The notes beneath the pieces were generated by a model. That model did not search any database. It was not told the origin of the DNA and saw only the letters and a list, made by a program, of their open reading frames with translations. Positions 1 through 64,000 of a DNA stretch of 64,000 nt are shown here, piece after piece; within the stretch, counting starts at the first letter, position 1; every line of letters begins with the position of its first letter. Origin of the DNA: a virus (lineage: Duplodnaviria > Caudoviricetes); IMG/VR virus record IMGVR_UViG_3300021400_000621, positions 1 through 64,000 of that record. The stretch is one strand, 5' to 3'. Position numbers and translations under genes: made by a program.

Positions 1-1
1 T

Positions 2-424
2 TGGTCAATAGATGATTTTATAGATGTAGACTTCAATACATCTGAGTTTTGTGTTGACATAGAAAATGAATGTGTATTTATTCCTCTTAATCCAAGAGAA
101 GAAGAAAGTAAAATGTTTATGGATTTTATTGGGGAAGAATATGGAGAATACGATATGGATGCAGATGTACTTGGTATACTGCATGAGATAGGTCATATCT
201 TTACATATGATGAAAGTCTTGCCAGAGCAAGAGAGGTAAAAGTATTAAGATTAAGATTAGATTTTGATGCGGCCGCATCAAATTTAAAAGAATATAACTT
301 TGCATATTTTAGGATTCCCGCAGAAATCTATGCTACGGATTGGGCTGTTGATTATTATAATATGAATCGCGAAAAATGTGATGCTTTGGCAGCAGTACTA
401 AAAACAGAAAAAGGGATAGCATAA
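2..424 (+). CDS. Partial HExxH metallopeptidase-like protein (5' truncated by window)
   Basis: Frame is open from position 2 through the tracked ORF 113..424; contains ILHEIGH. Confidence 0.55.
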   Translation, partial: WSIDDFIDVDFNTSEFCVDIENECVFIPLNPREEESKMFMDFIGEEYGEYDMDADVLGILHEIGHIFTYDESLARAREVKVLRLRLDFDAAASNLKEYNFAYFRIPAEIYATDWAVDYYNMNREKCDALAAVLKTEKGIA

Positions 425-435
425 AGCTATCCCTT
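411..435. terminator. Bidirectional intrinsic terminator
   Basis: AAGGGATAGC-ataaa-GCTATCCCTT perfect stem between convergent genes, flanked by A and T tracts. Confidence 0.8.
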
Positions 436-441
436 ATTTTT

Positions 442-786
442 TTATGATTCTACTTTAAACCATAAATCACCTGTTGATTGATTAGTTGGTTGTGTTTTAC
501 TAACAATCGCAGAAAAGGTGCTAAAATTACTATCATTGGTTAAATCGCTTGTTTTACTTGGAATAGTTGGTTTATTCTTAATATATGCATCGGATGAAGT
601 AGAGGTAACGTTCCAATCTGACTGCACATTTACTTCTGCGCCTGATGCAATGCCAGATAATTTATTCTTTTCTGTTGTTGTGTAGTTATTATCCGTATGA
701 ACATAACTGCTATCTACAACTGCATTGTTGTCTTTGATGTCATAAGTGGTTCCATTCGGTAATTTAACTGAGCTAATATAAGCCAC
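442..786 (-). CDS. Virion fibre/decoration protein
   Basis: HTDNNYTTTEKNKLSGIASGAEVNVQSDWN...AYIKNKP fibre-type motif; N-terminus resembles that of 801..2060. Confidence 0.6.
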   Translation of the reverse strand: MAYISSVKLPNGTTYDIKDNNAVVDSSYVHTDNNYTTTEKNKLSGIASGAEVNVQSDWNVTSTSSDAYIKNKPTIPSKTSDLTNDSNFSTFSAIVSKTQPTNQSTGDLWFKVES

Positions 787-800
787 TTAAATCACCTCCT

Positions 801-2060
801 CTACTGTCCTTTTGTTACACTAACATCTGTAGTATTCTTAAGAACAGTAACCTTATCATTTGTTCCAACTGTAATTGTTTGTGCTGCGGCAGTACCTGTT
901 CCAACATTAGTAACTGCTGTAACTTTATCATTAGTTCCAACTGTAATTGTTGGCTGAGTTGAAGTAGCTGAACTGATTCCAGTTGCAACTTGAACTTTAC
1001 CAGTACCACTTGTAGTATCTGTGGCAAGAGTAACAGTTGGTTGTGAAGTAACTTTAACACCTGTTAATGCATTAGCTGTGCTTGGGGTTCCAAGTCCTGT
1101 TAATGCACTTGCGGAATCGCCAATTGTAATATCTGTTACTACTGCTGCACCAGTACCAGCTGTTGTAGCTGCACCTGTAGCAACTGTTTTTGCAGTACCA
1201 AGTGTTGTATTTGTAGCAGTTAGATTTGTACCAAGAGTAACTTTAGAAGCACTAACGTCGCTACCATTTCCACCACCAATAATTAATGTTTCTGCGGCAG
1301 CGCCACTTCCCATTGTAAAGGACCAAGTAGACTTGTTTGCAGTTACGCTATCATTACCAGTTACATTAGGAATTGATACGCTTGTATTACCAGTTACATT
1401 AGGAACTGTTGTTGTAACTAATTTCTTTGTTGTATCAGCAGATACAGACTTTACGAATGTATCTGATGTAGCATCTGGATAACCTGTTACTGCGGCCGCA
1501 GTACCATTAGCTCCTACAGCAACACCAGATGCGCTACCTTTAATATAAGTAGTCTTTGGAGTAACAGTAATAGTTGGTGTACTTGATGTGAATGTAGTAT
1601 TTTCACCAAGTGCAACATCTGTTGCACCCCCTGTAAAAGTAACTGCTGAACTTGCATTGGTAAAAGTAGTAGCTTCACCAAGTACAACATCAGTTTGTTT
1701 AGTTAAAGAAACATCGGTAACTACATCAGTTAAATTTAATTGAGTATCACCTATTTTCTCCCAAGTTTTAGTATCACTGCCTATAACAACATATTCATCA
1801 TAAATATCTAGGGTTTGACTACTTGGGGTAGAAGAAGACTTAACTAAATAGAAAGCACCAGATTGAGCATCTGCAGCTTCTAAAGTACCAGTCACACCAC
1901 CAGCAACAACACCCTTAGGTATGGCAGCAGCATCAGGAGTTCCTGTTCCATCCCAGGCAACAATAAAAGATACACCACCAGAGATCATTTCACGTGCGAC
2001 AGCATCCTTTATGTCATAGGTATTACCAGAAGGTAATGTTATTTTACTAATATCTGCCAT
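801..2060 (-). CDS. Thr/Gly/Ala/Val-rich virion fibre-like protein
   Basis: 419 aa low-complexity beta-rich sequence with internal repeats (TITVGTNDKVT x2, PNVTGN x2); GGAG RBS. Confidence 0.6.
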   Translation of the reverse strand: MADISKITLPSGNTYDIKDAVAREMISGGVSFIVAWDGTGTPDAAAIPKGVVAGGVTGTLEAADAQSGAFYLVKSSSTPSSQTLDIYDEYVVIGSDTKTWEKIGDTQLNLTDVVTDVSLTKQTDVVLGEATTFTNASSAVTFTGGATDVALGENTTFTSSTPTITVTPKTTYIKGSASGVAVGANGTAAAVTGYPDATSDTFVKSVSADTTKKLVTTTVPNVTGNTSVSIPNVTGNDSVTANKSTWSFTMGSGAAAETLIIGGGNGSDVSASKVTLGTNLTATNTTLGTAKTVATGAATTAGTGAAVVTDITIGDSASALTGLGTPSTANALTGVKVTSQPTVTLATDTTSGTGKVQVATGISSATSTQPTITVGTNDKVTAVTNVGTGTAAAQTITVGTNDKVTVLKNTTDVSVTKGQ

Positions 2061-2073
2061 GTGTTCTCCCCTT

Positions 2074-2466
2074 CTAATTTCTATTGAACACTAATAGTTC
2101 ATCTAATACCTCGCCATGAATTGCTTCATAGGCATCATCTATATTGACTTTATTATTCCAAAAAACTTTTTCTTGAAGAGTCGTATGTATCTCTTGGTTT
2201 TGGATATGCTCCATTAGAATATCCTTTGTCTTTTCATCAACAAAAGCTAAATCTTGTACATAGGCATTACCAGTACCAATTTTAATATTAGGAATATTAA
2301 CTGTTTTAGTTACAGTTTCACCATACTCTTGCACTGTATAAGTTTTTATTTCATAATCATCATAAACTATTAGTTCACCAGAAAGTGGAATAAATCCTCT
2401 CGCATTATTCCAATTTTCTGTTGTATCATGTTTAATTTTTATTCTTGAATTAATTGTAGCACTCAT
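2074..2466 (-). CDS. Virion protein with Mtd_N/hyaluronidase-N-like domain
   Basis: RIKIKHDTTENW...IPLSGELIVY resembles the fibre N-terminal module; GGAGG RBS. Confidence 0.55.
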   Translation of the reverse strand: MSATINSRIKIKHDTTENWNNARGFIPLSGELIVYDDYEIKTYTVQEYGETVTKTVNIPNIKIGTGNAYVQDLAFVDEKTKDILMEHIQNQEIHTTLQEKVFWNNKVNIDDAYEAIHGEVLDELLVFNRN

Positions 2467-2476
2467 ACCACACCTC

Positions 2477-2743
2477 CTAAATCATTGTGGTACTTGTTCC
2501 ACAATCCAATATCAAATCATCCAAAGCAATTGTTTCATTGTTAATAATAATACCATTGCCCGCGGTATAATTAGTAGAACTATAAGGTAATAAATTCCAT
2601 GGAGTAATACCGTCTCCAATTTTAAATCTTTGAGTATCTATTTCAATACCCATTTCACCCTTACCAAGTATAGGATTAGCTAAAACCCAATTTTCAGTTG
2701 TATCATTTCTAAGTAAGATTCTTAAATTAATTATTTTATCCAT
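2477..2743 (-). CDS. Virion protein with Mtd_N/hyaluronidase-N-like domain
   Basis: RILLRNDTTENWVLANPILGKGEMGIEIDTQRFKIGDGITPWNLLPY is the typical motif. Confidence 0.7.
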   Translation of the reverse strand: MDKIINLRILLRNDTTENWVLANPILGKGEMGIEIDTQRFKIGDGITPWNLLPYSSTNYTAGNGIIINNETIALDDLILDCGTSTTMI

Positions 2744-2755
2744 ATTCTACACCTC

Positions 2756-3100
2756 CTACCAATCCCAAGCATTCCCACCATAAATAGTTTCATAATTAGA
2801 AATGCCAATAGAAGAATAGGATGGACCGGTAATCCCATAAAGAAATAAATCTCCTGTGGATGTGTTCACATATATATAACCTGGTTCTCCAACCTCAGGA
2901 AACTCTGAACGAGAAGCATAATTTTTATATACATTAGTAAGATCCCTCACGGGATTTAAACATATTCTTTGAAGGACACCATTAACTTTTCCATCTATAT
3001 AGAAATGTCCATCTTCTGGAGTAAAATAGGCATAGCCTATATGTAAAGGCGCGTCTTCAAAATGTTCTTTAGTTCCATAATGAACTTTAAAATGTGCCAT
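2756..3100 (-). CDS. Hypothetical virion-associated protein
   Basis: First gene of the minus-strand structural block; YASRSEFPEVGEPGYIYV motif common in phage fibre proteins. Confidence 0.5.
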   Translation of the reverse strand: MAHFKVHYGTKEHFEDAPLHIGYAYFTPEDGHFYIDGKVNGVLQRICLNPVRDLTNVYKNYASRSEFPEVGEPGYIYVNTSTGDLFLYGITGPSYSSIGISNYETIYGGNAWDW

Positions 3101-3173
3101 ATTTTATCCCCCTTTATTGTTCTCTTTTAATTTTTAAAAATATATTATGACAAGTTAAACAAAGCTGTCCTTA

Positions 3174-3202
3174 TTGACTTTATTAAAAATATATGATAAA
3201 AT
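3174..3202 (+). promoter_or_regulatory. Sigma-A/70-type early promoter
   Basis: TTGACT-17 nt-TAAAAT with TG extended -10. Confidence 0.7.
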
Positions 3203-3235
3203 ATTATAGAAAATATGAAGAAGAAGGTGATGATT

Positions 3236-3952
3236 ATGAATAAAGTTTATGCAGTAAGTGATTTGCATGGACAATATGAGTTATGGATGCAAATTAAAGA
3301 GTTCTTAAGTCCTAGTGATACTTTAATCTGTCTAGGCGATTGTGTAGATAGAGGTCCAAGTGGTTTTGATATTTTAATCGAAATGCTAGACAGACCAAAC
3401 ACTATTATGCTTAAAGGGAATCATGAAGCCCTAATGTTACAAGATTATTATACCATAAAAAATCATGAAATGCAAATTGATCCCTATTCATGTCTTTGGT
3501 TTCAAAATGGGGGATATGACACATATCAAAATATTATAAAATGTTATGGTGCAAAATGTGTTGATATGGTATTTAGAGAAGTAGAAAGACTTCCAATCAC
3601 TCATATTGATTCTTGTAATGGAAAACTAATTATTTTAAACCATTGCGGCTTTACTCCCGGACTTCCTTATGACGAGTTATGGGACCGCTATCATCTAACC
3701 GATGTGTGGCCTGAGGGTTATGACAATGTATATATTATACATGGACACACACCAGTACAGCATCTCTGGCGTAAAGGTGTCTATACTGCGGCAAGAGGAA
3801 CAGAAGATGTAGTGCAGTATTGCGGCGGTCATAAAATTGATATTGATTTAGGATGTTTTGCAATCTATAAAACTTGTTTATTAGATTTGGATACATTTGA
3901 ACCAATCTATTTCTACGGAAAGGATTATGTAAATTATGAGAACAGAAACTAA
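3236..3952 (+). CDS. Ser/Thr protein phosphatase-like metallophosphoesterase (lambda NinI/PPP type)
   Basis: DLHG, GDCVDRG, GNHE, HGHT, IDLG motifs; start placed at the ATG after AAGGTG RBS (track starts 3215). Confidence 0.85.
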   Translation: MNKVYAVSDLHGQYELWMQIKEFLSPSDTLICLGDCVDRGPSGFDILIEMLDRPNTIMLKGNHEALMLQDYYTIKNHEMQIDPYSCLWFQNGGYDTYQNIIKCYGAKCVDMVFREVERLPITHIDSCNGKLIILNHCGFTPGLPYDELWDRYHLTDVWPEGYDNVYIIHGHTPVQHLWRKGVYTAARGTEDVVQYCGGHKIDIDLGCFAIYKTCLLDLDTFEPIYFYGKDYVNYENRN

Positions 3953-4109
3953 AGAATTATTCACAATTATTATAAATTCAATAGAAGAATATAGAAATGA
4001 ACTTGCTGAGCGGCCAGACGTACAAAAACTCTCACCTAAGTATCAGCAAGGTTTACAAGATGGTATGCTTTTAATTATTAAGAGATTGGAGGCGACAATT
4101 AATGAATAG
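3936..4109 (+). CDS. Small hypothetical protein (57 aa, not in ORF track)
   Basis: MRTETKELFTIIINSIEEYRNELAERPDVQ...EATINE; overlaps both neighbours like a coupled operon gene. Confidence 0.55.
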   Translation: MRTETKELFTIIINSIEEYRNELAERPDVQKLSPKYQQGLQDGMLLIIKRLEATINE

Positions 4110-4881
4110 ATTTTTCTTTATAGGCGATTTACATGGAGATACTGCTCCTATAGGTCATCTTGATAAAGAAGTAAATTTGGATGGTTTAGACTGGGTAATT
4201 TTACTTGGTGATTCTGGAATAAATTATTGGGCAAATAGACCCAATAGGATGAAAGTAATTAAAGAAGAATTTGGATGTTTCCCCTGTAAGTTCTTTGTTA
4301 TTAGAGGAAACCATGAAGAACGGGCGGAAAAGCTTGCCGCCACGGATCCAGATGCATGGGAAATAATGCTCCTGGCAGATGGAATCATGGGACTGGCCCG
4401 CCGCGAAAAAGAGTTCTCTAATATCTACTATGCTCTTGATGTACCTTCAGTGTATAGAATTAATGGGTATAGCACACTTATTCTTCCAGGTGCATATTCA
4501 GCAGACAAATTCTATCGTTTAGAGCGTCATTATAACTGGTTTGAAAATGAACAGCTTTCAGATGCAGAACAGGTCATAGGTAGAGAATTGGCATATTTAT
4601 CAGACCATTATGATTTTATTCTTTCTCATACTTGTCCTGTTGAATATGAACCAACAGATTTATTTCTTCCTATGATAGACCAGATAACAGTTGATAAAAC
4701 TATGGAATTGTATTTTTCAGATATTAATAAGATTACTAAATCTAACTTCTGGATATTTGGTCATTATCATGCTACTCGTGTATATCCACTACGACCAGGC
4801 GAAGGGCAGAAAATAATGCTATTTCAAAATGCTATTGAAATGAGCGATATTTTAAAAGGAAATTATTGGGCAACAATATAG
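4102..4881 (+). CDS. Calcineurin-like metallophosphoesterase
   Basis: GDLHG, LGDSG, RGNHE, LSHTCP, FGHYH motifs. Confidence 0.85.
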   Translation: MNRFFFIGDLHGDTAPIGHLDKEVNLDGLDWVILLGDSGINYWANRPNRMKVIKEEFGCFPCKFFVIRGNHEERAEKLAATDPDAWEIMLLADGIMGLARREKEFSNIYYALDVPSVYRINGYSTLILPGAYSADKFYRLERHYNWFENEQLSDAEQVIGRELAYLSDHYDFILSHTCPVEYEPTDLFLPMIDQITVDKTMELYFSDINKITKSNFWIFGHYHATRVYPLRPGEGQKIMLFQNAIEMSDILKGNYWATI

Positions 4882-4917
4882 TTGCCCATTTATTTTTTTA
4901 AAATTTTATGATATAAT
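4867..4917 (+). promoter_or_regulatory. Terminator hairpin fused to promoter
   Basis: TGGGCAAC-aatata-GTTGCCCA stem, then TTTATT-17 nt-TATAAT with TG. Confidence 0.55.
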
Positions 4918-4947
4918 AAATTATAAAGTGAAAGGAAGTGATTTTGA

Positions 4948-5139
4948 ATGTATGTAGATAGAGATAAAGCAATTTGGTGGTTTATAGAACATTTTACCAA
5001 AGAAGATTCATATACTGTAGAAGGTCAAAAAATATTCCAATATATTGATACTCATATGGATATACCGACTTATCAAACTGCTTCTGAATACAAGAATGAT
5101 TTTGAAGAATCTATCGCCAATGGCTGGATTTATGGATAG
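4948..5139 (+). CDS. Hypothetical protein
   Basis: RBS (AAGGAAG) and operon position. Confidence 0.6.
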   Translation: MYVDRDKAIWWFIEHFTKEDSYTVEGQKIFQYIDTHMDIPTYQTASEYKNDFEESIANGWIYG

Positions 5140-5153
5140 AAAGGAAATAATTT

Positions 5154-5450
5154 ATGTTTACACAGTCTATTGAATTTGGTCTTACTAATGGCATCACTGA
5201 AATAGTTAATTTTACTGTTTATGGCGATGGTGATGAAGCTGCTGATATGCTTTATAGCTTAATTATAGATTATTGGAAATCTAAGGAGTGGCAGACCAAA
5301 GGAATTAATTTGCCAACTCAGGAAGATATTACTAATTTTATTTTAAATAATGAAGACTTAGATGATAAAGAATATTATTTGTCTAATATAGATACATTAT
5401 TTGTAGATTATAATTCAATGTTTGAAGATAAGTGGTTTAGATTTGTATGA
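5154..5450 (+). CDS. Hypothetical acidic protein
   Basis: AAAGGA RBS, operon position. Confidence 0.6.
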   Translation: MFTQSIEFGLTNGITEIVNFTVYGDGDEAADMLYSLIIDYWKSKEWQTKGINLPTQEDITNFILNNEDLDDKEYYLSNIDTLFVDYNSMFEDKWFRFV

Positions 5451-5524
5451 AGACTATGAATTTATTGGCAGGACAAGCGATGTGATTGCAGCCGCGCAAT
5501 TTATAACAAAAGGGTGAAATTATA

Positions 5525-5719
5525 ATGAACAGTAAACCTCCTATTGGTATTACTCCTCGTTGGTTCCTTGATGAAAAACGCGAAGCAGAAATATGGAGAG
5601 CTATTACAAAATATGGTGAAGCCGGTTATCCAATTCCTATGGAGTGGTATCAAGAATTAGATGAAATTATTGAGCGTTTATCTCCTATAAACCTATATAT
5701 GAAAGAAAATGATTATTAA
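5525..5719 (+). CDS. Hypothetical phage protein
   Basis: KPPIGITPRWF...IPMEWYQEL, a small phage-type protein; RBS present. Confidence 0.6.
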   Translation: MNSKPPIGITPRWFLDEKREAEIWRAITKYGEAGYPIPMEWYQELDEIIERLSPINLYMKENDY

Positions 5720-5771
5720 TGAGATGTAACACCATTTTATTCTCAATGTGGTGTTGATATGAAAGGAATAA

Positions 5772-5966
5772 ATGATGAAATTTCTTGTAAATGAATTGCC
5801 AGACTTTTATGATGACTGTCCATTCAGCAAAGAAGAATGGAGAAACGAAAGTTGGGTAGCGATTTGCACTTTAATGAGATGCACATGTAATCTCAATAAT
5901 TCCCGATACGCAACCGAATGTTATGGTCTAAAAGAATTAAAAGGAGGAGGTGATATTTATGAGTAA
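5772..5966 (+). CDS. Hypothetical Cys-containing protein
   Basis: AAAGGA RBS; several Cys residues. Confidence 0.55.
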   Translation: MMKFLVNELPDFYDDCPFSKEEWRNESWVAICTLMRCTCNLNNSRYATECYGLKELKGGGDIYE

Positions 5967-6192
5967 CAATACAAGATTAATTTGGGAATTTTTAAAAACC
6001 CATCAAGTTGCAGAAATGTCAGAAATAGTGACAATATTTAATATAGAACCTCGTTCATTTTGGGCTTGCACAAATACATTATTGCAAACTGGATGGATTA
6101 ATCGTAAGAAATTATGCGATATTGAAGGCGAACATATTTATATTGAAATATCAAAGTATGGAAGGGAGCTGATGTTGAATGAGATGTCTTGA
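5959..6192 (+). CDS. Putative winged-helix DNA-binding protein
   Basis: IWEFLK...SEIVTIFNIEPRSFWACTNTLLQTGWI pattern; GGAGGAGG RBS before ATG 5959. Confidence 0.45.
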   Translation: MSNNTRLIWEFLKTHQVAEMSEIVTIFNIEPRSFWACTNTLLQTGWINRKKLCDIEGEHIYIEISKYGRELMLNEMS

Positions 6193-6400
6193 TGGGTGTG
6201 GATATTACTATGCAGACCTTGATGATGAGTGTAAGCCTTTGACACTTAACTATTGTCATTTCTCTGGGCCAGAAGGATACGCGCCATGTGAAGCAGAGCC
6301 GCAAGGCGAATATGGCTATGAGTCACTTATAGATGATGAAGAATACTGGATTCATGAATTTGGTCAGCCATATGATTATGGTGATGATTATTGGATATAG
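6179..6400 (+). CDS. Hypothetical acidic Cys/Tyr-rich protein
   Basis: GGAG RBS, coupled to upstream gene. Confidence 0.55.
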   Translation: MRCLDGCGYYYADLDDECKPLTLNYCHFSGPEGYAPCEAEPQGEYGYESLIDDEEYWIHEFGQPYDYGDDYWI

Positions 6401-6409
6401 GAGGGCAAA

Positions 6410-6544
6410 ATGAAATTTAAAATTGTGCGAGCTTCTACGTGGGAGACTCTTGAAATTATAGAAAAAAATAGTTTAGAAGATGCTTGTGCCTATGTAATTA
6501 AATGGTATGGAGAAGATTCTGATACTGATATAGAAATATTATAA
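6410..6544 (+). CDS. Small hypothetical protein (44 aa, not in track)
   Basis: GGAGGG RBS then MKFKIVRASTWETLEIIEKNSLEDACAYVIKWYGEDSDTDIEIL. Confidence 0.5.
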   Translation: MKFKIVRASTWETLEIIEKNSLEDACAYVIKWYGEDSDTDIEIL

Positions 6545-6556
6545 TGAGGTTATGAT

Positions 6557-7789
6557 ATGCTAAATAAAGATAATCAAAGAGAACTATGCTATGTAGTAAC
6601 AATAGATGAAATCAAACCAATAGAAGATAAAGATAGGGTAGAGTGTGCGGTTGTAGGCGGCTGGACTATCATGGTTAAGAAAGACCAGTTCCATCCTGGT
6701 GATGCGGGAATTTATTTTGAAATTGACTCTAAGGTTCCTGCGGCGGCACCGTTTGAGTTCCTTGAACCTAAGCACTATAAGATTAAGACCCAGAAATATG
6801 GAAAGTTCTATTCACAGGGTCTTCTGATGCACCCATCTGATTTTGGTTGGGAAACTGCAATTGAGCCAGTTGGTGGAGTAAGAACTGAAGTCATTATAGA
6901 TGATGAGGGTAAGGCACATTATCCAGATGATGAATCTAGATTCCTTACTAAAAAACTAGGTGTTGTATACTCTGTCAAAGAAGATAACAAGCGTAAGGGT
7001 AAAGGCCCAGATAAATATGCAAAGATGGTACAGCGCCATAGAAAGCTTTTTGCTAAGGCACCTTTTAAATGGCTAATGAGGAGAACTTGGGGTAAGAAAT
7101 TCCTGTTTGTTTTCTTCGGCAAAGCGAAAGATAAAAGAAATTGGCCAGCTTGGGTTTCTAAAACAGATGAAGAACGTGTTGAAAACATGACATGGGTGCT
7201 GGAAGATAAAGGACCATGGATTGCGACAGAAAAGATTGATGGAACTAGTACAACATTCACCATGAAGCGCGGCCGCGGACCTTTCGCCAAGAATGAATTT
7301 TATGTCTGCTCCCGCAATGTAATGTTTGATGAACCAAATAAACAGTGCTTCTATGATTCCAATGTATATCTTGAAATGGCTGAAAAATATAACATCAAAC
7401 AGCATCTTGAGGATATGCTTGGTAACTATCCTGAATGGGATTGGGTTACTATTCAGGGTGAAACATACGGCGCAGGTATTCAAAAAAATAACTATGACTT
7501 AAATGACCATAGATTTATGGCTTTCAACTTTATTACATCAGCTGATGGACGTTGGAGCACACCAGCAATGAGAGTATATCTTGAAAGTGGATATAATATT
7601 CCTTGTGTTCCAATTCTTTCTATAGCATATCAGCTTCCAGATACTGTTGAAGAACTTCGTGAATATGTCCATAGTGAACCATCAACTGTCAATGGAAAAA
7701 TTAAAGAAGGTATAGTATTTAGAAATCCAGAAAGTACAATATCATTCAAATGTGTTGACCCTGCTTATCTAATTAAATATCATTCATAA
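6557..7789 (+). CDS. RNA ligase, DRB0094/Rnl2-like family
   Basis: N-terminal OB/tRNA-binding-like domain (VGGWTIMVKK...YFEIDS, SQGLL) and nucleotidyltransferase motifs EKIDG, QGE, FNF, EGIV, FK. Confidence 0.85.
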   Translation: MLNKDNQRELCYVVTIDEIKPIEDKDRVECAVVGGWTIMVKKDQFHPGDAGIYFEIDSKVPAAAPFEFLEPKHYKIKTQKYGKFYSQGLLMHPSDFGWETAIEPVGGVRTEVIIDDEGKAHYPDDESRFLTKKLGVVYSVKEDNKRKGKGPDKYAKMVQRHRKLFAKAPFKWLMRRTWGKKFLFVFFGKAKDKRNWPAWVSKTDEERVENMTWVLEDKGPWIATEKIDGTSTTFTMKRGRGPFAKNEFYVCSRNVMFDEPNKQCFYDSNVYLEMAEKYNIKQHLEDMLGNYPEWDWVTIQGETYGAGIQKNNYDLNDHRFMAFNFITSADGRWSTPAMRVYLESGYNIPCVPILSIAYQLPDTVEELREYVHSEPSTVNGKIKEGIVFRNPESTISFKCVDPAYLIKYHS

Positions 7790-7795
7790 AATAGA

Positions 7796-7842
7796 GGTGG
7801 AAAATATTCCACCTTTATTTTTTTAAAAAATTATGATATAAT
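7796..7842 (+). promoter_or_regulatory. Terminator hairpin fused to promoter
   Basis: AGGTGGAA-aata-TTCCACCT stem; TTTATT(7814)-17 nt-TATAAT(7837) with TG. Confidence 0.6.
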
Positions 7843-7873
7843 AATATATATGAATGAAAGAAGGTGGTTAATA

Positions 7874-8158
7874 ATGGGAATTAGAATGAATCAATTTTTT
7901 TGTACTAAGTGTGGTAATAGAGGATTTGATATACCAAGAAAGGAAAATCGACAGCGACCCTCTGGTCATTTAAAGAAACTTTATTGTATTCATTGTCATG
8001 AAGATACTAATCATGTAGAAGTACGAGATTTAGGCAAATATACTTATAGAGATTTTTTGTGCGAATTTAATAACGGCAACTTTGATTCGGAAGGTAATAG
8101 AGTAACGACAAATTGGAAAGGTTTTGTTAATAATATGAAGAAGGAGGGGAAATATTAA
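7874..8158 (+). CDS. bL33-like zinc-ribbon protein with C-terminal extension
   Basis: CTKCG-23 aa-CIHC-xxx-T-x-H-x-E matches ribosomal protein L33 spacing (CxxCG...KKYCxxCxxxTxHxE). Confidence 0.55.
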   Translation: MGIRMNQFFCTKCGNRGFDIPRKENRQRPSGHLKKLYCIHCHEDTNHVEVRDLGKYTYRDFLCEFNNGNFDSEGNRVTTNWKGFVNNMKKEGKY

Positions 8159-8610
8159 TGGCAACTTTATATGTAATGTGCGGCATCCCTGGTTCTGGTA
8201 AATCGTATTATTGTAAGAAACATGCAAAGGATGGAGTTCATGTTTCAAGAGATACAATCAGATTTGCATTACTTGAAAATGATGATAATTATTTTGCTCA
8301 TGAAAATGAAGTATATGAAATTTTTTGGGAAAAAATAAATAAAGAATTAGCAGCTGGCCATAATGTATATGCTGACCAAACTTCTTTAACTCCTAATTCT
8401 AGAGGATGGTTACTTGCACATATTAAGGTACCTTGTGAAAAAGTTGCTATTGTAATGAATGTTCCTTTTGAAACTTGCCTTGAACGCAATGATGCAAGAA
8501 AAGGCAGAGAAAGAGTCCCTGATAAATCAATGTTAGGTATGTACGATAGCTTCTCATTTCCTACTATTGATGAAGGATTTGATAAAATAATAACAATATA
8601 TCATTGTTAA
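8158..8610 (+). CDS. Polynucleotide kinase-like P-loop kinase (AAA_33)
   Basis: CGIPGSGKS Walker A, SRD, DQT, RNDAR lid motif. Confidence 0.85.
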   Translation: MATLYVMCGIPGSGKSYYCKKHAKDGVHVSRDTIRFALLENDDNYFAHENEVYEIFWEKINKELAAGHNVYADQTSLTPNSRGWLLAHIKVPCEKVAIVMNVPFETCLERNDARKGRERVPDKSMLGMYDSFSFPTIDEGFDKIITIYHC

Positions 8611-8628
8611 AAGGTGGTGATATAAAAT

Positions 8629-9171
8629 ATGATATATTTTACTTCAGATTGGCACTTTAACCATGATAAGGATTTTATTTGGAAGAAAAGAGGTTATAAT
8701 TCAGTAGAAGAAATGAATGATGACCTTATTAATAAAATCTGTTCTACTCTTGATGAAGGTGATGAACTATGGGTTCTCGGTGATTTAGTTATGGGGGATA
8801 TTGACAAGGCGGCGGCGGTGCTTTCCCGCATCCCATACTCAGTCCATTTCCTGGTCGGTAACCACGACACTTTAAGAAGAGTTAATCTATATGATTCACT
8901 TGGTTGGGTAAATCATGAACGAGCAATTCAAGTTACAGATGGTAATTGGGATTTTTATCTTTCACATTATCCAACTATTACAATGAATTATGATGATGTG
9001 AAAAAGCATCATCCACTTATTAACCTACATGGACATACTCATTATCAGAATAAATTTTATAATAATAATCCGTATATGTATAATGTCGGAGTTGATAGTC
9101 AAGATGGCTATCCAGTAAGTATTGATAAAATTAAAGCAGATATAAAGGAGAAATTGAATGAGCAAGAATAA
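8629..9171 (+). CDS. Metallophosphoesterase (phage Pnkp-partner type)
   Basis: TSDWHF, LGD, GNHD, SHYP, HGHTH, NVGVD. Confidence 0.85.
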   Translation: MIYFTSDWHFNHDKDFIWKKRGYNSVEEMNDDLINKICSTLDEGDELWVLGDLVMGDIDKAAAVLSRIPYSVHFLVGNHDTLRRVNLYDSLGWVNHERAIQVTDGNWDFYLSHYPTITMNYDDVKKHHPLINLHGHTHYQNKFYNNNPYMYNVGVDSQDGYPVSIDKIKADIKEKLNEQE

Positions 9172-9544
9172 GGTATATCTTTATGACCATTTTTGTGACC
9201 CTGAGTCTGGATATTCGGAGGTGTCTCTGATGACGCCGCAGGGTGTCTTTGTTGGAACTGCTAACTGCAATCTTGATGAAGATGTATTCAATGAGATTAC
9301 AGGCGGCAGTATTGCAGAACTCAGAGCATGGAAGGCATATTATAAATATGAAATTCGTGTTCGCAAGTTTGCACTTCACGAACTTGAAACTGTATATTCT
9401 CAGATGAGAAAGACTAAAGCCTGCACAAGAATCCTTGATAGGATTGAGGTTCTTAAGCTGGAAATTGACCAGTGCATGAATGAACTTGCAGGTGTGAATA
9501 AGGAAATTGACGCACGCATTGAAAGACTGGGCAAAAAGAATTAA
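9158..9544 (+). CDS. Hypothetical protein
   Basis: GGAG RBS; C-terminal coiled coil. Confidence 0.6.
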   Translation: MSKNKVYLYDHFCDPESGYSEVSLMTPQGVFVGTANCNLDEDVFNEITGGSIAELRAWKAYYKYEIRVRKFALHELETVYSQMRKTKACTRILDRIEVLKLEIDQCMNELAGVNKEIDARIERLGKKN

Positions 9545-9600
9545 TTGAGATAATAAAATTCTTATAAAATATAGCTATAATCGAAAGGAGGATTAGCTAT

Positions 9601-9891
9601 ATGGATATAGGAACTTTTATTATTCAATTATATGTGCCTATTATAGTAGTTGCATGTTTAGTTGTAGGGTATATAGTAAAAATGTGGATTAAAGATGTAG
9701 ATAATAAATACATCCCTACTATTGTTGCTATATTAGGAGCTTTGCTCGGCGGAATAACATTAGGCTGGACCTTACAATCAATTGTAGCTGGCGCCGTTTC
9801 AGGACTCGCCTCAACAGGACTGCATCAATTATTTAAGCAATTAATTGAAGGAGGTTCTGGATTGAAAGGTGAGGTAATCGAAGATGATTAA
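9601..9891 (+). CDS. Phage holin-like membrane protein
   Basis: Three hydrophobic segments; NKYIP and SGLASTGLHQ motifs typical of Firmicute phage holins. Confidence 0.75.
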   Translation: MDIGTFIIQLYVPIIVVACLVVGYIVKMWIKDVDNKYIPTIVAILGALLGGITLGWTLQSIVAGAVSGLASTGLHQLFKQLIEGGSGLKGEVIEDD

Positions 9892-10279
9892 TAATTTTGC
9901 ATTTTGGATTGTACTGTTCGTAATTTGCTTTGCAGTTGGAATGTTCTTAGACAAGTTTATTAAGAAGTCAAGAGAAGAGAAGATTCAAGTAGTTAAAAAC
10001 TGGCTATTATATGCGGTTGCAATGGCAGAAAAAGAACTCGGTAGCGGCACTGGTCGCATTAAGCTGGGTCAGGTTTATGAACAGTTCCTGCTTGTATTCC
10101 CACAACTTCAGCGTGTTATCAGTTTTGATATGTTTGCAAAGCTGGTAGATGATGTTCTTATTCAGTTCCAAGAACTTGTCGAAGAGAATGTCACTATTGC
10201 AGCTGAGTTTACCGATACAGAAGGTGAATTGGTGGATATTGTAGAAGAACCATACGACGAAGAAGAAGAAGAAAATTAA
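9884..10279 (+). CDS. LL-H-family holin-like protein
   Basis: Single N-terminal TM segment then AVAMAEKELGSGTGRIKLGQVY; acidic tail. Confidence 0.6.
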   Translation: MINNFAFWIVLFVICFAVGMFLDKFIKKSREEKIQVVKNWLLYAVAMAEKELGSGTGRIKLGQVYEQFLLVFPQLQRVISFDMFAKLVDDVLIQFQELVEENVTIAAEFTDTEGELVDIVEEPYDEEEEEN

Positions 10280-10300
10280 AAAGAAAAGGAGAGATATGTA

Positions 10301-11908
10301 ATGCTAAAAAAACTATGCTCTATACTTCTAGCACTCTTCTTAGTAGTTTGTACCTCTCCTATCGCATTTGCAGAAGAGGTTGAGGGAGAAATTCCTTCAA
10401 CCTCAACTGAAATAGAAACAGTAGTAGAGGAAAAAACTACTGAAGAAGAAATAGAAGTAAATGCGGCGGCACCTGCTCAGGAGCAACCACAGGCTCAGGA
10501 AAAAGAAGTTGAAAAAACAGAACCTGTTATTGAAAAAGAATCAGAACCTGTTGTTGAAAAGAAAACAGAAAAAATAGAAGAACCTAAGATAATTGAGGAA
10601 AAAGTTACCCTAAAAAGTGCTCCCGCCGCAGTAAAAAGCGAGCCTCAAACAGAAGAAGAACAAACATATACTGTTACATATACCCATAGAGTATGGGATC
10701 AATGGGCAGAATGTGAAGATGGTAATCTTTTAAGTGAGGTTACTTATTCTAATGAATATAAAGTTGGCGATGAAGTTTGGATGCCAAGTATTGTAACAAA
10801 TGGAGAATATTTATTCTCTTTACCTGGTCATCCTGCAGAAGTGCTTTGGGCACATGCAGGCACAGTTCTTTTAGGTGGTGGCAATCCAGAAGAATTGGGT
10901 GCAGAATTTATTTATCCAGACGGATATTTAATTCCAAGCATGATTCCCGAAAATGTAGATTTAATTTATAACTATGGCCCTCTATATGACACAGTTCGCT
11001 GTGAAGATTATATGGAGGATGATAACGGAGAATATCAATTAGTTAGTTCTTCTGACCATAGATGTTCTATAGGTTATGATGTAAAACGTGGTGTTAAAGA
11101 AATTGAAGGCTATACTTTTAACGAAGGATTAAGTAATCTTCTTGTCCATGTAACACTTCGTACTGTTGAAGATAGTTTATATAAATTAACAAGATATTAT
11201 GACAAAATAAAACCAACACCAGGGCCTGAACCGGATCCGGGCATTCCTGATCCAGATCCAGAACCTGAACCAACTCCGGAACCTATTATTCCAACACCAA
11301 CTCCTACTCCAGAATCAGAAAAACCTGTAACTCCAGTTACACCTGTTAATCCTGGCGGCGGTGGGGATGGAGAAGATTATGAACTAGATGAATCAACTAC
11401 AATTAACACTGCTGTAGTAGAAACACCTATAAGAACTGTTTTCATTCCTGGTATCACCGCAGATGAAGAAGAAACAGATAATATTGCAAAAGCAAAAACA
11501 ATTAATGAAATTAAAGTACCTTTAGCTAAAACAGAAGAAACTTGGGCACTCGTTAATCTTATTTGTGTAGTTGTTACTGTTGTAGTAAGTTTAATTCTTG
11601 TTATACTTGGTTGGTATAATAGATGGCGCCGTAGAAATATAGAACTTGATGAAAAGTATTATAACGATTATCAGTTCTGGCTAAGAAATAAAATTATACT
11701 TAGAATTGTTAATCTTTTAATAGCAATTGTATCTATTGTAGTATTTATACTTACAGAAAATATTTTCTTAAAACTAGTATTTATAGATAGATTTACTCCA
11801 CTTATGGTAGTATTAGCTATTTTAGCAATTGGTGTAGCATTCTTCTCAAAATACGTTGTCAAAGAATATTATCCATATGATGATGATGATGAAGATGGCG
11901 AAGAATAA
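10301..11908 (+). CDS. Secreted, membrane-anchored cell-surface protein
   Basis: Sec signal peptide ending IAFA, Glu/Lys-rich stalk, Pro-Glu/Pro-Thr repeat linker, VPLA motif, three C-terminal TM helices. Confidence 0.75.
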   Translation: MLKKLCSILLALFLVVCTSPIAFAEEVEGEIPSTSTEIETVVEEKTTEEEIEVNAAAPAQEQPQAQEKEVEKTEPVIEKESEPVVEKKTEKIEEPKIIEEKVTLKSAPAAVKSEPQTEEEQTYTVTYTHRVWDQWAECEDGNLLSEVTYSNEYKVGDEVWMPSIVTNGEYLFSLPGHPAEVLWAHAGTVLLGGGNPEELGAEFIYPDGYLIPSMIPENVDLIYNYGPLYDTVRCEDYMEDDNGEYQLVSSSDHRCSIGYDVKRGVKEIEGYTFNEGLSNLLVHVTLRTVEDSLYKLTRYYDKIKPTPGPEPDPGIPDPDPEPEPTPEPIIPTPTPTPESEKPVTPVTPVNPGGGGDGEDYELDESTTINTAVVETPIRTVFIPGITADEEETDNIAKAKTINEIKVPLAKTEETWALVNLICVVVTVVVSLILVILGWYNRWRRRNIELDEKYYNDYQFWLRNKIILRIVNLLIAIVSIVVFILTENIFLKLVFIDRFTPLMVVLAILAIGVAFFSKYVVKEYYPYDDDDEDGEE

Positions 11909-11916
11909 GTAAATCC

Positions 11917-11948
11917 ATAGGGTTAGATGATATGACATCTAACCCTAT
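11917..11948 (+). terminator. Intrinsic terminator
   Basis: ATAGGGTTAGATG-6 nt-CATCTAACCCTAT followed by a T tract. Confidence 0.85.
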
Positions 11949-12006
11949 TTTTTTTGTCCAAATTTTACTCCCGCCGCAATAAAAGGTAGAAGGATATGAT
12001 ATATTT

Positions 12007-12035
12007 TTGACAATTTTAAAAAAATATGATATAAT
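12007..12035 (+). promoter_or_regulatory. Sigma-A-type promoter
   Basis: TTGACA-17 nt-TATAAT with TG. Confidence 0.85.
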
Positions 12036-12073
12036 TTTAATATAATGAAGAGAATAATAGATAAGAGGTAAAT

Positions 12074-13984
12074 ATGGCAGAAACGAAAAATAATTTATAC
12101 AATGAACATTCAATTGAATCGTTGTCGCCACTCGAATTCACTAGGCTAAAACCGGGAGTATATGCGGGAGACACGACATACGCAACCCAGTTACTTGTAG
12201 AGATTATCTCTAATGCCATAGATGAATTTAGATTAGGTCACGGTTCTCAAATTGATGTTTCTATTGATGGAGCAAAAGTTAGAGTCAGAGACTATGGACA
12301 AGGATTTATCCCAAACAGCTTTAGAGAAGATGGTAAGACTATTCTCGAAGCTGCTTTTAGTGTGTTAAATACTTCTGGTAAGTATAGAGAAGATGGAACT
12401 TATGAAGGAACTTCACTTGGTTCATTTGGTATTGGTTCAAAGATTACTACATACCTCTCTCATTGGCTGGATGTAATAACAGTTAGAGGTGGTGAATCTG
12501 AATGGTGTCATTTTGTTGAAGGTGAATTTAACAGTAGAAATACAAAGAAAACAAATGTGCCATCTGGTACAATTGTAGAATGGGAACCATCTGAACAGTT
12601 TTTTACCCATCCAGAAGTTGAAATTAATAAAATAAAAACTCTGTTCAAAACTATAGCTTGTCTATGTCCTGGATTAACAATTAATCTTGATAATAATGGA
12701 GAAAAAATTGTTTATTCATCTGTACATGGACTTAATGATTTAGTTGATGATGCAGTTAAAGATAAAGAACTGATTAACAATAGATTCAATATGAATTATG
12801 TTAATGGGAAGAATAAAATGGATATGGTTCTAACATATACATCTAATTATTCTTCAACTCTTGTTCCATATGTTAATACAGGTCTAACAGAATCTGGTCA
12901 ACATATTACACAGACTAAATCTGTTATAACAAGAGAGTTCAATAAGTTCTTTAAGGAAAAGAAATGGCTTAAGGAAAAGGACGAAAATCTATCTGGTGAT
13001 GATATACAAGAAGGAATGTATATTGTATTTAATATCACCGCCCCAAATGTAGCGTATGATGCTCAGGTCAAGAGTAGAATAACAAAGATAGATATGGCTC
13101 CATTCACTGCGGCATTGGCAGAAAACCTCCAGTCATGGCTAGTCCTAAACGAGAAAGAGATTAAGTCAATCTTCGACAAGGCGGCCGCAGCTAAAAAGGC
13201 ACGTGAGGCCGCGAAGAAAGCAAGAGATAATGTAAGAGCTAAAAATAAGAAAAAAGATAAGGCTCTTAAGTTTGATAGTAAACTTGCTGATTGCAGTTCT
13301 AAAGACCGTAGCAAATGTGAGATTTATATAACAGAGGGTGATTCTGCATCGGGTAACCTTAAGATGGCAAGGGATAATAAATTCCAAGCGGTTATGCCAG
13401 TTAGAGGTAAAATTCTGAATACACAGAAAGCATCTCTCGATAAGATTCAGAAAAATGCAGAGATTATGACTATGATTGATGCATTTGGTCTGACTATTGA
13501 CCCAAAGAATATGAAAGTAACTTATGATAAAGAAGATTTAAGATATGGTAAGATTATTATTATGTCTGATGCTGATGTAGATGGCGCCCATATTAAGAAT
13601 TTGTTTTATACTTTCATATGGAACTTCTGTCCACAACTTATTGAAGATGGATATATTTATGCAGGAGTTCCACCACTTTATAAAATTACAGAATCAAAAG
13701 ATAAATACAAATATCTGAAAGATGATAATGAACTTGAATCTTATAGAAAGAGTCATGCGGGTAAAAAGTATCAAGTTGGACGTATGAAGGGACTTGGTGA
13801 AATGTCAGTTGAAGAAACTGAAGAAACACTTATTAATCCAGACTCAAGAATTATTAAGCAAATTACTATAGAAGACGCGGCAGCAGCTGGAAAACTGTTC
13901 GAGGACCTGATGGGGAACGCTGTAGTACCTAGAAAGAATTTTATCAGATTACATAGTTCGGAGGCGACATATAATGCAGAATGA
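12074..13984 (+). CDS. gyrB: Type IIA topoisomerase subunit B (GyrB/ParE)
   Basis: GHKL motifs (EIISNAIDE, DYGQG), TOPRIM EGDSA, PVRGKILN, MSDADVDGAHI, KGLGEM. Confidence 0.93.
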   Translation: MAETKNNLYNEHSIESLSPLEFTRLKPGVYAGDTTYATQLLVEIISNAIDEFRLGHGSQIDVSIDGAKVRVRDYGQGFIPNSFREDGKTILEAAFSVLNTSGKYREDGTYEGTSLGSFGIGSKITTYLSHWLDVITVRGGESEWCHFVEGEFNSRNTKKTNVPSGTIVEWEPSEQFFTHPEVEINKIKTLFKTIACLCPGLTINLDNNGEKIVYSSVHGLNDLVDDAVKDKELINNRFNMNYVNGKNKMDMVLTYTSNYSSTLVPYVNTGLTESGQHITQTKSVITREFNKFFKEKKWLKEKDENLSGDDIQEGMYIVFNITAPNVAYDAQVKSRITKIDMAPFTAALAENLQSWLVLNEKEIKSIFDKAAAAKKAREAAKKARDNVRAKNKKKDKALKFDSKLADCSSKDRSKCEIYITEGDSASGNLKMARDNKFQAVMPVRGKILNTQKASLDKIQKNAEIMTMIDAFGLTIDPKNMKVTYDKEDLRYGKIIIMSDADVDGAHIKNLFYTFIWNFCPQLIEDGYIYAGVPPLYKITESKDKYKYLKDDNELESYRKSHAGKKYQVGRMKGLGEMSVEETEETLINPDSRIIKQITIEDAAAAGKLFEDLMGNAVVPRKNFIRLHSSEATYNAE

Positions 13985-14183
13985 TATTAGAAATAAATTA
14001 ATAGATTTATTAATGGATTATTTGTCCTATGCATATTGTGATAATTGTAAGCATACAGATGATATAAATTCTTGCGATGAGTGTCATCGTAAATATCAAA
14101 ACTGGGCATTAGGAAAACAAACAGCTACTCAAATTATAGATAGAATATTATTAGAATTAGGAGTAACCGTAGATGCAGAATGA
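13974..14183 (+). CDS. Small Cys-rich protein inserted between gyrB and gyrA
   Basis: CDNC...CDEC; begins MQNDI like GyrA; start and stop each overlap the neighbour by 11 nt. Confidence 0.7.
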   Translation: MQNDIRNKLIDLLMDYLSYAYCDNCKHTDDINSCDECHRKYQNWALGKQTATQIIDRILLELGVTVDAE

Positions 14184-16515
14184 TATAAAAAATGAATTAC
14201 ATCAAAATTTTATAGAATATGCGGTTGCCGTTAACACGGATCGTGCAATACCTGATGCTAGGGATGGTCTGAAACCAGTTGCAAAACGTATTCTATATGG
14301 AGCATATATAACAGGAAGAGTCAATTCAAAACCTCATGTTAAGTCTGCCAGAATTGTCGGTGATGTTATGGGTACATGGCATCCACATGGTGACAGTTCA
14401 ATCTATGGGGCGATGGTTAGACTTTCCCAAAATTGGGTACTTAGGTATCCACTTATAGATTGGCACGGTAATAATGGTAACATCATAGGCGATGGTCCTG
14501 CGCATATGCGTTATACTGAAGCTAAACTTGCAAAGATTAGTGAAGATGGACTTCTTTCTGGACTAAAGAAAAGAAATGTAGACTTTGTTCCAAACTATGA
14601 TGAAACAGAAGAAGAGCCAGTTGCATTACCAGCAATCTTTCCTAATCTTCTATGTAATCCAAACAGCGGCATAGGTGTAGCAATGGCTTGTAACTGGGCC
14701 CCTCATAATCTTAAAGAGGTAGCTCAGGCAATTCATGACTATGTAGATGGTAAAGAACCTATGTTACCTGGACCAGATTTTCCAACCGGTGGAATTATCA
14801 TAAATAAGAATGATATTCCTGGTATTATGAAGACTGGCCGTGGCAGTGTTAAGATTAGGTCAAGATACAAAATAGAAAAGAATAGTTTGGTATTTTATGA
14901 AATACCATATGGAACAACTATAGAAAATCTTATTGCTGAAATTGGTGAAGTTTGCAACAATAAAGAAATTACAGGTGTTGCTGATATTCGTGATGAAAGT
15001 AATAAGAAAGGATTAAGACTTGTAGTTGAATGTGAAAAAGGTATTAATCCAGATGCAATAGCGAATAAACTATATAGTAAAACAAATCTGCAAAGTTCAT
15101 TTGCTTATAATCAAGTTGCATTAATTAATAAGACACCAACAGAAATGAATCTTAAAGATTGTATTAAGATTTATATGGAACACAATATAAATTGTGTCAT
15201 TAAAGAAACGCAATTTGATTTACAAAAAGCTCAAGATAGACTACATATTGTTAATGGTTTGCTTGCGGCATTAGAAGATATTGATAATATCATAGCGCTG
15301 ATTAAATCATCTGAAAGCAGTGCCGCCGCAAAGACCAATTTAATGAAGAAATATGACTTCACAGAAGCGCAGGCAAAGGCTATCTTAGCGATGAGACTTA
15401 GTTCTCTTGCAAGACTAGAAGCAGTAGAACTTAATCAAGAGAAACAAGAATTAATTAGTGCTATTGATATGTATAAAAATATCTTAGCAAATAAAAATCT
15501 TCAGCAAGAAGTAATTCTTGGTAGACTTGATTCTCTTGTTACAAAATATGGTGATGCAAGAAGAACAGAACTACAACAGATTGAAATTCCAAAAGAAGAA
15601 AAAGAAATCGTAGAAGTAGTTCCTGAAGATGTAGTGGTTATAGCTAGTCAGAATGGAGAGATTAAACGAATCCCACGTGGAAGTTTTAAGACTCAGCGCC
15701 GCAATGGTAAAGGAGTAAAGACACTTGAAAATTCAATCTTAGCTTCTATATCAACTAACACTATTGATACTCTGATGATATTTACATCTAAAGGTAAAAT
15801 GTATAGATTCTTAGTTGATAAAGTACCAGTAGGAACTAACGCATCTAAGGGTATCCCAATTGGTAATCTTATCCAGATGGATATGGATGAAAGAGTTGTC
15901 GCAGTTACATCACTCTATAGAAAAACTGATGCTGAATATGTAGTATTCTTCACAAAGAATGGTTTAATTAAAAAGACTTCATTAGAAGAATATAAAAACA
16001 CAAAGAAAACAACAGGTCTGCAGGCTATTAAATTTAAAGATGGTGATGAGTTAGCTGGAGTAACATTCCTTAAAGATGAAGAAGTAATGATGATTACTGA
16101 AAAAGGATATAGTATTAGATTTGAAACAAAATCTATTACTCCAACTGGCAGAGTAACTTCTGGTGTTAAGGGTATCAAACTTACAGAAGGAGATAGAGTT
16201 GTTATAGGTCTCCCAATTAAACATAAAGAAGAGAATCTTGCAATTATCACATCAAGTGGTATGGGCAAGATGACTCCAATATCAGAGTATACAATCCAGG
16301 CTCGCGGCGGCAAGGGGATTCTCACCTTTAAGCCTAGTCCATTGACAGCCACCATAGCAGGCGCCGCAATAGTAGAAAATACAGATGAGTTACTTCTCAT
16401 AGGAACACCAAGTTCAATTTGTATTTCTGCTTCTGATATTCCTGTTCTAAGTAGAACTGGAACTGGAAACAATATGATTAAGAATAGTACAATAAATAGG
16501 GTAGTAAAACTATGA
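14173..16515 (+). CDS. gyrA: Type IIA topoisomerase subunit A (GyrA-type)
   Basis: DGLKPVAKRILY, HPHGDSS, AHMRYTE catalytic Tyr, C-terminal beta-pinwheel repeats, GyrA-box-like QRRNGKG. Confidence 0.93.
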   Translation: MQNDIKNELHQNFIEYAVAVNTDRAIPDARDGLKPVAKRILYGAYITGRVNSKPHVKSARIVGDVMGTWHPHGDSSIYGAMVRLSQNWVLRYPLIDWHGNNGNIIGDGPAHMRYTEAKLAKISEDGLLSGLKKRNVDFVPNYDETEEEPVALPAIFPNLLCNPNSGIGVAMACNWAPHNLKEVAQAIHDYVDGKEPMLPGPDFPTGGIIINKNDIPGIMKTGRGSVKIRSRYKIEKNSLVFYEIPYGTTIENLIAEIGEVCNNKEITGVADIRDESNKKGLRLVVECEKGINPDAIANKLYSKTNLQSSFAYNQVALINKTPTEMNLKDCIKIYMEHNINCVIKETQFDLQKAQDRLHIVNGLLAALEDIDNIIALIKSSESSAAAKTNLMKKYDFTEAQAKAILAMRLSSLARLEAVELNQEKQELISAIDMYKNILANKNLQQEVILGRLDSLVTKYGDARRTELQQIEIPKEEKEIVEVVPEDVVVIASQNGEIKRIPRGSFKTQRRNGKGVKTLENSILASISTNTIDTLMIFTSKGKMYRFLVDKVPVGTNASKGIPIGNLIQMDMDERVVAVTSLYRKTDAEYVVFFTKNGLIKKTSLEEYKNTKKTTGLQAIKFKDGDELAGVTFLKDEEVMMITEKGYSIRFETKSITPTGRVTSGVKGIKLTEGDRVVIGLPIKHKEENLAIITSSGMGKMTPISEYTIQARGGKGILTFKPSPLTATIAGAAIVENTDELLLIGTPSSICISASDIPVLSRTGTGNNMIKNSTINRVVKL

Positions 16516-18467
16516 TTGTAGATAAATTAGATTATTATGCAAAAGTAAAACAATTGAATGAAGCTACGGAGTTCTATGATAAAGGAACTCCTATTATGTC
16601 TGATAAACAGTGGGACAATATTTATTTTGATGTAAAAGAGTTCGAAGACCGCACAGATATTGTAGCGAAAAATTCGCCAACTCAAGGGATTTATTATGAA
16701 GTGGTCAGCCAGCTTAGAAAGGTTGACCACAACCACCCTATGCTTTCTCTTGATAAAACAAAAGACATCAATGTATTAAAGTCATTCATAGGCAAACATG
16801 ACATAGCACTTATGGCTAAAGCCGATGGACTTACTTGTTCGCTTTGGTATAAGAATGGTATTCTATATAGAGCAGAAACAAGAGGAAATGGAGTCACAGG
16901 AGAAGATATTACTCATAACGCGGCTGTCATAGCATCTATTCCGAATAGAATTAATGCAGATGATGATTTTGTCATTGATGGAGAATTAATCTGTCTTGCA
17001 GATGATTTTGCATTTGTTGGAGAGGGATATAAAAACTCTAGAAACTTTACAAGCGGCAGTGCCAGACTTCTTGATGCTAAAGAATGCGCTAAAAGAGGAT
17101 TAACATTTGTAGCTTGGGATGTAATTCAAGGATTTGATGAGTTTACAACTCTTTCGCATAAATTAGATAGATTAGAAGATTTCTTCGGATTTTATACAAT
17201 TCCAAGAATTATTAATCCAGAAAATCTAGAAGAAAGAATTGAAGAAATTAGGGAACATTGTATTAGACATGGATTTCCAATTGATGGTGTTGTTGTAAAA
17301 TATGACAATGTAGAAGAATATGAAGCATGCGGCCGCACTGACCATCACTTTAAAGGCGGACTGGCTTATAAGTTTTATGATGAAACCTATTCAACTAAAC
17401 TTAGAGGTATCCAATGGACTATGGGAAGAACAGGAGTTCTTACTCCAGTAGCTAGATTTGACCCAATAGAAATTGATGGAACAACAGTAGAAAAAGCAAG
17501 TCTGCATAATGTAGGTATTATGAGAGATTTACTTGGTGAATGTGCATATGTTGGTGAACCTTTAGAGATTTATAAAGCTAATCAAATTATTCCACAAGTA
17601 GCTAGTGCGGGTCCAAAACATACTTATGGTGAAGTTATTGCGGCAGGAGGAGTTTCCGCACATGATGTAATTACTAAATGTCCAATTTGTGGACACGAAG
17701 TAGTTTATAAAGATGATTTTGTCTATTGTGATAATCCAAATTGTGATGGAAAGTTAATTAATAGACTTGACCATTTCTTAGGTAAAAAAGGATTAGATAT
17801 TAAGGGTTTATCTAAAAAGACTTTAGAAAAACTTGTAGATTGGGAATGGATTACTTGTTTAGAAGATATATTTACTCTTAAAAATCATAGAGATGAATGG
17901 ATTAAAATATCTGGATTTGGAGTGAAGTCTGTAGACAAGATACTTGACGCAATAGAACAAGGTAGACATACTGATTTATATAGAGTAATTAGTGCAATAG
18001 GAATAAATAACATAGGCTCAACAGCAAGTATCATGTTGGCTGATTATTTCAAAACTTGGGAAGCATTTAGAAAAGCAGTTGATGATAAATTTGATTTTAC
18101 ATATCTTCCTAATTTTGGTACTATTGCTGATTATGATTTAAGTAATTTTGATTATAGCGAAATAGACAGTATTGTTGAAAAATATCTAATTATTAATGAA
18201 ATAGGAACTGCGGCGGCACCTACCGAGAAGATTTTATCTGGACTTGTTTTTGTAGTGACAGGTAAACTACACCACTATAAGAATAGGGACGAGTTAAAAG
18301 CAGAAATAGAATCACTTGGCGGCAAGGTCACTGGTTCAGTTTCTTCAAAAACAAATTATTTAATTAATAATGATACAACTAGTGGGTCTGCAAAGAACCA
18401 ATCGGCTAAGAGATTAGGTGTCCCGATCATTAGTGAGGATGAATTTATTGCTTTGATTCAGTCATAG
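16512..18467 (+). CDS. ligA: NAD-dependent DNA ligase
   Basis: KADG, RGNG, DGVV, GRTG, zinc finger CPIC...CDNPNC, C-terminal BRCT (FVVTG...GGKVTGSVS). Confidence 0.93.
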   Translation: MIVDKLDYYAKVKQLNEATEFYDKGTPIMSDKQWDNIYFDVKEFEDRTDIVAKNSPTQGIYYEVVSQLRKVDHNHPMLSLDKTKDINVLKSFIGKHDIALMAKADGLTCSLWYKNGILYRAETRGNGVTGEDITHNAAVIASIPNRINADDDFVIDGELICLADDFAFVGEGYKNSRNFTSGSARLLDAKECAKRGLTFVAWDVIQGFDEFTTLSHKLDRLEDFFGFYTIPRIINPENLEERIEEIREHCIRHGFPIDGVVVKYDNVEEYEACGRTDHHFKGGLAYKFYDETYSTKLRGIQWTMGRTGVLTPVARFDPIEIDGTTVEKASLHNVGIMRDLLGECAYVGEPLEIYKANQIIPQVASAGPKHTYGEVIAAGGVSAHDVITKCPICGHEVVYKDDFVYCDNPNCDGKLINRLDHFLGKKGLDIKGLSKKTLEKLVDWEWITCLEDIFTLKNHRDEWIKISGFGVKSVDKILDAIEQGRHTDLYRVISAIGINNIGSTASIMLADYFKTWEAFRKAVDDKFDFTYLPNFGTIADYDLSNFDYSEIDSIVEKYLIINEIGTAAAPTEKILSGLVFVVTGKLHHYKNRDELKAEIESLGGKVTGSVSSKTNYLINNDTTSGSAKNQSAKRLGVPIISEDEFIALIQS

Positions 18468-18468
18468 G

Positions 18469-18497
18469 TTGAAATTTATCAAAATTTTTTATATAAT
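18469..18497 (+). promoter_or_regulatory. Sigma-A-type promoter
   Basis: TTGAAA-17 nt-TATAAT. Confidence 0.65.
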
Positions 18498-18507
18498 ATA
18501 CTTGAAG

Positions 18508-18690
18508 ATGAGAGATAAAAAAGAATTAAAAAAACTGGCTAAAAAAATTATTAAGCTAGAAAAAGAATGTCAACTTGGTCATAATACCGATATAAATATG
18601 AGTAAAATGCTGGCCCTTATGACTAACCTCTCATTCGAAGAGCTGATATATGTTGATAACTATATCCAAAGTAAAAATTTGACATTCTAA
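18508..18690 (+). CDS. Hypothetical protein
   Basis: The tracked TTG start overlaps the promoter; ATG at 18508 is more plausible. Confidence 0.45.
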   Translation: MRDKKELKKLAKKIIKLEKECQLGHNTDINMSKMLALMTNLSFEELIYVDNYIQSKNLTF

Positions 18691-18707
18691 AAAATTTATA
18701 ATATAAT
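18679..18707 (+). promoter_or_regulatory. Sigma-A-type promoter
   Basis: TTGACA-17 nt-TATAAT. Confidence 0.75.
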
Positions 18708-18746
18708 ATTAATATCAATTAAACATTTAAGGAGATTTAAAGAATT

Positions 18747-19016
18747 ATGGCACTTAAGGAAAATTCAAGAAAAGTATTTGATTATGTAAAGGCTCATGAT
18801 GGTGAGGATTTCACAGCTAAGGACATCGCTGCTGCTCTCGATCTTGCAGTTCAGTCTGTAAATGGTATTGTTACTTCTGCTTTCCAGAGAAAGGGTCTCA
18901 TGGAGAGAGTTCCTGCTGAAATCGAGAACACTGATGGCACTCACGATAAGGTTAAGCTGATTAAGCTGACAGATGCTGGTAAGGCATTTGATCCAGACGC
19001 TGAGCCTGCTGAATAA
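18747..19016 (+). CDS. Winged-helix DNA-binding protein, probably abundant
   Basis: FTAKDIAAALDLAVQSVNGIVTSAFQRKGLMER; strongly biased codon usage; own promoter and terminator. Confidence 0.65.
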   Translation: MALKENSRKVFDYVKAHDGEDFTAKDIAAALDLAVQSVNGIVTSAFQRKGLMERVPAEIENTDGTHDKVKLIKLTDAGKAFDPDAEPAE

Positions 19017-19039
19017 TTAGATAAGAATATGTCTAAATG

Positions 19040-19068
19040 ATGGGTTGGGTTGTTATGACCCAACCCAT
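19040..19068 (+). terminator. Intrinsic terminator
   Basis: ATGGGTTGGGT-7 nt-ACCCAACCCAT then TTTT. Confidence 0.85.
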
Positions 19069-19085
19069 TTTTACTAAGGAGAATT

Positions 19086-20072
19086 ATGAATATACAAGTA
19101 ATCATAGGCATTTTATTGTTTAGTTTACTTTGTTTAATCATTAGTTTTTTCTTATCTAAACACACAAAACAAATAAATAATGATGTTCAAGAAGAAAATG
19201 ATAGAATACAGCAACGTAATTTAGAATTAAATAGAATTAAAGATGGTATACAACGTGATTTAGATGATATTCAAAAGGAATTAAATAGAGTAACTGAAGC
19301 AGTAAAAGTAAAAGAAAAAGAAGTTGAATCTAGAGATAATATCATTAGAAATAAAACTAATGAAATAGCTAATTTATATAAAAAGGCTGAAGAAACTGCG
19401 GCGGTAGAGTCTCAAATACAGAAAAAGGCATTTGAAAACTACTGCGCTATTTTAGAGAAAGAATATGAAAAGCGTGATGCAGAGTTTGAACAACATATCA
19501 TGGGCCTCAATACCGAGATCAATAAGACGATCAAGGAACTAGATCAGATCACTGCAACACGCGCGGCCGCACGTCAAGCATTACAAAAAGAACAAGAAGT
19601 AAAGGATAATAAAGATAATTACCGTTTAATTGTAACTGATAATGACCTTGATGATATTCATAGGCTTGAGAGGGTGAAGAAAGAATTACATAAGCCAAGA
19701 ATACTTAGTATGCTAATTTGGCAAACTTATTGGCAACCTATTGCTAAGCGTAAATTCCCAGAAATACTTCATAATAAAACTGCAACTGGTATATATAAAA
19801 TCACAAATACAGAAACAGATGAATGTTATATTGGTCAAAGTTTAGATATTTATAAGCGTTGGAATGAACACTGTAAATGCGGTCTTGGTATAGATACTCC
19901 CCCAGGCAATAAATTATATAAAGCAATTCAAGAATATGGCTTAGAGAACTTTACTTTTGAACTTTTAGCTGAATGTAATTCACAAGAATTAAATGATAAA
20001 GAAAGATATTTTATAAAACTCTATGAATCTGATACTTATGGATATAATGGTAATATAGGAGTAACTAAATAA
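19086..20072 (+). CDS. TM/coiled-coil protein with C-terminal GIY-YIG nuclease domain
   Basis: N-terminal hydrophobic helix, about 150 aa coiled coil, GIYKITN...CYIGQS...RWNEH. Confidence 0.8.
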   Translation: MNIQVIIGILLFSLLCLIISFFLSKHTKQINNDVQEENDRIQQRNLELNRIKDGIQRDLDDIQKELNRVTEAVKVKEKEVESRDNIIRNKTNEIANLYKKAEETAAVESQIQKKAFENYCAILEKEYEKRDAEFEQHIMGLNTEINKTIKELDQITATRAAARQALQKEQEVKDNKDNYRLIVTDNDLDDIHRLERVKKELHKPRILSMLIWQTYWQPIAKRKFPEILHNKTATGIYKITNTETDECYIGQSLDIYKRWNEHCKCGLGIDTPPGNKLYKAIQEYGLENFTFELLAECNSQELNDKERYFIKLYESDTYGYNGNIGVTK

Positions 20073-20908
20073 TGAAATTTGAGAATACACAAGTTTTTAA
20101 CTTTGAGGGTGCATTCAGGGGTATGAGAAACCCTCTTGAATCTTGGGCTAAATCAGACAGTTTCTTTGGATTAATTAACCCAGATTATGATTTTCCAGAA
20201 TCAGATATTTCTGACTATTGGATCGAGCAAGAAAATCAACAAAGAATTAAACAAGGTAAAGAACCATGGAGCGCAGATGCAGAAAATTATAATGATTATT
20301 ATAATGTGTTAGAAAAATATGATTCATGGTTAATTAATAATAGTGTATTAAGGCAAGATAATTATCTTGTAGATGTTGCAATGTTAGGGCCAAATGATTT
20401 AGGCCTTGCGCAGCGTCTTATTGCGGCAGGACCAGAACATTGCAAATTTATGCGTCAAATCTTTGTTTGTGTAGATATTACCGCACCCCTGTTCTGGTAC
20501 AAGGAGTTTGATACTTACAAAGTGGGTACAACAGCAAATTCAACATCAACCATGCATAAACTCGCTTCTAATCCTATTGATATGTCTTGTTTTGAAACAG
20601 ATGATTATGATGGTAATTATGCTATACCAGAATATTTAGAAACATATGATACTTATCCAGGTCAATTTATTAATTACCTTGAAGATTTAAGAGTAAAATA
20701 TCTTGAAACAAAAGATAAAGGATATTGGAAAGAGCTTGTGCGGTGGTTGCCTGAGTCATGGTTACAGACTAGAACTGTAACACTATCCTATGCTAATTTA
20801 AGGAATATTTATTTCCAAAGAAAAGACCATAAATTAACTGAGTGGCATACTTTCTGTGATTGGGTAGAATCACTTCCTTGGGGTAAAGAATTAATAACTC
20901 TTTCTTGA
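20072..20908 (+). CDS. ThyX-like (thymidylate synthase complementing) protein, divergent
   Basis: H.KFMRQI.V..DITAP, WKELVRWLPESWLQ.RTV..SYANLRNIY.QRK.H.L.EW resembles the ThyX fold; RHR motif absent. Confidence 0.55.
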   Translation: MKFENTQVFNFEGAFRGMRNPLESWAKSDSFFGLINPDYDFPESDISDYWIEQENQQRIKQGKEPWSADAENYNDYYNVLEKYDSWLINNSVLRQDNYLVDVAMLGPNDLGLAQRLIAAGPEHCKFMRQIFVCVDITAPLFWYKEFDTYKVGTTANSTSTMHKLASNPIDMSCFETDDYDGNYAIPEYLETYDTYPGQFINYLEDLRVKYLETKDKGYWKELVRWLPESWLQTRTVTLSYANLRNIYFQRKDHKLTEWHTFCDWVESLPWGKELITLS

Positions 20909-20933
20909 AAAATAATAAAATATATGATATAAT
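20905..20933 (+). promoter_or_regulatory. Sigma-A-type promoter
   Basis: TTGAAA-17 nt-TATAAT with TG. Confidence 0.7.
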
Positions 20934-20985
20934 TATTATATAATAAAGGAATATGTTATTATAATTTACTAAGGAGAATTTACTA

Positions 20986-21330
20986 ATGAAGAAAGATGAA
21001 CTTTATGAACTGCTCAGAAAAGGACTTAAGACACTCGCGGACGTACCCGAGGAAGCTTACGAGGAACTAGATAAAATGTTTTCCACGGCACCTAAGCCCG
21101 CCATTACAGAAAAGGGTATGGTACTTCTCGAAGAAATGACCAAGGATAAGGATGCCATTTATACGGCTAAAACTCTTGGTGAAGCACTCAGTCTTAACTC
21201 CCGTTCAGTATCTGGTTCAATGAGAAAACTTGTTACTCTTGGACTGGTAGATAAGGTAGGTCAGAATCCAACTCAGTATAAACTTAATGATGATTTTGAA
21301 GAAAAGTATCTCACACTTAAAGATGCGTAG
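20986..21330 (+). CDS. Winged-helix DNA-binding protein
   Basis: YTAKTLGEALSLNSRSVSGSMRKLVTLGLVDK...YKL, similar to 18747..19016. Confidence 0.65.
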   Translation: MKKDELYELLRKGLKTLADVPEEAYEELDKMFSTAPKPAITEKGMVLLEEMTKDKDAIYTAKTLGEALSLNSRSVSGSMRKLVTLGLVDKVGQNPTQYKLNDDFEEKYLTLKDA

Positions 21331-21332
21331 GG

Positions 21333-21361
21333 TTGATTTTAGGAAAAATTTTTGTTATAAT
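21333..21361 (+). promoter_or_regulatory. Sigma-A-type promoter
   Basis: TTGATT-17 nt-TATAAT with TG. Confidence 0.7.
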
Positions 21362-21406
21362 ATATAGAGAAATGAAGTTTGAAACTGAATTTAAGGAGAT
21401 AAGTTA

Positions 21407-22348
21407 ATGAGAAATAATACTAATACACAGACTATAGAAGGAAGAATTTATCAGCATAATCTACAGGTTAGAAAAGTTGAAAATCAGGCTTCAGAAAACT
21501 ATGGTAAAGAGTTCATCAATGGTACAATTGATGTAGCAACTGATGATGCGGGTATGAACATTCTTCAGGTTCACTACTCATATGTCACAGAAATCACAAA
21601 GTCTGGTAAGACAAATGGTTCTTACACAGCACTAAAGAGAATTATCGACAGCGGAAAGACAATTCTGACAGATGGCATGGATAATGCGACAATGGTTCGT
21701 CTGACTCCAAGTGCAGCACTGAATGATTTCTATCCACAGGGTCAGGATCAGCTTGTTTCTTCACCAAGAAATGAGGGTGGTTTTGTAACAATCGTTAATT
21801 CACTTCACCCAGAAAATGAAAGAAGTAAGTTTACATTTGATGCACTTATTACAAATGTTAAGCATGTAGATGCAAACCCAGAGAAGAATATCGCAGAAGA
21901 TTATACAGAAATTAGATGTGCAATCTTTAATTTCAGAAATGATATTCTCCCATTTACACTGGTTGCAAGAAATCCAGGAGCAATGAAGTATTTCGAAGGA
22001 CTTGATGCAACTGGTGCAAACCCAATATATACAAAGGTATGGGGTAAGATTGTTAGCAAGACAATCTCAATCGAGAGACATACAGAATCTGCGTTCGGTG
22101 AAGATGCTGTAGACACAGTAGAACGTAGAGTTCGTGAGTGGGTTATTACAGGAGCAGCTAAGGAACCATATGAGTTCGGTGCTGAAGAAGTAATGACAGC
22201 TGAGGATGTTAAGAAGGCACTTGCTAACAGAGAAGTTATGCTTGCAGAAGTTAAGAAGAGAAGCGACGAGTATTATGCAAGTCGCAATGGCGGTTCTGCC
22301 GCAGTACCTTCAGCTAACGCAGTTCCACAGGGTGGATTTAATTTCTAA
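21407..22348 (+). CDS. Single-stranded DNA-binding protein (tandem OB, phage type)
   Basis: Two OB-like halves, C-terminal GFNF tail, position before Sak4-like ATPase. Confidence 0.6.
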   Translation: MRNNTNTQTIEGRIYQHNLQVRKVENQASENYGKEFINGTIDVATDDAGMNILQVHYSYVTEITKSGKTNGSYTALKRIIDSGKTILTDGMDNATMVRLTPSAALNDFYPQGQDQLVSSPRNEGGFVTIVNSLHPENERSKFTFDALITNVKHVDANPEKNIAEDYTEIRCAIFNFRNDILPFTLVARNPGAMKYFEGLDATGANPIYTKVWGKIVSKTISIERHTESAFGEDAVDTVERRVREWVITGAAKEPYEFGAEEVMTAEDVKKALANREVMLAEVKKRSDEYYASRNGGSAAVPSANAVPQGGFNF

Positions 22349-22365
22349 TTAAACTGAGGAATAGG

Positions 22366-22392
22366 ATAAGAGGGGTCATAAGCCCCTCTTAT
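22366..22392 (+). terminator. Intrinsic terminator-like hairpin
   Basis: ATAAGAGGGG-7 nt-CCCCTCTTAT. Confidence 0.7.
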
Positions 22393-22412
22393 AGTTGAAA
22401 GGAGCAATTTAT

Positions 22413-23444
22413 ATGGCAGACATTAATCTTCTTAATATCCAGCCGCATCAAGTTAGTAGAGATATGCGTGGATATTCGGTTTTCTTTTATGGAGAACCAA
22501 AGAGTGGTAAGACTACTACCGCAGTAAAATTTCCAAAACACTTACTTCTGGCTTTTGAAAAAGGTTATAACGCTATTCCAGGTGCTATGGCTCAGCCAAT
22601 CAATAGTTGGTCAGAGTTTAAGAAAGTACTTCGTCAGCTTAAAGATCCAGAAGTACATAAGCAGTTTGAAACAATCATCATAGATACCGCTGATGTAGCA
22701 TATGATTATTGTGTAAAGTATGTATGTGATAATGCACCTCGCGCAGATGGTGGTTTTGGAGTAGATAGCGTAAGTGATATTCCTTATGGTAAGGGATATG
22801 GTATGGTATCAAAGGAATTTGATGACAATCTTCGTTCTATTGTTCAGATGGATTATGGTCTTGTTATGATTTCACACTCAATTGATAAGACTTTTACAGA
22901 TGAACAGGGCAAGGAGTTCAATAGAATTGTACCCACCCTTGATAGAAGAGCCAAGAATATCGTATCCAGAATGGTAGATATTTATGGTTATGCAAGAGGG
23001 GTTACAGAAGCTGATGGAACTAATGTAACAAAGCTCTTCCTCCGTGGAACTTCAAGATTTGAAGCTGGTTCAAGATTTAAGTATACTCCAGATTATATAG
23101 ATTTTAGCTATCAGAATTTAGTAGAAGCTGTTAGTGAAGCTATTGATAAACAGATGGCTGAAGATGGTAAAGAATACTTTACTGATAAAAAGCAGAATCT
23201 ATATATAGATACTTCTAAAGAACTTGATTTTGATGAACTGATGAATGAATTTAATGACATTATTCAAGGTATCATCGGAACAGCCTCAGACGAAGAAATG
23301 CAAACTTATTGGCAGCCAAGAATTACCAGTATTACTGATAAACATCTTGGTAGAGGTCATAAGGTTGGTAATATGTCAAGAGAACAAACTGAAGCTCTTT
23401 CATTAATTGTAGAAGATATGAAAGACCTTGTAAAAAGCAAATAA
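22413..23444 (+). CDS. AAA_24/Sak4-like recombination ATPase
   Basis: YGEPKSGKTT, LLLAFEKG, IIIDT, ISH motifs; ATG after AAAGGAG RBS. Confidence 0.8.
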   Translation: MADINLLNIQPHQVSRDMRGYSVFFYGEPKSGKTTTAVKFPKHLLLAFEKGYNAIPGAMAQPINSWSEFKKVLRQLKDPEVHKQFETIIIDTADVAYDYCVKYVCDNAPRADGGFGVDSVSDIPYGKGYGMVSKEFDDNLRSIVQMDYGLVMISHSIDKTFTDEQGKEFNRIVPTLDRRAKNIVSRMVDIYGYARGVTEADGTNVTKLFLRGTSRFEAGSRFKYTPDYIDFSYQNLVEAVSEAIDKQMAEDGKEYFTDKKQNLYIDTSKELDFDELMNEFNDIIQGIIGTASDEEMQTYWQPRITSITDKHLGRGHKVGNMSREQTEALSLIVEDMKDLVKSK

Positions 23445-23449
23445 CAATT

Positions 23450-23499
23450 AAGCAGGTGTAAATCACCTGCTTGATTTTTTTATAAAAATATGCTAAAAT
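23450..23499 (+). promoter_or_regulatory. Terminator hairpin fused to promoter
   Basis: AAGCAGGTG-5 nt-CACCTGCTT; TTGATT(23471)-17 nt-TAAAAT with TG. Confidence 0.7.
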
Positions 23500-23521
23500 A
23501 TTATTAGAAAGGTAATAATAT

Positions 23522-24052
23522 ATGGCAAAAGCAATGGTAAAGTGTCCTTATTGCGGCAAGTCCTTCGATCGACTGGATCCGATGATAAAATTTATCAAAG
23601 TTGGTCGTAGATATGCTCATGTTAAGTGTTATAATGAACATGAAGCAACAATGACTCAAGAAGAAAAGGATTTGAGGGATTTATATGCTTATATTAAGGA
23701 CTTATTAGGTGTTGAATATAATTTTAAAAAAGTAGAGCATCAGATTAAAGAGTATAAAAAGTATAAGGATGGTAATGATATTCCTTATACTTATTCTGGT
23801 ATGCTCGCTTCTTTGCGTTGGTTTTATGAAATAAAGGGTAATAGCAAAGAAGCAGCGAATGGTGGTATAGGAATTATACCGTATATTTATAATGATGCAA
23901 AAAAGTATTATTATAATCTATATTTAGCACAACAAAAAAATAAACAAGTTAAGAATTATATTGCGGCGGTAGAGGAAATCACCATCCCGCCGCCAGAAAT
24001 GTTACAATCAAAACCAAAATTATGGTTTGATGATGAGGAGGACGATGAATGA
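23522..24052 (+). CDS. Zinc-finger replication-associated protein (possible helicase loader/initiator)
   Basis: CPYC...H..C; GIGIIPYIY motif; directly upstream of DnaB. Confidence 0.5.
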   Translation: MAKAMVKCPYCGKSFDRLDPMIKFIKVGRRYAHVKCYNEHEATMTQEEKDLRDLYAYIKDLLGVEYNFKKVEHQIKEYKKYKDGNDIPYTYSGMLASLRWFYEIKGNSKEAANGGIGIIPYIYNDAKKYYYNLYLAQQKNKQVKNYIAAVEEITIPPPEMLQSKPKLWFDDEEDDE

Positions 24053-25578
24053 GTAGATATACAGATATACCAGCTACAATGCAAGTAATTGGAGCAATAT
24101 ATCAGAATCCTTCTCTGTTGGATAATGAAAAATATAGCTTTAATCAAGAAGATTTTACAGAAGAATTTCACCAAGTATTATTTGGTTCTATTTATAATCT
24201 GCACGCACTTGGCGCAGTAACAATAGATGAAACAACTATTGAAACATATCTTGAACAAAGACCAAAAAAGTTAGCAATTTATAAGACTAACAATGGTAAT
24301 GAATATCTTAAAAAATTAAAAGAAACAACCCAACCCGCCGCTTTTAATTATTATTATAATAGAGTTAAGAAAATGACTCTGTTCAGAATGTACAAAGAAC
24401 AAGCGGGAATGGATTTATCTTGGTTATATGATATTGATAATATCTTTGACCAGAAAAAGAAACAAGAACAAGAAGATTGGTTAGATAATACATCAATTGA
24501 TAAAATTGCAAATATTATTGATGGTAGAATCGAACAAATTAAAGCTAAGTATGTTGACAATGCAGATACTAGTTTTTCACAAGCTGGAGATGGTGCTGAT
24601 GAACTGATTGATAGATTAATGACCATTCCAGAAATCGGTTATCCTCTTTATGGTGATTTAGCAAATGCAATCACAAGAGGAGCGAGACTAGGTAAGTTGT
24701 ATCTTAGGTCTGCCGCAACCGGTGTAGGAAAAACAAGAGCAATGATAGCTGATGCTTGTACTATTGCTTGTGGAGAATTATATAATAAAGAAAAACAAGA
24801 ATGGGTTTCTAATGGAACAAAAGAGTCTGTAGTATATGTTACAACAGAACAACAGACAGATGAAATTCAGACAATGATGTTAGCTTTTGTATCTGATGTA
24901 GATGAAGACCATATTTTATATAATAAATACCAAGATGGAGAACTTGAAAGAGTTAGGAGGGCGGCGGCGGTGCTGTCGAATTCCAATCTCCAGATAAAAA
25001 GACTCCCTGACTTTGGACTTCAGGATATTGAGAATGTAATCAATTTTAGTGTAAGAGAATATGGTACAAAATATTTCTTCCACGATTATATTCACTCAAG
25101 TATGAAAATTCTGTCTGAAGTATCTGGTAAAAGTAGAGTTGAAGGATTAAAAGAATATAATATTTTGTTTATGATTGCTGTTAGATTAAAAGATTTAGCA
25201 GTTGAGCATGGAATATTTATTGAAACTTCAACTCAGTTAAATATGGAATATAGAACTGCGCAGGTATATGACCAGAATCTGCTTCGTGGTGCAAAGAGCA
25301 TTGCAGATAAGATTGACTTGGGTGAGATTATGCTTGATGCAAGCACAGAAGATATTGAAGCGATGAAACCACTTCTTAGTCAGAATGGTTTTCCAACACC
25401 AGATACAAAAATATCTGTTTATAAAAATAGAAGAGGTAGATATAAAGATGTACTTATGTGGTGTGTATCAAATAAGGCAACTTGTAAGATTACCCCAGTA
25501 TTTATAACAGATTATCAATATGGATTATTAGATATTCAACCTTTGAAGATTAATATTAGAGAGGAGTCTGCGTTTTGA
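24049..25578 (+). CDS. dnaB: Replicative DnaB-like helicase
   Basis: RSAATGVGKT Walker A, FFHDYI, TSTQLN, KNRRG arginine finger. Confidence 0.88.
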   Translation: MSRYTDIPATMQVIGAIYQNPSLLDNEKYSFNQEDFTEEFHQVLFGSIYNLHALGAVTIDETTIETYLEQRPKKLAIYKTNNGNEYLKKLKETTQPAAFNYYYNRVKKMTLFRMYKEQAGMDLSWLYDIDNIFDQKKKQEQEDWLDNTSIDKIANIIDGRIEQIKAKYVDNADTSFSQAGDGADELIDRLMTIPEIGYPLYGDLANAITRGARLGKLYLRSAATGVGKTRAMIADACTIACGELYNKEKQEWVSNGTKESVVYVTTEQQTDEIQTMMLAFVSDVDEDHILYNKYQDGELERVRRAAAVLSNSNLQIKRLPDFGLQDIENVINFSVREYGTKYFFHDYIHSSMKILSEVSGKSRVEGLKEYNILFMIAVRLKDLAVEHGIFIETSTQLNMEYRTAQVYDQNLLRGAKSIADKIDLGEIMLDASTEDIEAMKPLLSQNGFPTPDTKISVYKNRRGRYKDVLMWCVSNKATCKITPVFITDYQYGLLDIQPLKINIREESAF

Positions 25579-25748
25579 GTTGTGATTATTATCAAATCTA
25601 TGTAGATGATGTATGTATAGCTAAATATGTAACTTTAGAGTATGCTGTAATTTTTACTAAAGCTATTTTTAATGAGTTCTATAATGAAATAGATTTAAAA
25701 GTAACAGTACAAAAAATGAATTTTAATACAGAGGCATGTAATGGCTAA
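25575..25748 (+). CDS. Small hypothetical protein (57 aa, TTG start, not in track)
   Basis: GAGGAG RBS; MSCDYYQIYVDDVCIAKYVTLEYAVIFTKAIFNEFYNE... Confidence 0.5.
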   Translation: MSCDYYQIYVDDVCIAKYVTLEYAVIFTKAIFNEFYNEIDLKVTVQKMNFNTEACNG

Positions 25749-25923
25749 TGAATATGTATGTAGTAAATGTAAAAAGTCTGGTTCTAAAAAGAGTATTCCA
25801 TACAAAATCATTTATGATACAGATGGTATGAGTGTAAAATTTGTAGGCCAGCTTTGCGAAGATTGTTATAAGAAGATATTTAATCAAAATGAGCAGAAAG
25901 AAAAAACAGAAACAACCAAATAG
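25741..25923 (+). CDS. Small zinc-finger protein
   Basis: CSKC...LCEDC. Confidence 0.55.
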   Translation: MANEYVCSKCKKSGSKKSIPYKIIYDTDGMSVKFVGQLCEDCYKKIFNQNEQKEKTETTK

Positions 25924-26107
25924 ACCGAGAGCGCATGTATCAAGACAATCTGTAAGAAGAATGGAATGGTTTATAGATGACGCTCCCGTAGTAGGCAAGA
26001 AATGTAAAATTTGTGATGAAACATTTTATTATAACTTAGATACAGAAATTTTTTGTCCAACCTGTAAAAAGACATTAAAGAAACTAATTATTCAGAACAT
26101 AGAATGA
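25889..26107 (+). CDS. Small zinc-finger protein
   Basis: CKIC...FCPTC. Confidence 0.55.
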   Translation: MSRKKKQKQPNRPRAHVSRQSVRRMEWFIDDAPVVGKKCKICDETFYYNLDTEIFCPTCKKTLKKLIIQNIE

Positions 26108-27186
26108 AGTTTAATAAAGACGAAATCAAAAATTCATTATCAATAGAGCAAATAGAAGATATTGTGGCAGAGTTAGGCGGCGAGCCTAGATCTATGGGTT
26201 CGTTTCTGACCTGCCGCACTATTTGTCATGGTGGCGATTCTCATAAACTGTATTATTATGATAACACAAAGCTGTTTAAGTGTTTTACAGAGTGTGATGA
26301 AACTTTTGACATCTTTGAACTGATTCTCAAAATTAAAAAGCGTGAGGGTGAGAACTGGACTTTATATAATGCTATGATTTATGTTATAAATTTCTTCTCT
26401 CTTGATTTTGAAGGAGATTTTTACAACGAGGCTCAGTCTTCACCAGATTGGCAGATTTTTAGCAAATGGGCCAAATCACAGTTTACTGATGATAAACAAA
26501 AAATCATCGACCTCAAAATTTATGATGATAAAATTTTGAATAATTTACCTCAGCCGCGGATAATGAACTGGGAGCGTGAAGGAATTACACGCGAAGTATG
26601 TCTTGCGAGAAATATCCATTATGACCCAAAGAACTATGGAATTGTTATACCTCACTATGATATAGACAATAGACTAGTTGGAATTAGAGAACGAACTGTT
26701 GTTAAAGAAGATGAAGTATATGGTAAGTATAAACCAGCAATTTTGAATGGAAAAATGTATAATCACCCTCTCGGTTATAATTTATATAATTTAAATTATT
26801 CAAAAGAAGCAATTAGAAACATTCAAAAGGCTATTGTATTTGAAGGTGAGAAATCAAGTTTGTTATTTGCAAGTTATTTTGGGGTTAATAATGATATATC
26901 TGTTGCTTGTTGCGGCAGTAGTTTAATTTCATACCAAGTTGAATTGCTCCTTTCACTCGGTGTTCAGGAGATTATCATAGGCTTCGATAAACAGTATAAA
27001 GAAATTGGTGATAAAGAGTGGAAAGCTTGGACTAAAAAGTTGTATAAAATCCATGATAAATATGGAAAATATGTACAAATAAGTTATTTATTCGATAAAG
27101 GTGATTTATTAGGATATAAAGATTCGCCAGTTGATAAAGGACAAGATATATTTCTGGAATTATTTAAGAATAGGATAATAATATGA
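26104..27186 (+). CDS. DNA primase (CHC2 zinc finger + TOPRIM)
   Basis: TICH...CFTEC zinc finger; FEGEKS, FDK, KD motifs. Confidence 0.85.
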   Translation: MKFNKDEIKNSLSIEQIEDIVAELGGEPRSMGSFLTCRTICHGGDSHKLYYYDNTKLFKCFTECDETFDIFELILKIKKREGENWTLYNAMIYVINFFSLDFEGDFYNEAQSSPDWQIFSKWAKSQFTDDKQKIIDLKIYDDKILNNLPQPRIMNWEREGITREVCLARNIHYDPKNYGIVIPHYDIDNRLVGIRERTVVKEDEVYGKYKPAILNGKMYNHPLGYNLYNLNYSKEAIRNIQKAIVFEGEKSSLLFASYFGVNNDISVACCGSSLISYQVELLLSLGVQEIIIGFDKQYKEIGDKEWKAWTKKLYKIHDKYGKYVQISYLFDKGDLLGYKDSPVDKGQDIFLELFKNRIII

Positions 27187-27602
27187 GAGAATTAGATAAA
27201 TTAGCAAAATATTTACATGAAATAAAAATGCCTTTTATGTTTTATGAATGTAATAAAACTTTTGATGAAGAAGATTTTATCTTTACATTAGACCGTCATC
27301 AAATTTGTGTTCCAGACCAAGATACCCCTGTTTGGGACGTAATTTGTCAATATGGTTCATATGGATATGAAGAAGGACTTCTTGAAGCATATGGTGCTAT
27401 TGTTGATGAAGAAGAAGATGGTAATACTGTAGTAGGATATTTAACTGCTGAAGATGTAATTGCAAGAATGAAGAAATATCATTTAGATGATGCTCGTTCT
27501 ATGATTCATAAGATGGAAGAAGAGTATCCTTCTAAAGCAACAAAAATGCTTCGAGCATACGATAAGAAATATCCTATGAATGTAGATTGCGGATGGAAGT
27601 AG
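27183..27602 (+). CDS. Hypothetical phage protein
   Basis: WDVICQYGSYGYEEGLLE motif; coupled to primase. Confidence 0.6.
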   Translation: MRELDKLAKYLHEIKMPFMFYECNKTFDEEDFIFTLDRHQICVPDQDTPVWDVICQYGSYGYEEGLLEAYGAIVDEEEDGNTVVGYLTAEDVIARMKKYHLDDARSMIHKMEEEYPSKATKMLRAYDKKYPMNVDCGWK

Positions 27603-27609
27603 CGCCATC

Positions 27610-27638
27610 TTGACAAGCTCAAAAATTTGTGATATAAT
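27610..27638 (+). promoter_or_regulatory. Sigma-A-type promoter
   Basis: TTGACA-17 nt-TATAAT with TG. Confidence 0.85.
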
Positions 27639-27679
27639 AATATATATGCGAAATTGATAAAAGAAATAGAGGTTAGAAT

Positions 27680-29446
27680 ATGAAATATAAGCTAATAGCA
27701 CCTGTGAATCCTTCATATTCTGCGATTGAACAGGTGCTAACTAATAGAGGTATTCCTCATGATATGATTCAACATTATTTGAATACAACAGATGAGGATA
27801 TAAATTCATTTAAGAGTTTTGGAGAAGATAAATTAAAGGCTGCGGCGGCCGCGCTGATAAAATGCATTCAGCTGGACCAGAGGGCGCTTGTAATCGTAGA
27901 CTGCGATTGCGATGGTTACACTTCCGCCGCAGTATTAATTAATTATCTACATGATTATTTTCCGACTTGGGTTGAAACTAAATTAGACTCAGTTATGCAC
28001 GATGGAAAACAACATGGTATAAATGATCAAATGGAACTAATTGAAGAATGTGATTATCAACTTCTATTAGTACCAGATGCAGGAAGTAATGATGTAGATG
28101 CTTGTACTGAATTAGTACAGAACAAAGGAATGGATGTTGTTATTCTAGACCACCATATTTGTGATTTTGATAATCCTGATGCGGTAGTAATCAATAACCA
28201 ACTCAGCGACTATCCAAATAAGGCACTATCTGGTGTGGGAGTAGTCTGGCAGTTTTGTCGATACCTAGATACATTACTTGGAGGCAGCGCCGCCGCACAG
28301 TACATAGATCTAGTTGCATTAGGACTTGATGGTGATATGATGAGTATGACCTCATTAGAAACTAAACATCTAATCCAAAAAGGTCTTGCCGCAGTAACAA
28401 ATCCATTTATATATTACATGCACGAAAAAAACAAGTTCTCCTTAGGTGAAACACTCACCCCAATTGGAGTAACTTTTTACATAGTACCTTTTGTTAATGC
28501 AATTACTCGTTCTGGTACTCTTGAGGAAAAAGAACTAGTGTTCGCTTCAATGCTAAAACATAAAGCATTTCAAGAAGTACCATCAACCAAGCGAGGTCAT
28601 AGCTTTGGTGAAACTGAAAAAGTAGTAGAACAAGCAGTACGAGTAGCACATAATGTCAAAGCCAGACAAACTCGTGTACAAGACGCTGCAATGGAGTTCT
28701 TAGATAGACAAATCGAGTCTAATAACATGCTCGATCATCAAGTTTTATTGTTTCTATTAGAACCAGGTCAGGTTGATAGAAACATAGCTGGTCTTGTTGC
28801 AAACAAAATTATGGCAAAATATCAGCGTCCTACTTGTGTATTAACAAGAGTAATAGATGAAGATGGAGTTTTATCATATCAAGGCTCAGCCAGAGGATGT
28901 GATAAAGTTGGAATTAATGAATTTAAGTCAATTTGTGAATCCACAGGCGTAACAATGTATACAGCAGGTCATGAAGGCGCATTTGGATTAGGTATTTTAT
29001 CATCCAATATTGAAGCATTTTTAGCTAAAACGGACGAAATATTAAAAGATACACCTAAAGAACCTTTATATTATGTAGACTACGTTTATAGAGAAGAAGA
29101 AGTAAATCCTCAAAACATTTTAGATATAGCTAATATGGTTATGCTTTGGGGTAAAGATATTGATGAAGCAATTGTAGCTGTTGAAGGATTGCGTATCTTT
29201 CCAGAAATGGTTACAGTTTATGCAAAAAAGAATCTAACTCTTAAAATTACCCTCCCTAATGGAGTAACTATTATGAAATTCAATGCGACAGAAGAAGAAT
29301 GTGAGTTATTCCAAGCCAAGAATACTGGTTATGTAGAGATTAATTTAGTTGGTAAGTGTAATGCCAATGAATGGATGGGTAATATTACTGCTCAAATTTT
29401 CTGTGAAGAGTATGAAGTAGTAGATAGCAATAAATACTTTTTTTAA
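27680..29446 (+). CDS. recJ: RecJ-like DHH ssDNA exonuclease
   Basis: DCDCDG, PDAG, LDHH, GSAR, GHEGAFG. Confidence 0.88.
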   Translation: MKYKLIAPVNPSYSAIEQVLTNRGIPHDMIQHYLNTTDEDINSFKSFGEDKLKAAAAALIKCIQLDQRALVIVDCDCDGYTSAAVLINYLHDYFPTWVETKLDSVMHDGKQHGINDQMELIEECDYQLLLVPDAGSNDVDACTELVQNKGMDVVILDHHICDFDNPDAVVINNQLSDYPNKALSGVGVVWQFCRYLDTLLGGSAAAQYIDLVALGLDGDMMSMTSLETKHLIQKGLAAVTNPFIYYMHEKNKFSLGETLTPIGVTFYIVPFVNAITRSGTLEEKELVFASMLKHKAFQEVPSTKRGHSFGETEKVVEQAVRVAHNVKARQTRVQDAAMEFLDRQIESNNMLDHQVLLFLLEPGQVDRNIAGLVANKIMAKYQRPTCVLTRVIDEDGVLSYQGSARGCDKVGINEFKSICESTGVTMYTAGHEGAFGLGILSSNIEAFLAKTDEILKDTPKEPLYYVDYVYREEEVNPQNILDIANMVMLWGKDIDEAIVAVEGLRIFPEMVTVYAKKNLTLKITLPNGVTIMKFNATEEECELFQAKNTGYVEINLVGKCNANEWMGNITAQIFCEEYEVVDSNKYFF

Positions 29447-29569
29447 TATATAGGCTCACACGCCGTAGCCGAGAGGAAAAATTAGGCTGAAGGCGCGCGC
29501 ACGACCGAATTTCAAGAGGAAAAATAGCTCTAGGATTTTTTAAAACCGATTTTACGTATAAGGAAGAAA

Positions 29570-30754
29570 ATGATATTAACTCAAAAGCAAGAAGAAGGAT
29601 TAAGAATAGCTGTAGAACGTCACAGAGCTGGTGAAAAATATACTGTAATATCTGGCTATGCTGGATCTGGTAAGTCTACTCTGGTACGATTTATTATAGA
29701 TGCACTTGATGTAGAGGAAGATAGAGTATGCTATTGTGCTTTTACTGGCAAGGCGGCGGAGGTGCTCCGGAAGAAAGGTAACAAGAACGTAAGCACCTTA
29801 CACCGACTGCTTTATGAGCATATTCCTAGGCCAGCAGGCGGTTTTTTCCGCAAACCAAAACCAAGAATTGATTATGATATAGTAGTAGTTGATGAGGTAT
29901 CAATGGCGCCAAAGTCACTAATTGATTTACTCTTTTCACATAATAGACCTTATATCGTATGTCTTGGTGACCCGTTCCAGTTGCCACCAATTGATAAGGA
30001 TGAGGATAATCACCTACTTGACCATCCACATGTATTCTTGGATGAAATTGTGCGGCAGGCCCAGGAATCTGAAATTATTAGACTGACTATGCAGATTCGT
30101 AATCAAGATCCAATTGATTATATTGATGGTAATGAAGTCAAAGTAATGCCATATAGTCAGCTTAATACGGGTGTACTGCAGTGGGGTGACCAGATACTTA
30201 CAGCAACTAATGCAAAACGTCATTCAATCAATAACCAAATGCGAGCATTAATGGGTAGAACTGGTGGGCCTATTGATGGAGATAAGATTATCTGTTTGAG
30301 AAATTATTGGGAAGATTCAAGTATGAATGGTGATGCCTTAGTTAATGGCACTATAGGTATCTTATCAAACAGCTTTCAAACCTGGAGAGAATTACCAAGA
30401 TTTATAAAAAGTGATATATCTCGATTTGATGTATTAGTCGGTGATTTAGTAGTACCAGATACACAAGATATATATCCTATGGTAGATATAGATCACCATA
30501 TGATGTTAACAGGTGATAAATGTTGTGATTGGCGTTTATCATATAAATTAGGTAAATTAAAACATAAATATGGAGAAATAGTTCCAAAAGAATTTACTTA
30601 TGCCTATGCTATTACTTGTCATAAGAGTCAGGGTTCAGAATGGGATAAGGTATTAGTTCTTGAAGAAAATTTCCCATTTGATAAAACAGAACACGCACGT
30701 TGGCTATACACTGCCGCAACGCGTGCTTCAGATAAATTAGTATTAGTGAGATAA
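29570..30754 (+). CDS. Dda/RecD-like SF1B helicase
   Basis: GYAGSGKS, DEVSM, GDPFQLPP, RQA, AITCHKSQGSEW, YTAATRA. Confidence 0.88.
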   Translation: MILTQKQEEGLRIAVERHRAGEKYTVISGYAGSGKSTLVRFIIDALDVEEDRVCYCAFTGKAAEVLRKKGNKNVSTLHRLLYEHIPRPAGGFFRKPKPRIDYDIVVVDEVSMAPKSLIDLLFSHNRPYIVCLGDPFQLPPIDKDEDNHLLDHPHVFLDEIVRQAQESEIIRLTMQIRNQDPIDYIDGNEVKVMPYSQLNTGVLQWGDQILTATNAKRHSINNQMRALMGRTGGPIDGDKIICLRNYWEDSSMNGDALVNGTIGILSNSFQTWRELPRFIKSDISRFDVLVGDLVVPDTQDIYPMVDIDHHMMLTGDKCCDWRLSYKLGKLKHKYGEIVPKEFTYAYAITCHKSQGSEWDKVLVLEENFPFDKTEHARWLYTAATRASDKLVLVR

Positions 30755-30766
30755 AAGGAGGTTGTT

Positions 30767-31174
30767 GTGTATACAGTTCAATTCGGAGAATATACTCTTC
30801 CATTAGTAAGAGATTTATATAATTGGTTTGAAGATTATGTAGAAATAATGATTGACCCTGCGCAGGTTGATATGGAAACAGTTCATCAAATCTTATCTAG
30901 TGCTAACAATTTAGCTATTATTAAAATTTTTGATGATGATAACAAATTAGTAGCTATTTCAGACCATATTTTTACAGAGTATGATTCTATTAATCGTGTT
31001 CCAAAATATACTGTAGGTTATTATAATGAGTTTGGAGTAAGAGAAAAACAATATGTAGATGTTATTGTAGCACATATTAAAAAGCCAACTACAGAAACTA
31101 GTATGAGAAAAATAAAGTCTGATATGGAATATATTGCTATTATGTCTGATATTGATATGGATGAAGAAATATAA
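30767..31174 (+). CDS. Paralogue of tail-module gene 44179..44580
   Basis: GGAGG RBS, GTG start; C-terminus KSDMEYIAIMSDID vs TSDIEYIAIMSDIE. Confidence 0.65.
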   Translation: MYTVQFGEYTLPLVRDLYNWFEDYVEIMIDPAQVDMETVHQILSSANNLAIIKIFDDDNKLVAISDHIFTEYDSINRVPKYTVGYYNEFGVREKQYVDVIVAHIKKPTTETSMRKIKSDMEYIAIMSDIDMDEEI

Positions 31175-31183
31175 GGAGTAATT

Positions 31184-31444
31184 ATGCTAATCTACACAGA
31201 TGTAACTTATTCAGCAGAAGTTTATGGCACAAGAGAATATGACACAGCTGAAGTTCTAAGTACAGAAGAAGAAGATAGATTAAGAGACCTTGATGAAAAG
31301 GAAGATAAAACAACAAAAGAACTTGATGAAATGCATGAACTTATTTCAAAAGTAATAGCTAATGGTTCAATTTATGATGAATGGGAAGATGATGTTACTT
31401 ACTATGATTTAATTGCTGAAGATTTTAGAGAACTTGATCAATAA
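31184..31444 (+). CDS. Hypothetical acidic protein
   Basis: AAGGAG RBS. Confidence 0.6.
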   Translation: MLIYTDVTYSAEVYGTREYDTAEVLSTEEEDRLRDLDEKEDKTTKELDEMHELISKVIANGSIYDEWEDDVTYYDLIAEDFRELDQ

Positions 31445-31450
31445 TTAAAG

Positions 31451-31503
31451 ATGGGGGATAGAAATATCCCCCATTTGATTTTTTTTATTTTATATGATAT
31501 AAT
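31451..31503 (+). promoter_or_regulatory. Terminator hairpin fused to promoter
   Basis: ATGGGGGATA-4 nt-TATCCCCCAT; TTGATT(31475)-17 nt-TATAAT with TG. Confidence 0.7.
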
Positions 31504-31532
31504 ATAAATAAGAAAGATTATGAAAGGATAAA

Positions 31533-34500
31533 TTGTTAATGAATCGTTTTGAGTGTCATAGCCATACAGAATACTCGAACTTAAGACTTCTGGATTGTAT
31601 CAACAAGCCAAAGAATCTGGTTCAAAGGGCAATAGACATAGGGTTAAGTGGTATAGCAATTACAGACCATGAATGTTTAAGCGCAGCAATTAAATTAAAT
31701 CAGATTCAAAAAGATTGTCCAGATGGATTTAAGATAGCATTAGGAAATGAGATATACTTGGTTGATTCAAGAATGAATGGACAGAAGTATTATCATTTCA
31801 TTTTGATTGCAAAAGATAAAATAGGATTTAGGCAATTAAGAGAATTATCTTCAAGAGCATGGATGCAAAGTTATTTTGATAGAGGACTTGAGAGAGTTCC
31901 AACTTTGAAGTCTGAAATTGAAGAAGTTATAGGGCGGCAGCCGGGTCATGTCATCGCCACAACTGCATGTATTGGCGGCGAATTATCCAGTTCAGTTTTA
32001 AGAATGGAAAAAGCAAGAACAATTGGTGACATGAATGAAGCCACGGCCGCATATAATCAGATAACTACATTTATTGATTGGTGTAAATCAATCTTTAATG
32101 ATGATTTTTATATTGAGTGTGCTCCCGCCGCAAGCAAAGACCAGATTATTGTAAATAAAAAACTTGTACAAATAGCACAGGTTTATAATATCAAAATGGT
32201 CATTGGATGTGATGCGCATTATCTGACAAAAGCAGATAGATATGTACATAAGGCATATCTGAACTCAAAGGGCGGCGAGAGAGAAGTAGATGAATTTTAT
32301 GAGTATTCATATCTACAAACAGAAGAAGAAATAAAACAGAATTTAACTCCGTCTATTGTTGAATTGTATGAAACAATGTGTAATAATAGTATGGAGATTT
32401 ATGATAAAATAGAAATATATGATTTGTCTGGAGCGCAGAAAGTTCCATCAGTTCCGATTAAAGATTATCCAAAAGTAAATAAAAAACTTGAATCTTATCC
32501 AACTCTTGAATATTTATTTAATAGTGATGATGAATATGATAGAAACTGGATAAATCAATGTTGGAATAAACTTGAAGAGAAAAATATTCTTAATGATGAA
32601 TATTTAAAGGAACTTGAATATGAAGCAGATATTAAGAAAGCAGTCGGAGATAAATTAGGAACGAATGTTTTTAAATATCCGATAACTCTTCAATATTATA
32701 TTGACTTAATGTGGGATAGTGGCAGCCTCATAGGGGCCGGCCGCGGTAGTTCGATGGCAGGTTTAAATCATTATCTTTTAGGTGTAACTCAGATTGACCC
32801 AGTTAAGACAAAACTGAATTATTTCTGGCGTTATATGAATAAAGATAGAGTAGAACTTCCAGATATTGATATTGACCTTTGTCCAAGTAAGCGTCCATTG
32901 ATTTTGAATAAAATCAAAAAGGAAAGAGGACAAAGATTTAATAGTAATATAGATGAATTATCAAGAAATAATCTTGGTTGTACATTAGTTGCAACTTTTG
33001 GAACTGAAACAGCAAAGTCAACAATCTTAACTGCATGTCGTGGTTATAGAAGTGAAGTATATCCAGATGGTATTGATACAGATAATGCTCAGTATTTATC
33101 TTCTCTTGTTCCACAGGAAAGAGGAGCATTATGGTCTATAGATGAAATGGTTTATGGCAATAAAGAAAAAGGACGTAAACCAGTTCAATTATTTAATCAA
33201 GAGTTAGAAAAGTATCCTGGATTAATTGAAATTATGTTCGGTATTCAGGGATTGATTAATAAGCGTAGTTCACATGCATCTGGTGTAATCTTTTTCGATG
33301 AAGATCCATATGAAGTTGGTTGCTTTATGAGAACACCAAAAGGCGAGATTATAACTCAATGGGACTTACATGATTGTGAGTGGGCTTCAATGGTTAAGTA
33401 TGATTTTCTTGTAACTGAAATTGAAGATAAACTTTGTCAGACAATTAAGTTCTTACAAGAAGATGGTCAGATTGAAAAAGATTTAACTTTAAGAGAAGTA
33501 TATGATAAATATTTCCACCCAGACGTTTTACCAATAGAAGATGAAGAAACTTGGTTAAACATTCGCGGCGGCCGCGTTCTGAATTTGTTCCAGTTCGATA
33601 GTATGTCTGGTAGCCAGGGTATTAAAAAGGTTCAGCCGCAAAATATCCAAGAACTTGCAGATACAAATGGTCTGATTCGTCTTATGGCGGGTGAGGGTCA
33701 GGAACTGCCGATGGATAAATATGTAAGGTTTAAGAAGAATCTTCATTTGTGGTATGATGAAATGCGTCAGTATGGTTTAACAAAAGAACAACAAGCTGTG
33801 TTAGAGCCATACTTTAAACCATTTTATGGAGTTCCAATTAGCCAAGAAGTTCTTATGAGAATGGTAATGGATGAAAAGACTTGTGGATTTTCATTAAAAG
33901 AAGCGAATGAACTTAGAAAAGTTCTCGCAAAGAAGCAAGTCCAAAAGATTCCAATTATGAAAGATAAGATTATCGAAAGAGCAGAAACACCTCAGATGGG
34001 TAAATATATCTGGGAGTGTGGAGCCGGTCCGCAGATGTCTTATTCATTCTCAGTTCTTCATGCAACAGCATATAGTTATATTGGTTATCAAACAGCTTAT
34101 ATTGCAACAAGATGGAATCCGATTTATTGGAATACAGCTTGTCTGGTTGTTAATTCTGGTTCTCTTGAAGAAGATGATATTGAGTTCTTTGAGGATGAAG
34201 ATGGAGATATTATTGGTTCTGGAAAGAAAGAATCAACAACTGATTATGCAAAATTAGCAACAGCGTTGGGTGAAATTATTGAACAGGGTATTAAAGTATC
34301 TTTAATAGATATTAATAAGTCTGACTATAGCTTCAAACCAGATGTTGACAATAATCAGATATTGTTTGGTATGAAGGCGTTAAGTAATGTCAATAGTTCA
34401 GCAATAGAAGAAATCAAAGCAAATAGACCTTATATAAGTATTAAGGACTTTATGAATAAATGTAACCTTAAGAAAACTGCGATGATTAGTTTGATTAAGG

Positions 34501-35474
34501 GTGGAGCGTTTGATAATCTTGAAACTGAATGGGCGGCGGCGGTGAATGTCAATCCCCGTATCCTGGTCATGTCGTATTATATATCTAAGATTAGTGAACC
34601 AAAGTCTAGATTAACATTACAGAACTTCAACGGGTTAATGGAAAGACAAGTCATTCCTGCAAGTTTAAATAAGCAGAAAGATATATTCATTTTAAACAAA
34701 TGGTTAAAGAATTATAAAATGAAAGATTATTATTCTTTAGAGTTTGATAAAATGTATAGAATATATTGTCATTATTGTGATGAAGAATTGTTAGAAGTAA
34801 TAAATGGTATTCCATGTATTCAGCAGAAAGTTTGGGATAAAGTATATAAAGCAATTATGGAAGATGCGAAAGTATGGATGAAATCGCATCAAAAAGAATT
34901 GTTAGATATGTATAACACAGAACTTTTCAAAGAGATGTGGGATAAATATGCAATTGGTAATATTTCATCTTGGGAAATGGACGCATTATGTTTTTATTAT
35001 AATGACCATGAATTAAAAGATGTAGATATGGGTAAGTATGGAATTGTTGATTTTAATACTTTACCAAGAGAACCAAGAATCGCATATAGATATAAGAGAA
35101 ATGGTCAAAATTTGCCGGTGTTTGAATTAACTCGAATAGCTGGAACAGTTGTTAGTAAAAATGATATGCGTCATACAATTTCATTATTAACAACTTCTGG
35201 TGTAGTGACAGTTAAGTTCACGAAAGACTATTATGCGCGGGCGGGCAGACAGATTTCTGAAGTCGGGTCCGATGGGAAGAAGCATGTCCAGGAAAAAGGA
35301 TGGTTTGTACGTGGTACAAAGCTGATGGTTACCGGGTTCCGCCGCGAGGATACATTCGTAGCAAAAACATATAAGAATAGTTCTGGTCATCAGTTATATA
35401 AAATAACAGATGTATATGGTAATAATCTTGAATTAATTCATACAAGATATGGAGAGGAATCAGATGACGATTGA
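31533..35474 (+). CDS. dnaE: DNA polymerase III alpha subunit (family C) with PHP domain
   Basis: HSHTEYS, ITDH, GAGRGS, PDIDID, HASG, KYDFL, YSFSVLHATAY; C-terminal OB fold. Confidence 0.93.
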   Translation: MLMNRFECHSHTEYSNLRLLDCINKPKNLVQRAIDIGLSGIAITDHECLSAAIKLNQIQKDCPDGFKIALGNEIYLVDSRMNGQKYYHFILIAKDKIGFRQLRELSSRAWMQSYFDRGLERVPTLKSEIEEVIGRQPGHVIATTACIGGELSSSVLRMEKARTIGDMNEATAAYNQITTFIDWCKSIFNDDFYIECAPAASKDQIIVNKKLVQIAQVYNIKMVIGCDAHYLTKADRYVHKAYLNSKGGEREVDEFYEYSYLQTEEEIKQNLTPSIVELYETMCNNSMEIYDKIEIYDLSGAQKVPSVPIKDYPKVNKKLESYPTLEYLFNSDDEYDRNWINQCWNKLEEKNILNDEYLKELEYEADIKKAVGDKLGTNVFKYPITLQYYIDLMWDSGSLIGAGRGSSMAGLNHYLLGVTQIDPVKTKLNYFWRYMNKDRVELPDIDIDLCPSKRPLILNKIKKERGQRFNSNIDELSRNNLGCTLVATFGTETAKSTILTACRGYRSEVYPDGIDTDNAQYLSSLVPQERGALWSIDEMVYGNKEKGRKPVQLFNQELEKYPGLIEIMFGIQGLINKRSSHASGVIFFDEDPYEVGCFMRTPKGEIITQWDLHDCEWASMVKYDFLVTEIEDKLCQTIKFLQEDGQIEKDLTLREVYDKYFHPDVLPIEDEETWLNIRGGRVLNLFQFDSMSGSQGIKKVQPQNIQELADTNGLIRLMAGEGQELPMDKYVRFKKNLHLWYDEMRQYGLTKEQQAVLEPYFKPFYGVPISQEVLMRMVMDEKTCGFSLKEANELRKVLAKKQVQKIPIMKDKIIERAETPQMGKYIWECGAGPQMSYSFSVLHATAYSYIGYQTAYIATRWNPIYWNTACLVVNSGSLEEDDIEFFEDEDGDIIGSGKKESTTDYAKLATALGEIIEQGIKVSLIDINKSDYSFKPDVDNNQILFGMKALSNVNSSAIEEIKANRPYISIKDFMNKCNLKKTAMISLIKGGAFDNLETEWAAAVNVNPRILVMSYYISKISEPKSRLTLQNFNGLMERQVIPASLNKQKDIFILNKWLKNYKMKDYYSLEFDKMYRIYCHYCDEELLEVINGIPCIQQKVWDKVYKAIMEDAKVWMKSHQKELLDMYNTELFKEMWDKYAIGNISSWEMDALCFYYNDHELKDVDMGKYGIVDFNTLPREPRIAYRYKRNGQNLPVFELTRIAGTVVSKNDMRHTISLLTTSGVVTVKFTKDYYARAGRQISEVGSDGKKHVQEKGWFVRGTKLMVTGFRREDTFVAKTYKNSSGHQLYKITDVYGNNLELIHTRYGEESDDD

Positions 35475-35691
35475 TAACACTTGGATATATTACCCTGAAC
35501 AATGTGAGTATTGTAAGAATAATGATGGGTTCTGCGAGTATGCTCGTGGAACCCGCGCTGCAATACAAGCGTTGCAATGGTTAGATAGAAATATAAAAGC
35601 ATATGGTTCATATCAGTTTAAATGTGATTATTTTATATTAGATATGGATAAATATAACTCAAATAGAATGGAGGTTATGTGCGGTGATTAA
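35464..35691 (+). CDS. Small Cys-containing hypothetical protein
   Basis: CEYC...FCEY...KCDY; GGAGAGG RBS. Confidence 0.55.
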   Translation: MTIDNTWIYYPEQCEYCKNNDGFCEYARGTRAAIQALQWLDRNIKAYGSYQFKCDYFILDMDKYNSNRMEVMCGD

Positions 35692-36241
35692 AATTGTTGC
35701 ATTATTTGGGGCGGCGGGCTCCGGTAAGGATACTCTTCAGAATCTAGTTACAGAATGCCTTGATGTTAATCCCCTTGTCAGTACCACAACGCGGCCGCCG
35801 CGTGGGGGTGAAATTGAAGGAGATGCATATCATTTTGTAACAGAAGAGGACTTCATGAATGAACCAATGTTAGAATACACAACTTTCCGTGGATGGTATT
35901 ATGGTACACCTTATTCTGCTATTGATAAGCATAAACTTAACATAGGCGTATTTAACATATCAGGCATCAAACAAATGATGCAATATAGTAAAATCATTAA
36001 AATTCTTCCAATCTATATTAAATGTGAAGATAGGGTTCGTCTTGAGCGTCAGCTTAGTAGAGAAGAATATCCAGATTGTGAAGAAATTTGTAGACGTTAT
36101 CTTACAGATAAAAAGGACTTCAAAGAAGAGAATATCACCTTTGATTATCATTGGATAGATAATTCCGAAGACCTAGGTGATACACTTGAAAATCTTGTAT
36201 CAACTATTGCTGAATGGGACAAAACACTTGAGGATAAATAA
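35684..36241 (+). CDS. gmk: Guanylate kinase-like protein
   Basis: GAAGSGKD, STTTRPPR.GE.EG..YHFV, WYYGT. Confidence 0.85.
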   Translation: MIKIVALFGAAGSGKDTLQNLVTECLDVNPLVSTTTRPPRGGEIEGDAYHFVTEEDFMNEPMLEYTTFRGWYYGTPYSAIDKHKLNIGVFNISGIKQMMQYSKIIKILPIYIKCEDRVRLERQLSREEYPDCEEICRRYLTDKKDFKEENITFDYHWIDNSEDLGDTLENLVSTIAEWDKTLEDK

Positions 36242-36260
36242 GGTAATTTTCATATATAAT

Positions 36261-36285
36261 AGGTCTGGCATACTTTGCCAGACCT
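36261..36285 (+). terminator. Hairpin, terminator-like
   Basis: AGGTCTGGCA-tactt-TGCCAGACCT; no long T tract. Confidence 0.5.
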
Positions 36286-36318
36286 CCTTAAAATATTTAA
36301 ATAATTAGGAGAGTATAT

Positions 36319-38565
36319 ATGTATATAGTAAAAAGAGATGGACGTAAAGTTCCTTTTAACCAAAACAAAATTATTGATGCAATTCTCAGCGCATTTATAG
36401 AAATTGATGGCCAGGTATCAGAGTATGCCCTCATCAAAGCTGGTAATATTGCAGACTATATTCTTGAATATGCAAAGAAAGCAGACCATCTGCTTGATGT
36501 AGAAGAAGTTCAAGATATGGTAGAAACAGGACTTATGTCCACTAAAAGAAAAGATGTAGCTAAAGCATATATTAGTTACAGACAGGAAAGAACAAAAGAA
36601 CGTAATAGACGTGATGAAGTACAGCAACTAGTTCGTGAGAAACTTTATGCTCTGAATGTACAGAATCAAAATGCTAATGTCGATGAGCACTCATTCGGCG
36701 GCCGCAAAGGAGAAGTAGATTCAGTAGTTATGAAAGATATTGCTTTAAGTGATTTAATTTCACCAAAAGCAGTAAAAAATCATGTTGAAAATAGAGTTTA
36801 TATTCATGACCTTGATGCTTATGCAGTAGGTATGCACAACTGCTTATCTGTTCCTTTCGATAAAATTCTTGCTAATGGATTTTTTGATGGAAAACAAACA
36901 GATGTTCGTGGCGCTAATTCTGTAAATACTGCATTTCAACTTGTAGCTGTTGTATTCCAGCTTCAATCACTTCAGCAATTTGGTGGAGTATCTGCTACAC
37001 ACCTAGATTGGACAATGGTTCCATATGTAAGAAAGTCATTCTATAAGCATTATGCTGATGGATGTAAGTACATAGGCAATCTTGACGAGGATAATTTAGA
37101 TAAAATTATCACATATGCAAGAAATGAACAGTTAAGTATTGATGATGACTATTTCAAAGAAGATAGTAAAATTTATCAATATGCTCTTGATATGACAAAG
37201 AAGGAAGTACATCAAGCTGTTGAAGGTATGTATCATAACCTAAACACTCTTCAGAGCAGAAGTGGTAATCAGCTTCCTTTTACAAGTATTAACTATGGTA
37301 CTTGTACACTTCCAGAAGGTAGAATGGTAACTGAAGCACTACTTACGGTATCTATGGAAGGTGTTGGTAAACTTGGTCTTACTCCTATTTTCCCTTGTGG
37401 TATATTCCAGTATTGGAAAGGTGTAAATGATAAACCAGGTACACCGAATTATGACCTGTTCAAGATGGCACTCAAAAGTACATCTATGAGATTATATCCA
37501 AACTATGCTAATGTAGACTGGTCAGGTAATGCTGGGTATGATCCTAAGGACCCGAAAACATACTTCTCAACAATGGGTTGCAGAACTGCCAATGGATGGG
37601 ATATTAATGGATTCGGTCAACTAAAGGATGGTAGAGGAAATATCTGTCCAGTTACTATAATCATGCCAACTATTGCTATGGAAGCAAAAGAAGAAGCAGA
37701 AAATAGTGATGGTGTTGACATAATTGATGTATTTATGGAAAAGTTAGATAACGCAATTCATGATGCTAAAGATATTCTGATTGAAAGATTCGATTGGATT
37801 TGCAGTCAAGATGCGGCAAGTGCTAAATTTATGTGGATGAATGGCACTATGGAGGGATATGACCCTGAAGAAGGACCAAAGTCTGCACTTAAGCATGGTA
37901 CACTTGCTCTTGGTCAATTAGGATTAGCAGAAACTCTTCAAATCCTCATAGGCTGCGACCACACAGACGAGAGAGGAATGGAACTTGCAAAGCGTATAGA
38001 ACAACTGTTTAAAGACCGTTGTGCTCAGTTCAAAGAAGAGGAAAGACTTAACTTCGGTGTATATTATACTCCAGCCGAGAACCTCTGCTATACTGCGATG
38101 AAGAAGTTTAAGGCTAAGTATGGGGAGATTCCAAATGTCAGTGATAGAGAATATTTCACAAATTCGATGCATGTACCAGTCTGGAAAGAAATATCTCCAT
38201 TTGACAAAATTGATATTGAATCACAGCTTACTGGTTACAGTAGTGCTGGTTGTATTACTTATGTAGAACTCGACGGAGCAGTACAGCACAACTTAGATGC
38301 TTTAGAAACATTAGTAAATTATGCTATGGATAAGGATATTCCTTATTTTGCTATTAATATTCCAAATGACCAGTGCTTAGATTGCGGCTGGACTGGAGAA
38401 ATTAATGAAACATGCCCTAAGTGCGGTGGTAATCATATTCAAAGACTGAGAAGAGTTACAGGTTATTTAACTGGTAATTATACAACTGCATTTAATCTGG
38501 GTAAACAAGCTGAAGTTAAGGATAGATATAAGCATAGCAACAGACTAGTAAATTGGAGGCATTAA
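36319..38565 (+). CDS. nrdD: Anaerobic (class III) ribonucleoside-triphosphate reductase with ATP cone
   Basis: ATP cone KRDG, HNC, QFGG, GRGN, CLDC...CPKC, RRVTGYL glycyl-radical loop. Confidence 0.93.
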   Translation: MYIVKRDGRKVPFNQNKIIDAILSAFIEIDGQVSEYALIKAGNIADYILEYAKKADHLLDVEEVQDMVETGLMSTKRKDVAKAYISYRQERTKERNRRDEVQQLVREKLYALNVQNQNANVDEHSFGGRKGEVDSVVMKDIALSDLISPKAVKNHVENRVYIHDLDAYAVGMHNCLSVPFDKILANGFFDGKQTDVRGANSVNTAFQLVAVVFQLQSLQQFGGVSATHLDWTMVPYVRKSFYKHYADGCKYIGNLDEDNLDKIITYARNEQLSIDDDYFKEDSKIYQYALDMTKKEVHQAVEGMYHNLNTLQSRSGNQLPFTSINYGTCTLPEGRMVTEALLTVSMEGVGKLGLTPIFPCGIFQYWKGVNDKPGTPNYDLFKMALKSTSMRLYPNYANVDWSGNAGYDPKDPKTYFSTMGCRTANGWDINGFGQLKDGRGNICPVTIIMPTIAMEAKEEAENSDGVDIIDVFMEKLDNAIHDAKDILIERFDWICSQDAASAKFMWMNGTMEGYDPEEGPKSALKHGTLALGQLGLAETLQILIGCDHTDERGMELAKRIEQLFKDRCAQFKEEERLNFGVYYTPAENLCYTAMKKFKAKYGEIPNVSDREYFTNSMHVPVWKEISPFDKIDIESQLTGYSSAGCITYVELDGAVQHNLDALETLVNYAMDKDIPYFAINIPNDQCLDCGWTGEINETCPKCGGNHIQRLRRVTGYLTGNYTTAFNLGKQAEVKDRYKHSNRLVNWRH

Positions 38566-39071
38566 TGTTAATACATATAAATGGTATTAATGGTAATGAT
38601 ATGGTTAATGGAGAGGGAGTTTCAGTCTCCCTCTTCATGCAAGGATGTCCCCATCATTGTCCTGGATGCTTTAATCCAGAGTCTTGGGATTTTGATGGTG
38701 GATATACAATAGAGCAGGATGAATTGTTTAAGGATATTTTAAATAAAATGACTGCTAATGGTTTGCAGAGGAATTTTAGTTTTCTTGGCGGCGAGCCTTT
38801 AGCGCCTCAGAACCTGGCTCTAACGCAGCATATCATTCACTATTTAAGAGATAATTTAGACTATATACCTAAAATTTATATTTGGTCTGGTTATACTTTG
38901 CAGGAATTGATAGAGAGAAGTAAGATAGAACCAGCTATTAAAGATGTATTGATTTATACATATTGTTTAATAGATGGCCCTTATAAATATGAAGAAAGAG
39001 ATTTGACTTTAGAGTTAAGAGGAAGTGCAAATCAAAATATTATCTACCACCCTGGTGATTACATAAATTGA
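38565..39071 (+). CDS. nrdG: Class III RNR activating radical-SAM protein
   Basis: GCPHHCPGCFN, GGEP, DGPY, RGSANQ. Confidence 0.92.
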   Translation: MLIHINGINGNDMVNGEGVSVSLFMQGCPHHCPGCFNPESWDFDGGYTIEQDELFKDILNKMTANGLQRNFSFLGGEPLAPQNLALTQHIIHYLRDNLDYIPKIYIWSGYTLQELIERSKIEPAIKDVLIYTYCLIDGPYKYEERDLTLELRGSANQNIIYHPGDYIN

Positions 39072-39096
39072 CAAGATTGTAAAATTTTGATATAAT
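39068..39096 (+). promoter_or_regulatory. Sigma-A-type promoter
   Basis: TTGACA-17 nt-TATAAT with TG. Confidence 0.8.
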
Positions 39097-39132
39097 ATAT
39101 AGAGAATAAGAGATAAAAGGAGAGGATGTAAT

Positions 39133-39507
39133 ATGGCTGAACTAACTATGGGAAATCTTCATGACATGAATAAGCAACTGAGTGAACAGATGCCAGTGAA
39201 GAGTATTCCTGAAATATTAGCTCTATATCCTAAATTAGAAAATTGGTTTGAATATAGCATAGATAGATATGCTATGTTGCTTTGTCATGAGCAGAGAGAC
39301 TTTACTATTTTTAATAAAGTATCTGATATGGCTGATATGGCAAAAGAAGCAACAAAAGCATTATTTGAATGTATAGAGAACCGCGGCGGCCTTGTCTCAA
39401 TGGATCCTGCCGACGGCGACGCATGGGAGATTTGGATTAGAGATGAAGATAATGCTGACCATTGCTATTATCTGTTTAATTATGACAATGCAGTAATAGA
39501 GGTGTAA
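39133..39507 (+). CDS. Hypothetical phage protein
   Basis: AAAGGAGAGG RBS. Confidence 0.65.
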   Translation: MAELTMGNLHDMNKQLSEQMPVKSIPEILALYPKLENWFEYSIDRYAMLLCHEQRDFTIFNKVSDMADMAKEATKALFECIENRGGLVSMDPADGDAWEIWIRDEDNADHCYYLFNYDNAVIEV

Positions 39508-39508
39508 G

Positions 39509-39757
39509 ATGAGAAAAAAGACCATAGAAATATTTATGAGTCCCGTCAAATTATCTTCTTCTGTTTTTATTAGAGATGAGCAAGGATTATTAACTTCTTA
39601 TAAAGTTGACAATAAAAAACTTGTTGATTTTGTTATTAAACAAGAGAATGTAGAAGAAGTAACAATTAACGGAGCTAAAATATATACAAGTAAATTTAAA
39701 GACCAAATGGAAAAACATATGGATAAGAATTGTAAATTCACATTAAGGAGTAAATAA
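39509..39757 (+). CDS. Hypothetical protein
   Basis: GAGGTG RBS, coupled. Confidence 0.6.
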   Translation: MRKKTIEIFMSPVKLSSSVFIRDEQGLLTSYKVDNKKLVDFVIKQENVEEVTINGAKIYTSKFKDQMEKHMDKNCKFTLRSK

Positions 39758-39996
39758 TGGCACATCTAATTAAAACAACAGAAGTATATAGAGTAGAGAC
39801 CGAGGACGAAGCTAAGAAATTTATTGAAGAACAGAAACAAAACGATTCCTATGAGATGATAAAATATTCTTCAGAATATAAAATCAAAAAGGCAAAAGGT
39901 GAAATAGAAGATGAATGGTTTAGAGTAACCCTTGTAAAGAATTTTGATGACGAAAAAGACCCTATAGGAAGTGTGAAGATTAGTTATGAAGATTAA
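39757..39996 (+). CDS. Hypothetical protein
   Basis: AAGGAG RBS, coupled. Confidence 0.6.
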   Translation: MAHLIKTTEVYRVETEDEAKKFIEEQKQNDSYEMIKYSSEYKIKKAKGEIEDEWFRVTLVKNFDDEKDPIGSVKISYED

Positions 39997-40414
39997 TATT
40001 AAGAAATTAGAACCAGAAGCTATAATACCTACAAAGGGAAGTGATGCGGCAGCAGGTGTGGACCTGTATGCACCTAGAGCTTTGGCGATTCACCCTGGAT
40101 CTAATGGAATTATTAATACTGGCCTTGCTATAGAAATACCTGATGGGTACTTTGGCGCTATATTTGCAAGATCCGGTATGGCTACCCGTAAGGGACTCCG
40201 CCCGGCTAACTGTGTAGGAGTTATTGACTCTGATTATAGAGGGGAAATTATAGTGGTTTTACATAATGATACTGATATAATTAGACCTGTTCAAGAAGGT
40301 GATAGAATTGCACAACTTGTTATTTTACCTTACGAGAAAATTGAGTTTAGTGAGGTGGAAGAACTTACTGACACAGAGCGCGCTGACGGCGGCTTCGGTA
40401 GTACTGGTAATTAG
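39986..40414 (+). CDS. dut: Trimeric dUTPase
   Basis: AAGVDL, RSG, GVIDSDYRGE, RIAQL, R..GGFGSTG. Confidence 0.93.
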   Translation: MKINIKKLEPEAIIPTKGSDAAAGVDLYAPRALAIHPGSNGIINTGLAIEIPDGYFGAIFARSGMATRKGLRPANCVGVIDSDYRGEIIVVLHNDTDIIRPVQEGDRIAQLVILPYEKIEFSEVEELTDTERADGGFGSTGN

Positions 40415-40426
40415 AACAATAAAAAT

Positions 40427-40446
40427 GCGGAGGCATTAGCCTCCGC
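40427..40446. terminator. Bidirectional terminator between dut and recombinase
   Basis: GCGGAGGC-atta-GCCTCCGC with A tract before and T tract after. Confidence 0.8.
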
Positions 40447-40453
40447 TTTTCTT

Positions 40454-41449
40454 TTATCCGAATATTCCTCGATAACTATTTATCATAGAACTAACATCAC
40501 TCTTTGCATATATTCTAGTTGTATTAATATTTTCATGCCCAAGATAATCCTGTACCTGTTCCAATGGCATGCCATGTCTAAGTAAATATGTTGCTGTAGT
40601 ATGTCTAATCAAATGAGGATATACTCTTCTACCTATGTCTGCTCTTTCACCTAACTTGCGAATTATCTTTTCAAGTGCTTCTTTTTTAATTCTATGATAT
40701 GGTCGCCTATCACTAACAAACAGTGCTGGGTCATCATCCTCTCTAATAGCTAGATATTCCTGGATGGCCATCACCGCCGCCGCATTTAACAAGACTACCC
40801 TTTCTTTATTGCCTTTTCCAGTTACCTTTAATATTCCACGATTAAAATCTATATCTTTAACATCAATATTTACCACCTCGCTTACTCTACATCCCGTCGC
40901 AAAGAAGAACTCAAGTAATGCACGTTCCTTTGGCTTAACACATGCATACCGCAATTTTTCTAGTTCCATATCGGTCAGAGGTTCCCGCACATTTTTCTTA
41001 TATTTAATTGGCTCTATAGTTGCCATAGGGTTTGATTTAATCCTGCCGCAATCCGTCATATATCTAAAGAATCCATTTAGGATTACTCTCATTGTATCTT
41101 TTCTTCTCTTGCTTATATGTCTACGGCGTTCATAATCATCTAAAAAAGTAATTACATCCCATTCCGTTACATCTGGTAGTGCTTTTGGTATAGCTAAACA
41201 AAATGCTTTAAGTGTTAATGAGTATTGCCGCAGCGTTCCTTCAGATAGTCCCTTTGCTTTCTTTCTAACTAGATACTGTAATACTTCTGAGTAACAGTTA
41301 TCTACAGTACATAGGCTAGTTTCCTGTGGAGAAAAATTAAAATTATTTATTACTTCTTCTATTGCTTTATCTATTATAAGTAAATCTGTTGATTCAAAAT
41401 TATTAGATAATGATTTGAGTATTTCATCTCTTATTTCTCTTGTAGTCAT
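40454..41449 (-). CDS. XerC/D-like tyrosine recombinase (putative shufflon invertase)
   Basis: N-terminal SAM-like domain; TGCRVSE, GKGNKER, HLIRH, LGH, TTRIY catalytic residues all present. Confidence 0.92.
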   Translation of the reverse strand: MTTREIRDEILKSLSNNFESTDLLIIDKAIEEVINNFNFSPQETSLCTVDNCYSEVLQYLVRKKAKGLSEGTLRQYSLTLKAFCLAIPKALPDVTEWDVITFLDDYERRRHISKRRKDTMRVILNGFFRYMTDCGRIKSNPMATIEPIKYKKNVREPLTDMELEKLRYACVKPKERALLEFFFATGCRVSEVVNIDVKDIDFNRGILKVTGKGNKERVVLLNAAAVMAIQEYLAIREDDDPALFVSDRRPYHRIKKEALEKIIRKLGERADIGRRVYPHLIRHTTATYLLRHGMPLEQVQDYLGHENINTTRIYAKSDVSSMINSYRGIFG

Positions 41450-41491
41450 AATTATTCTCCTTTTGTAAAAATTTAATTTCTTAAAAAAATA

Positions 41492-41520
41492 ATTATAACA
41501 TTTTATTTATAAAAATTCAA
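41492..41520 (-). promoter_or_regulatory. Sigma-A-type promoter of the recombinase
   Basis: TTGAAT-17 nt-TATAAT with TG on the minus strand, just outside the first inversion site. Confidence 0.7.
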
Positions 41521-41537
41521 TTGTATATTAAACAATA

Positions 41538-41553
41538 GTTAAGTAAATAATAA
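41538..41553 (+). repeat. Inversion site S1
   Basis: GTTAAGTAAATAATAA; perfect 16-bp inverted repeat with S2. Confidence 0.8.
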
Positions 41554-41905
41554 TTTTATAGCTAATCCTATTACTTTTTATGGTGCAAATGGAACAACTC
41601 CTGCTATTAATGCTTGGTATTTAGGTATGATAGTTTATATCTGTGGATTTGTTGAAAATGTAAGTACTGCAGCAAGCTCTGAAAAAATTATTGCAACTGT
41701 TAATCATTATAATACCATACCACATCCTAGGACTGTTATTAGAGTTCCAGGCAGATATGGAACAGCATACTATCCTGGAACTAATTGTTATACAGCAGTT
41801 ACAAGTCGAGACGGCCGTATAGATATAGTGATGACAAGTTCAACAAGCACTTCTAATGTGCAAGTTTATTTTGGAAGTGTTGTTTATTATGGTAGCATTG
41901 CCTAA
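41543..41905 (+). other. Silent tail-fibre tip cassette C1 (120 aa)
   Basis: TAA then VNNNFIANPITFYGANG...VYYGSIA; no RBS/start; extends tracked ORF 41627..41905. Confidence 0.75.
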
Positions 41906-41915
41906 AATAATCATT

Positions 41916-42248
41916 TTAATCAAAACGTAAGACTAATGTAAGACGTATATAATTTGTACCAGTATTATTAGCACAAATTGTATAAAAACGGTTTTGTTCC
42001 CCTGCTTGCGCATACCATAATGTCCCTCTACTACCAGCCATAGTATCATAGGTTTTTATGTCACAATATTGTACACCTGCAGGCTCCATTGGTCCAATAG
42101 CTAAACCATAAACACCTGCATTAGAATATGTGGCATATATAGAATATATTCCTGTATAGGGCCATGTAATAGAATATCTACTGCCCCATGAAGTGGTAGC
42201 AGTATATGAATACTGTGATGTCCATGTTGTTGTAAACTTATTATTTAC
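41916..42248 (-). other. Silent tail-fibre tip cassette C2 (110 aa, absent from ORF track)
   Basis: TAA then VNNKFTTTWTSQYSYTATTSWGSRYSITWPYTG...IRLTLVLRFD stop; open frame without a 5' start. Confidence 0.75.
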
Positions 42249-42253
42249 TTAAC
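42238..42253 (-). repeat. Inversion site S2
   Basis: Reverse complement GTTAAGTAAATAATAA. Confidence 0.8.
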
Positions 42254-42345
42254 CCACTTATTTAATTAACTTGTATAATTATACATATATAGCATCTTTG
42301 TTACTGCGGCAGGACCGCCGCCAAGACTATTAACTTAAATTGTCC

Positions 42346-42374
42346 TTGACTCTTGAAAAAATTTTTGCTACACT
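42346..42374 (+). promoter_or_regulatory. Sigma-A-type promoter of the RuvC-like gene
   Basis: TTGACT-17 nt-TACACT with TG. Confidence 0.6.
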
Positions 42375-42410
42375 GTAGTTAGATAGAATAAACAAAAAGA
42401 GGTAAATAAA

Positions 42411-42926
42411 ATGACAATTATGTCTTTAGATATATCAACTACATCAACAGGTATAGCAATATTTGATAATAATAAACTATTACTTGTAGAATGTATCGCA
42501 CCGACTGGCAATGTATGGAAGCGTATTCGCAAGATAACAAATAGAATAGAAGAATTGGTGGAACAATATAAGCCGCAGGCTATTATAGCAGAAGAACCAG
42601 AACCTGCATTTGTAAAGAATAATATAGATGTATATCGCAAATTAACAATAGCACATGGTGATATAACTATCATGTTAGATGAACATAAACTAGAAATGCA
42701 GCTGTGTACAAGTGCTCATTGGAGAAAAATGGTTGGAATTAAAACAGGTAGGGGGATAACAAGAGCTATGTTGAAACCAAAAGACATAGAAAAAGCGAAG
42801 GAATTATTCCCTAAGTTTGCGGCGGAGGTAAAACAGAATGATGACAAAGCCGATGCTATTTTAATTGGATATGCTTATTATCTTGAGCATGCAAAGAAAG
42901 AAGAATTAGAGTATAACTGGGAGTGA
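42411..42926 (+). CDS. RuvC-like Holliday junction resolvase
   Basis: LDISTTSTG, IIAEE, WRK..G, DD.ADAILIG RNase H-fold acidic residues. Confidence 0.85.
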   Translation: MTIMSLDISTTSTGIAIFDNNKLLLVECIAPTGNVWKRIRKITNRIEELVEQYKPQAIIAEEPEPAFVKNNIDVYRKLTIAHGDITIMLDEHKLEMQLCTSAHWRKMVGIKTGRGITRAMLKPKDIEKAKELFPKFAAEVKQNDDKADAILIGYAYYLEHAKKEELEYNWE

Positions 42927-42939
42927 CCTCCGGTAGGAA

Positions 42940-43016
42940 ACACGCGCGGGCGTAGGTGAATGACATCTTGTAATATCTAGAATAAGAAGTATGGAAGACA
43001 CGCCGCCGCGTGTCTT
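42940..43016. repeat. GC-stem hairpin element E1
   Basis: ACACGCGCGGGCG...CGCCGCCGCGTGT arms around TAGGTGA-N4-CATCTT-N4-TATCTAGA; alternative local stem AAGACACG/CGTGTCTT. Confidence 0.6.
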
Positions 43017-43040
43017 ATTTTAGTGAATTAAATGAACTTC

Positions 43041-43056
43041 GTTAGGTAAATAATAA
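43041..43056 (+). repeat. Inversion site S3
   Basis: GTTAGGTAAATAATAA. Confidence 0.78.
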
Positions 43057-43564
43057 TTCACAGACAATGAAAGAAAAATTATTTCTAGATGATTTTGCGT
43101 ATTTTTCTTTAAACAACGGAGTTACAATGCATCCAGCAGAAGGTGCAACAATTAGTAATAGTTCTAGCAATCCTGGAGGCATAACATATACTAGCTCTTA
43201 TGAAAATAATTTTATACATATTTATAACACAGGTGGAATACGTAATATGACTTCAAAAAATTTAGTGTTATTAGTGGCAATGCATATTAGCTATATAAAC
43301 TCAAGTTCTGCGGGAGATTATAGTATTGGAACATGGATTAAAAGACACACAGCAAGTGAAAGTACTTATCAAAATTATAAATATTTAGGTTTTACTTCCT
43401 CTAATACAGGCGTATATTGTATTGTTGCTGATACTGTCTATGTATCTATACCACCAGGAGGATATATAGCTATATTAGTTTATAATCAAACAAGTGGTAA
43501 AACTATAAAAACAGCTTCAAGTGGATGGGTAGATTTTATACCTGTATCTATGTATAATGAATAA
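43046..43564 (+). other. Silent tail-fibre tip cassette C3 (172 aa)
   Basis: TAG then VNNNSQT in frame with tracked ORF 43067..43564; beta-rich. Confidence 0.72.
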
Positions 43565-43567
43565 AAT

Positions 43568-43888
43568 TTAAAGAGCACTAGAAATAGTACCTAATATATA
43601 TCCGGCATTAACAGTTACAGCAATTTTTGCAGTTAAAGATTGACTAGAATTACGTATAGATATAGCAACTCCTTCTGAAGTAAAATTAGTACGATAAACA
43701 TAGCACCAACTACAATACTGACCTTGATTGCTAGCATTATTAATATCCCAATACCAAAGCATTCTACTATAGCTAGGATTGAGTGGTACAGGTACAGTAT
43801 ATATACCGATACCATTTGGAGCCAATGTTTGATTATCAAATAAGTAGGCATGGAATCTTATTAATTCTGGCGTAAAATTATTATTTAC
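43568..43888 (-). other. Silent tail-fibre tip cassette C4 (106 aa)
   Basis: VNNNFTPELIRFHAYLFDNQT in frame with tracked ORF 43568..43825. Confidence 0.72.
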
Positions 43889-43913
43889 TTTCCTATCATT
43901 TACTTAACTATTG
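43878..43913 (-). repeat. Inversion site S4 with tandem partial copy
   Basis: Minus strand CAATAGTTAAGTAAATGATAGGAAAGTAAATAATAA; the first 16 nt are identical to the S1 flank. Confidence 0.72.
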
Positions 43914-43958
43914 ATTTTCGTAAAAGATTTTTACAACCATTCGAGGCGAAGCCAAAAA

Positions 43959-43993
43959 AACGGGTGTTAAGCATTTTTAGCTTAACACCCGTT
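43959..43993 (-). terminator. Intrinsic terminator after xkdX-like gene
   Basis: AACGGGTGTTAAGC-7 nt-GCTTAACACCCGTT, with a minus-strand U tract. Confidence 0.85.
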
Positions 43994-44014
43994 AATCTAT
44001 CAATTATAAAATTA

Positions 44015-44164
44015 CTATGCTTCGTAAGGCTTTCCTGTAATTTCTGTAAACTCTGCTTCAGTAATTCCGAGATGTTTACCAACAACGGCTCTTACTCTCT
44101 CAATACTCCAGAGTCCTTTATCATAGAAACCTTTAATCTTTTCAAAATTTTTGCTATGATTCAT
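44015..44164 (-). CDS. XkdX-family small tail protein (49 aa, not in track)
   Basis: AAGGAGG RBS; MNHSKNFEKIKGFYDKGLWSIERVRAVVGKHLGITEAEFTEITGKPYEA. Confidence 0.8.
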   Translation of the reverse strand: MNHSKNFEKIKGFYDKGLWSIERVRAVVGKHLGITEAEFTEITGKPYEA

Positions 44165-44178
44165 AACATTCCTCCTTG

Positions 44179-44580
44179 TTACAGTTCAATATCAGACATA
44201 ATAGCAATGTACTCAATATCAGATGTGTTCTTTGCTGTCTGTTCTGCAAGACCTGGTTTAGCAAGTTCTACAAGAACAACATCACATTTGCTTTCTGTTG
44301 ATTCGCCTGTCTCTTCATCTACGCTTGTATCATATACATAGTCAAAGATTTTTTCAAGCTTTGCAACTACGCTATATCCAGTTACAATACGTAGAGTTTC
44401 TGTTTCAGTTTCATTTTTAATCTCAATACGAGCGATATTTGCGGCGTCACTAACAACGTCCTCAATCTCGCCCAGTTGGATTCCGTCAGCTTTGATCAGA
44501 GCGCGGAATACATCACTGTGAACGCTGAATCCACTTGGAACAACGTCATATTTAAAGTTTCCGAAAACAATTTTATTCAT
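44179..44580 (-). CDS. Tail-fibre-associated protein preceding XkdX
   Basis: C-terminal SDIEYIAIMSDIEL, typical of the gene upstream of xkdX. Confidence 0.65.
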   Translation of the reverse strand: MNKIVFGNFKYDVVPSGFSVHSDVFRALIKADGIQLGEIEDVVSDAANIARIEIKNETETETLRIVTGYSVVAKLEKIFDYVYDTSVDEETGESTESKCDVVLVELAKPGLAEQTAKNTSDIEYIAIMSDIEL

Positions 44581-44595
44581 ATTAAATCTCTCCTT

Positions 44596-44665
44596 TGCGG
44601 CGGCCTAGGTGACCACCATCTTTGTATATCTAGATAAAGCGGGATGTTTTTAACGACCTCCCGCA
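44596..44665. repeat. GC-stem hairpin element E2
   Basis: TGCGGCGG...TAGGTGA-N4-CATCTT-N4-TATCTAGATA...GGATGTTTTTAACG...CCCGCA, abutting the RBS of 44580. Confidence 0.65.
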
Positions 44666-44716
44666 ATTACAAACTTTTTATATATAAGTTTAAAAACGTA
44701 TCTATCTATTATTCCA

Positions 44717-45115
44717 CTAAATAATAAGACTCTCGACTACAATCATATTCCTTATGAATCCTTGGTATGGGGAAGTAGTTATTACTATACTGTGGGAAGT
44801 GCTTCAGTAAAGCAGGTTTACAATTTATTTTTAATTAATTTTATATTAACTATATCCCGTGAAATAGTAGATTTTTCTACCGTACAATTACTTAGATTAC
44901 CAACACACAGATTAAGTGGACCACAATTTTCTACTGTAATGGCTTATAGTAGTAGCAGTGGAACTGCTCCTAGTGTTTATCCATATGGTGGATCTGAACT
45001 GGCAGCAGGAGGCAGGACTTATTTAGCTCAATCTATAATGTATCATGTATATTCTGGATATAAACTTGGAATGATGTGTATTATAGTTGGAGAGCCTGGA
45101 TACGGATGGGATTAA
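44717..45115 (+). other. Silent cassette C5 (132 aa) starting at site S5 (core 44718..44727)
   Basis: LNNKTLDYNHIPYES in frame with tracked ORF 44762..45115; upstream in-frame stop, no ATG. Confidence 0.7.
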
Positions 45116-45127
45116 TTAATTTTATAT

Positions 45128-45955
45128 CTAGTCTTCAATCTGTTTATATAGAAATCTAACAGTAACTTTTTCTGTTCTTAGTGCAGAAGAATACATTCTG
45201 ATTGCGATTCCTCCACCTGCAATGTAATCACTATAATCCATAAACCAATTATTATATCTTGGATTAGATGATGTAACTGATACCATAAGCGGTGTGATAC
45301 CACCACTTACACCTAACTGACTTGGAGTTACAATTACCACTCTTACTGTATTTGCTTGAAGTGTATAATTTTCTGTAAACATCGCTAGTCTTACAGTATT
45401 AATAGAAAAGTTATTATTTAATGTACTTAATTGCTGAGCGATAGTACTTGTCGCGTCCGGTAGATCCGAAGCACTAGCATAACCGACTACATTAGCAAAA
45501 TAATCATTCAAAGCAGATTGGGAATATGTCTTATAGTCACTAGGACTTGCAACATCCTCAACACTAGATAAAAATACGTCTTTAAACTTGTTGTCTACTC
45601 TTTTTCTAAACCTATTGAATTTTGTCCACATACTAGATGTAACTTCTGTTGCATTAGTAACACGGACACTGGTGTCTAATAGTTCAGTTGATGTTTCACT
45701 ACTAGACGAATCAAAATTCTGTATACCACTTGAAACTGTGGTGTTACCAATGTTACCACCTGATGCAGTAACCTTGGTGTTGATCTGACTCTGTATTGGT
45801 GCGGCGGCGCTTGGTATATCGCCGAGCACAGTCTGGAGATCTTTAGTACTAGAGTCAGACATTTCTACATCTACATTTGAAGCATCAGCACCAATGGGTG
45901 TTTCTGTACCCCATATGCCGTCCTCAAACTGAGATACTGATTTAATTTTTGACAT
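45128..45955 (-). CDS. Tail fibre 2: constant N-terminus fused to cassette C6 at site S6 (core 45411..45420)
   Basis: Paralogue of 46469..47461 up to QLSTLNNN, unrelated afterwards. Confidence 0.8.
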   Translation of the reverse strand: MSKIKSVSQFEDGIWGTETPIGADASNVDVEMSDSSTKDLQTVLGDIPSAAAPIQSQINTKVTASGGNIGNTTVSSGIQNFDSSSSETSTELLDTSVRVTNATEVTSSMWTKFNRFRKRVDNKFKDVFLSSVEDVASPSDYKTYSQSALNDYFANVVGYASASDLPDATSTIAQQLSTLNNNFSINTVRLAMFTENYTLQANTVRVVIVTPSQLGVSGGITPLMVSVTSSNPRYNNWFMDYSDYIAGGGIAIRMYSSALRTEKVTVRFLYKQIED

Positions 45956-45977
45956 AATTTAATCTCTCCTTTTGTCT

Positions 45978-46030
45978 CGCGGCGGTCCCGCCGCAGGATA
46001 TGTAAGCGGTGCCCGGTGAAAGACACCGCG
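45978..46030. repeat. GC-rich hairpin E5 upstream of tail fibre 2 RBS
   Basis: GCGGCGG-TC-CCGCCGC plus GCGGTG...CACCGC; lacks the CTAGAT core. Confidence 0.5.
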
Positions 46031-46070
46031 GAATTGGTTTCATTAAAATTGGGTTTCATCTGTTATTTTA

Positions 46071-46472
46071 CTAAATAATAAAACTTCTAATGCTACAACC
46101 TCTAAAGCAGGATTAATGTCTGCTGCTGATAAAACTAAACTTAATGTAGTAAATTCTGATTATAAAACTGCTTATAAAGAAGTATACATTGCAGCTAATA
46201 ATTCTGGAAATTTAGCACAATTATCATTAACAGCTGGCATATGGCTAATAATAGGATTTGTAGATTTTAATGCTACTGTAAATCAATATAATGTATCCAT
46301 AACTGGACCTAATAATTTTTTACATACTGTTAGAGCTTGGGGAGCGAATGGAGGCGGAACTAATAATGTAATAGTACATAGAGTGACAGCAGGAACCTTT
46401 ACATTAGTTTGTTGGACACCAACTGCTGCAACTGCCAGAGGTACTATGTATGCTATTAAATTAGCTAGCTAA
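46071..46472 (+). other. Silent cassette C7 (133 aa) starting at site S7 (core 46072..46081)
   Basis: LNNKTSNATTSKAGLMSAADKTKL fibre motif in frame with tracked ORF 46116..46472. Confidence 0.75.
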
Positions 46473-47461
46473 TTATATATATAAAAACCACTTGCTTTTA
46501 ACCATCCCCAATAATCACTGGCACTTGTAGTTTTGCCACTTTTAGTGACAAAAAATACTCTACTAGCTCCAGAGGTATTTGTTAGTCTAAATTGTGGACT
46601 TGTAGTAGAATAAACATCTTCTATAATTCCTCTACCGGAATCATGATAAGCAGTCCCCAAACTAGTAGTAGTTACTAACATTGTACATTCTCCTATAGTA
46701 ATACCTCCAGTTGCAATAGAAGAATATGATGGTTGAGGGTTAGGCATTGTGCAATTAGCATATTCTCCAGCTTCTGAAACATGTGCTTTAATAGTTATGC
46801 TCCATAATATTAATTTTGCTGCCGGAAACCAAATATAATTACCATAACGATAGTCATAACTTGCTGACATTGAACGATTTTTTGTCCCGGCCATTAAAAC
46901 AGGAACATATGTACTATTAATCGGTATATTATTATTTAATGTACTTAATTGGTCTGCTACTGAACCAACAGTAGCTACGTCCGCATCTGTTTTATATCCA
47001 ATTACATCAGCAAAATAACTATTCAATGCTGCTTGAGAGTACGTTTTAGTATCACTTGGCTCAAGCACATCCTCAACAGAACTAATTAAAAAGTTACTAA
47101 ATTTATTTGAAACCCTTTTTCTAAACATATTAAATTTTGACCACATAGTAGTCTGACTTTCACCTGCCGCAACTACTACGTCTGTGCCGTCAATATCCTC
47201 TGATGTGTCTGTCTCTGAAGCAGGATCAAGGACACTGACCACAGTATCTTTTATATCTCCACCGCTGGCATTTACTTTACCAGTCAGTTGTGTTTTCATA
47301 CTAGGATCGGAAACTGAAACATTACCAAGTACTGATTGTAAATCTTTAGTAGAAGTAGAATCACTTAAAGCTACATCTACATTACTTGCATCAGCACCAA
47401 TAGGAGTTCCATTTGCCCAGCTTCCGTTATTATATTCATAAACTTCTTTAATTTTTGGCAT
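46469..47461 (-). CDS. Tail fibre 1: constant N-terminus fused to cassette C8 at site S8 (core 46929..46938)
   Basis: Shares a 23-bp junction CAATTAAGTACATTAAATAATAA with tail fibre 2. Confidence 0.8.
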   Translation of the reverse strand: MPKIKEVYEYNNGSWANGTPIGADASNVDVALSDSTSTKDLQSVLGNVSVSDPSMKTQLTGKVNASGGDIKDTVVSVLDPASETDTSEDIDGTDVVVAAGESQTTMWSKFNMFRKRVSNKFSNFLISSVEDVLEPSDTKTYSQAALNSYFADVIGYKTDADVATVGSVADQLSTLNNNIPINSTYVPVLMAGTKNRSMSASYDYRYGNYIWFPAAKLILWSITIKAHVSEAGEYANCTMPNPQPSYSSIATGGITIGECTMLVTTTSLGTAYHDSGRGIIEDVYSTTSPQFRLTNTSGASRVFFVTKSGKTTSASDYWGWLKASGFYIYN

Positions 47462-47473
47462 TTAATGGCCTCC

Positions 47474-48727
47474 TCATCTTAATTCTAAGTAACCGTTTTC
47501 ACCTGCATGGGCTTTAGCACCAGTCACATCAGTTGCATCATAATTAGGTAATAATTCATCATCAGTAAATACATCAGTAGCAGTACTAATCTTACTAACG
47601 TCCCAAAGACTTGAAATATAAATATGCTCTAAACTAGAACAACCACTAAATAAATCATTAGCACTAACTGAAGTTGCATCAAATTTAAATTCCCAACTAC
47701 GTAAATCTAACGATACCAGACTAGTACAATCAGCAAACATACCTTCAACAGTGGTAGCTGCAATAGGCATTATTGTAGCTAAACTTAATGCGGTAAGTGC
47801 ATTACAACCACTAAACATTTGATACATATCTGCAACTCTGCTTGTATTAAAACTTGTTAAATCAAAAGAAGTACAAGCACGGCAAGTATAAAACATTCGT
47901 CTCATTGTAGTTACTTTAGATGTATCAAAACTGGTTAAACTCAGTGATGTTAAACTAGTACATAAGTTAAACATTAATGCCATTGATGTAGCATTACTAG
48001 TAATAAAATTACCTAATGTTAATGTAGCTAAATCATAACATTCACTAAACATACCTGCAAATGTAATTACATTACTTGTATCAAACATAGATACATCAAG
48101 AGAGGCTAAAGTCATACAAGAATCAAACATATATGACATATTTGTTACTGCGGCGGTGTTGAAATTTGTTAACACACAATTATATAGTGCAGTACATCCA
48201 CTAAACATATATGACATATCAGTTACTGCGGCGGTATTATGAGCCGTCATGATAACTGAACCCAGTGCTGCACAACCTTTAAACATATGTGCAAAACTAG
48301 TACATTTTGATGTATCTAATCTATCTAAATTATTAATGGCAGTCAGATTCTCACATCCATCAAACCAATATGCTGTAGATACTGGTTGAATCTCACCCAT
48401 AAAGTTTACAGTTGTAATATTGGCAACACGACTAGTCCATGGGATGTCCGTAGATGCGGCCGCCGCAATACTTTCAACTCCTTTATAATAAGTCTTCGAA
48501 CCAACGACTTGACCATTATTATATTTATTCTTTTCTAATCTAATAAAATTTAAACTTGTATCTGAAGTATCATAATAAGCATATGCTTCAGTATCTACAT
48601 ATGCATCATCACTTATCTTAAAACAAGTAGTACCATCTGATTTGGTAGTATAATCATTCAAAGAACCTTTATAATAGTGTCTATTTAAAAGTTCATTTAC
48701 TTTTGCAATATCTGAACTTATACTCAT
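47474..48727 (-). CDS. BspA/DUF285-type leucine-rich-repeat protein
   Basis: About nine 25-26 aa repeats of the form (F/L)(D/N)TS.VT.M..MF..C..L..L. Confidence 0.85.
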   Translation of the reverse strand: MSISSDIAKVNELLNRHYYKGSLNDYTTKSDGTTCFKISDDAYVDTEAYAYYDTSDTSLNFIRLEKNKYNNGQVVGSKTYYKGVESIAAAASTDIPWTSRVANITTVNFMGEIQPVSTAYWFDGCENLTAINNLDRLDTSKCTSFAHMFKGCAALGSVIMTAHNTAAVTDMSYMFSGCTALYNCVLTNFNTAAVTNMSYMFDSCMTLASLDVSMFDTSNVITFAGMFSECYDLATLTLGNFITSNATSMALMFNLCTSLTSLSLTSFDTSKVTTMRRMFYTCRACTSFDLTSFNTSRVADMYQMFSGCNALTALSLATIMPIAATTVEGMFADCTSLVSLDLRSWEFKFDATSVSANDLFSGCSSLEHIYISSLWDVSKISTATDVFTDDELLPNYDATDVTGAKAHAGENGYLELR

Positions 48728-48740
48728 AAAGGCCTCCTTT

Positions 48741-48929
48741 CTAATCTGCTACTACAAACCAAAGAGCACCTTCTCCCGATACTACCGTAGTATCAGGACT
48801 ACGTGTATCGCCTGCCTCTGCGGCCGCAATAACTAAATTTCTTTTATCTAAATAATCTATATTAGCTTCAAGGCTATGAATGTTAGATAACTCATTCTTA
48901 ACCCAAACAGCTTCAGGCCATGCACTCAT
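48741..48929 (-). CDS. Small tail-module protein
   Basis: GGAGG RBS; WPEAVWV motif. Confidence 0.6.
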   Translation of the reverse strand: MSAWPEAVWVKNELSNIHSLEANIDYLDKRNLVIAAAEAGDTRSPDTTVVSGEGALWFVVAD

Positions 48930-49303
48930 GCTATTACCTCCCTAATAATTGTTCCTGTACTTTGATCTATTGTTGTTGTCTTAGTCTTCAAAGTAGTCTG
49001 AGAACTAGTTGTTCCATAAGACAGCACCGCAGTAATAGTAGTCAGCGTATCACTAGTCTCGGTAATAGTTGTAACCATCTTATAGAAGTTTCCACTAGGA
49101 GCTGCGTTAGCATCATAATGTTCAGTAATAACAATACTCGCGCCACTGTCATCAATACTTACATAGTGAGGAGTACCAATTTTTACTTCATATTCGAGAT
49201 TGAGTCCACTAGCCATATCTACAAGCTGTCCATCTGTACCAAAAGGCATAAATGCACTATAAGATGAACCTTGTTTTTCATGTAGACCTTTTATTCTATC
49301 CAT
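48926..49303 (-). CDS. Tail-module hypothetical protein
   Basis: PFGTDGQLVDM resembles the PIGADASNVDV motif of the tail fibres. Confidence 0.55.
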   Translation of the reverse strand: MDRIKGLHEKQGSSYSAFMPFGTDGQLVDMASGLNLEYEVKIGTPHYVSIDDSGASIVITEHYDANAAPSGNFYKMVTTITETSDTLTTITAVLSYGTTSSQTTLKTKTTTIDQSTGTIIREVIA

Positions 49304-49324
49304 AATGACTCCTTTTAATCTCCA

Positions 49325-49684
49325 TTAATTTACTTCTGTATAAATTGTATAATCAATTAAAACACTTGGCGGCGCGCCATCAGGAAACTCTATACTAGTT
49401 AAATTCACGCAATCATCTGATTCGTACATATTAGTTACGCCAAACCAAATCGTTTTATTCTCTGTATCCCCATTAATCACCATTCTAAAACGATGATTTA
49501 ATGTAGGATTACTACCTTGCGTCCAAGTTTCAAATATCATATCATCTTTCTCTGCTACGACTACTCCAAACTTAACAACCACAGAGCTGCCGCCGCTTGG
49601 AATAATAGATGCAATGGCATTTTCACCTGGACTAAAAGGACCAGTTATCTGGCCAAAAATTCCACTTGATACATATTCTGCCAT
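49325..49684 (-). CDS. Tail-module hypothetical protein
   Basis: GQITGPF...IWFGVTNMYE resembles the C-terminal part of 52362..53138. Confidence 0.55.
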   Translation of the reverse strand: MAEYVSSGIFGQITGPFSPGENAIASIIPSGGSSVVVKFGVVVAEKDDMIFETWTQGSNPTLNHRFRMVINGDTENKTIWFGVTNMYESDDCVNLTSIEFPDGAPPSVLIDYTIYTEVN

Positions 49685-49701
49685 AATAAAATCCTTTCTA
49701 G

Positions 49702-49754
49702 AATAGAAGAAAAAACGCTATAAAAAATTATAGCGTTTTGACCATTCTTCTATT
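49702..49754. terminator. Long AT-rich nested hairpin
   Basis: AAAACGCTATA/TATAGCGTTTT inner stem with AATAGAAGA/TCTTCTATT outer stem. Confidence 0.5.
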
Positions 49755-49763
49755 ATCTATAAA

Positions 49764-52343
49764 CTAAAGTGCATCTTCCGCAACAGGAATATTAACTATT
49801 TTAAACCAAAAACCTTTGTTTTGTAAGTTCGCAGCTTTATTTGTATCTACTGGTGTGCCATTCGCATTAGCATAATCTTTAATTACAGCTTGTGAAGGGT
49901 CAATTCCGGAAGTTTCAAATGAACTGATAGCATACCAGTTATTTTGTGCTACACTTGCCGCAGGTGAAGTAATATTACCTTGACTATCAAATACAAAGTG
50001 AGCATTAACATTATTATAATCATAACCATAGATAGTTAATGTTGTACTTGTACTTATATCACCGACAGAAGTAACCCAACCTAAAGCATGCGTTTCTGTT
50101 GGATTAACCGTACCATCTGCGTTATAACCAAAACCATAAGGTTTTTGTGCTTTTAATATTGCTTCAGTAGTAAAGTTACCAAACAGGTGATTAGATGTAA
50201 AGATACTACCCATTGTAGTCCATTTAAACTGACCACCAGTAGTTCTTGAAGTACCTGTATCATCCTGCTCATAGGTCCAGTATACACCATCTTTAATTCT
50301 TAATTCTTCAAGAGTAGGCTCAAGTAACTGATAATTACCAGTTGTTAATCCTTGTCTATATACTGGGTCACTATATAAAATTACTAATGTATCACCTACA
50401 TTTCTAATGGCTACGATACTATTAACAGGTGTTTCACTTATCTGAATATCTGTTGAACTCTCACCATCTGGAATAACATCATATTTATTATACCAATAAC
50501 TTACTTCGTCAAGTTTATTTTCATTGCTTATATAAGTATCAACAACATTAGCAACTTGAAGAGGTAATGTTTTAGTATCTCTAACACCAGCAATTTCTGT
50601 TTCAGTATTATATTGTAATACAAAGTGTTGGTCGCTATTAAAGTAAACATCCTCAACTACTTGTAATCTACCAACTGTTTGTCTTGGCAAATCAGATGTT
50701 CCAGAAGTATAATAAGCATATACGTTACCGTCACTTTCTAACCTAATATGTGAAACAGTAGGAATAGCAATAGACTCAGTAACATTAGCACTTGTTTCTG
50801 GATGCTCTGGATCAACAAGAGTGTAATAAGTAACAACTAAATAACTGCGTTCTGCTTGATCTATAACAGAAATATCTGGAGTAATTTGCTTAACTACTTT
50901 CAAGCGGCCAAGCGAAATGTAATCCCCCACAGTTCCAGTTTCTTTATTATTCTGGTCACTGCTATAATCTCTTAACCTGTAACGCAGTTCAAAATCATTT
51001 GTTACATCACAATTCTCAAAATCAATACCATGTATTCCTCTTGGAATAAACATTTGATAATCTTTATAGAAAGGATGACCTTGAGAATCTGCATATTCAC
51101 GCATTATATTGGTGTAGTTATATCCACCCTCACCATCTGATTTAGCTGCCCAAATTTCAGTCTTAACAAAACCAGGGTCATCTATATAAGTAACAGGATA
51201 TACTGTATTATCAATTATCTTTCTTGTTTCATCCCAAAGATAATAGTCATCACCAACTTTATAATAAGCCTTTGGATTAGCTGGCTTAGTGCTAGGAAGA
51301 GTAGCAACTTCAATTACATCTGGTCCATAGGCTGACACTGATTCGACAGTATAGTTAAATACTGTATAAGGAAAATCAAATCCTATCTTTACTCCAACAA
51401 TATTGCCTTGAGCATCACGAAGATTACAATAGCCATACTGAACGTCATCATAGTAACCTTCATCTTCTACATAACCAGCTTGTCTTGAAGCACGTAACTC
51501 ACCTTTTGAAGCATCTACATTGTCACCATGAACATATTCATCTATGAAGCTAGTCCAATCAATTAATTCAACCTCAGGTGAATCTCCTTCAGGACCAACT
51601 ATTTGCCCTACGTAAACAGCACCGCCGCCAGGGTTCAGAACAAACTCGCCCCATACTTTTGCAAATATAGTTAAAGGCGCATCATCTTTGTCTTTTAAAG
51701 CAGTTATTGCGGCGTTGGTATCTCCCGTGTTATCAACCAGAACATAACTGTAGTGTGTATACTTAGGTACATATCCAGTCCATGATAAAGCACTACCGCC
51801 GCTTTCACCCGGATCAGTATCAGTATACTTTACACCAGCTTCACCATAGAGAGTAACTATCTCTCTATCATCTTCTCTTTTTAAATCTTTGAATCTAACA
51901 TCTGCTGCTAAAACACCATCAACATTACTAATTTTATATTCATAGTGTTTATATTTCGGCACTTGAGCTGTTACGCGGTAACTACCTGTAGTAGGTGCAT
52001 CATAATCTTCATATACAATATCTAGTGCCGCCGCAATCAGTGTTACACTTTCTGTATCATTTTCAGTAATAGTATTATTATCATTAACATAATAGCCTTC
52101 AATTGGCTGTCTGTTAAAAGGTTCATTATAATTTAAACCTCTTCTGAATATAATACCATTCTCTCTATTGTACTTTTCATTTTTATTAACAAGTGTATCT
52201 ATAATGACATACTCATTATAATTAGCATCCACATAAGACCCGCCTTTTTGGAAGAGGTCAACCATGTCTTTAATGCTATCATAGTGAGCCACTAGGTCAT
52301 AAGTACGTCCTTGTTTTCCACCATAGAAGCTATACATACTCAT
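49764..52343 (-). CDS. Large tail/baseplate structural protein
   Basis: 859 aa acidic, beta-rich; MYSFYGGKQG start; in tail operon. Confidence 0.55.
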   Translation of the reverse strand: MSMYSFYGGKQGRTYDLVAHYDSIKDMVDLFQKGGSYVDANYNEYVIIDTLVNKNEKYNRENGIIFRRGLNYNEPFNRQPIEGYYVNDNNTITENDTESVTLIAAALDIVYEDYDAPTTGSYRVTAQVPKYKHYEYKISNVDGVLAADVRFKDLKREDDREIVTLYGEAGVKYTDTDPGESGGSALSWTGYVPKYTHYSYVLVDNTGDTNAAITALKDKDDAPLTIFAKVWGEFVLNPGGGAVYVGQIVGPEGDSPEVELIDWTSFIDEYVHGDNVDASKGELRASRQAGYVEDEGYYDDVQYGYCNLRDAQGNIVGVKIGFDFPYTVFNYTVESVSAYGPDVIEVATLPSTKPANPKAYYKVGDDYYLWDETRKIIDNTVYPVTYIDDPGFVKTEIWAAKSDGEGGYNYTNIMREYADSQGHPFYKDYQMFIPRGIHGIDFENCDVTNDFELRYRLRDYSSDQNNKETGTVGDYISLGRLKVVKQITPDISVIDQAERSYLVVTYYTLVDPEHPETSANVTESIAIPTVSHIRLESDGNVYAYYTSGTSDLPRQTVGRLQVVEDVYFNSDQHFVLQYNTETEIAGVRDTKTLPLQVANVVDTYISNENKLDEVSYWYNKYDVIPDGESSTDIQISETPVNSIVAIRNVGDTLVILYSDPVYRQGLTTGNYQLLEPTLEELRIKDGVYWTYEQDDTGTSRTTGGQFKWTTMGSIFTSNHLFGNFTTEAILKAQKPYGFGYNADGTVNPTETHALGWVTSVGDISTSTTLTIYGYDYNNVNAHFVFDSQGNITSPAASVAQNNWYAISSFETSGIDPSQAVIKDYANANGTPVDTNKAANLQNKGFWFKIVNIPVAEDAL

Positions 52344-52361
52344 TATCTAATCTTAACCTCC

Positions 52362-53138
52362 TTAAACCGTATAAGCGTAATCTAAAATGAAATCTTGTAT
52401 CTTAGTAGTATCATCTCCATTAGGAGCCATTACACCAACAAAACTAATTTGAGTTCCATTATTGATTTCATATACTCCACTACGACCCAATCTGATTGGT
52501 TCTCTATTAACACAGAATAATGCTCCTGGTCTAGATTGTATTCCAATTTTATCTACTGCCGCAACACCAACATCTAAAATTGAATTAACAACACATACAT
52601 CACCATTATCATCAAAATCTAATGTATTATCTGTCGCACCTGGACCATTATATACAAAAGGATTTCTAGCCTGCACAATATAGTCATAACCAATTCTTCC
52701 TAATTTGAAGCATAAATAGTTATAATCTTCATTTGGAGTAAATACTATAGTAAACTCTTTAGTTCTATTATTTACTCCTTCTTGATAAGGGCCTAGATTT
52801 AATGATTTCTCGATAGTCTGAGTTTTTTCACCGGTATGGCTAGCTTCTCTAGCAGTTCCTCTTTCCTTATACAAAACAAGAGAAAAATCAAAATTACTAA
52901 TTTCACCACCATAAGCTGGCTGTAAATTAGAATCTTGTCTAGTCGCAGAGAATCTTAAATAATAAGTAGTTTTTGCTTTGAACTGCGCTGGATTCGCGGC
53001 CGTGCCTAAGTGCAGCGCATAGTCTTCAAAAACTTGACCATTATCATACCAACTAATATAAACTGAAGAACTATACTTAGATAGCGGAGAAAGATATGTT
53101 CCACTTGCATTTTTTCTTATTTGTCCAATTTGTAACAT
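52362..53138 (-). CDS. Tail/baseplate structural protein
   Basis: KIGIQSRPG...INREPIRLGRSGVYE motif; in tail operon. Confidence 0.55.
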   Translation of the reverse strand: MLQIGQIRKNASGTYLSPLSKYSSSVYISWYDNGQVFEDYALHLGTAANPAQFKAKTTYYLRFSATRQDSNLQPAYGGEISNFDFSLVLYKERGTAREASHTGEKTQTIEKSLNLGPYQEGVNNRTKEFTIVFTPNEDYNYLCFKLGRIGYDYIVQARNPFVYNGPGATDNTLDFDDNGDVCVVNSILDVGVAAVDKIGIQSRPGALFCVNREPIRLGRSGVYEINNGTQISFVGVMAPNGDDTTKIQDFILDYAYTV

Positions 53139-53150
53139 CCTTTTATCTCC

Positions 53151-55334
53151 TTAAATTTTTTGTAATGCTTTACTTGCGGTTATACTCATCATAGAGTTCA
53201 CATCCAAAGGAATAGAAATAGTTTGAATCATATAATCGCCATATATACCAGAAGCGGGGTCATTAACAGTAATTCTTGTATTAGGCTCTAAATAATAAAT
53301 AGGTAAAGCACTAATAGTAATACTATTATTCATATTAGTATATTGATATAGCATTTCACATACTCTTTGATAAGCTGAGTTCTGCCAGCCGCCCATAATC
53401 ATCAAATCATAAATAGTTGGTGTTACTTGCGCCCAGGCTTGTCCCATTGAGTCACATTCTTCTCTTAATCTTTTCTGTTGTTCAGAATCTAATTCATTAT
53501 CAATAAATACTATATCTGGAACTTCTTGTTCAAATACACAATTAATCCCATCCTCTGAAACAGCAATACTGCGTCTTCCAATATTCTGTACATTATACTT
53601 TCCAACTTCTGCATCACTGTCTATTATATCTAAATAAAAATCAATAGAACTAGGGTCTTCCGCAATAGCAGAAACAAATTGTTGATTTTCCAAATCATAA
53701 ATCTTAGGTAATTCTTCAATTAACTCAGTATAATAATAAGGAAAATCTGTTCCTGTTTGCCAAGCCTCTAATCCTTGATAATACAACTCTTCACGCCAAT
53801 CTCTTGAATAAATAGTCTGTCCTACATCAACAGTAGTAGGAACATACTCACCAGAAGTATTATCCCAAGCATAATATTGATTGTTATTTATATCATAATA
53901 AAATCTATCATCATGTCCTTCGCGTGGGAAACTCATAGCATTATCGAATACCATTACATAACTTCTTGCTCTAACCACACCAAATTCATCAGTATATAAA
54001 CTAATGCCTTTGTGTTCACCATAAACATAATCTGGATTTTCATCTGTTCCTATGTTTAATGTTTTTTGTGGTTTTTTATCAATAGCTAAATGGTATCTAA
54101 TAGGAATCTGATTACCTAATGTATCAGTTCTCACTCCCCATACTACATAATCATTTTTAATATTACTATATAAAGGCGCATTACTAAAGCTATTAACTAA
54201 CTTTGTTCCTTCAAAAGTATAAACAGACATACCACCCGAAAGGTCAATTGTATAATCTTGAATTGCATCTGCTTCTAATGTTTCTGCGGGAGTCTTACCG
54301 CCGTGATTAGCTTCATAAGATTGATATGAAGTGTAAGTTGTATTTAAATAATTCTTAATTTCTTGGAATCTAAATCTACCATATACATCATAAAAGTATT
54401 CATAGTTACCTAATAACTGTACAATCTGATCTAGCACTCCAGTAACAGTTTGTCCAACATCACCAATCAACTCACCTGGGTAAGTAAAATCAGTTAAGAA
54501 GAAACCTACATCTTGACCTGCTTCATAAGGTGTAATTGCGGCGGCGTCACCCCCGGCCGCATCTAACGCATCCGCATAGTCGATATAGTAACTGTGTGTA
54601 GTTTCTCCAGTGTCACTAGATAGCTTCACATAATATAATGGAGTATCTCCGCTCCATTGAACAACCTGTTTAATTCTTTCATCAACATCAGAAATAATAA
54701 TATTAGCCATAGCTTCTTCACCCCAGTGATTAACTACTTCCATAATAATTTGCTTAATCGTTGGGTTGTCTATATAATAAGTCCCATCTTCACCTTCTTG
54801 GTCTCTAGTATGGAACTCGACGGCGGAAGGAATTACTCCTCCCGCGTCGCCATTTAATAAACACATTTTATCTTTTAAAGTTAAACTAATATTAACTCCT
54901 GTTGTTGAGTGAGTAATGTTAGGGTCAAATATAACAAAGATTCCCATTGGAAACCAAATTATATTACCATACTCTTTTTTATAATCAATGGTATAATGAA
55001 ATGTCTGGTCTTTTAAACCATGAATAGCATCATAAGTATAATTAGGAACAGTATTCTTTATACCAATTTCTAATTTAATTTTTCTATTAATTGACAATAA
55101 ATCATCAATTTCTGTTAAGTCATTTACTAATTCTTCAGCAAAGACTGTCAAATTTGCGGTTCTTCTTAAACTTGAATTGCCATCAAGATTCAAAGTACCG
55201 CTAATTACTTTTCCTTGTATCTCTTGAACTGGGTCTTCTTTCCAAGATAAAACAGTTATTCTCACAAACTGCTCTTTGACTCTTAAATTATCAAGCTGAT
55301 TCAGAAAAAGTTTATCTTGTAAGAACTCATACAT
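53151..55334 (-). CDS. Tail/baseplate hub-like protein
   Basis: GTLNLDGNSSLRRTA, KDKMCLLNG..GG, YEYFYD..GRF.FQE; start moved to ATG 55334 after AAGGAA. Confidence 0.6.
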   Translation of the reverse strand: MYEFLQDKLFLNQLDNLRVKEQFVRITVLSWKEDPVQEIQGKVISGTLNLDGNSSLRRTANLTVFAEELVNDLTEIDDLLSINRKIKLEIGIKNTVPNYTYDAIHGLKDQTFHYTIDYKKEYGNIIWFPMGIFVIFDPNITHSTTGVNISLTLKDKMCLLNGDAGGVIPSAVEFHTRDQEGEDGTYYIDNPTIKQIIMEVVNHWGEEAMANIIISDVDERIKQVVQWSGDTPLYYVKLSSDTGETTHSYYIDYADALDAAGGDAAAITPYEAGQDVGFFLTDFTYPGELIGDVGQTVTGVLDQIVQLLGNYEYFYDVYGRFRFQEIKNYLNTTYTSYQSYEANHGGKTPAETLEADAIQDYTIDLSGGMSVYTFEGTKLVNSFSNAPLYSNIKNDYVVWGVRTDTLGNQIPIRYHLAIDKKPQKTLNIGTDENPDYVYGEHKGISLYTDEFGVVRARSYVMVFDNAMSFPREGHDDRFYYDINNNQYYAWDNTSGEYVPTTVDVGQTIYSRDWREELYYQGLEAWQTGTDFPYYYTELIEELPKIYDLENQQFVSAIAEDPSSIDFYLDIIDSDAEVGKYNVQNIGRRSIAVSEDGINCVFEQEVPDIVFIDNELDSEQQKRLREECDSMGQAWAQVTPTIYDLMIMGGWQNSAYQRVCEMLYQYTNMNNSITISALPIYYLEPNTRITVNDPASGIYGDYMIQTISIPLDVNSMMSITASKALQKI

Positions 55335-55336
55335 TT

Positions 55337-64000: not shown

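What the first reader, a model, noticed from the sequence alone, without database searches (positions are those of the whole stretch)
40454..47461. Eight-cassette tail-fibre shufflon driven by an adjacent tyrosine recombinase
Seen: TAAATAATAA at 41544(+), 42238(-), 43047(+), 43878(-), 44718(+), 45411(-), 46072(+), 46929(-). Each is in the same frame ((V/L)-N-N-(N/K)) at the 5' end of a 100-170 aa beta-rich, mostly mutually dissimilar ORF. They form four head-to-head pairs whose stops nearly touch. Six cassettes have no RBS or start of their own; two are fused to tail-fibre N-termini at QLSTLNNN. An intact XerD-like recombinase with its own sigma-A promoter lies just outside S1. Known: R64 Rci shufflons and Mu/P1 fibre inversions swap C-terminal specificity domains. 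Inference: inversion between any + and - core installs a new receptor-binding tip, giving host-range switching. Caveat: the 10-mer also occurs by chance at 52956 and 53289, so real sites need extra context.
Basis: partly seen in the sequence, partly recalled or inferred. Interest (0 to 1): 0.92.

Follow-up and report, generated by a model that had tools for sequence, protein, structure and literature searches.

The report
Two-fibre tail-tip shufflon in gut phage
A roughly 130-kb human-gut phage stores eight interchangeable tips for two tail-fibre genes and swaps them by flipping DNA at an exact 10-base site; near-identical relatives already show such swaps, and the principle is known from other phages.

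Summary
TAAATAATAA occurs eight times, in strictly alternating orientation, between 41544 and 46929 (11 in the window, 1.6 expected). Each copy opens a stop-free frame of 97-172 codons in the same phase.

Two frames are the C-termini of paralogous fibre genes. Six are silent. An Xer-like tyrosine recombinase with its catalytic residues lies 95 bp outside S1.

The shufflon reading is supported by comparison with other assemblies:
- Homology to phages 95-98% identical stops exactly at the cores.
- Two assemblies 99.99% identical differ by two inversions, with left and right arms re-assorted at the 10-mer.
- A second assembly of this strain carries a hybrid S7-left/C5 junction.
- A distant relative has all four sites changed to TAAATAGTAA.
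- 97 homologues fall into 14 N-terminal but 75 C-terminal clusters.

No reads could be mapped.

The kind is known (Rin, Min, BV01-like shufflons), and this scan has noted many on other DNA. This is a two-acceptor variant with passenger genes.

The parts
40454..41449 (-). Xer-like tyrosine recombinase (331 aa), the presumed shufflon invertase
   Evidence: Pfam Phage_integrase 1e-40. PDB XerC-like 4a8e 7e-31 and XerA 5hxy, with R, K, HxxR, H and Y aligned. NCBIfam XerA NF040815 at 229 bits, cut-off 220. It is the only tyrosine recombinase in the 89-kb record, which holds no serine recombinase.
41492..41520 (-). promoter-like site upstream of the recombinase (TTGAAT-17-TATAAT with TG), on the constant side of S1
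   Evidence: a consensus match only, and such sites are not enriched here
41544..41553 (+). S1 core
41543..41905 (+). cassette C1 (120 aa, silent; stop codon directly before the core)
   Evidence: 56% identical to the C-terminus of full-length fibre P0056
41916..42248 (-). cassette C2 (110 aa, silent)
42238..42247 (-). S2 core
42248..43046 (+). passenger segment S2-S3: RuvC-like resolvase gene 42411-42926 with promoter-like site 42346-42374 and hairpin terminator 42995-43016
   Evidence: Pfam RuvC 3.8e-5 and phrog_159 1.7e-19. Promoter and terminator scan. The gene lies opposite to the fibre genes here and co-directional with them in L010/L017.
43047..43056 (+). S3 core
43046..43564 (+). cassette C3 (172 aa, silent)
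   Evidence: 33-47% identical to fibre C-termini or cassettes in relatives
43568..43888 (-). cassette C4 (106 aa, silent)
43878..43887 (-). S4 core (a near-copy of the site lies 20 nt upstream in its left arm)
43888..44717 (-). passenger segment S4-S5: 133-aa protein 44179-44580, XkdX-family protein 44015-44164 and strong terminator 43959-43993
   Evidence: Pfam Phage_XkdX 6e-15; phrog_12931 1.5e-6; terminator
44718..44727 (+). S5 core
44717..45115 (+). cassette C5 (132 aa, silent)
   Evidence: joined to the S7 left arm in L015
45128..45955 (-). fibre gene 1 (275 aa): constant N1 module 45422-45955 plus cassette C6 45128-45421; S6 core at 45411-45420
   Evidence: the N1 segment 45421-46071, with RBS and leader, is itself bounded by S6 and S7
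46072..46081 (+). S7 core
46071..46472 (+). cassette C7 (133 aa, silent)
   Evidence: its first 20-30 residues match a motif shared with many proteins that carry PF11133
46469..47461 (-). fibre gene 2 (330 aa): constant N2 module 46940-47461 plus cassette C8 46469-46939; S8 core at 46929-46938
   Evidence: 40 homologues with N-termini at least 85% identical to each other carry 30 different C-terminal clusters

Best explanation
This is a multiple-inversion shufflon for phage receptor-binding tips. Eight sites share an invariant 10-bp crossover core, a weakly conserved arm on the constant side and no conservation on the cassette side. They bound four convergent cassette pairs. The pairs alternate with three constant segments: the RuvC unit, the XkdX pair, and the 5' module of fibre 1. 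Two left arms, the 3' ends of the N1 and N2 coding modules, are expression ports. The other six are silent ports, four of them closed by a stop codon at or near the core. The adjacent Xer-like tyrosine recombinase recombines any two inverted cores and so exchanges what follows each left arm. Successive inversions can bring any of the eight tips onto either fibre, in principle 8 x 7 two-fibre states. Shown: the anatomy, the common phase, exchange exactly at the cores in relatives and in a second assembly of this strain, and a concerted core change in a distant relative. Inferred: that this enzyme is the catalyst, that the proteins are tail fibres, and that swapping changes host range.
For: Sites, phase and open frames.

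Site logo from 63 10-mer occurrences in nine assemblies (a few are chance copies inside genes): invariant 10-mer, partial left arm, nothing on the cassette side.

Homology to genomes 95-98% identical ends at the cores on both sides of every pair, and the cassettes between are unrelated.

L024 and L025 are 99.99% identical over 16.2 kb and come from different samples. One cassette pair is inverted and moved, and its two junctions are exact re-assortments of left and right arms at the 10-mer. This equals two inversions.

The k141 contig L025 ends in exactly 141 nt shared with the other configuration. The Logan contig L026 ends 20 nt past a core. Both fit assembly-graph branches at the sites.

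L015 is the same strain as the window (99.94-99.99%). It has a junction of the S7 left arm with C5.

One cassette is silent and distal in L010 but is the expressed end of fibre 1 in L017, at 96% identity and inverted. The C8/C7 pair follows N2 here and N1 in L016.

Of 97 homologues there are 14 N-terminal and 75 C-terminal clusters, and 9 C-terminal clusters occur on both N1- and N2-type starts.

L030 (recombinase 72% identical) has four sites, all with TAAATAGTAA.

The recombinase carries its catalytic residues. Genomes with it have 8-10 sites; three with no recombinase within about 10 kb have four.

Shared cassettes give dN/dS of 0.2-0.66.
Against: The only other assembly of this strain has the same order as the window plus a duplication, so no inversion was seen in this strain.

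Three relatives keep four cores and intact silent cassettes with no recombinase within about 10 kb. The enzyme may lie elsewhere, or exchange may not depend on it.

In every genome seen, the N1 and XkdX segments are in one orientation. Many arrangements are therefore absent or selected against.

The fibre identity rests on position, the XkdX neighbour and Pfam hits on some relatives' cassettes. The window's own fibres match no family, and the AlphaFold model was unusable.

The dN/dS values rest on few substitutions.
Confidence: 0.8

Rival explanations
1. The cores are real exchange points, but the adjacent recombinase does not act on them. It would be the phage's integrase or an Xer-type dimer resolvase. 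Cassettes would then move by another enzyme (encoded in the unseen third of the genome, or by the host) or by recombination between co-infecting phages.
For: Three relatives keep four cores and silent cassettes with no recombinase within about 10 kb. The enzyme scores as XerA/XerC/XerD. Its nearest cultured homologues, in Clostridium phage phiCp-D (which also encodes ParM) and Terrisporobacter phage TPELB_ph1, lie after the last tail gene with no room for silent cassettes. The record is 68% complete.
Against: The recombinase always abuts the outermost site, and it co-occurs with the extra distal cassette pairs. There is no serine recombinase and no second tyrosine recombinase in 89 kb. A 10-bp core is too short for homologous recombination. 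The core changes in concert in the lineage whose recombinase has diverged to 72%.
Confidence: 0.1
2. The array is a frozen relic in this strain. It was shaped by past shuffling and by exchange between phages, but it no longer inverts.
For: The window and L015 have the same order of all eight cassettes. No alternative fusion of this strain's cassettes was found among stored proteins.
Against: All eight cores are exact and all six silent frames are open. The recombinase is intact. L015 holds a recombinant S7-left/C5 junction. Sister lineages rearranged at 99.99% identity.
Confidence: 0.07
3. The 10-mer is only the DNA image of a conserved LNN(N/K) linker in an A+T-rich genome. The silent frames are then decayed gene duplicates.
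For: The genome is 34% G+C. The 10-mer also occurs three times elsewhere in the window, at chance level.
Against: Synonymous positions are invariant in all the sites compared. Silent sites lie in non-coding flanks or behind stop codons. Orientation alternates strictly. Junctions re-assort exactly at the core.
Confidence: 0.02

Closest known systems
Rin shufflon of Bifidobacterium breve/longum prophages (Mavrich et al. 2018, PMC6109161)
   Same: A phage-encoded tyrosine recombinase sits at the edge of the array. A short asymmetric repeat (11 bp there, 10 bp here) precedes every start-less, mutually dissimilar C-terminal cassette of a receptor-binding protein. Inversions are seen by comparing genomes, with breakpoints in the repeats.
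   Different: Rin has one constant N-terminal region and five variable ends in a small temperate actinophage. Here two paralogous acceptor genes share eight tips. Constant segments with unrelated genes alternate with the cassette pairs. The carrier is a ~130-kb distant SPbeta-like phage of an unknown host from human-gut samples. Orthology of the recombinases was not tested.
Tail-fibre shufflon of BV01-like Phocaeicola vulgatus phages (2026 preprint, PMC13596623)
   Same: Directional 10-bp motifs with short conserved extensions separate non-homologous cassettes beside a recombinase. Cassette inversion changes the fibre's C-terminus.
   Different: That system has three cassettes and six isoforms of one gene in 1.7 kb, and its configurations were counted in reads. 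Here there are eight cassettes, two genes and 5.4 kb with passenger genes, and read counts are lacking.
R64 / IncI shufflon (Rci, sfx sites, pilV)
   Same: Multiple inversions are made by a tyrosine recombinase. Segments hold convergent cassette pairs. Sites have a conserved core plus only one conserved arm (established knowledge; for this locus).
   Different: The target there is a conjugative-pilus adhesin on a plasmid, with one acceptor and every segment a cassette segment. The site sequence is unrelated. The enzyme here scores as XerA-like.
Gin (Mu), Cin (P1), Min (p15B) tail-fibre inversion systems
   Same: Phage DNA inversion exchanges the C-terminal specificity part of a tail fibre. Min has six crossover sites.
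   Different: Those use serine invertases with a Fis-dependent enhancer. No serine recombinase is present here, and the neighbouring enzyme is tyrosine-type.
Type I restriction-modification hsdS shufflons (for example in Mycoplasma pulmonis and Bacteroides fragilis)
   Same: Tyrosine-recombinase inversion systems in which more than one acceptor gene draws on a shared pool of half-gene cassettes (own knowledge; see also PMC9881135).
   Different: The target is a DNA-specificity subunit, not a virion protein. Sites and enzymes are unrelated in sequence as far as tested.

Membership tests
Phage receptor-binding-protein shufflon of the Rin type (tyrosine invertase) | Phage-encoded tyrosine recombinase flanking the cassette array | tested here: met
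   Recombinase at 40454-41449(-), 95 bp from S1; Pfam 1e-40; catalytic residues aligned to XerA/XerC-like structures
Phage receptor-binding-protein shufflon of the Rin type (tyrosine invertase) | Short asymmetric repeat at the 5' end of every variable cassette | tested here: met
   Eight exact 10-mers in alternating orientation; conservation extends only to the constant side
Phage receptor-binding-protein shufflon of the Rin type (tyrosine invertase) | Start-less, mutually dissimilar C-terminal cassettes in phase with a constant N-terminal coding region | tested here: met
   All eight frames share the core phase and six lack a start at the core. The difference is two constant regions, 49% identical.
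Phage receptor-binding-protein shufflon of the Rin type (tyrosine invertase) | Inversions with breakpoints inside the repeats, seen between genomes or within a population | tested here: met
   Met in relatives (L024 against L025; L010 against L017). For this strain there is only a hybrid junction in L015. No reads were mapped.
Phage receptor-binding-protein shufflon of the Rin type (tyrosine invertase) | Recombinase orthologous to Rin | not tested
R64-type Rci shufflon | Rci-family recombinase acting on 19-bp sfx sites in pilV | tested here: not met
   The target is a phage fibre gene, the site sequence is unrelated, and the best family models are XerA/XerD/XerC. Only the logic of one conserved arm plus a core is alike.
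Gin/Cin/Min serine-invertase systems | Serine (resolvase-family) invertase | tested here: not met
   No PF00239 match in the 89-kb record; the adjacent enzyme is tyrosine-type
Xer chromosome or plasmid dimer-resolution recombinases | Sequence membership of the XerA/XerC/XerD group | tested here: met
   NF040815 at 229 bits against a cut-off of 220. The XerD and XerC models score far below their cut-offs.
Xer chromosome or plasmid dimer-resolution recombinases | A single dif-like site with two inverted binding arms around a 6-8 bp spacer | tested here: not met
   There are eight sites with one partly conserved arm and no second arm

The most novel reading that the evidence does not exclude
The system may do more than flip DNA within one genome. 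Phages 95-98% identical share almost none of their cassettes (47 clusters among 67 cassettes in 8 genomes), and every replacement ends at a core. A tandem duplication bounded by directly repeated cores exists in this strain. The recombinase may therefore also recombine sites on different molecules during co-infection. That would make the array an integron-like exchange market for receptor-binding tips, feeding two fibres at once.
Probability: 0.25. Interest if true: 0.8.

Novelty: new variant of a known kind. Interest (0 to 1): 0.55.

Why it matters
Tail-tip shufflons let a phage hedge its bets on host surface variation. This one couples two fibres to one pool of tips. It shows that essential genes can ride inside invertible DNA if they carry their own signals. 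Its lineage offers a natural series for study: 4 to 10 sites, recombinase present or absent, and a changed core. That series makes questions of site choice, core homology and cassette turnover directly testable. The large pool of tips on a nearly constant stalk is also a resource for studying how receptor-binding domains are recognised and exchanged in gut Firmicutes phages, whose hosts are mostly unknown.

Tried and rejected
- IMG/VR scans gave only 30-33% recombinase relatives or nothing. This held for the recombinase, fibre 2 and the 23-nt port sequence.
- blastn against cultured phages found nothing.
- A scan of species genomes with the fibre profile found no prophage, so the host stays unknown.
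- A search for full-length fibres ending in C7 found only a shared fibre motif, and no N1/N2+C7 fusion.
- The exact look-up of the C3 ORF found nothing. The look-up of fibre 2 returned only the L015 contig.
- AlphaFold2 of fibre 2 with 36 sequences gave pLDDT 38.8, so no fold search was made.
- A profile search of the PDB and the ESM Atlas look-up were uninformative.
- Pfam at E up to 1 found nothing credible in any cassette or N-terminal module.
- The records behind L017, L020 and L021 could not be searched for a recombinase elsewhere.
- The idea that tail-adjacent Xer-like genes in phiCp-D and TPELB_ph1 mark similar shufflons was dropped, because no silent cassettes fit there.
- Contig ends at other sites (L014, L018, L019, L023) did not fit a simple k-mer rule.
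Full report
**Observation**

The 10-mer TAAATAATAA occurs 11 times in the window against 1.6 expected. Eight copies lie between 41544 and 46929, and their orientation alternates strictly. In the surrounding 10 kb there are 8 exact copies and only 2 one-mismatch copies.

Read as nTA-AAT-AAT-AAn, each core opens a stop-free frame of 97-172 codons. A shuffled window gives such a run with P about 8.5e-4.

The frames form four convergent pairs: their 5' ends face outward and their stops are 0-12 nt apart. C6 and C8 are the C-termini of two paralogous genes, 45128-45955(-) and 46469-47461(-). These are 49% identical up to QLSTLNNN and unrelated after it.

The other six frames have no start at the core. 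S1-S3 have an in-frame stop directly before it; S4 and S7 have one a few codons upstream.

The stray copies at 52956, 53289 and 58284 lack the left-arm pattern and a following frame. They fit chance.

**Surroundings**

The record is an 89-kb, about 68% complete virus contig. It is a distant relative of the SPbeta group; its YorL-type DNA polymerase is 40% identical.

Replication genes run on the + strand up to the dUTPase gene at 39986-40414. Tail genes run on the - strand from 64000 down to the fibres. The array sits where the two arms meet.

The gene at 40454-41449(-) is a two-domain Xer-type tyrosine recombinase with its catalytic residues in place. It is the only recombinase found in the record.

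- S2-S3 holds a RuvC-like resolvase gene with its own promoter-like site and terminator.
- S4-S5 holds a 133-aa gene, an XkdX-family gene and the terminator of the late arm.
- S6-S7 holds the whole 5' module of fibre 1, with its leader.

There are thus two expression ports and six silent ports.

**Is it a working recombination system?**

A protein search with fibre 2 returned 103 relatives. Forty have N-termini at least 85% identical to each other, yet they carry 30 different C-terminal clusters. Overall, 97 proteins fall into 14 N-terminal and 75 C-terminal clusters, and 9 C-terminal clusters occur on both N1- and N2-type starts.

I fetched the loci of nine further assemblies.

- **Breakpoints at the cores.** The constant parts are 95-98% identical to the window, and homology stops at the cores on both sides of each pair.
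- **Site anatomy.** A logo of 63 10-mer occurrences, a few of them chance copies inside genes, shows an invariant 10-mer. There is a partly conserved arm on the constant side and nothing on the cassette side.
- **Two inversions between near-identical genomes.** L024 and L025 come from different samples and are 99.99% identical over 16.2 kb. One cassette pair is inverted and moved. Both new junctions are exact re-assortments of left and right arms at the 10-mer, which two inversions explain.
- **Contig ends.** The MEGAHIT k141 contig L025 ends in exactly 141 nt shared with the other configuration. The Logan contig L026 ends 20 nt past a core. Assuming Logan's k of 31 (my own knowledge), both are what assembly-graph branches at the sites would produce. 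This suggests mixed configurations within those samples, but it is an inference from assembler behaviour.
- **This strain.** L015 is 99.94-99.99% identical to the window and has the same cassette order. It also carries a tandem duplication of 1354 bp whose junction is the S7 left arm joined to C5. That junction must exist in the reads whether or not the duplication is real. It can arise by exchange between directly repeated sites or by two inversions.
- **Cassettes at different ports.** One cassette is silent and distal in L010 but forms the expressed end of fibre 1 in L017, at 96% identity and inverted. The C8/C7 pair follows N2 here and N1 in L016.
- **Orientation of the RuvC segment.** It lies opposite to the fibre genes in the window, L012, L016, L024 and L030. 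It runs in their direction in L010, L017, L020 and L021.
- **Concerted core change.** In L030 the fibre is 44% and the recombinase 72% identical to those here. All four sites read TAAATAGTAA and none reads TAAATAATAA. This is the behaviour expected when strand exchange needs identical cores.
- **Selection on cassettes.** Cassettes shared between genomes give dN/dS of 0.2-0.66 on few substitutions.

**The enzyme**

Genomes that carry the recombinase have 8-10 sites, with extra cassette pairs around the RuvC gene (L030 has four). L017, L020 and L021 have no recombinase in the 10 kb seen, and the slot beside the dUTPase gene is empty. They keep only the four proximal sites.

This links the enzyme to the extended array. 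It also shows that cores and silent cassettes can persist without a neighbouring enzyme. Catalysis is therefore inferred, not shown.

**What the proteins are**

The fibre label rests on four things:
- their place at the end of the tail module;
- the XkdX neighbour;
- a fibre-type motif at the start of C7;
- precomputed Pfam hits (Gp10_C, BclA_C) on some relatives' cassettes or neighbouring genes.

The window's own fibres and cassettes match no family. The structure prediction failed.

**Comparison with known systems**

Phage tail-tip shufflons are known:
- Gin, Cin and Min use serine invertases.
- Rin of bifidobacterial prophages uses a tyrosine recombinase and an 11-bp repeat (PMC6109161).
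- A BV01-like Phocaeicola phage has a 10-bp motif and six isoforms (PMC13596623).

This scan has itself noted many such loci on other DNA.

The locus works like Rin and like the R64 shufflon, with one conserved arm plus a core. It is not a member of the Rci or serine-invertase families.

What is unusual:
- two acceptor genes draw on one pool;
- housekeeping and constant modules alternate with cassette pairs inside invertible DNA;
- cassettes turn over very fast between near-identical phages;
- the lineage supplies a natural series of variants (4-10 sites, recombinase present or absent, altered core).

**Verdict**

This is a new variant of a known kind. Confidence in the mechanism is about 0.8. 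Interest is moderate, because the principle is established and common, although the comparative evidence for activity is unusually direct.

Noticed in passing
window 52956(+), 53289(+), 58284(-): Three further exact copies of the 10-mer lie in or beside tail genes. They have no left-arm pattern and no following frame. Two are conserved at the same places in relatives (L010 4164, 4497). They fit chance and are probably not substrates.
   Followed up: partly
window 42944-42993, 44597-44646, 58213-58270; also 45979-45996 and 63313-63330: A repeated G+C-rich element of about 50 nt contains GCGGCGG and ATATCTAGA. On the - strand, a CCGCCGC stem lies directly before the RBS of several late genes: the 133-aa gene, fibre 1, the 950-aa gene and the 1394-aa gene. 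This may be a late-gene leader or regulatory hairpin. In the RuvC segment the element points antisense to the gene.
   Followed up: partly
window 30767-31174(+): A full-length paralogue (26% identity, E 1e-12, same C-terminal IEYIAIMSDI motif) of the 133-aa gene that precedes XkdX. It lies in the replication arm between the helicase and polymerase genes.
   Followed up: partly
L015 10536-12583 (same strain as the window): A tandem duplication of the 1354-bp unit from S7 to S5 (fibre 1 module plus the C6/C5 pair). It gives two identical fibre 1 genes. It is either a real product of exchange between directly repeated sites or an assembler path through a mixed population.
   Followed up: partly
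L010 15832-16670; L024 16062-17467; L012 14951-15928: In some relatives a cassette pair lies between the RuvC promoter region and the RuvC coding sequence. Inversion could therefore connect or disconnect that gene from its promoter. In the window, promoter and gene lie in one segment.
   Followed up: no
L017 18527-20741; L020 18682-20837: In relatives the anaerobic ribonucleotide reductase gene (intact here at 36319-38565) is split by an HNH (L017) or GIY-YIG (L020) endonuclease gene. This is probably a homing-endonuclease or intron insertion.
   Followed up: no
L027 (Clostridium phage phiCp-D 21639-22616); L028 (Terrisporobacter phage TPELB_ph1 17645-18640): The nearest cultured homologues of the recombinase (33-35% identity) also lie directly after the last tail gene and before the holin. 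They have no space for silent cassettes. phiCp-D also encodes ParM, so a dimer-resolution role is possible there.
   Followed up: partly
window 47474-48727(-): A 417-aa DUF285 (BspA-like repeat) protein is encoded directly upstream of the two fibre genes and is conserved in all relatives. It may be a further adhesin or fibre component.
   Followed up: no
L010 13177-15784; L017 13397-16004; L020, L021 and L024 likewise: Most relatives carry six extra genes between XkdX and RuvC, one with a weak BclA_C match. These are absent from the window, L012 and L016, where a cassette pair follows XkdX directly.
   Followed up: no

What the first reader, a model, noticed from the sequence alone, without database searches (positions are those of the whole stretch)
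42254..47461. Two expression loci and passenger genes nested inside the shufflon
Seen: two paralogous constant regions (45955 and 47461 starts; shared PIGADASNVDV, MWxKFNxFRKRV, YSQxALNxYFA, 23-bp identical junction) draw on one cassette pool. The spacers between pairs carry whole genes: a RuvC-like resolvase with its own promoter on the opposite strand, XkdX plus partner, and constant region 2 with its leader hairpin. Inference: two fibres can be varied combinatorially, long inversions would flip whole transcription units, and the resolvase may process Holliday intermediates of inversion. This goes beyond the single-acceptor design of classical shufflons.
Basis: partly seen in the sequence, partly recalled or inferred. 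Interest (0 to 1): 0.72.

Follow-up and report, generated by a model that had tools for sequence, protein, structure and literature searches.

The report
Two-acceptor phage tail-fibre shufflon
A large phage, apparently from gut or rumen samples, keeps eight swappable tips for two related tail-fibre genes, stored in pairs with ordinary genes lying between them. This is a more elaborate version of a known DNA-flipping host-range switch, and the neighbouring RuvC gene is a bystander rather than a helper.

Summary
Window 41544-46938 holds eight crossover sites with the exact core TAAATAATAA, strictly alternating in orientation. They bound four tail-to-tail pairs of C-terminal cassettes. All eight cassettes are open in the frame set by the core. 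A Xer-like tyrosine recombinase (40454-41449) lies beside them.

Two paralogous fibre genes (46469-47461 and 45128-45955) both carry the site inside an identical 23-bp junction. Both are under purifying selection.

The three spacers hold whole units:
- a RuvC-like gene
- XkdX plus its partner
- the second fibre gene's 5' part with its leader

Metagenomic relatives show the same constant parts joined to dozens of different tips. At least 11 tip families occur on both acceptors, and one 658-bp pair is 100% identical in either slot. Inversions ending exactly at the cores span the RuvC unit.

- RuvC sits at the same place in relatives with no shufflon, and the window's RuvC orientation is native to its backbone.
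- No assembly shows the second fibre gene or the XkdX unit flipped.

Verdict: a real shufflon and a new variant of a known kind (Rin-type). This scan has already noted single-acceptor and dispersed tyrosine-recombinase fibre shufflons on other DNA.

The parts
40454..41449 (-). Xer-like tyrosine recombinase, the presumed invertase
   Evidence: Pfam PF00589 E 9.9e-41. NCBIfam XerA-type model 229 bits, over the cut-off of 220. It is the only tyrosine recombinase in the 89-kb record.
41544..41905 (+). Site 1 (core 41544-41553) and silent cassette A (119 aa)
   Evidence: Core match and open in-frame reading.
41916..42247 (-). Silent cassette B (109 aa) and site 2 (core 42238-42247)
42248..43046 (+). 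Spacer 1. RuvC-like resolvase gene 42411-42926, promoter-like match 42346-42374, terminator-like hairpin 42995-43016.
   Evidence: It is a backbone gene: present at this place in shufflon-free relatives.
43047..43564 (+). Site 3 (core 43047-43056) and silent cassette C (171 aa)
43568..43887 (-). Silent cassette D (105 aa) and site 4 (core 43878-43887)
43888..44717 (-). Spacer 2. Terminator-like hairpin 43959-43993, XkdX 44015-44164, 133-aa partner 44179-44580, GC-rich element 44597-44646 upstream of the partner.
   Evidence: PF09693 E 6e-15; phrog_12931; terminator. The unit has the same order and orientation in all relatives.
44718..45115 (+). Site 5 (core 44718-44727) and silent cassette E (131 aa)
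45128..45955 (-). Nested acceptor fibre gene ('const1' in my scripts), 275 aa. Constant part 45421-45955, site 6 core 45411-45420, currently joined to cassette F (45128-45420).
   Evidence: Orthologues carry many different tips. dN/dS 0.12-0.15.
45956..46071 (-). Leader of the nested acceptor with two GC-rich hairpins. Together with the constant part it forms spacer 3.
   Evidence: Fold -31.6 kcal/mol, z -2.1. No Rfam family. About 97% conserved in L008.
46072..46472 (+). Site 7 (core 46072-46081) and silent cassette G (132 aa)
   Evidence: The G/H pair sits in the other acceptor's slot in relative L049.
46469..47461 (-). Upstream, fixed acceptor fibre gene ('const2' in my scripts), 330 aa. 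Constant part 46939-47461, site 8 core 46929-46938, currently joined to cassette H (46469-46938).
   Evidence: 35 proteins whose N-terminal part is 88-100% identical (20 of them at 94-100%) carry about 30 different C-termini. dN/dS 0.15-0.22.

Best explanation
This is a tyrosine-recombinase multiple-inversion system (a shufflon) that diversifies the receptor-binding tips of two tandem, paralogous tail-fibre or baseplate-fibre genes of a roughly 130-kb phage.

Each fibre gene ends its constant part at ...QLSTLNN. That motif is encoded by a crossover site with a semi-conserved arm and the 10-bp core TAAATAATAA. Eight start-less tips are stored as four tail-to-tail pairs, each pair flanked by inward-pointing sites. 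The adjacent Xer-like recombinase is inferred to synapse two oppositely oriented sites and exchange strands within the core. This inverts the DNA in between and joins a new tip in frame.

The pairs sit in two clusters. One is beside the fibre genes. The other is around RuvC, at the junction of the late and early gene blocks. As a result three functional units lie between sites: the second acceptor with its leader, partner-XkdX, and RuvC.

On paper, inversions give 18,432 arrangements and 56 combinations of expressed tips. In the assemblies the pairs are permuted among all slots, while the acceptor and XkdX units keep their native order and orientation. This suggests that large inversions are followed by re-inversion of the spacer, or that such isomers are selected.

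RuvC, XkdX and the partner are ordinary backbone genes caught between cassette clusters. They are not parts of the switch.

What is shown: the sites, the reading frames, the protein families, selection on both acceptors, and comparative isomers. What is inferred: catalysis by this recombinase, expression of both fibres, and an effect on host range.
For: - Sites and frames.
- Recombinase family. It is the only one in the record.
- Tips are fibre domains. In relatives the variable part matches Pfam Gp10_C (E 2.8e-22, starting at residue 177, right at the junction) and Gp53-like_C. The genes lie among large tail genes and are followed by XkdX.
- Constant parts carry many tips. N-termini 94-100% identical carry different C-termini, and at least 11 tip families occur on both acceptor types.
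- Pairs move between slots. The TYVCSFG/NKASVQ pair (658 bp) is 100% identical in the nested-acceptor slot of L034 and the upstream-acceptor slot of L044. The window's own H/G pair (847 bp) is 95.7% identical to the pair in the nested-acceptor slot of L049, equal to backbone identity.
- Distal cassettes reach the acceptors. Six families seen silent next to RuvC or the recombinase occur fused to acceptors elsewhere.
- Inversions occur at the cores. L034 and L035 are 100% identical over 16,220 bp up to a core, then the two pairs around RuvC are swapped and inverted. L008 16606-17245 equals L034 17479-16829 inverted, with ends at the cores.
- Both acceptors are under purifying selection.
- State count.
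Against: - No reads were available, so no inversion was seen inside one population. Assemblies of mixed populations can be chimeric.
- Several relatives with intact sites and silent cassettes (L010, L032, L036, L040, L041) have no recombinase gene within 10 kb. Either the gene lies elsewhere, it was lost, or exchange does not need it in cis.
- Pair transfer between slots could also arise by recombination between co-infecting genomes rather than by intramolecular inversion.
- Expression of the nested acceptor from its own leader is not shown.
Confidence: 0.8

Rival explanations
1. Only local flips of single pairs happen within a genome. The appearance of the same tips on both acceptors and in distal slots comes from exchange of whole pairs between co-infecting related phages. 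That exchange could be intermolecular site-specific or homologous double crossover, so spacers are never inverted in viable phage.
For: - The nested acceptor and the XkdX unit are in native order and orientation in all assemblies.
- Pairs often appear in the other slot in the same orientation.
- Cassette content differs almost completely between backbones that are 96% identical, such as the window and L049 or L046.
- The number of pairs varies (2, 4 or 5), as unequal intermolecular exchange would give.
Against: - The L034/L035 junctions in a 100%-identical background join a site left of RuvC to a cassette right of it in inverted orientation.
- The RuvC spacer is inverted exactly core to core between L008 and L034.
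- One pair is found reversed in the other slot: L036 versus L044, 97.4% identity.
Confidence: 0.15
2. The RuvC-like resolvase is a functional accessory of the shufflon. It would resolve Holliday intermediates of inversion, and its placement between the pairs would reflect that role.
For: - In every recombinase-bearing relative examined, a cassette cluster abuts RuvC.
- The protein keeps RuvC-type acidic motifs and matches RuvC models.
Against: - RuvC occupies the same position, between the late block and dUTPase, in relatives with no sites, no silent cassettes and no recombinase: L037, L019 and L013.
- The window's RuvC and its flank are 90-95% identical in nucleotides to shufflon-free L019, in the same orientation.
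- From established knowledge, tyrosine recombinases form and resolve their own Holliday intermediate, and phage RuvC-like enzymes debranch DNA before packaging.
Confidence: 0.05
3. The array is a fossil. The cassettes and sites are relics that no longer recombine.
For: Some relatives lack the recombinase nearby. A few silent cassettes are truncated to 13-59 aa.
Against: - In the window all eight cores are exact, all eight cassettes are open, and the recombinase is intact.
- Rearranged isomers exist between genomes with 100% identical flanks.
Confidence: 0.05

Closest known systems
Rin shufflon of Bifidobacterium breve/longum prophages (Mavrich et al. 2018, PMC6109161)
   Same: It is phage-encoded and has an adjacent tyrosine-family invertase. 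Short asymmetric repeats (11 bp there, a 10-bp core here) precede each start-less variable 3' segment. A constant 5' receptor-binding-protein part is joined to dissimilar tips, and inversions were seen by comparing genomes.
   Different: Rin has one constant gene and five variable segments in one compact block, with no other genes inside. Here there are two paralogous acceptors, eight tips in two clusters, three functional units between the pairs, and a Xer-like enzyme in a large phage with no integration function identified in the record (not tested).
BV01-like Phocaeicola phage tail-fibre shufflon (PMC13596623, 2026 preprint)
   Same: A recombinase-flanked multi-cassette inversion region overlaps the distal end of a tail-fibre gene. 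It has 10-bp directional motifs with short extensions, and all configurations were detected in reads.
   Different: It has a single fibre gene, three cassettes within 1.7 kb and no nested genes.
R64/IncI shufflon (Rci recombinase, sfx sites, pilV); from my own knowledge plus mentions in PMC9881135
   Same: It is a multiple-inversion system driven by a tyrosine recombinase. Its sites are asymmetric with one conserved arm. One constant 5' part is joined to alternative 3' ends.
   Different: It is a plasmid pilus adhesin system with a single acceptor and no passenger genes. No Rci-specific relationship was found; the best NCBIfam model is XerA/XerC/XerD-like.
Min of p15B, Gin of Mu and Cin of P1 (serine invertases); as summarised in PMC6109161
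   Same: They vary tail-fibre tips by inversion. Min has several crossover sites and many isomers. Mu and P1 flip whole accessory genes (U/U') along with the tip.
   Different: They use serine recombinases with enhancer/Fis-dependent mechanisms and have a single constant fibre part.
Mycoplasma pulmonis hsd loci and the Campylobacter fetus sap locus (from my own knowledge, not checked here)
   Same: Inversions between paralogous genes enclose and flip complete unrelated genes (hsdM/hsdR; sapCDEF). More than one full-length paralogue takes part.
   Different: They are cellular restriction or S-layer systems. The sap system depends on RecA. They are not phage fibre tips.

Membership tests
Shufflon (tyrosine-recombinase multiple-inversion system) | Tyrosine recombinase encoded beside the invertible DNA | tested here: met
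   PF00589 E 9.9e-41; Xer-type NCBIfam model over the cut-off. The gene is 95 bp from site 1.
Shufflon (tyrosine-recombinase multiple-inversion system) | Three or more short conserved crossover sites in both orientations separating DNA segments | tested here: met
   Eight exact 10-bp cores, four in each orientation, strictly alternating. Enrichment is 11 observed against 1.6 expected.
Shufflon (tyrosine-recombinase multiple-inversion system) | A constant 5' gene part joined in frame to alternative 3' segments | tested here: met
   All 8 cassettes are open in the core's frame. Identical N-termini carry about 30 different C-termini in metagenomes.
Shufflon (tyrosine-recombinase multiple-inversion system) | Inversion actually occurs at the sites | tested here: inconclusive
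   The evidence is comparative only: L034/L035, L008/L034, and pair transfers. No reads from one population were available. Contig ends 100-250 bp past a core in several short contigs are suggestive.
Shufflon (tyrosine-recombinase multiple-inversion system) | Single acceptor gene (classical design) | tested here: not met
   There are two acceptors with an identical 23-bp junction. Both are conserved and under purifying selection. Hence this is a variant.
Rci/sfx family in the strict sense | Recombinase orthologous to Rci | tested here: inconclusive
   The best models are XerA/XerD/XerC-like. The FimB/E-type invertase models match only weakly. No Rci-specific model appeared, and I do not know whether the library holds one.
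Serine-invertase fibre switches (Gin/Cin/Min) | Serine recombinase (resolvase/invertase family) | tested here: not met
   The adjacent enzyme is a tyrosine recombinase. No resolvase-family hit appeared among the ORFs scanned in 40.4-52.3 kb.
RuvC-like Holliday junction resolvase (spacer gene) | Match to RuvC models with the acidic catalytic motifs retained | tested here: met
   PF02075 24.0 bits against a cut-off of 22.2; phrog_159 E 1.7e-19. The N-terminal LDIS, EEPE and DKADA motifs are visible in the translation. There is no sequence hit to solved structures.
Phage_XkdX (spacer gene) | Match to PF09693 over the full domain | tested here: met
   E 6e-15, profile positions 1-40 of 40.

The most novel reading that the evidence does not exclude
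The array may work as a distributed, two-acceptor shufflon in which the second acceptor, carrying its own leader, is itself a movable spacer. Each virion population could then display up to 56 pairings of two different fibre tips. In addition, the recombinase may trade whole cassette pairs between co-infecting genomes. That would maintain an integron-like pan-genomic pool (at least 67 tip families among 114 cassettes sampled here), which would explain the near-complete turnover of cassettes between backbones that are 96% identical.
Probability: 0.3. Interest if true: 0.75.

Novelty: new variant of a known kind. Interest (0 to 1): 0.55.

Why it matters
Phage host range is set largely by fibre tips. 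Known phage shufflons vary one fibre.

Here two fibres share one library, so specificities could be combined rather than merely switched. The library is also exchanged quickly among related phages.

The layout offers a natural test of whether large programmed inversions that flip working genes are tolerated, corrected or selected against. In every assembly the cassette pairs are permuted while the gene-bearing spacers stay in place.

The layout also warns annotators in two ways. Start-less ORFs on both sides of RuvC are stored fibre tips. Contigs of such phages break or become chimeric at the sites.

Tried and rejected
- **Phage GenBank collection:** a megablast of the 8.4-kb region found no match.
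- **IMG/VR with a single protein:** nothing found. An alignment query found only three distant loci.
- **Whole-genome search of relatives for a second recombinase:** the records are not held. The question why some site-bearing relatives lack a nearby recombinase therefore stays open.
- **The 3-kb gene block found in many relatives (p142 to p86):** absent from the whole 89-kb record. I first read this as a deletion. It is explained instead by the L019-type backbone, which also lacks the block.
- **RuvC orientation in the window as proof of a flip:** I first took it that way, by comparison with L008 and L010. I rejected this after L019 showed the same orientation without any sites.
- **Window cassettes against Pfam:** no significant family. 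Fibre-tip domains were seen only on relatives' cassettes.
- **RuvC against solved structures by sequence:** no hit.
- **Rfam on 40-49 kb:** nothing.
- **Promoter scan:** matches are no more frequent than chance (35 against 30.9), so promoter claims stay weak.
- **ESM Atlas on the constant part:** only weak fibre-like leads, TM below 0.4.
- **Not run:** no structure prediction and no complex prediction.
Full report
**Setting.** The window is the first 64 kb of an 89-kb IMG/VR virus record estimated to be 68% complete. The DNA is about 34% G+C. Close relatives are 127-133-kb contigs from ENA, Logan and JGI metagenome assemblies, apparently gut or rumen samples. The finding lies where a rightward early/DNA-metabolism block (NrdD, dUTPase) meets a leftward late block of large tail proteins and a DUF285 repeat protein.

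**Naming.** My scripts label the gene at 46469-47461 'const2' and the gene at 45128-45955 'const1'. Here I call them the upstream acceptor and the nested acceptor. 'WIN' in the scripts is the reverse complement of the window region, so the fibre genes read forward.

**Observation.**
- The 10-bp core TAAATAATAA occurs eight times between 41544 and 46938, with orientation +,-,+,-,+,-,+,-. The window holds 11 copies against 1.6 expected, and no shuffle reaches 11.
- Reading from each core in the frame AAT-AAT-AAx gives eight open peptides of 96-171 aa. At most 11% of all positions in this window are followed by 96 or more open codons, so eight of eight has an upper-bound chance of about 2e-8.
- The cassettes form four tail-to-tail pairs: A/B, C/D, E/F and G/H.
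- Cassettes F and H are the current 3' ends of the two intact genes 45128-45955 and 46469-47461.
- A 331-aa Xer-like tyrosine recombinase lies 95 bp from site 1. It is the only one in the record.

**Are these fibre genes?** The window's own cassettes match no Pfam family. In relatives, however, the variable part after the junction matches Gp10_C (E 2.8e-22, starting at residue 177, exactly at the junction) and Gp53-like_C tail-fibre domains. The genes follow large tail proteins and precede XkdX, which is the usual position of fibre genes in phages of Bacillota (my own knowledge). I therefore accept them as receptor-binding fibre or baseplate-fibre proteins. The crossover site sits at a domain boundary.

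**One pool for two acceptors.**
- A search with the upstream acceptor's first 180 residues found 103 proteins. Thirty-five have N-terminal parts 88-100% identical (20 of them at 94-100%) but about 30 different C-termini starting right after ...LSTLNN. A second group, about 52% identical, consists of orthologues of the nested acceptor and behaves the same way.
- I clustered 114 cassettes from these proteins and from ten loci. At least 11 families occur on both acceptor types. Six families seen silent beside RuvC or the recombinase in one genome are fused to an acceptor in another.
- At the DNA level, the 658-bp pair TYVCSFG/NKASVQ is 100% identical in the nested-acceptor slot of L034 and the upstream-acceptor slot of L044. 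The flanking constant parts are 96.9-99.1% identical.
- The window's own G/H pair (847 bp) sits in the nested-acceptor slot of L049 at 95.7% identity, the same as the backbone.
- Another pair is found reversed in the other slot at 97.4% identity.
- Both constant parts are under purifying selection, with dN/dS 0.12-0.22. Neither is a pseudogene.

**Do inversions reach beyond single pairs?** Yes, in relatives.
- L034 and L035 come from different assemblies and are 100% identical over 16,220 bp, up to and including a core. After that, L035 carries the pair that in L034 lies on the far side of RuvC, in inverted orientation. The RuvC spacer then follows in unchanged orientation. The shortest path is an inversion across pair-RuvC-pair followed by re-inversion of the RuvC spacer.
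- L008 16606-17245 equals L034 17479-16829 inverted, and the ends fall on the cores.
- Several short contigs stop 100-250 bp past a core. That is what assembly-graph branching in mixed populations would give. This is suggestive only.

**What is not supported.**
- *RuvC as a helper.* RuvC sits between the late block and dUTPase in L037, which has no sites, no silent cassettes and no recombinase, and whose acceptor motif is changed to LTTLTNG. The same holds for single-fibre relatives L019 and L013.
- *The window's RuvC orientation as evidence of a flip.* L019 matches the window at 90% (RuvC) to 95.5% (dUTPase side) nucleotide identity, has RuvC in the same orientation, and also lacks the 3-kb block found in L008-type genomes. 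The window is therefore an L019-type right half with pair C/D inserted on one side of RuvC, and pair A/B plus the recombinase inserted on the other side. Its RuvC orientation is native. Close relatives L049 and L046 share it.
- *A dedicated resolvase.* Tyrosine recombinases resolve their own Holliday intermediate (established knowledge), so none is needed.
- *Flipping of the other two units.* In about 14 assemblies the nested acceptor and the XkdX unit are never inverted or displaced.

**Arrangement count.** A breadth-first enumeration gives 18,432 reachable arrangements and 56 expressed tip pairings. Only 768 arrangements (4%) keep the nested acceptor and the XkdX unit native. The assemblies thus show permuted pairs but fixed spacers. 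The cause could be selection, two-step swaps, or intermolecular exchange of pairs.

**Wider family.**
- The number of pairs varies: two (L010, L036), four (the window, L049, L034) and five (L046).
- A distant 133.6-kb relative, L014, has the core TAAATAGTAA and one acceptor with one pair beside it. A second pair lies 5 kb away, beyond the recombinase, partner, XkdX, four more genes and RuvC. Gene blocks nested between cassette clusters are therefore an old feature of this phage group. The second acceptor is the more specific novelty.
- Some site-bearing relatives have no recombinase within 10 kb. I could not scan their whole contigs.

**Comparison with known systems.** Phage tail-fibre shufflons driven by tyrosine recombinases are published: Rin in Bifidobacterium prophages and a BV01-like Phocaeicola phage. 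Serine-invertase systems (Min, Gin, Cin) and the plasmid R64 shufflon are classical. All of these have one acceptor. My literature searches found no description of two acceptors sharing a pool. Earlier notes of this scan report single-acceptor and dispersed tyrosine-recombinase fibre shufflons in other phages, so the general kind is recurrent.

**Verdict.** The feature is real and well supported by comparative data. It is a new variant of a known kind. The proposed role for RuvC should be dropped.

Noticed in passing
window 42944-42993, 44597-44646, 58213-58270: A repeated GC-rich element with a shared TATCTAGA-type core lies just upstream of late-gene ribosome-binding sites. One copy sits behind RuvC, pointing antisense into it. 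No Rfam family matches in 40-49 kb.
   Followed up: partly
window 47474-48727: The DUF285 protein gene upstream of the fibre genes contains direct DNA repeats spaced at multiples of 78 bp (26-residue repeat units).
   Followed up: no
L008:13177-16196, and the same block in L010, L032, L034, L036, L037, L040, L041: A block of about 3 kb between XkdX and RuvC is absent from the window's whole 89-kb record and from L019, L049 and L046. It encodes two Gln/Asn-rich proteins, a Gly-rich membrane-like protein, a BclA_C-like protein, a 186-aa protein and a DUF551 protein. It marks two backbone types within this phage group.
   Followed up: partly
L019:12290-12340 versus window 43888-43915: Shufflon-free L019 has a sequence homologous to the degenerate half-site that precedes site 4 in the window. 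It lies exactly where the C/D pair is inserted in the window, so it may be a proto-site used for cassette capture.
   Followed up: no
L046:14989-15928: In L046 a fifth cassette pair separates RuvC from the 155-bp piece that carries the promoter-like match upstream of RuvC in the window. In L008 the same piece lies upstream of a DUF551 gene. That piece may therefore not be RuvC's promoter.
   Followed up: partly
L010:18527-20741; L036:18682-20837; window 36319-38565: The anaerobic ribonucleotide reductase gene (NrdD) is intact in the window (748 aa). In relatives it is interrupted or followed by HNH (L010) or GIY-YIG (L036) endonuclease genes, a homing-endonuclease polymorphism.
   Followed up: no
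L010, L032, L036, L040, L041 (loci of relatives): These relatives keep exact sites and open silent cassettes but have no tyrosine recombinase between RuvC and dUTPase or anywhere within 10 kb. L041 even has a distal pair beside RuvC. Where their recombinase is, or whether they are frozen, is unexplained.
   Followed up: partly
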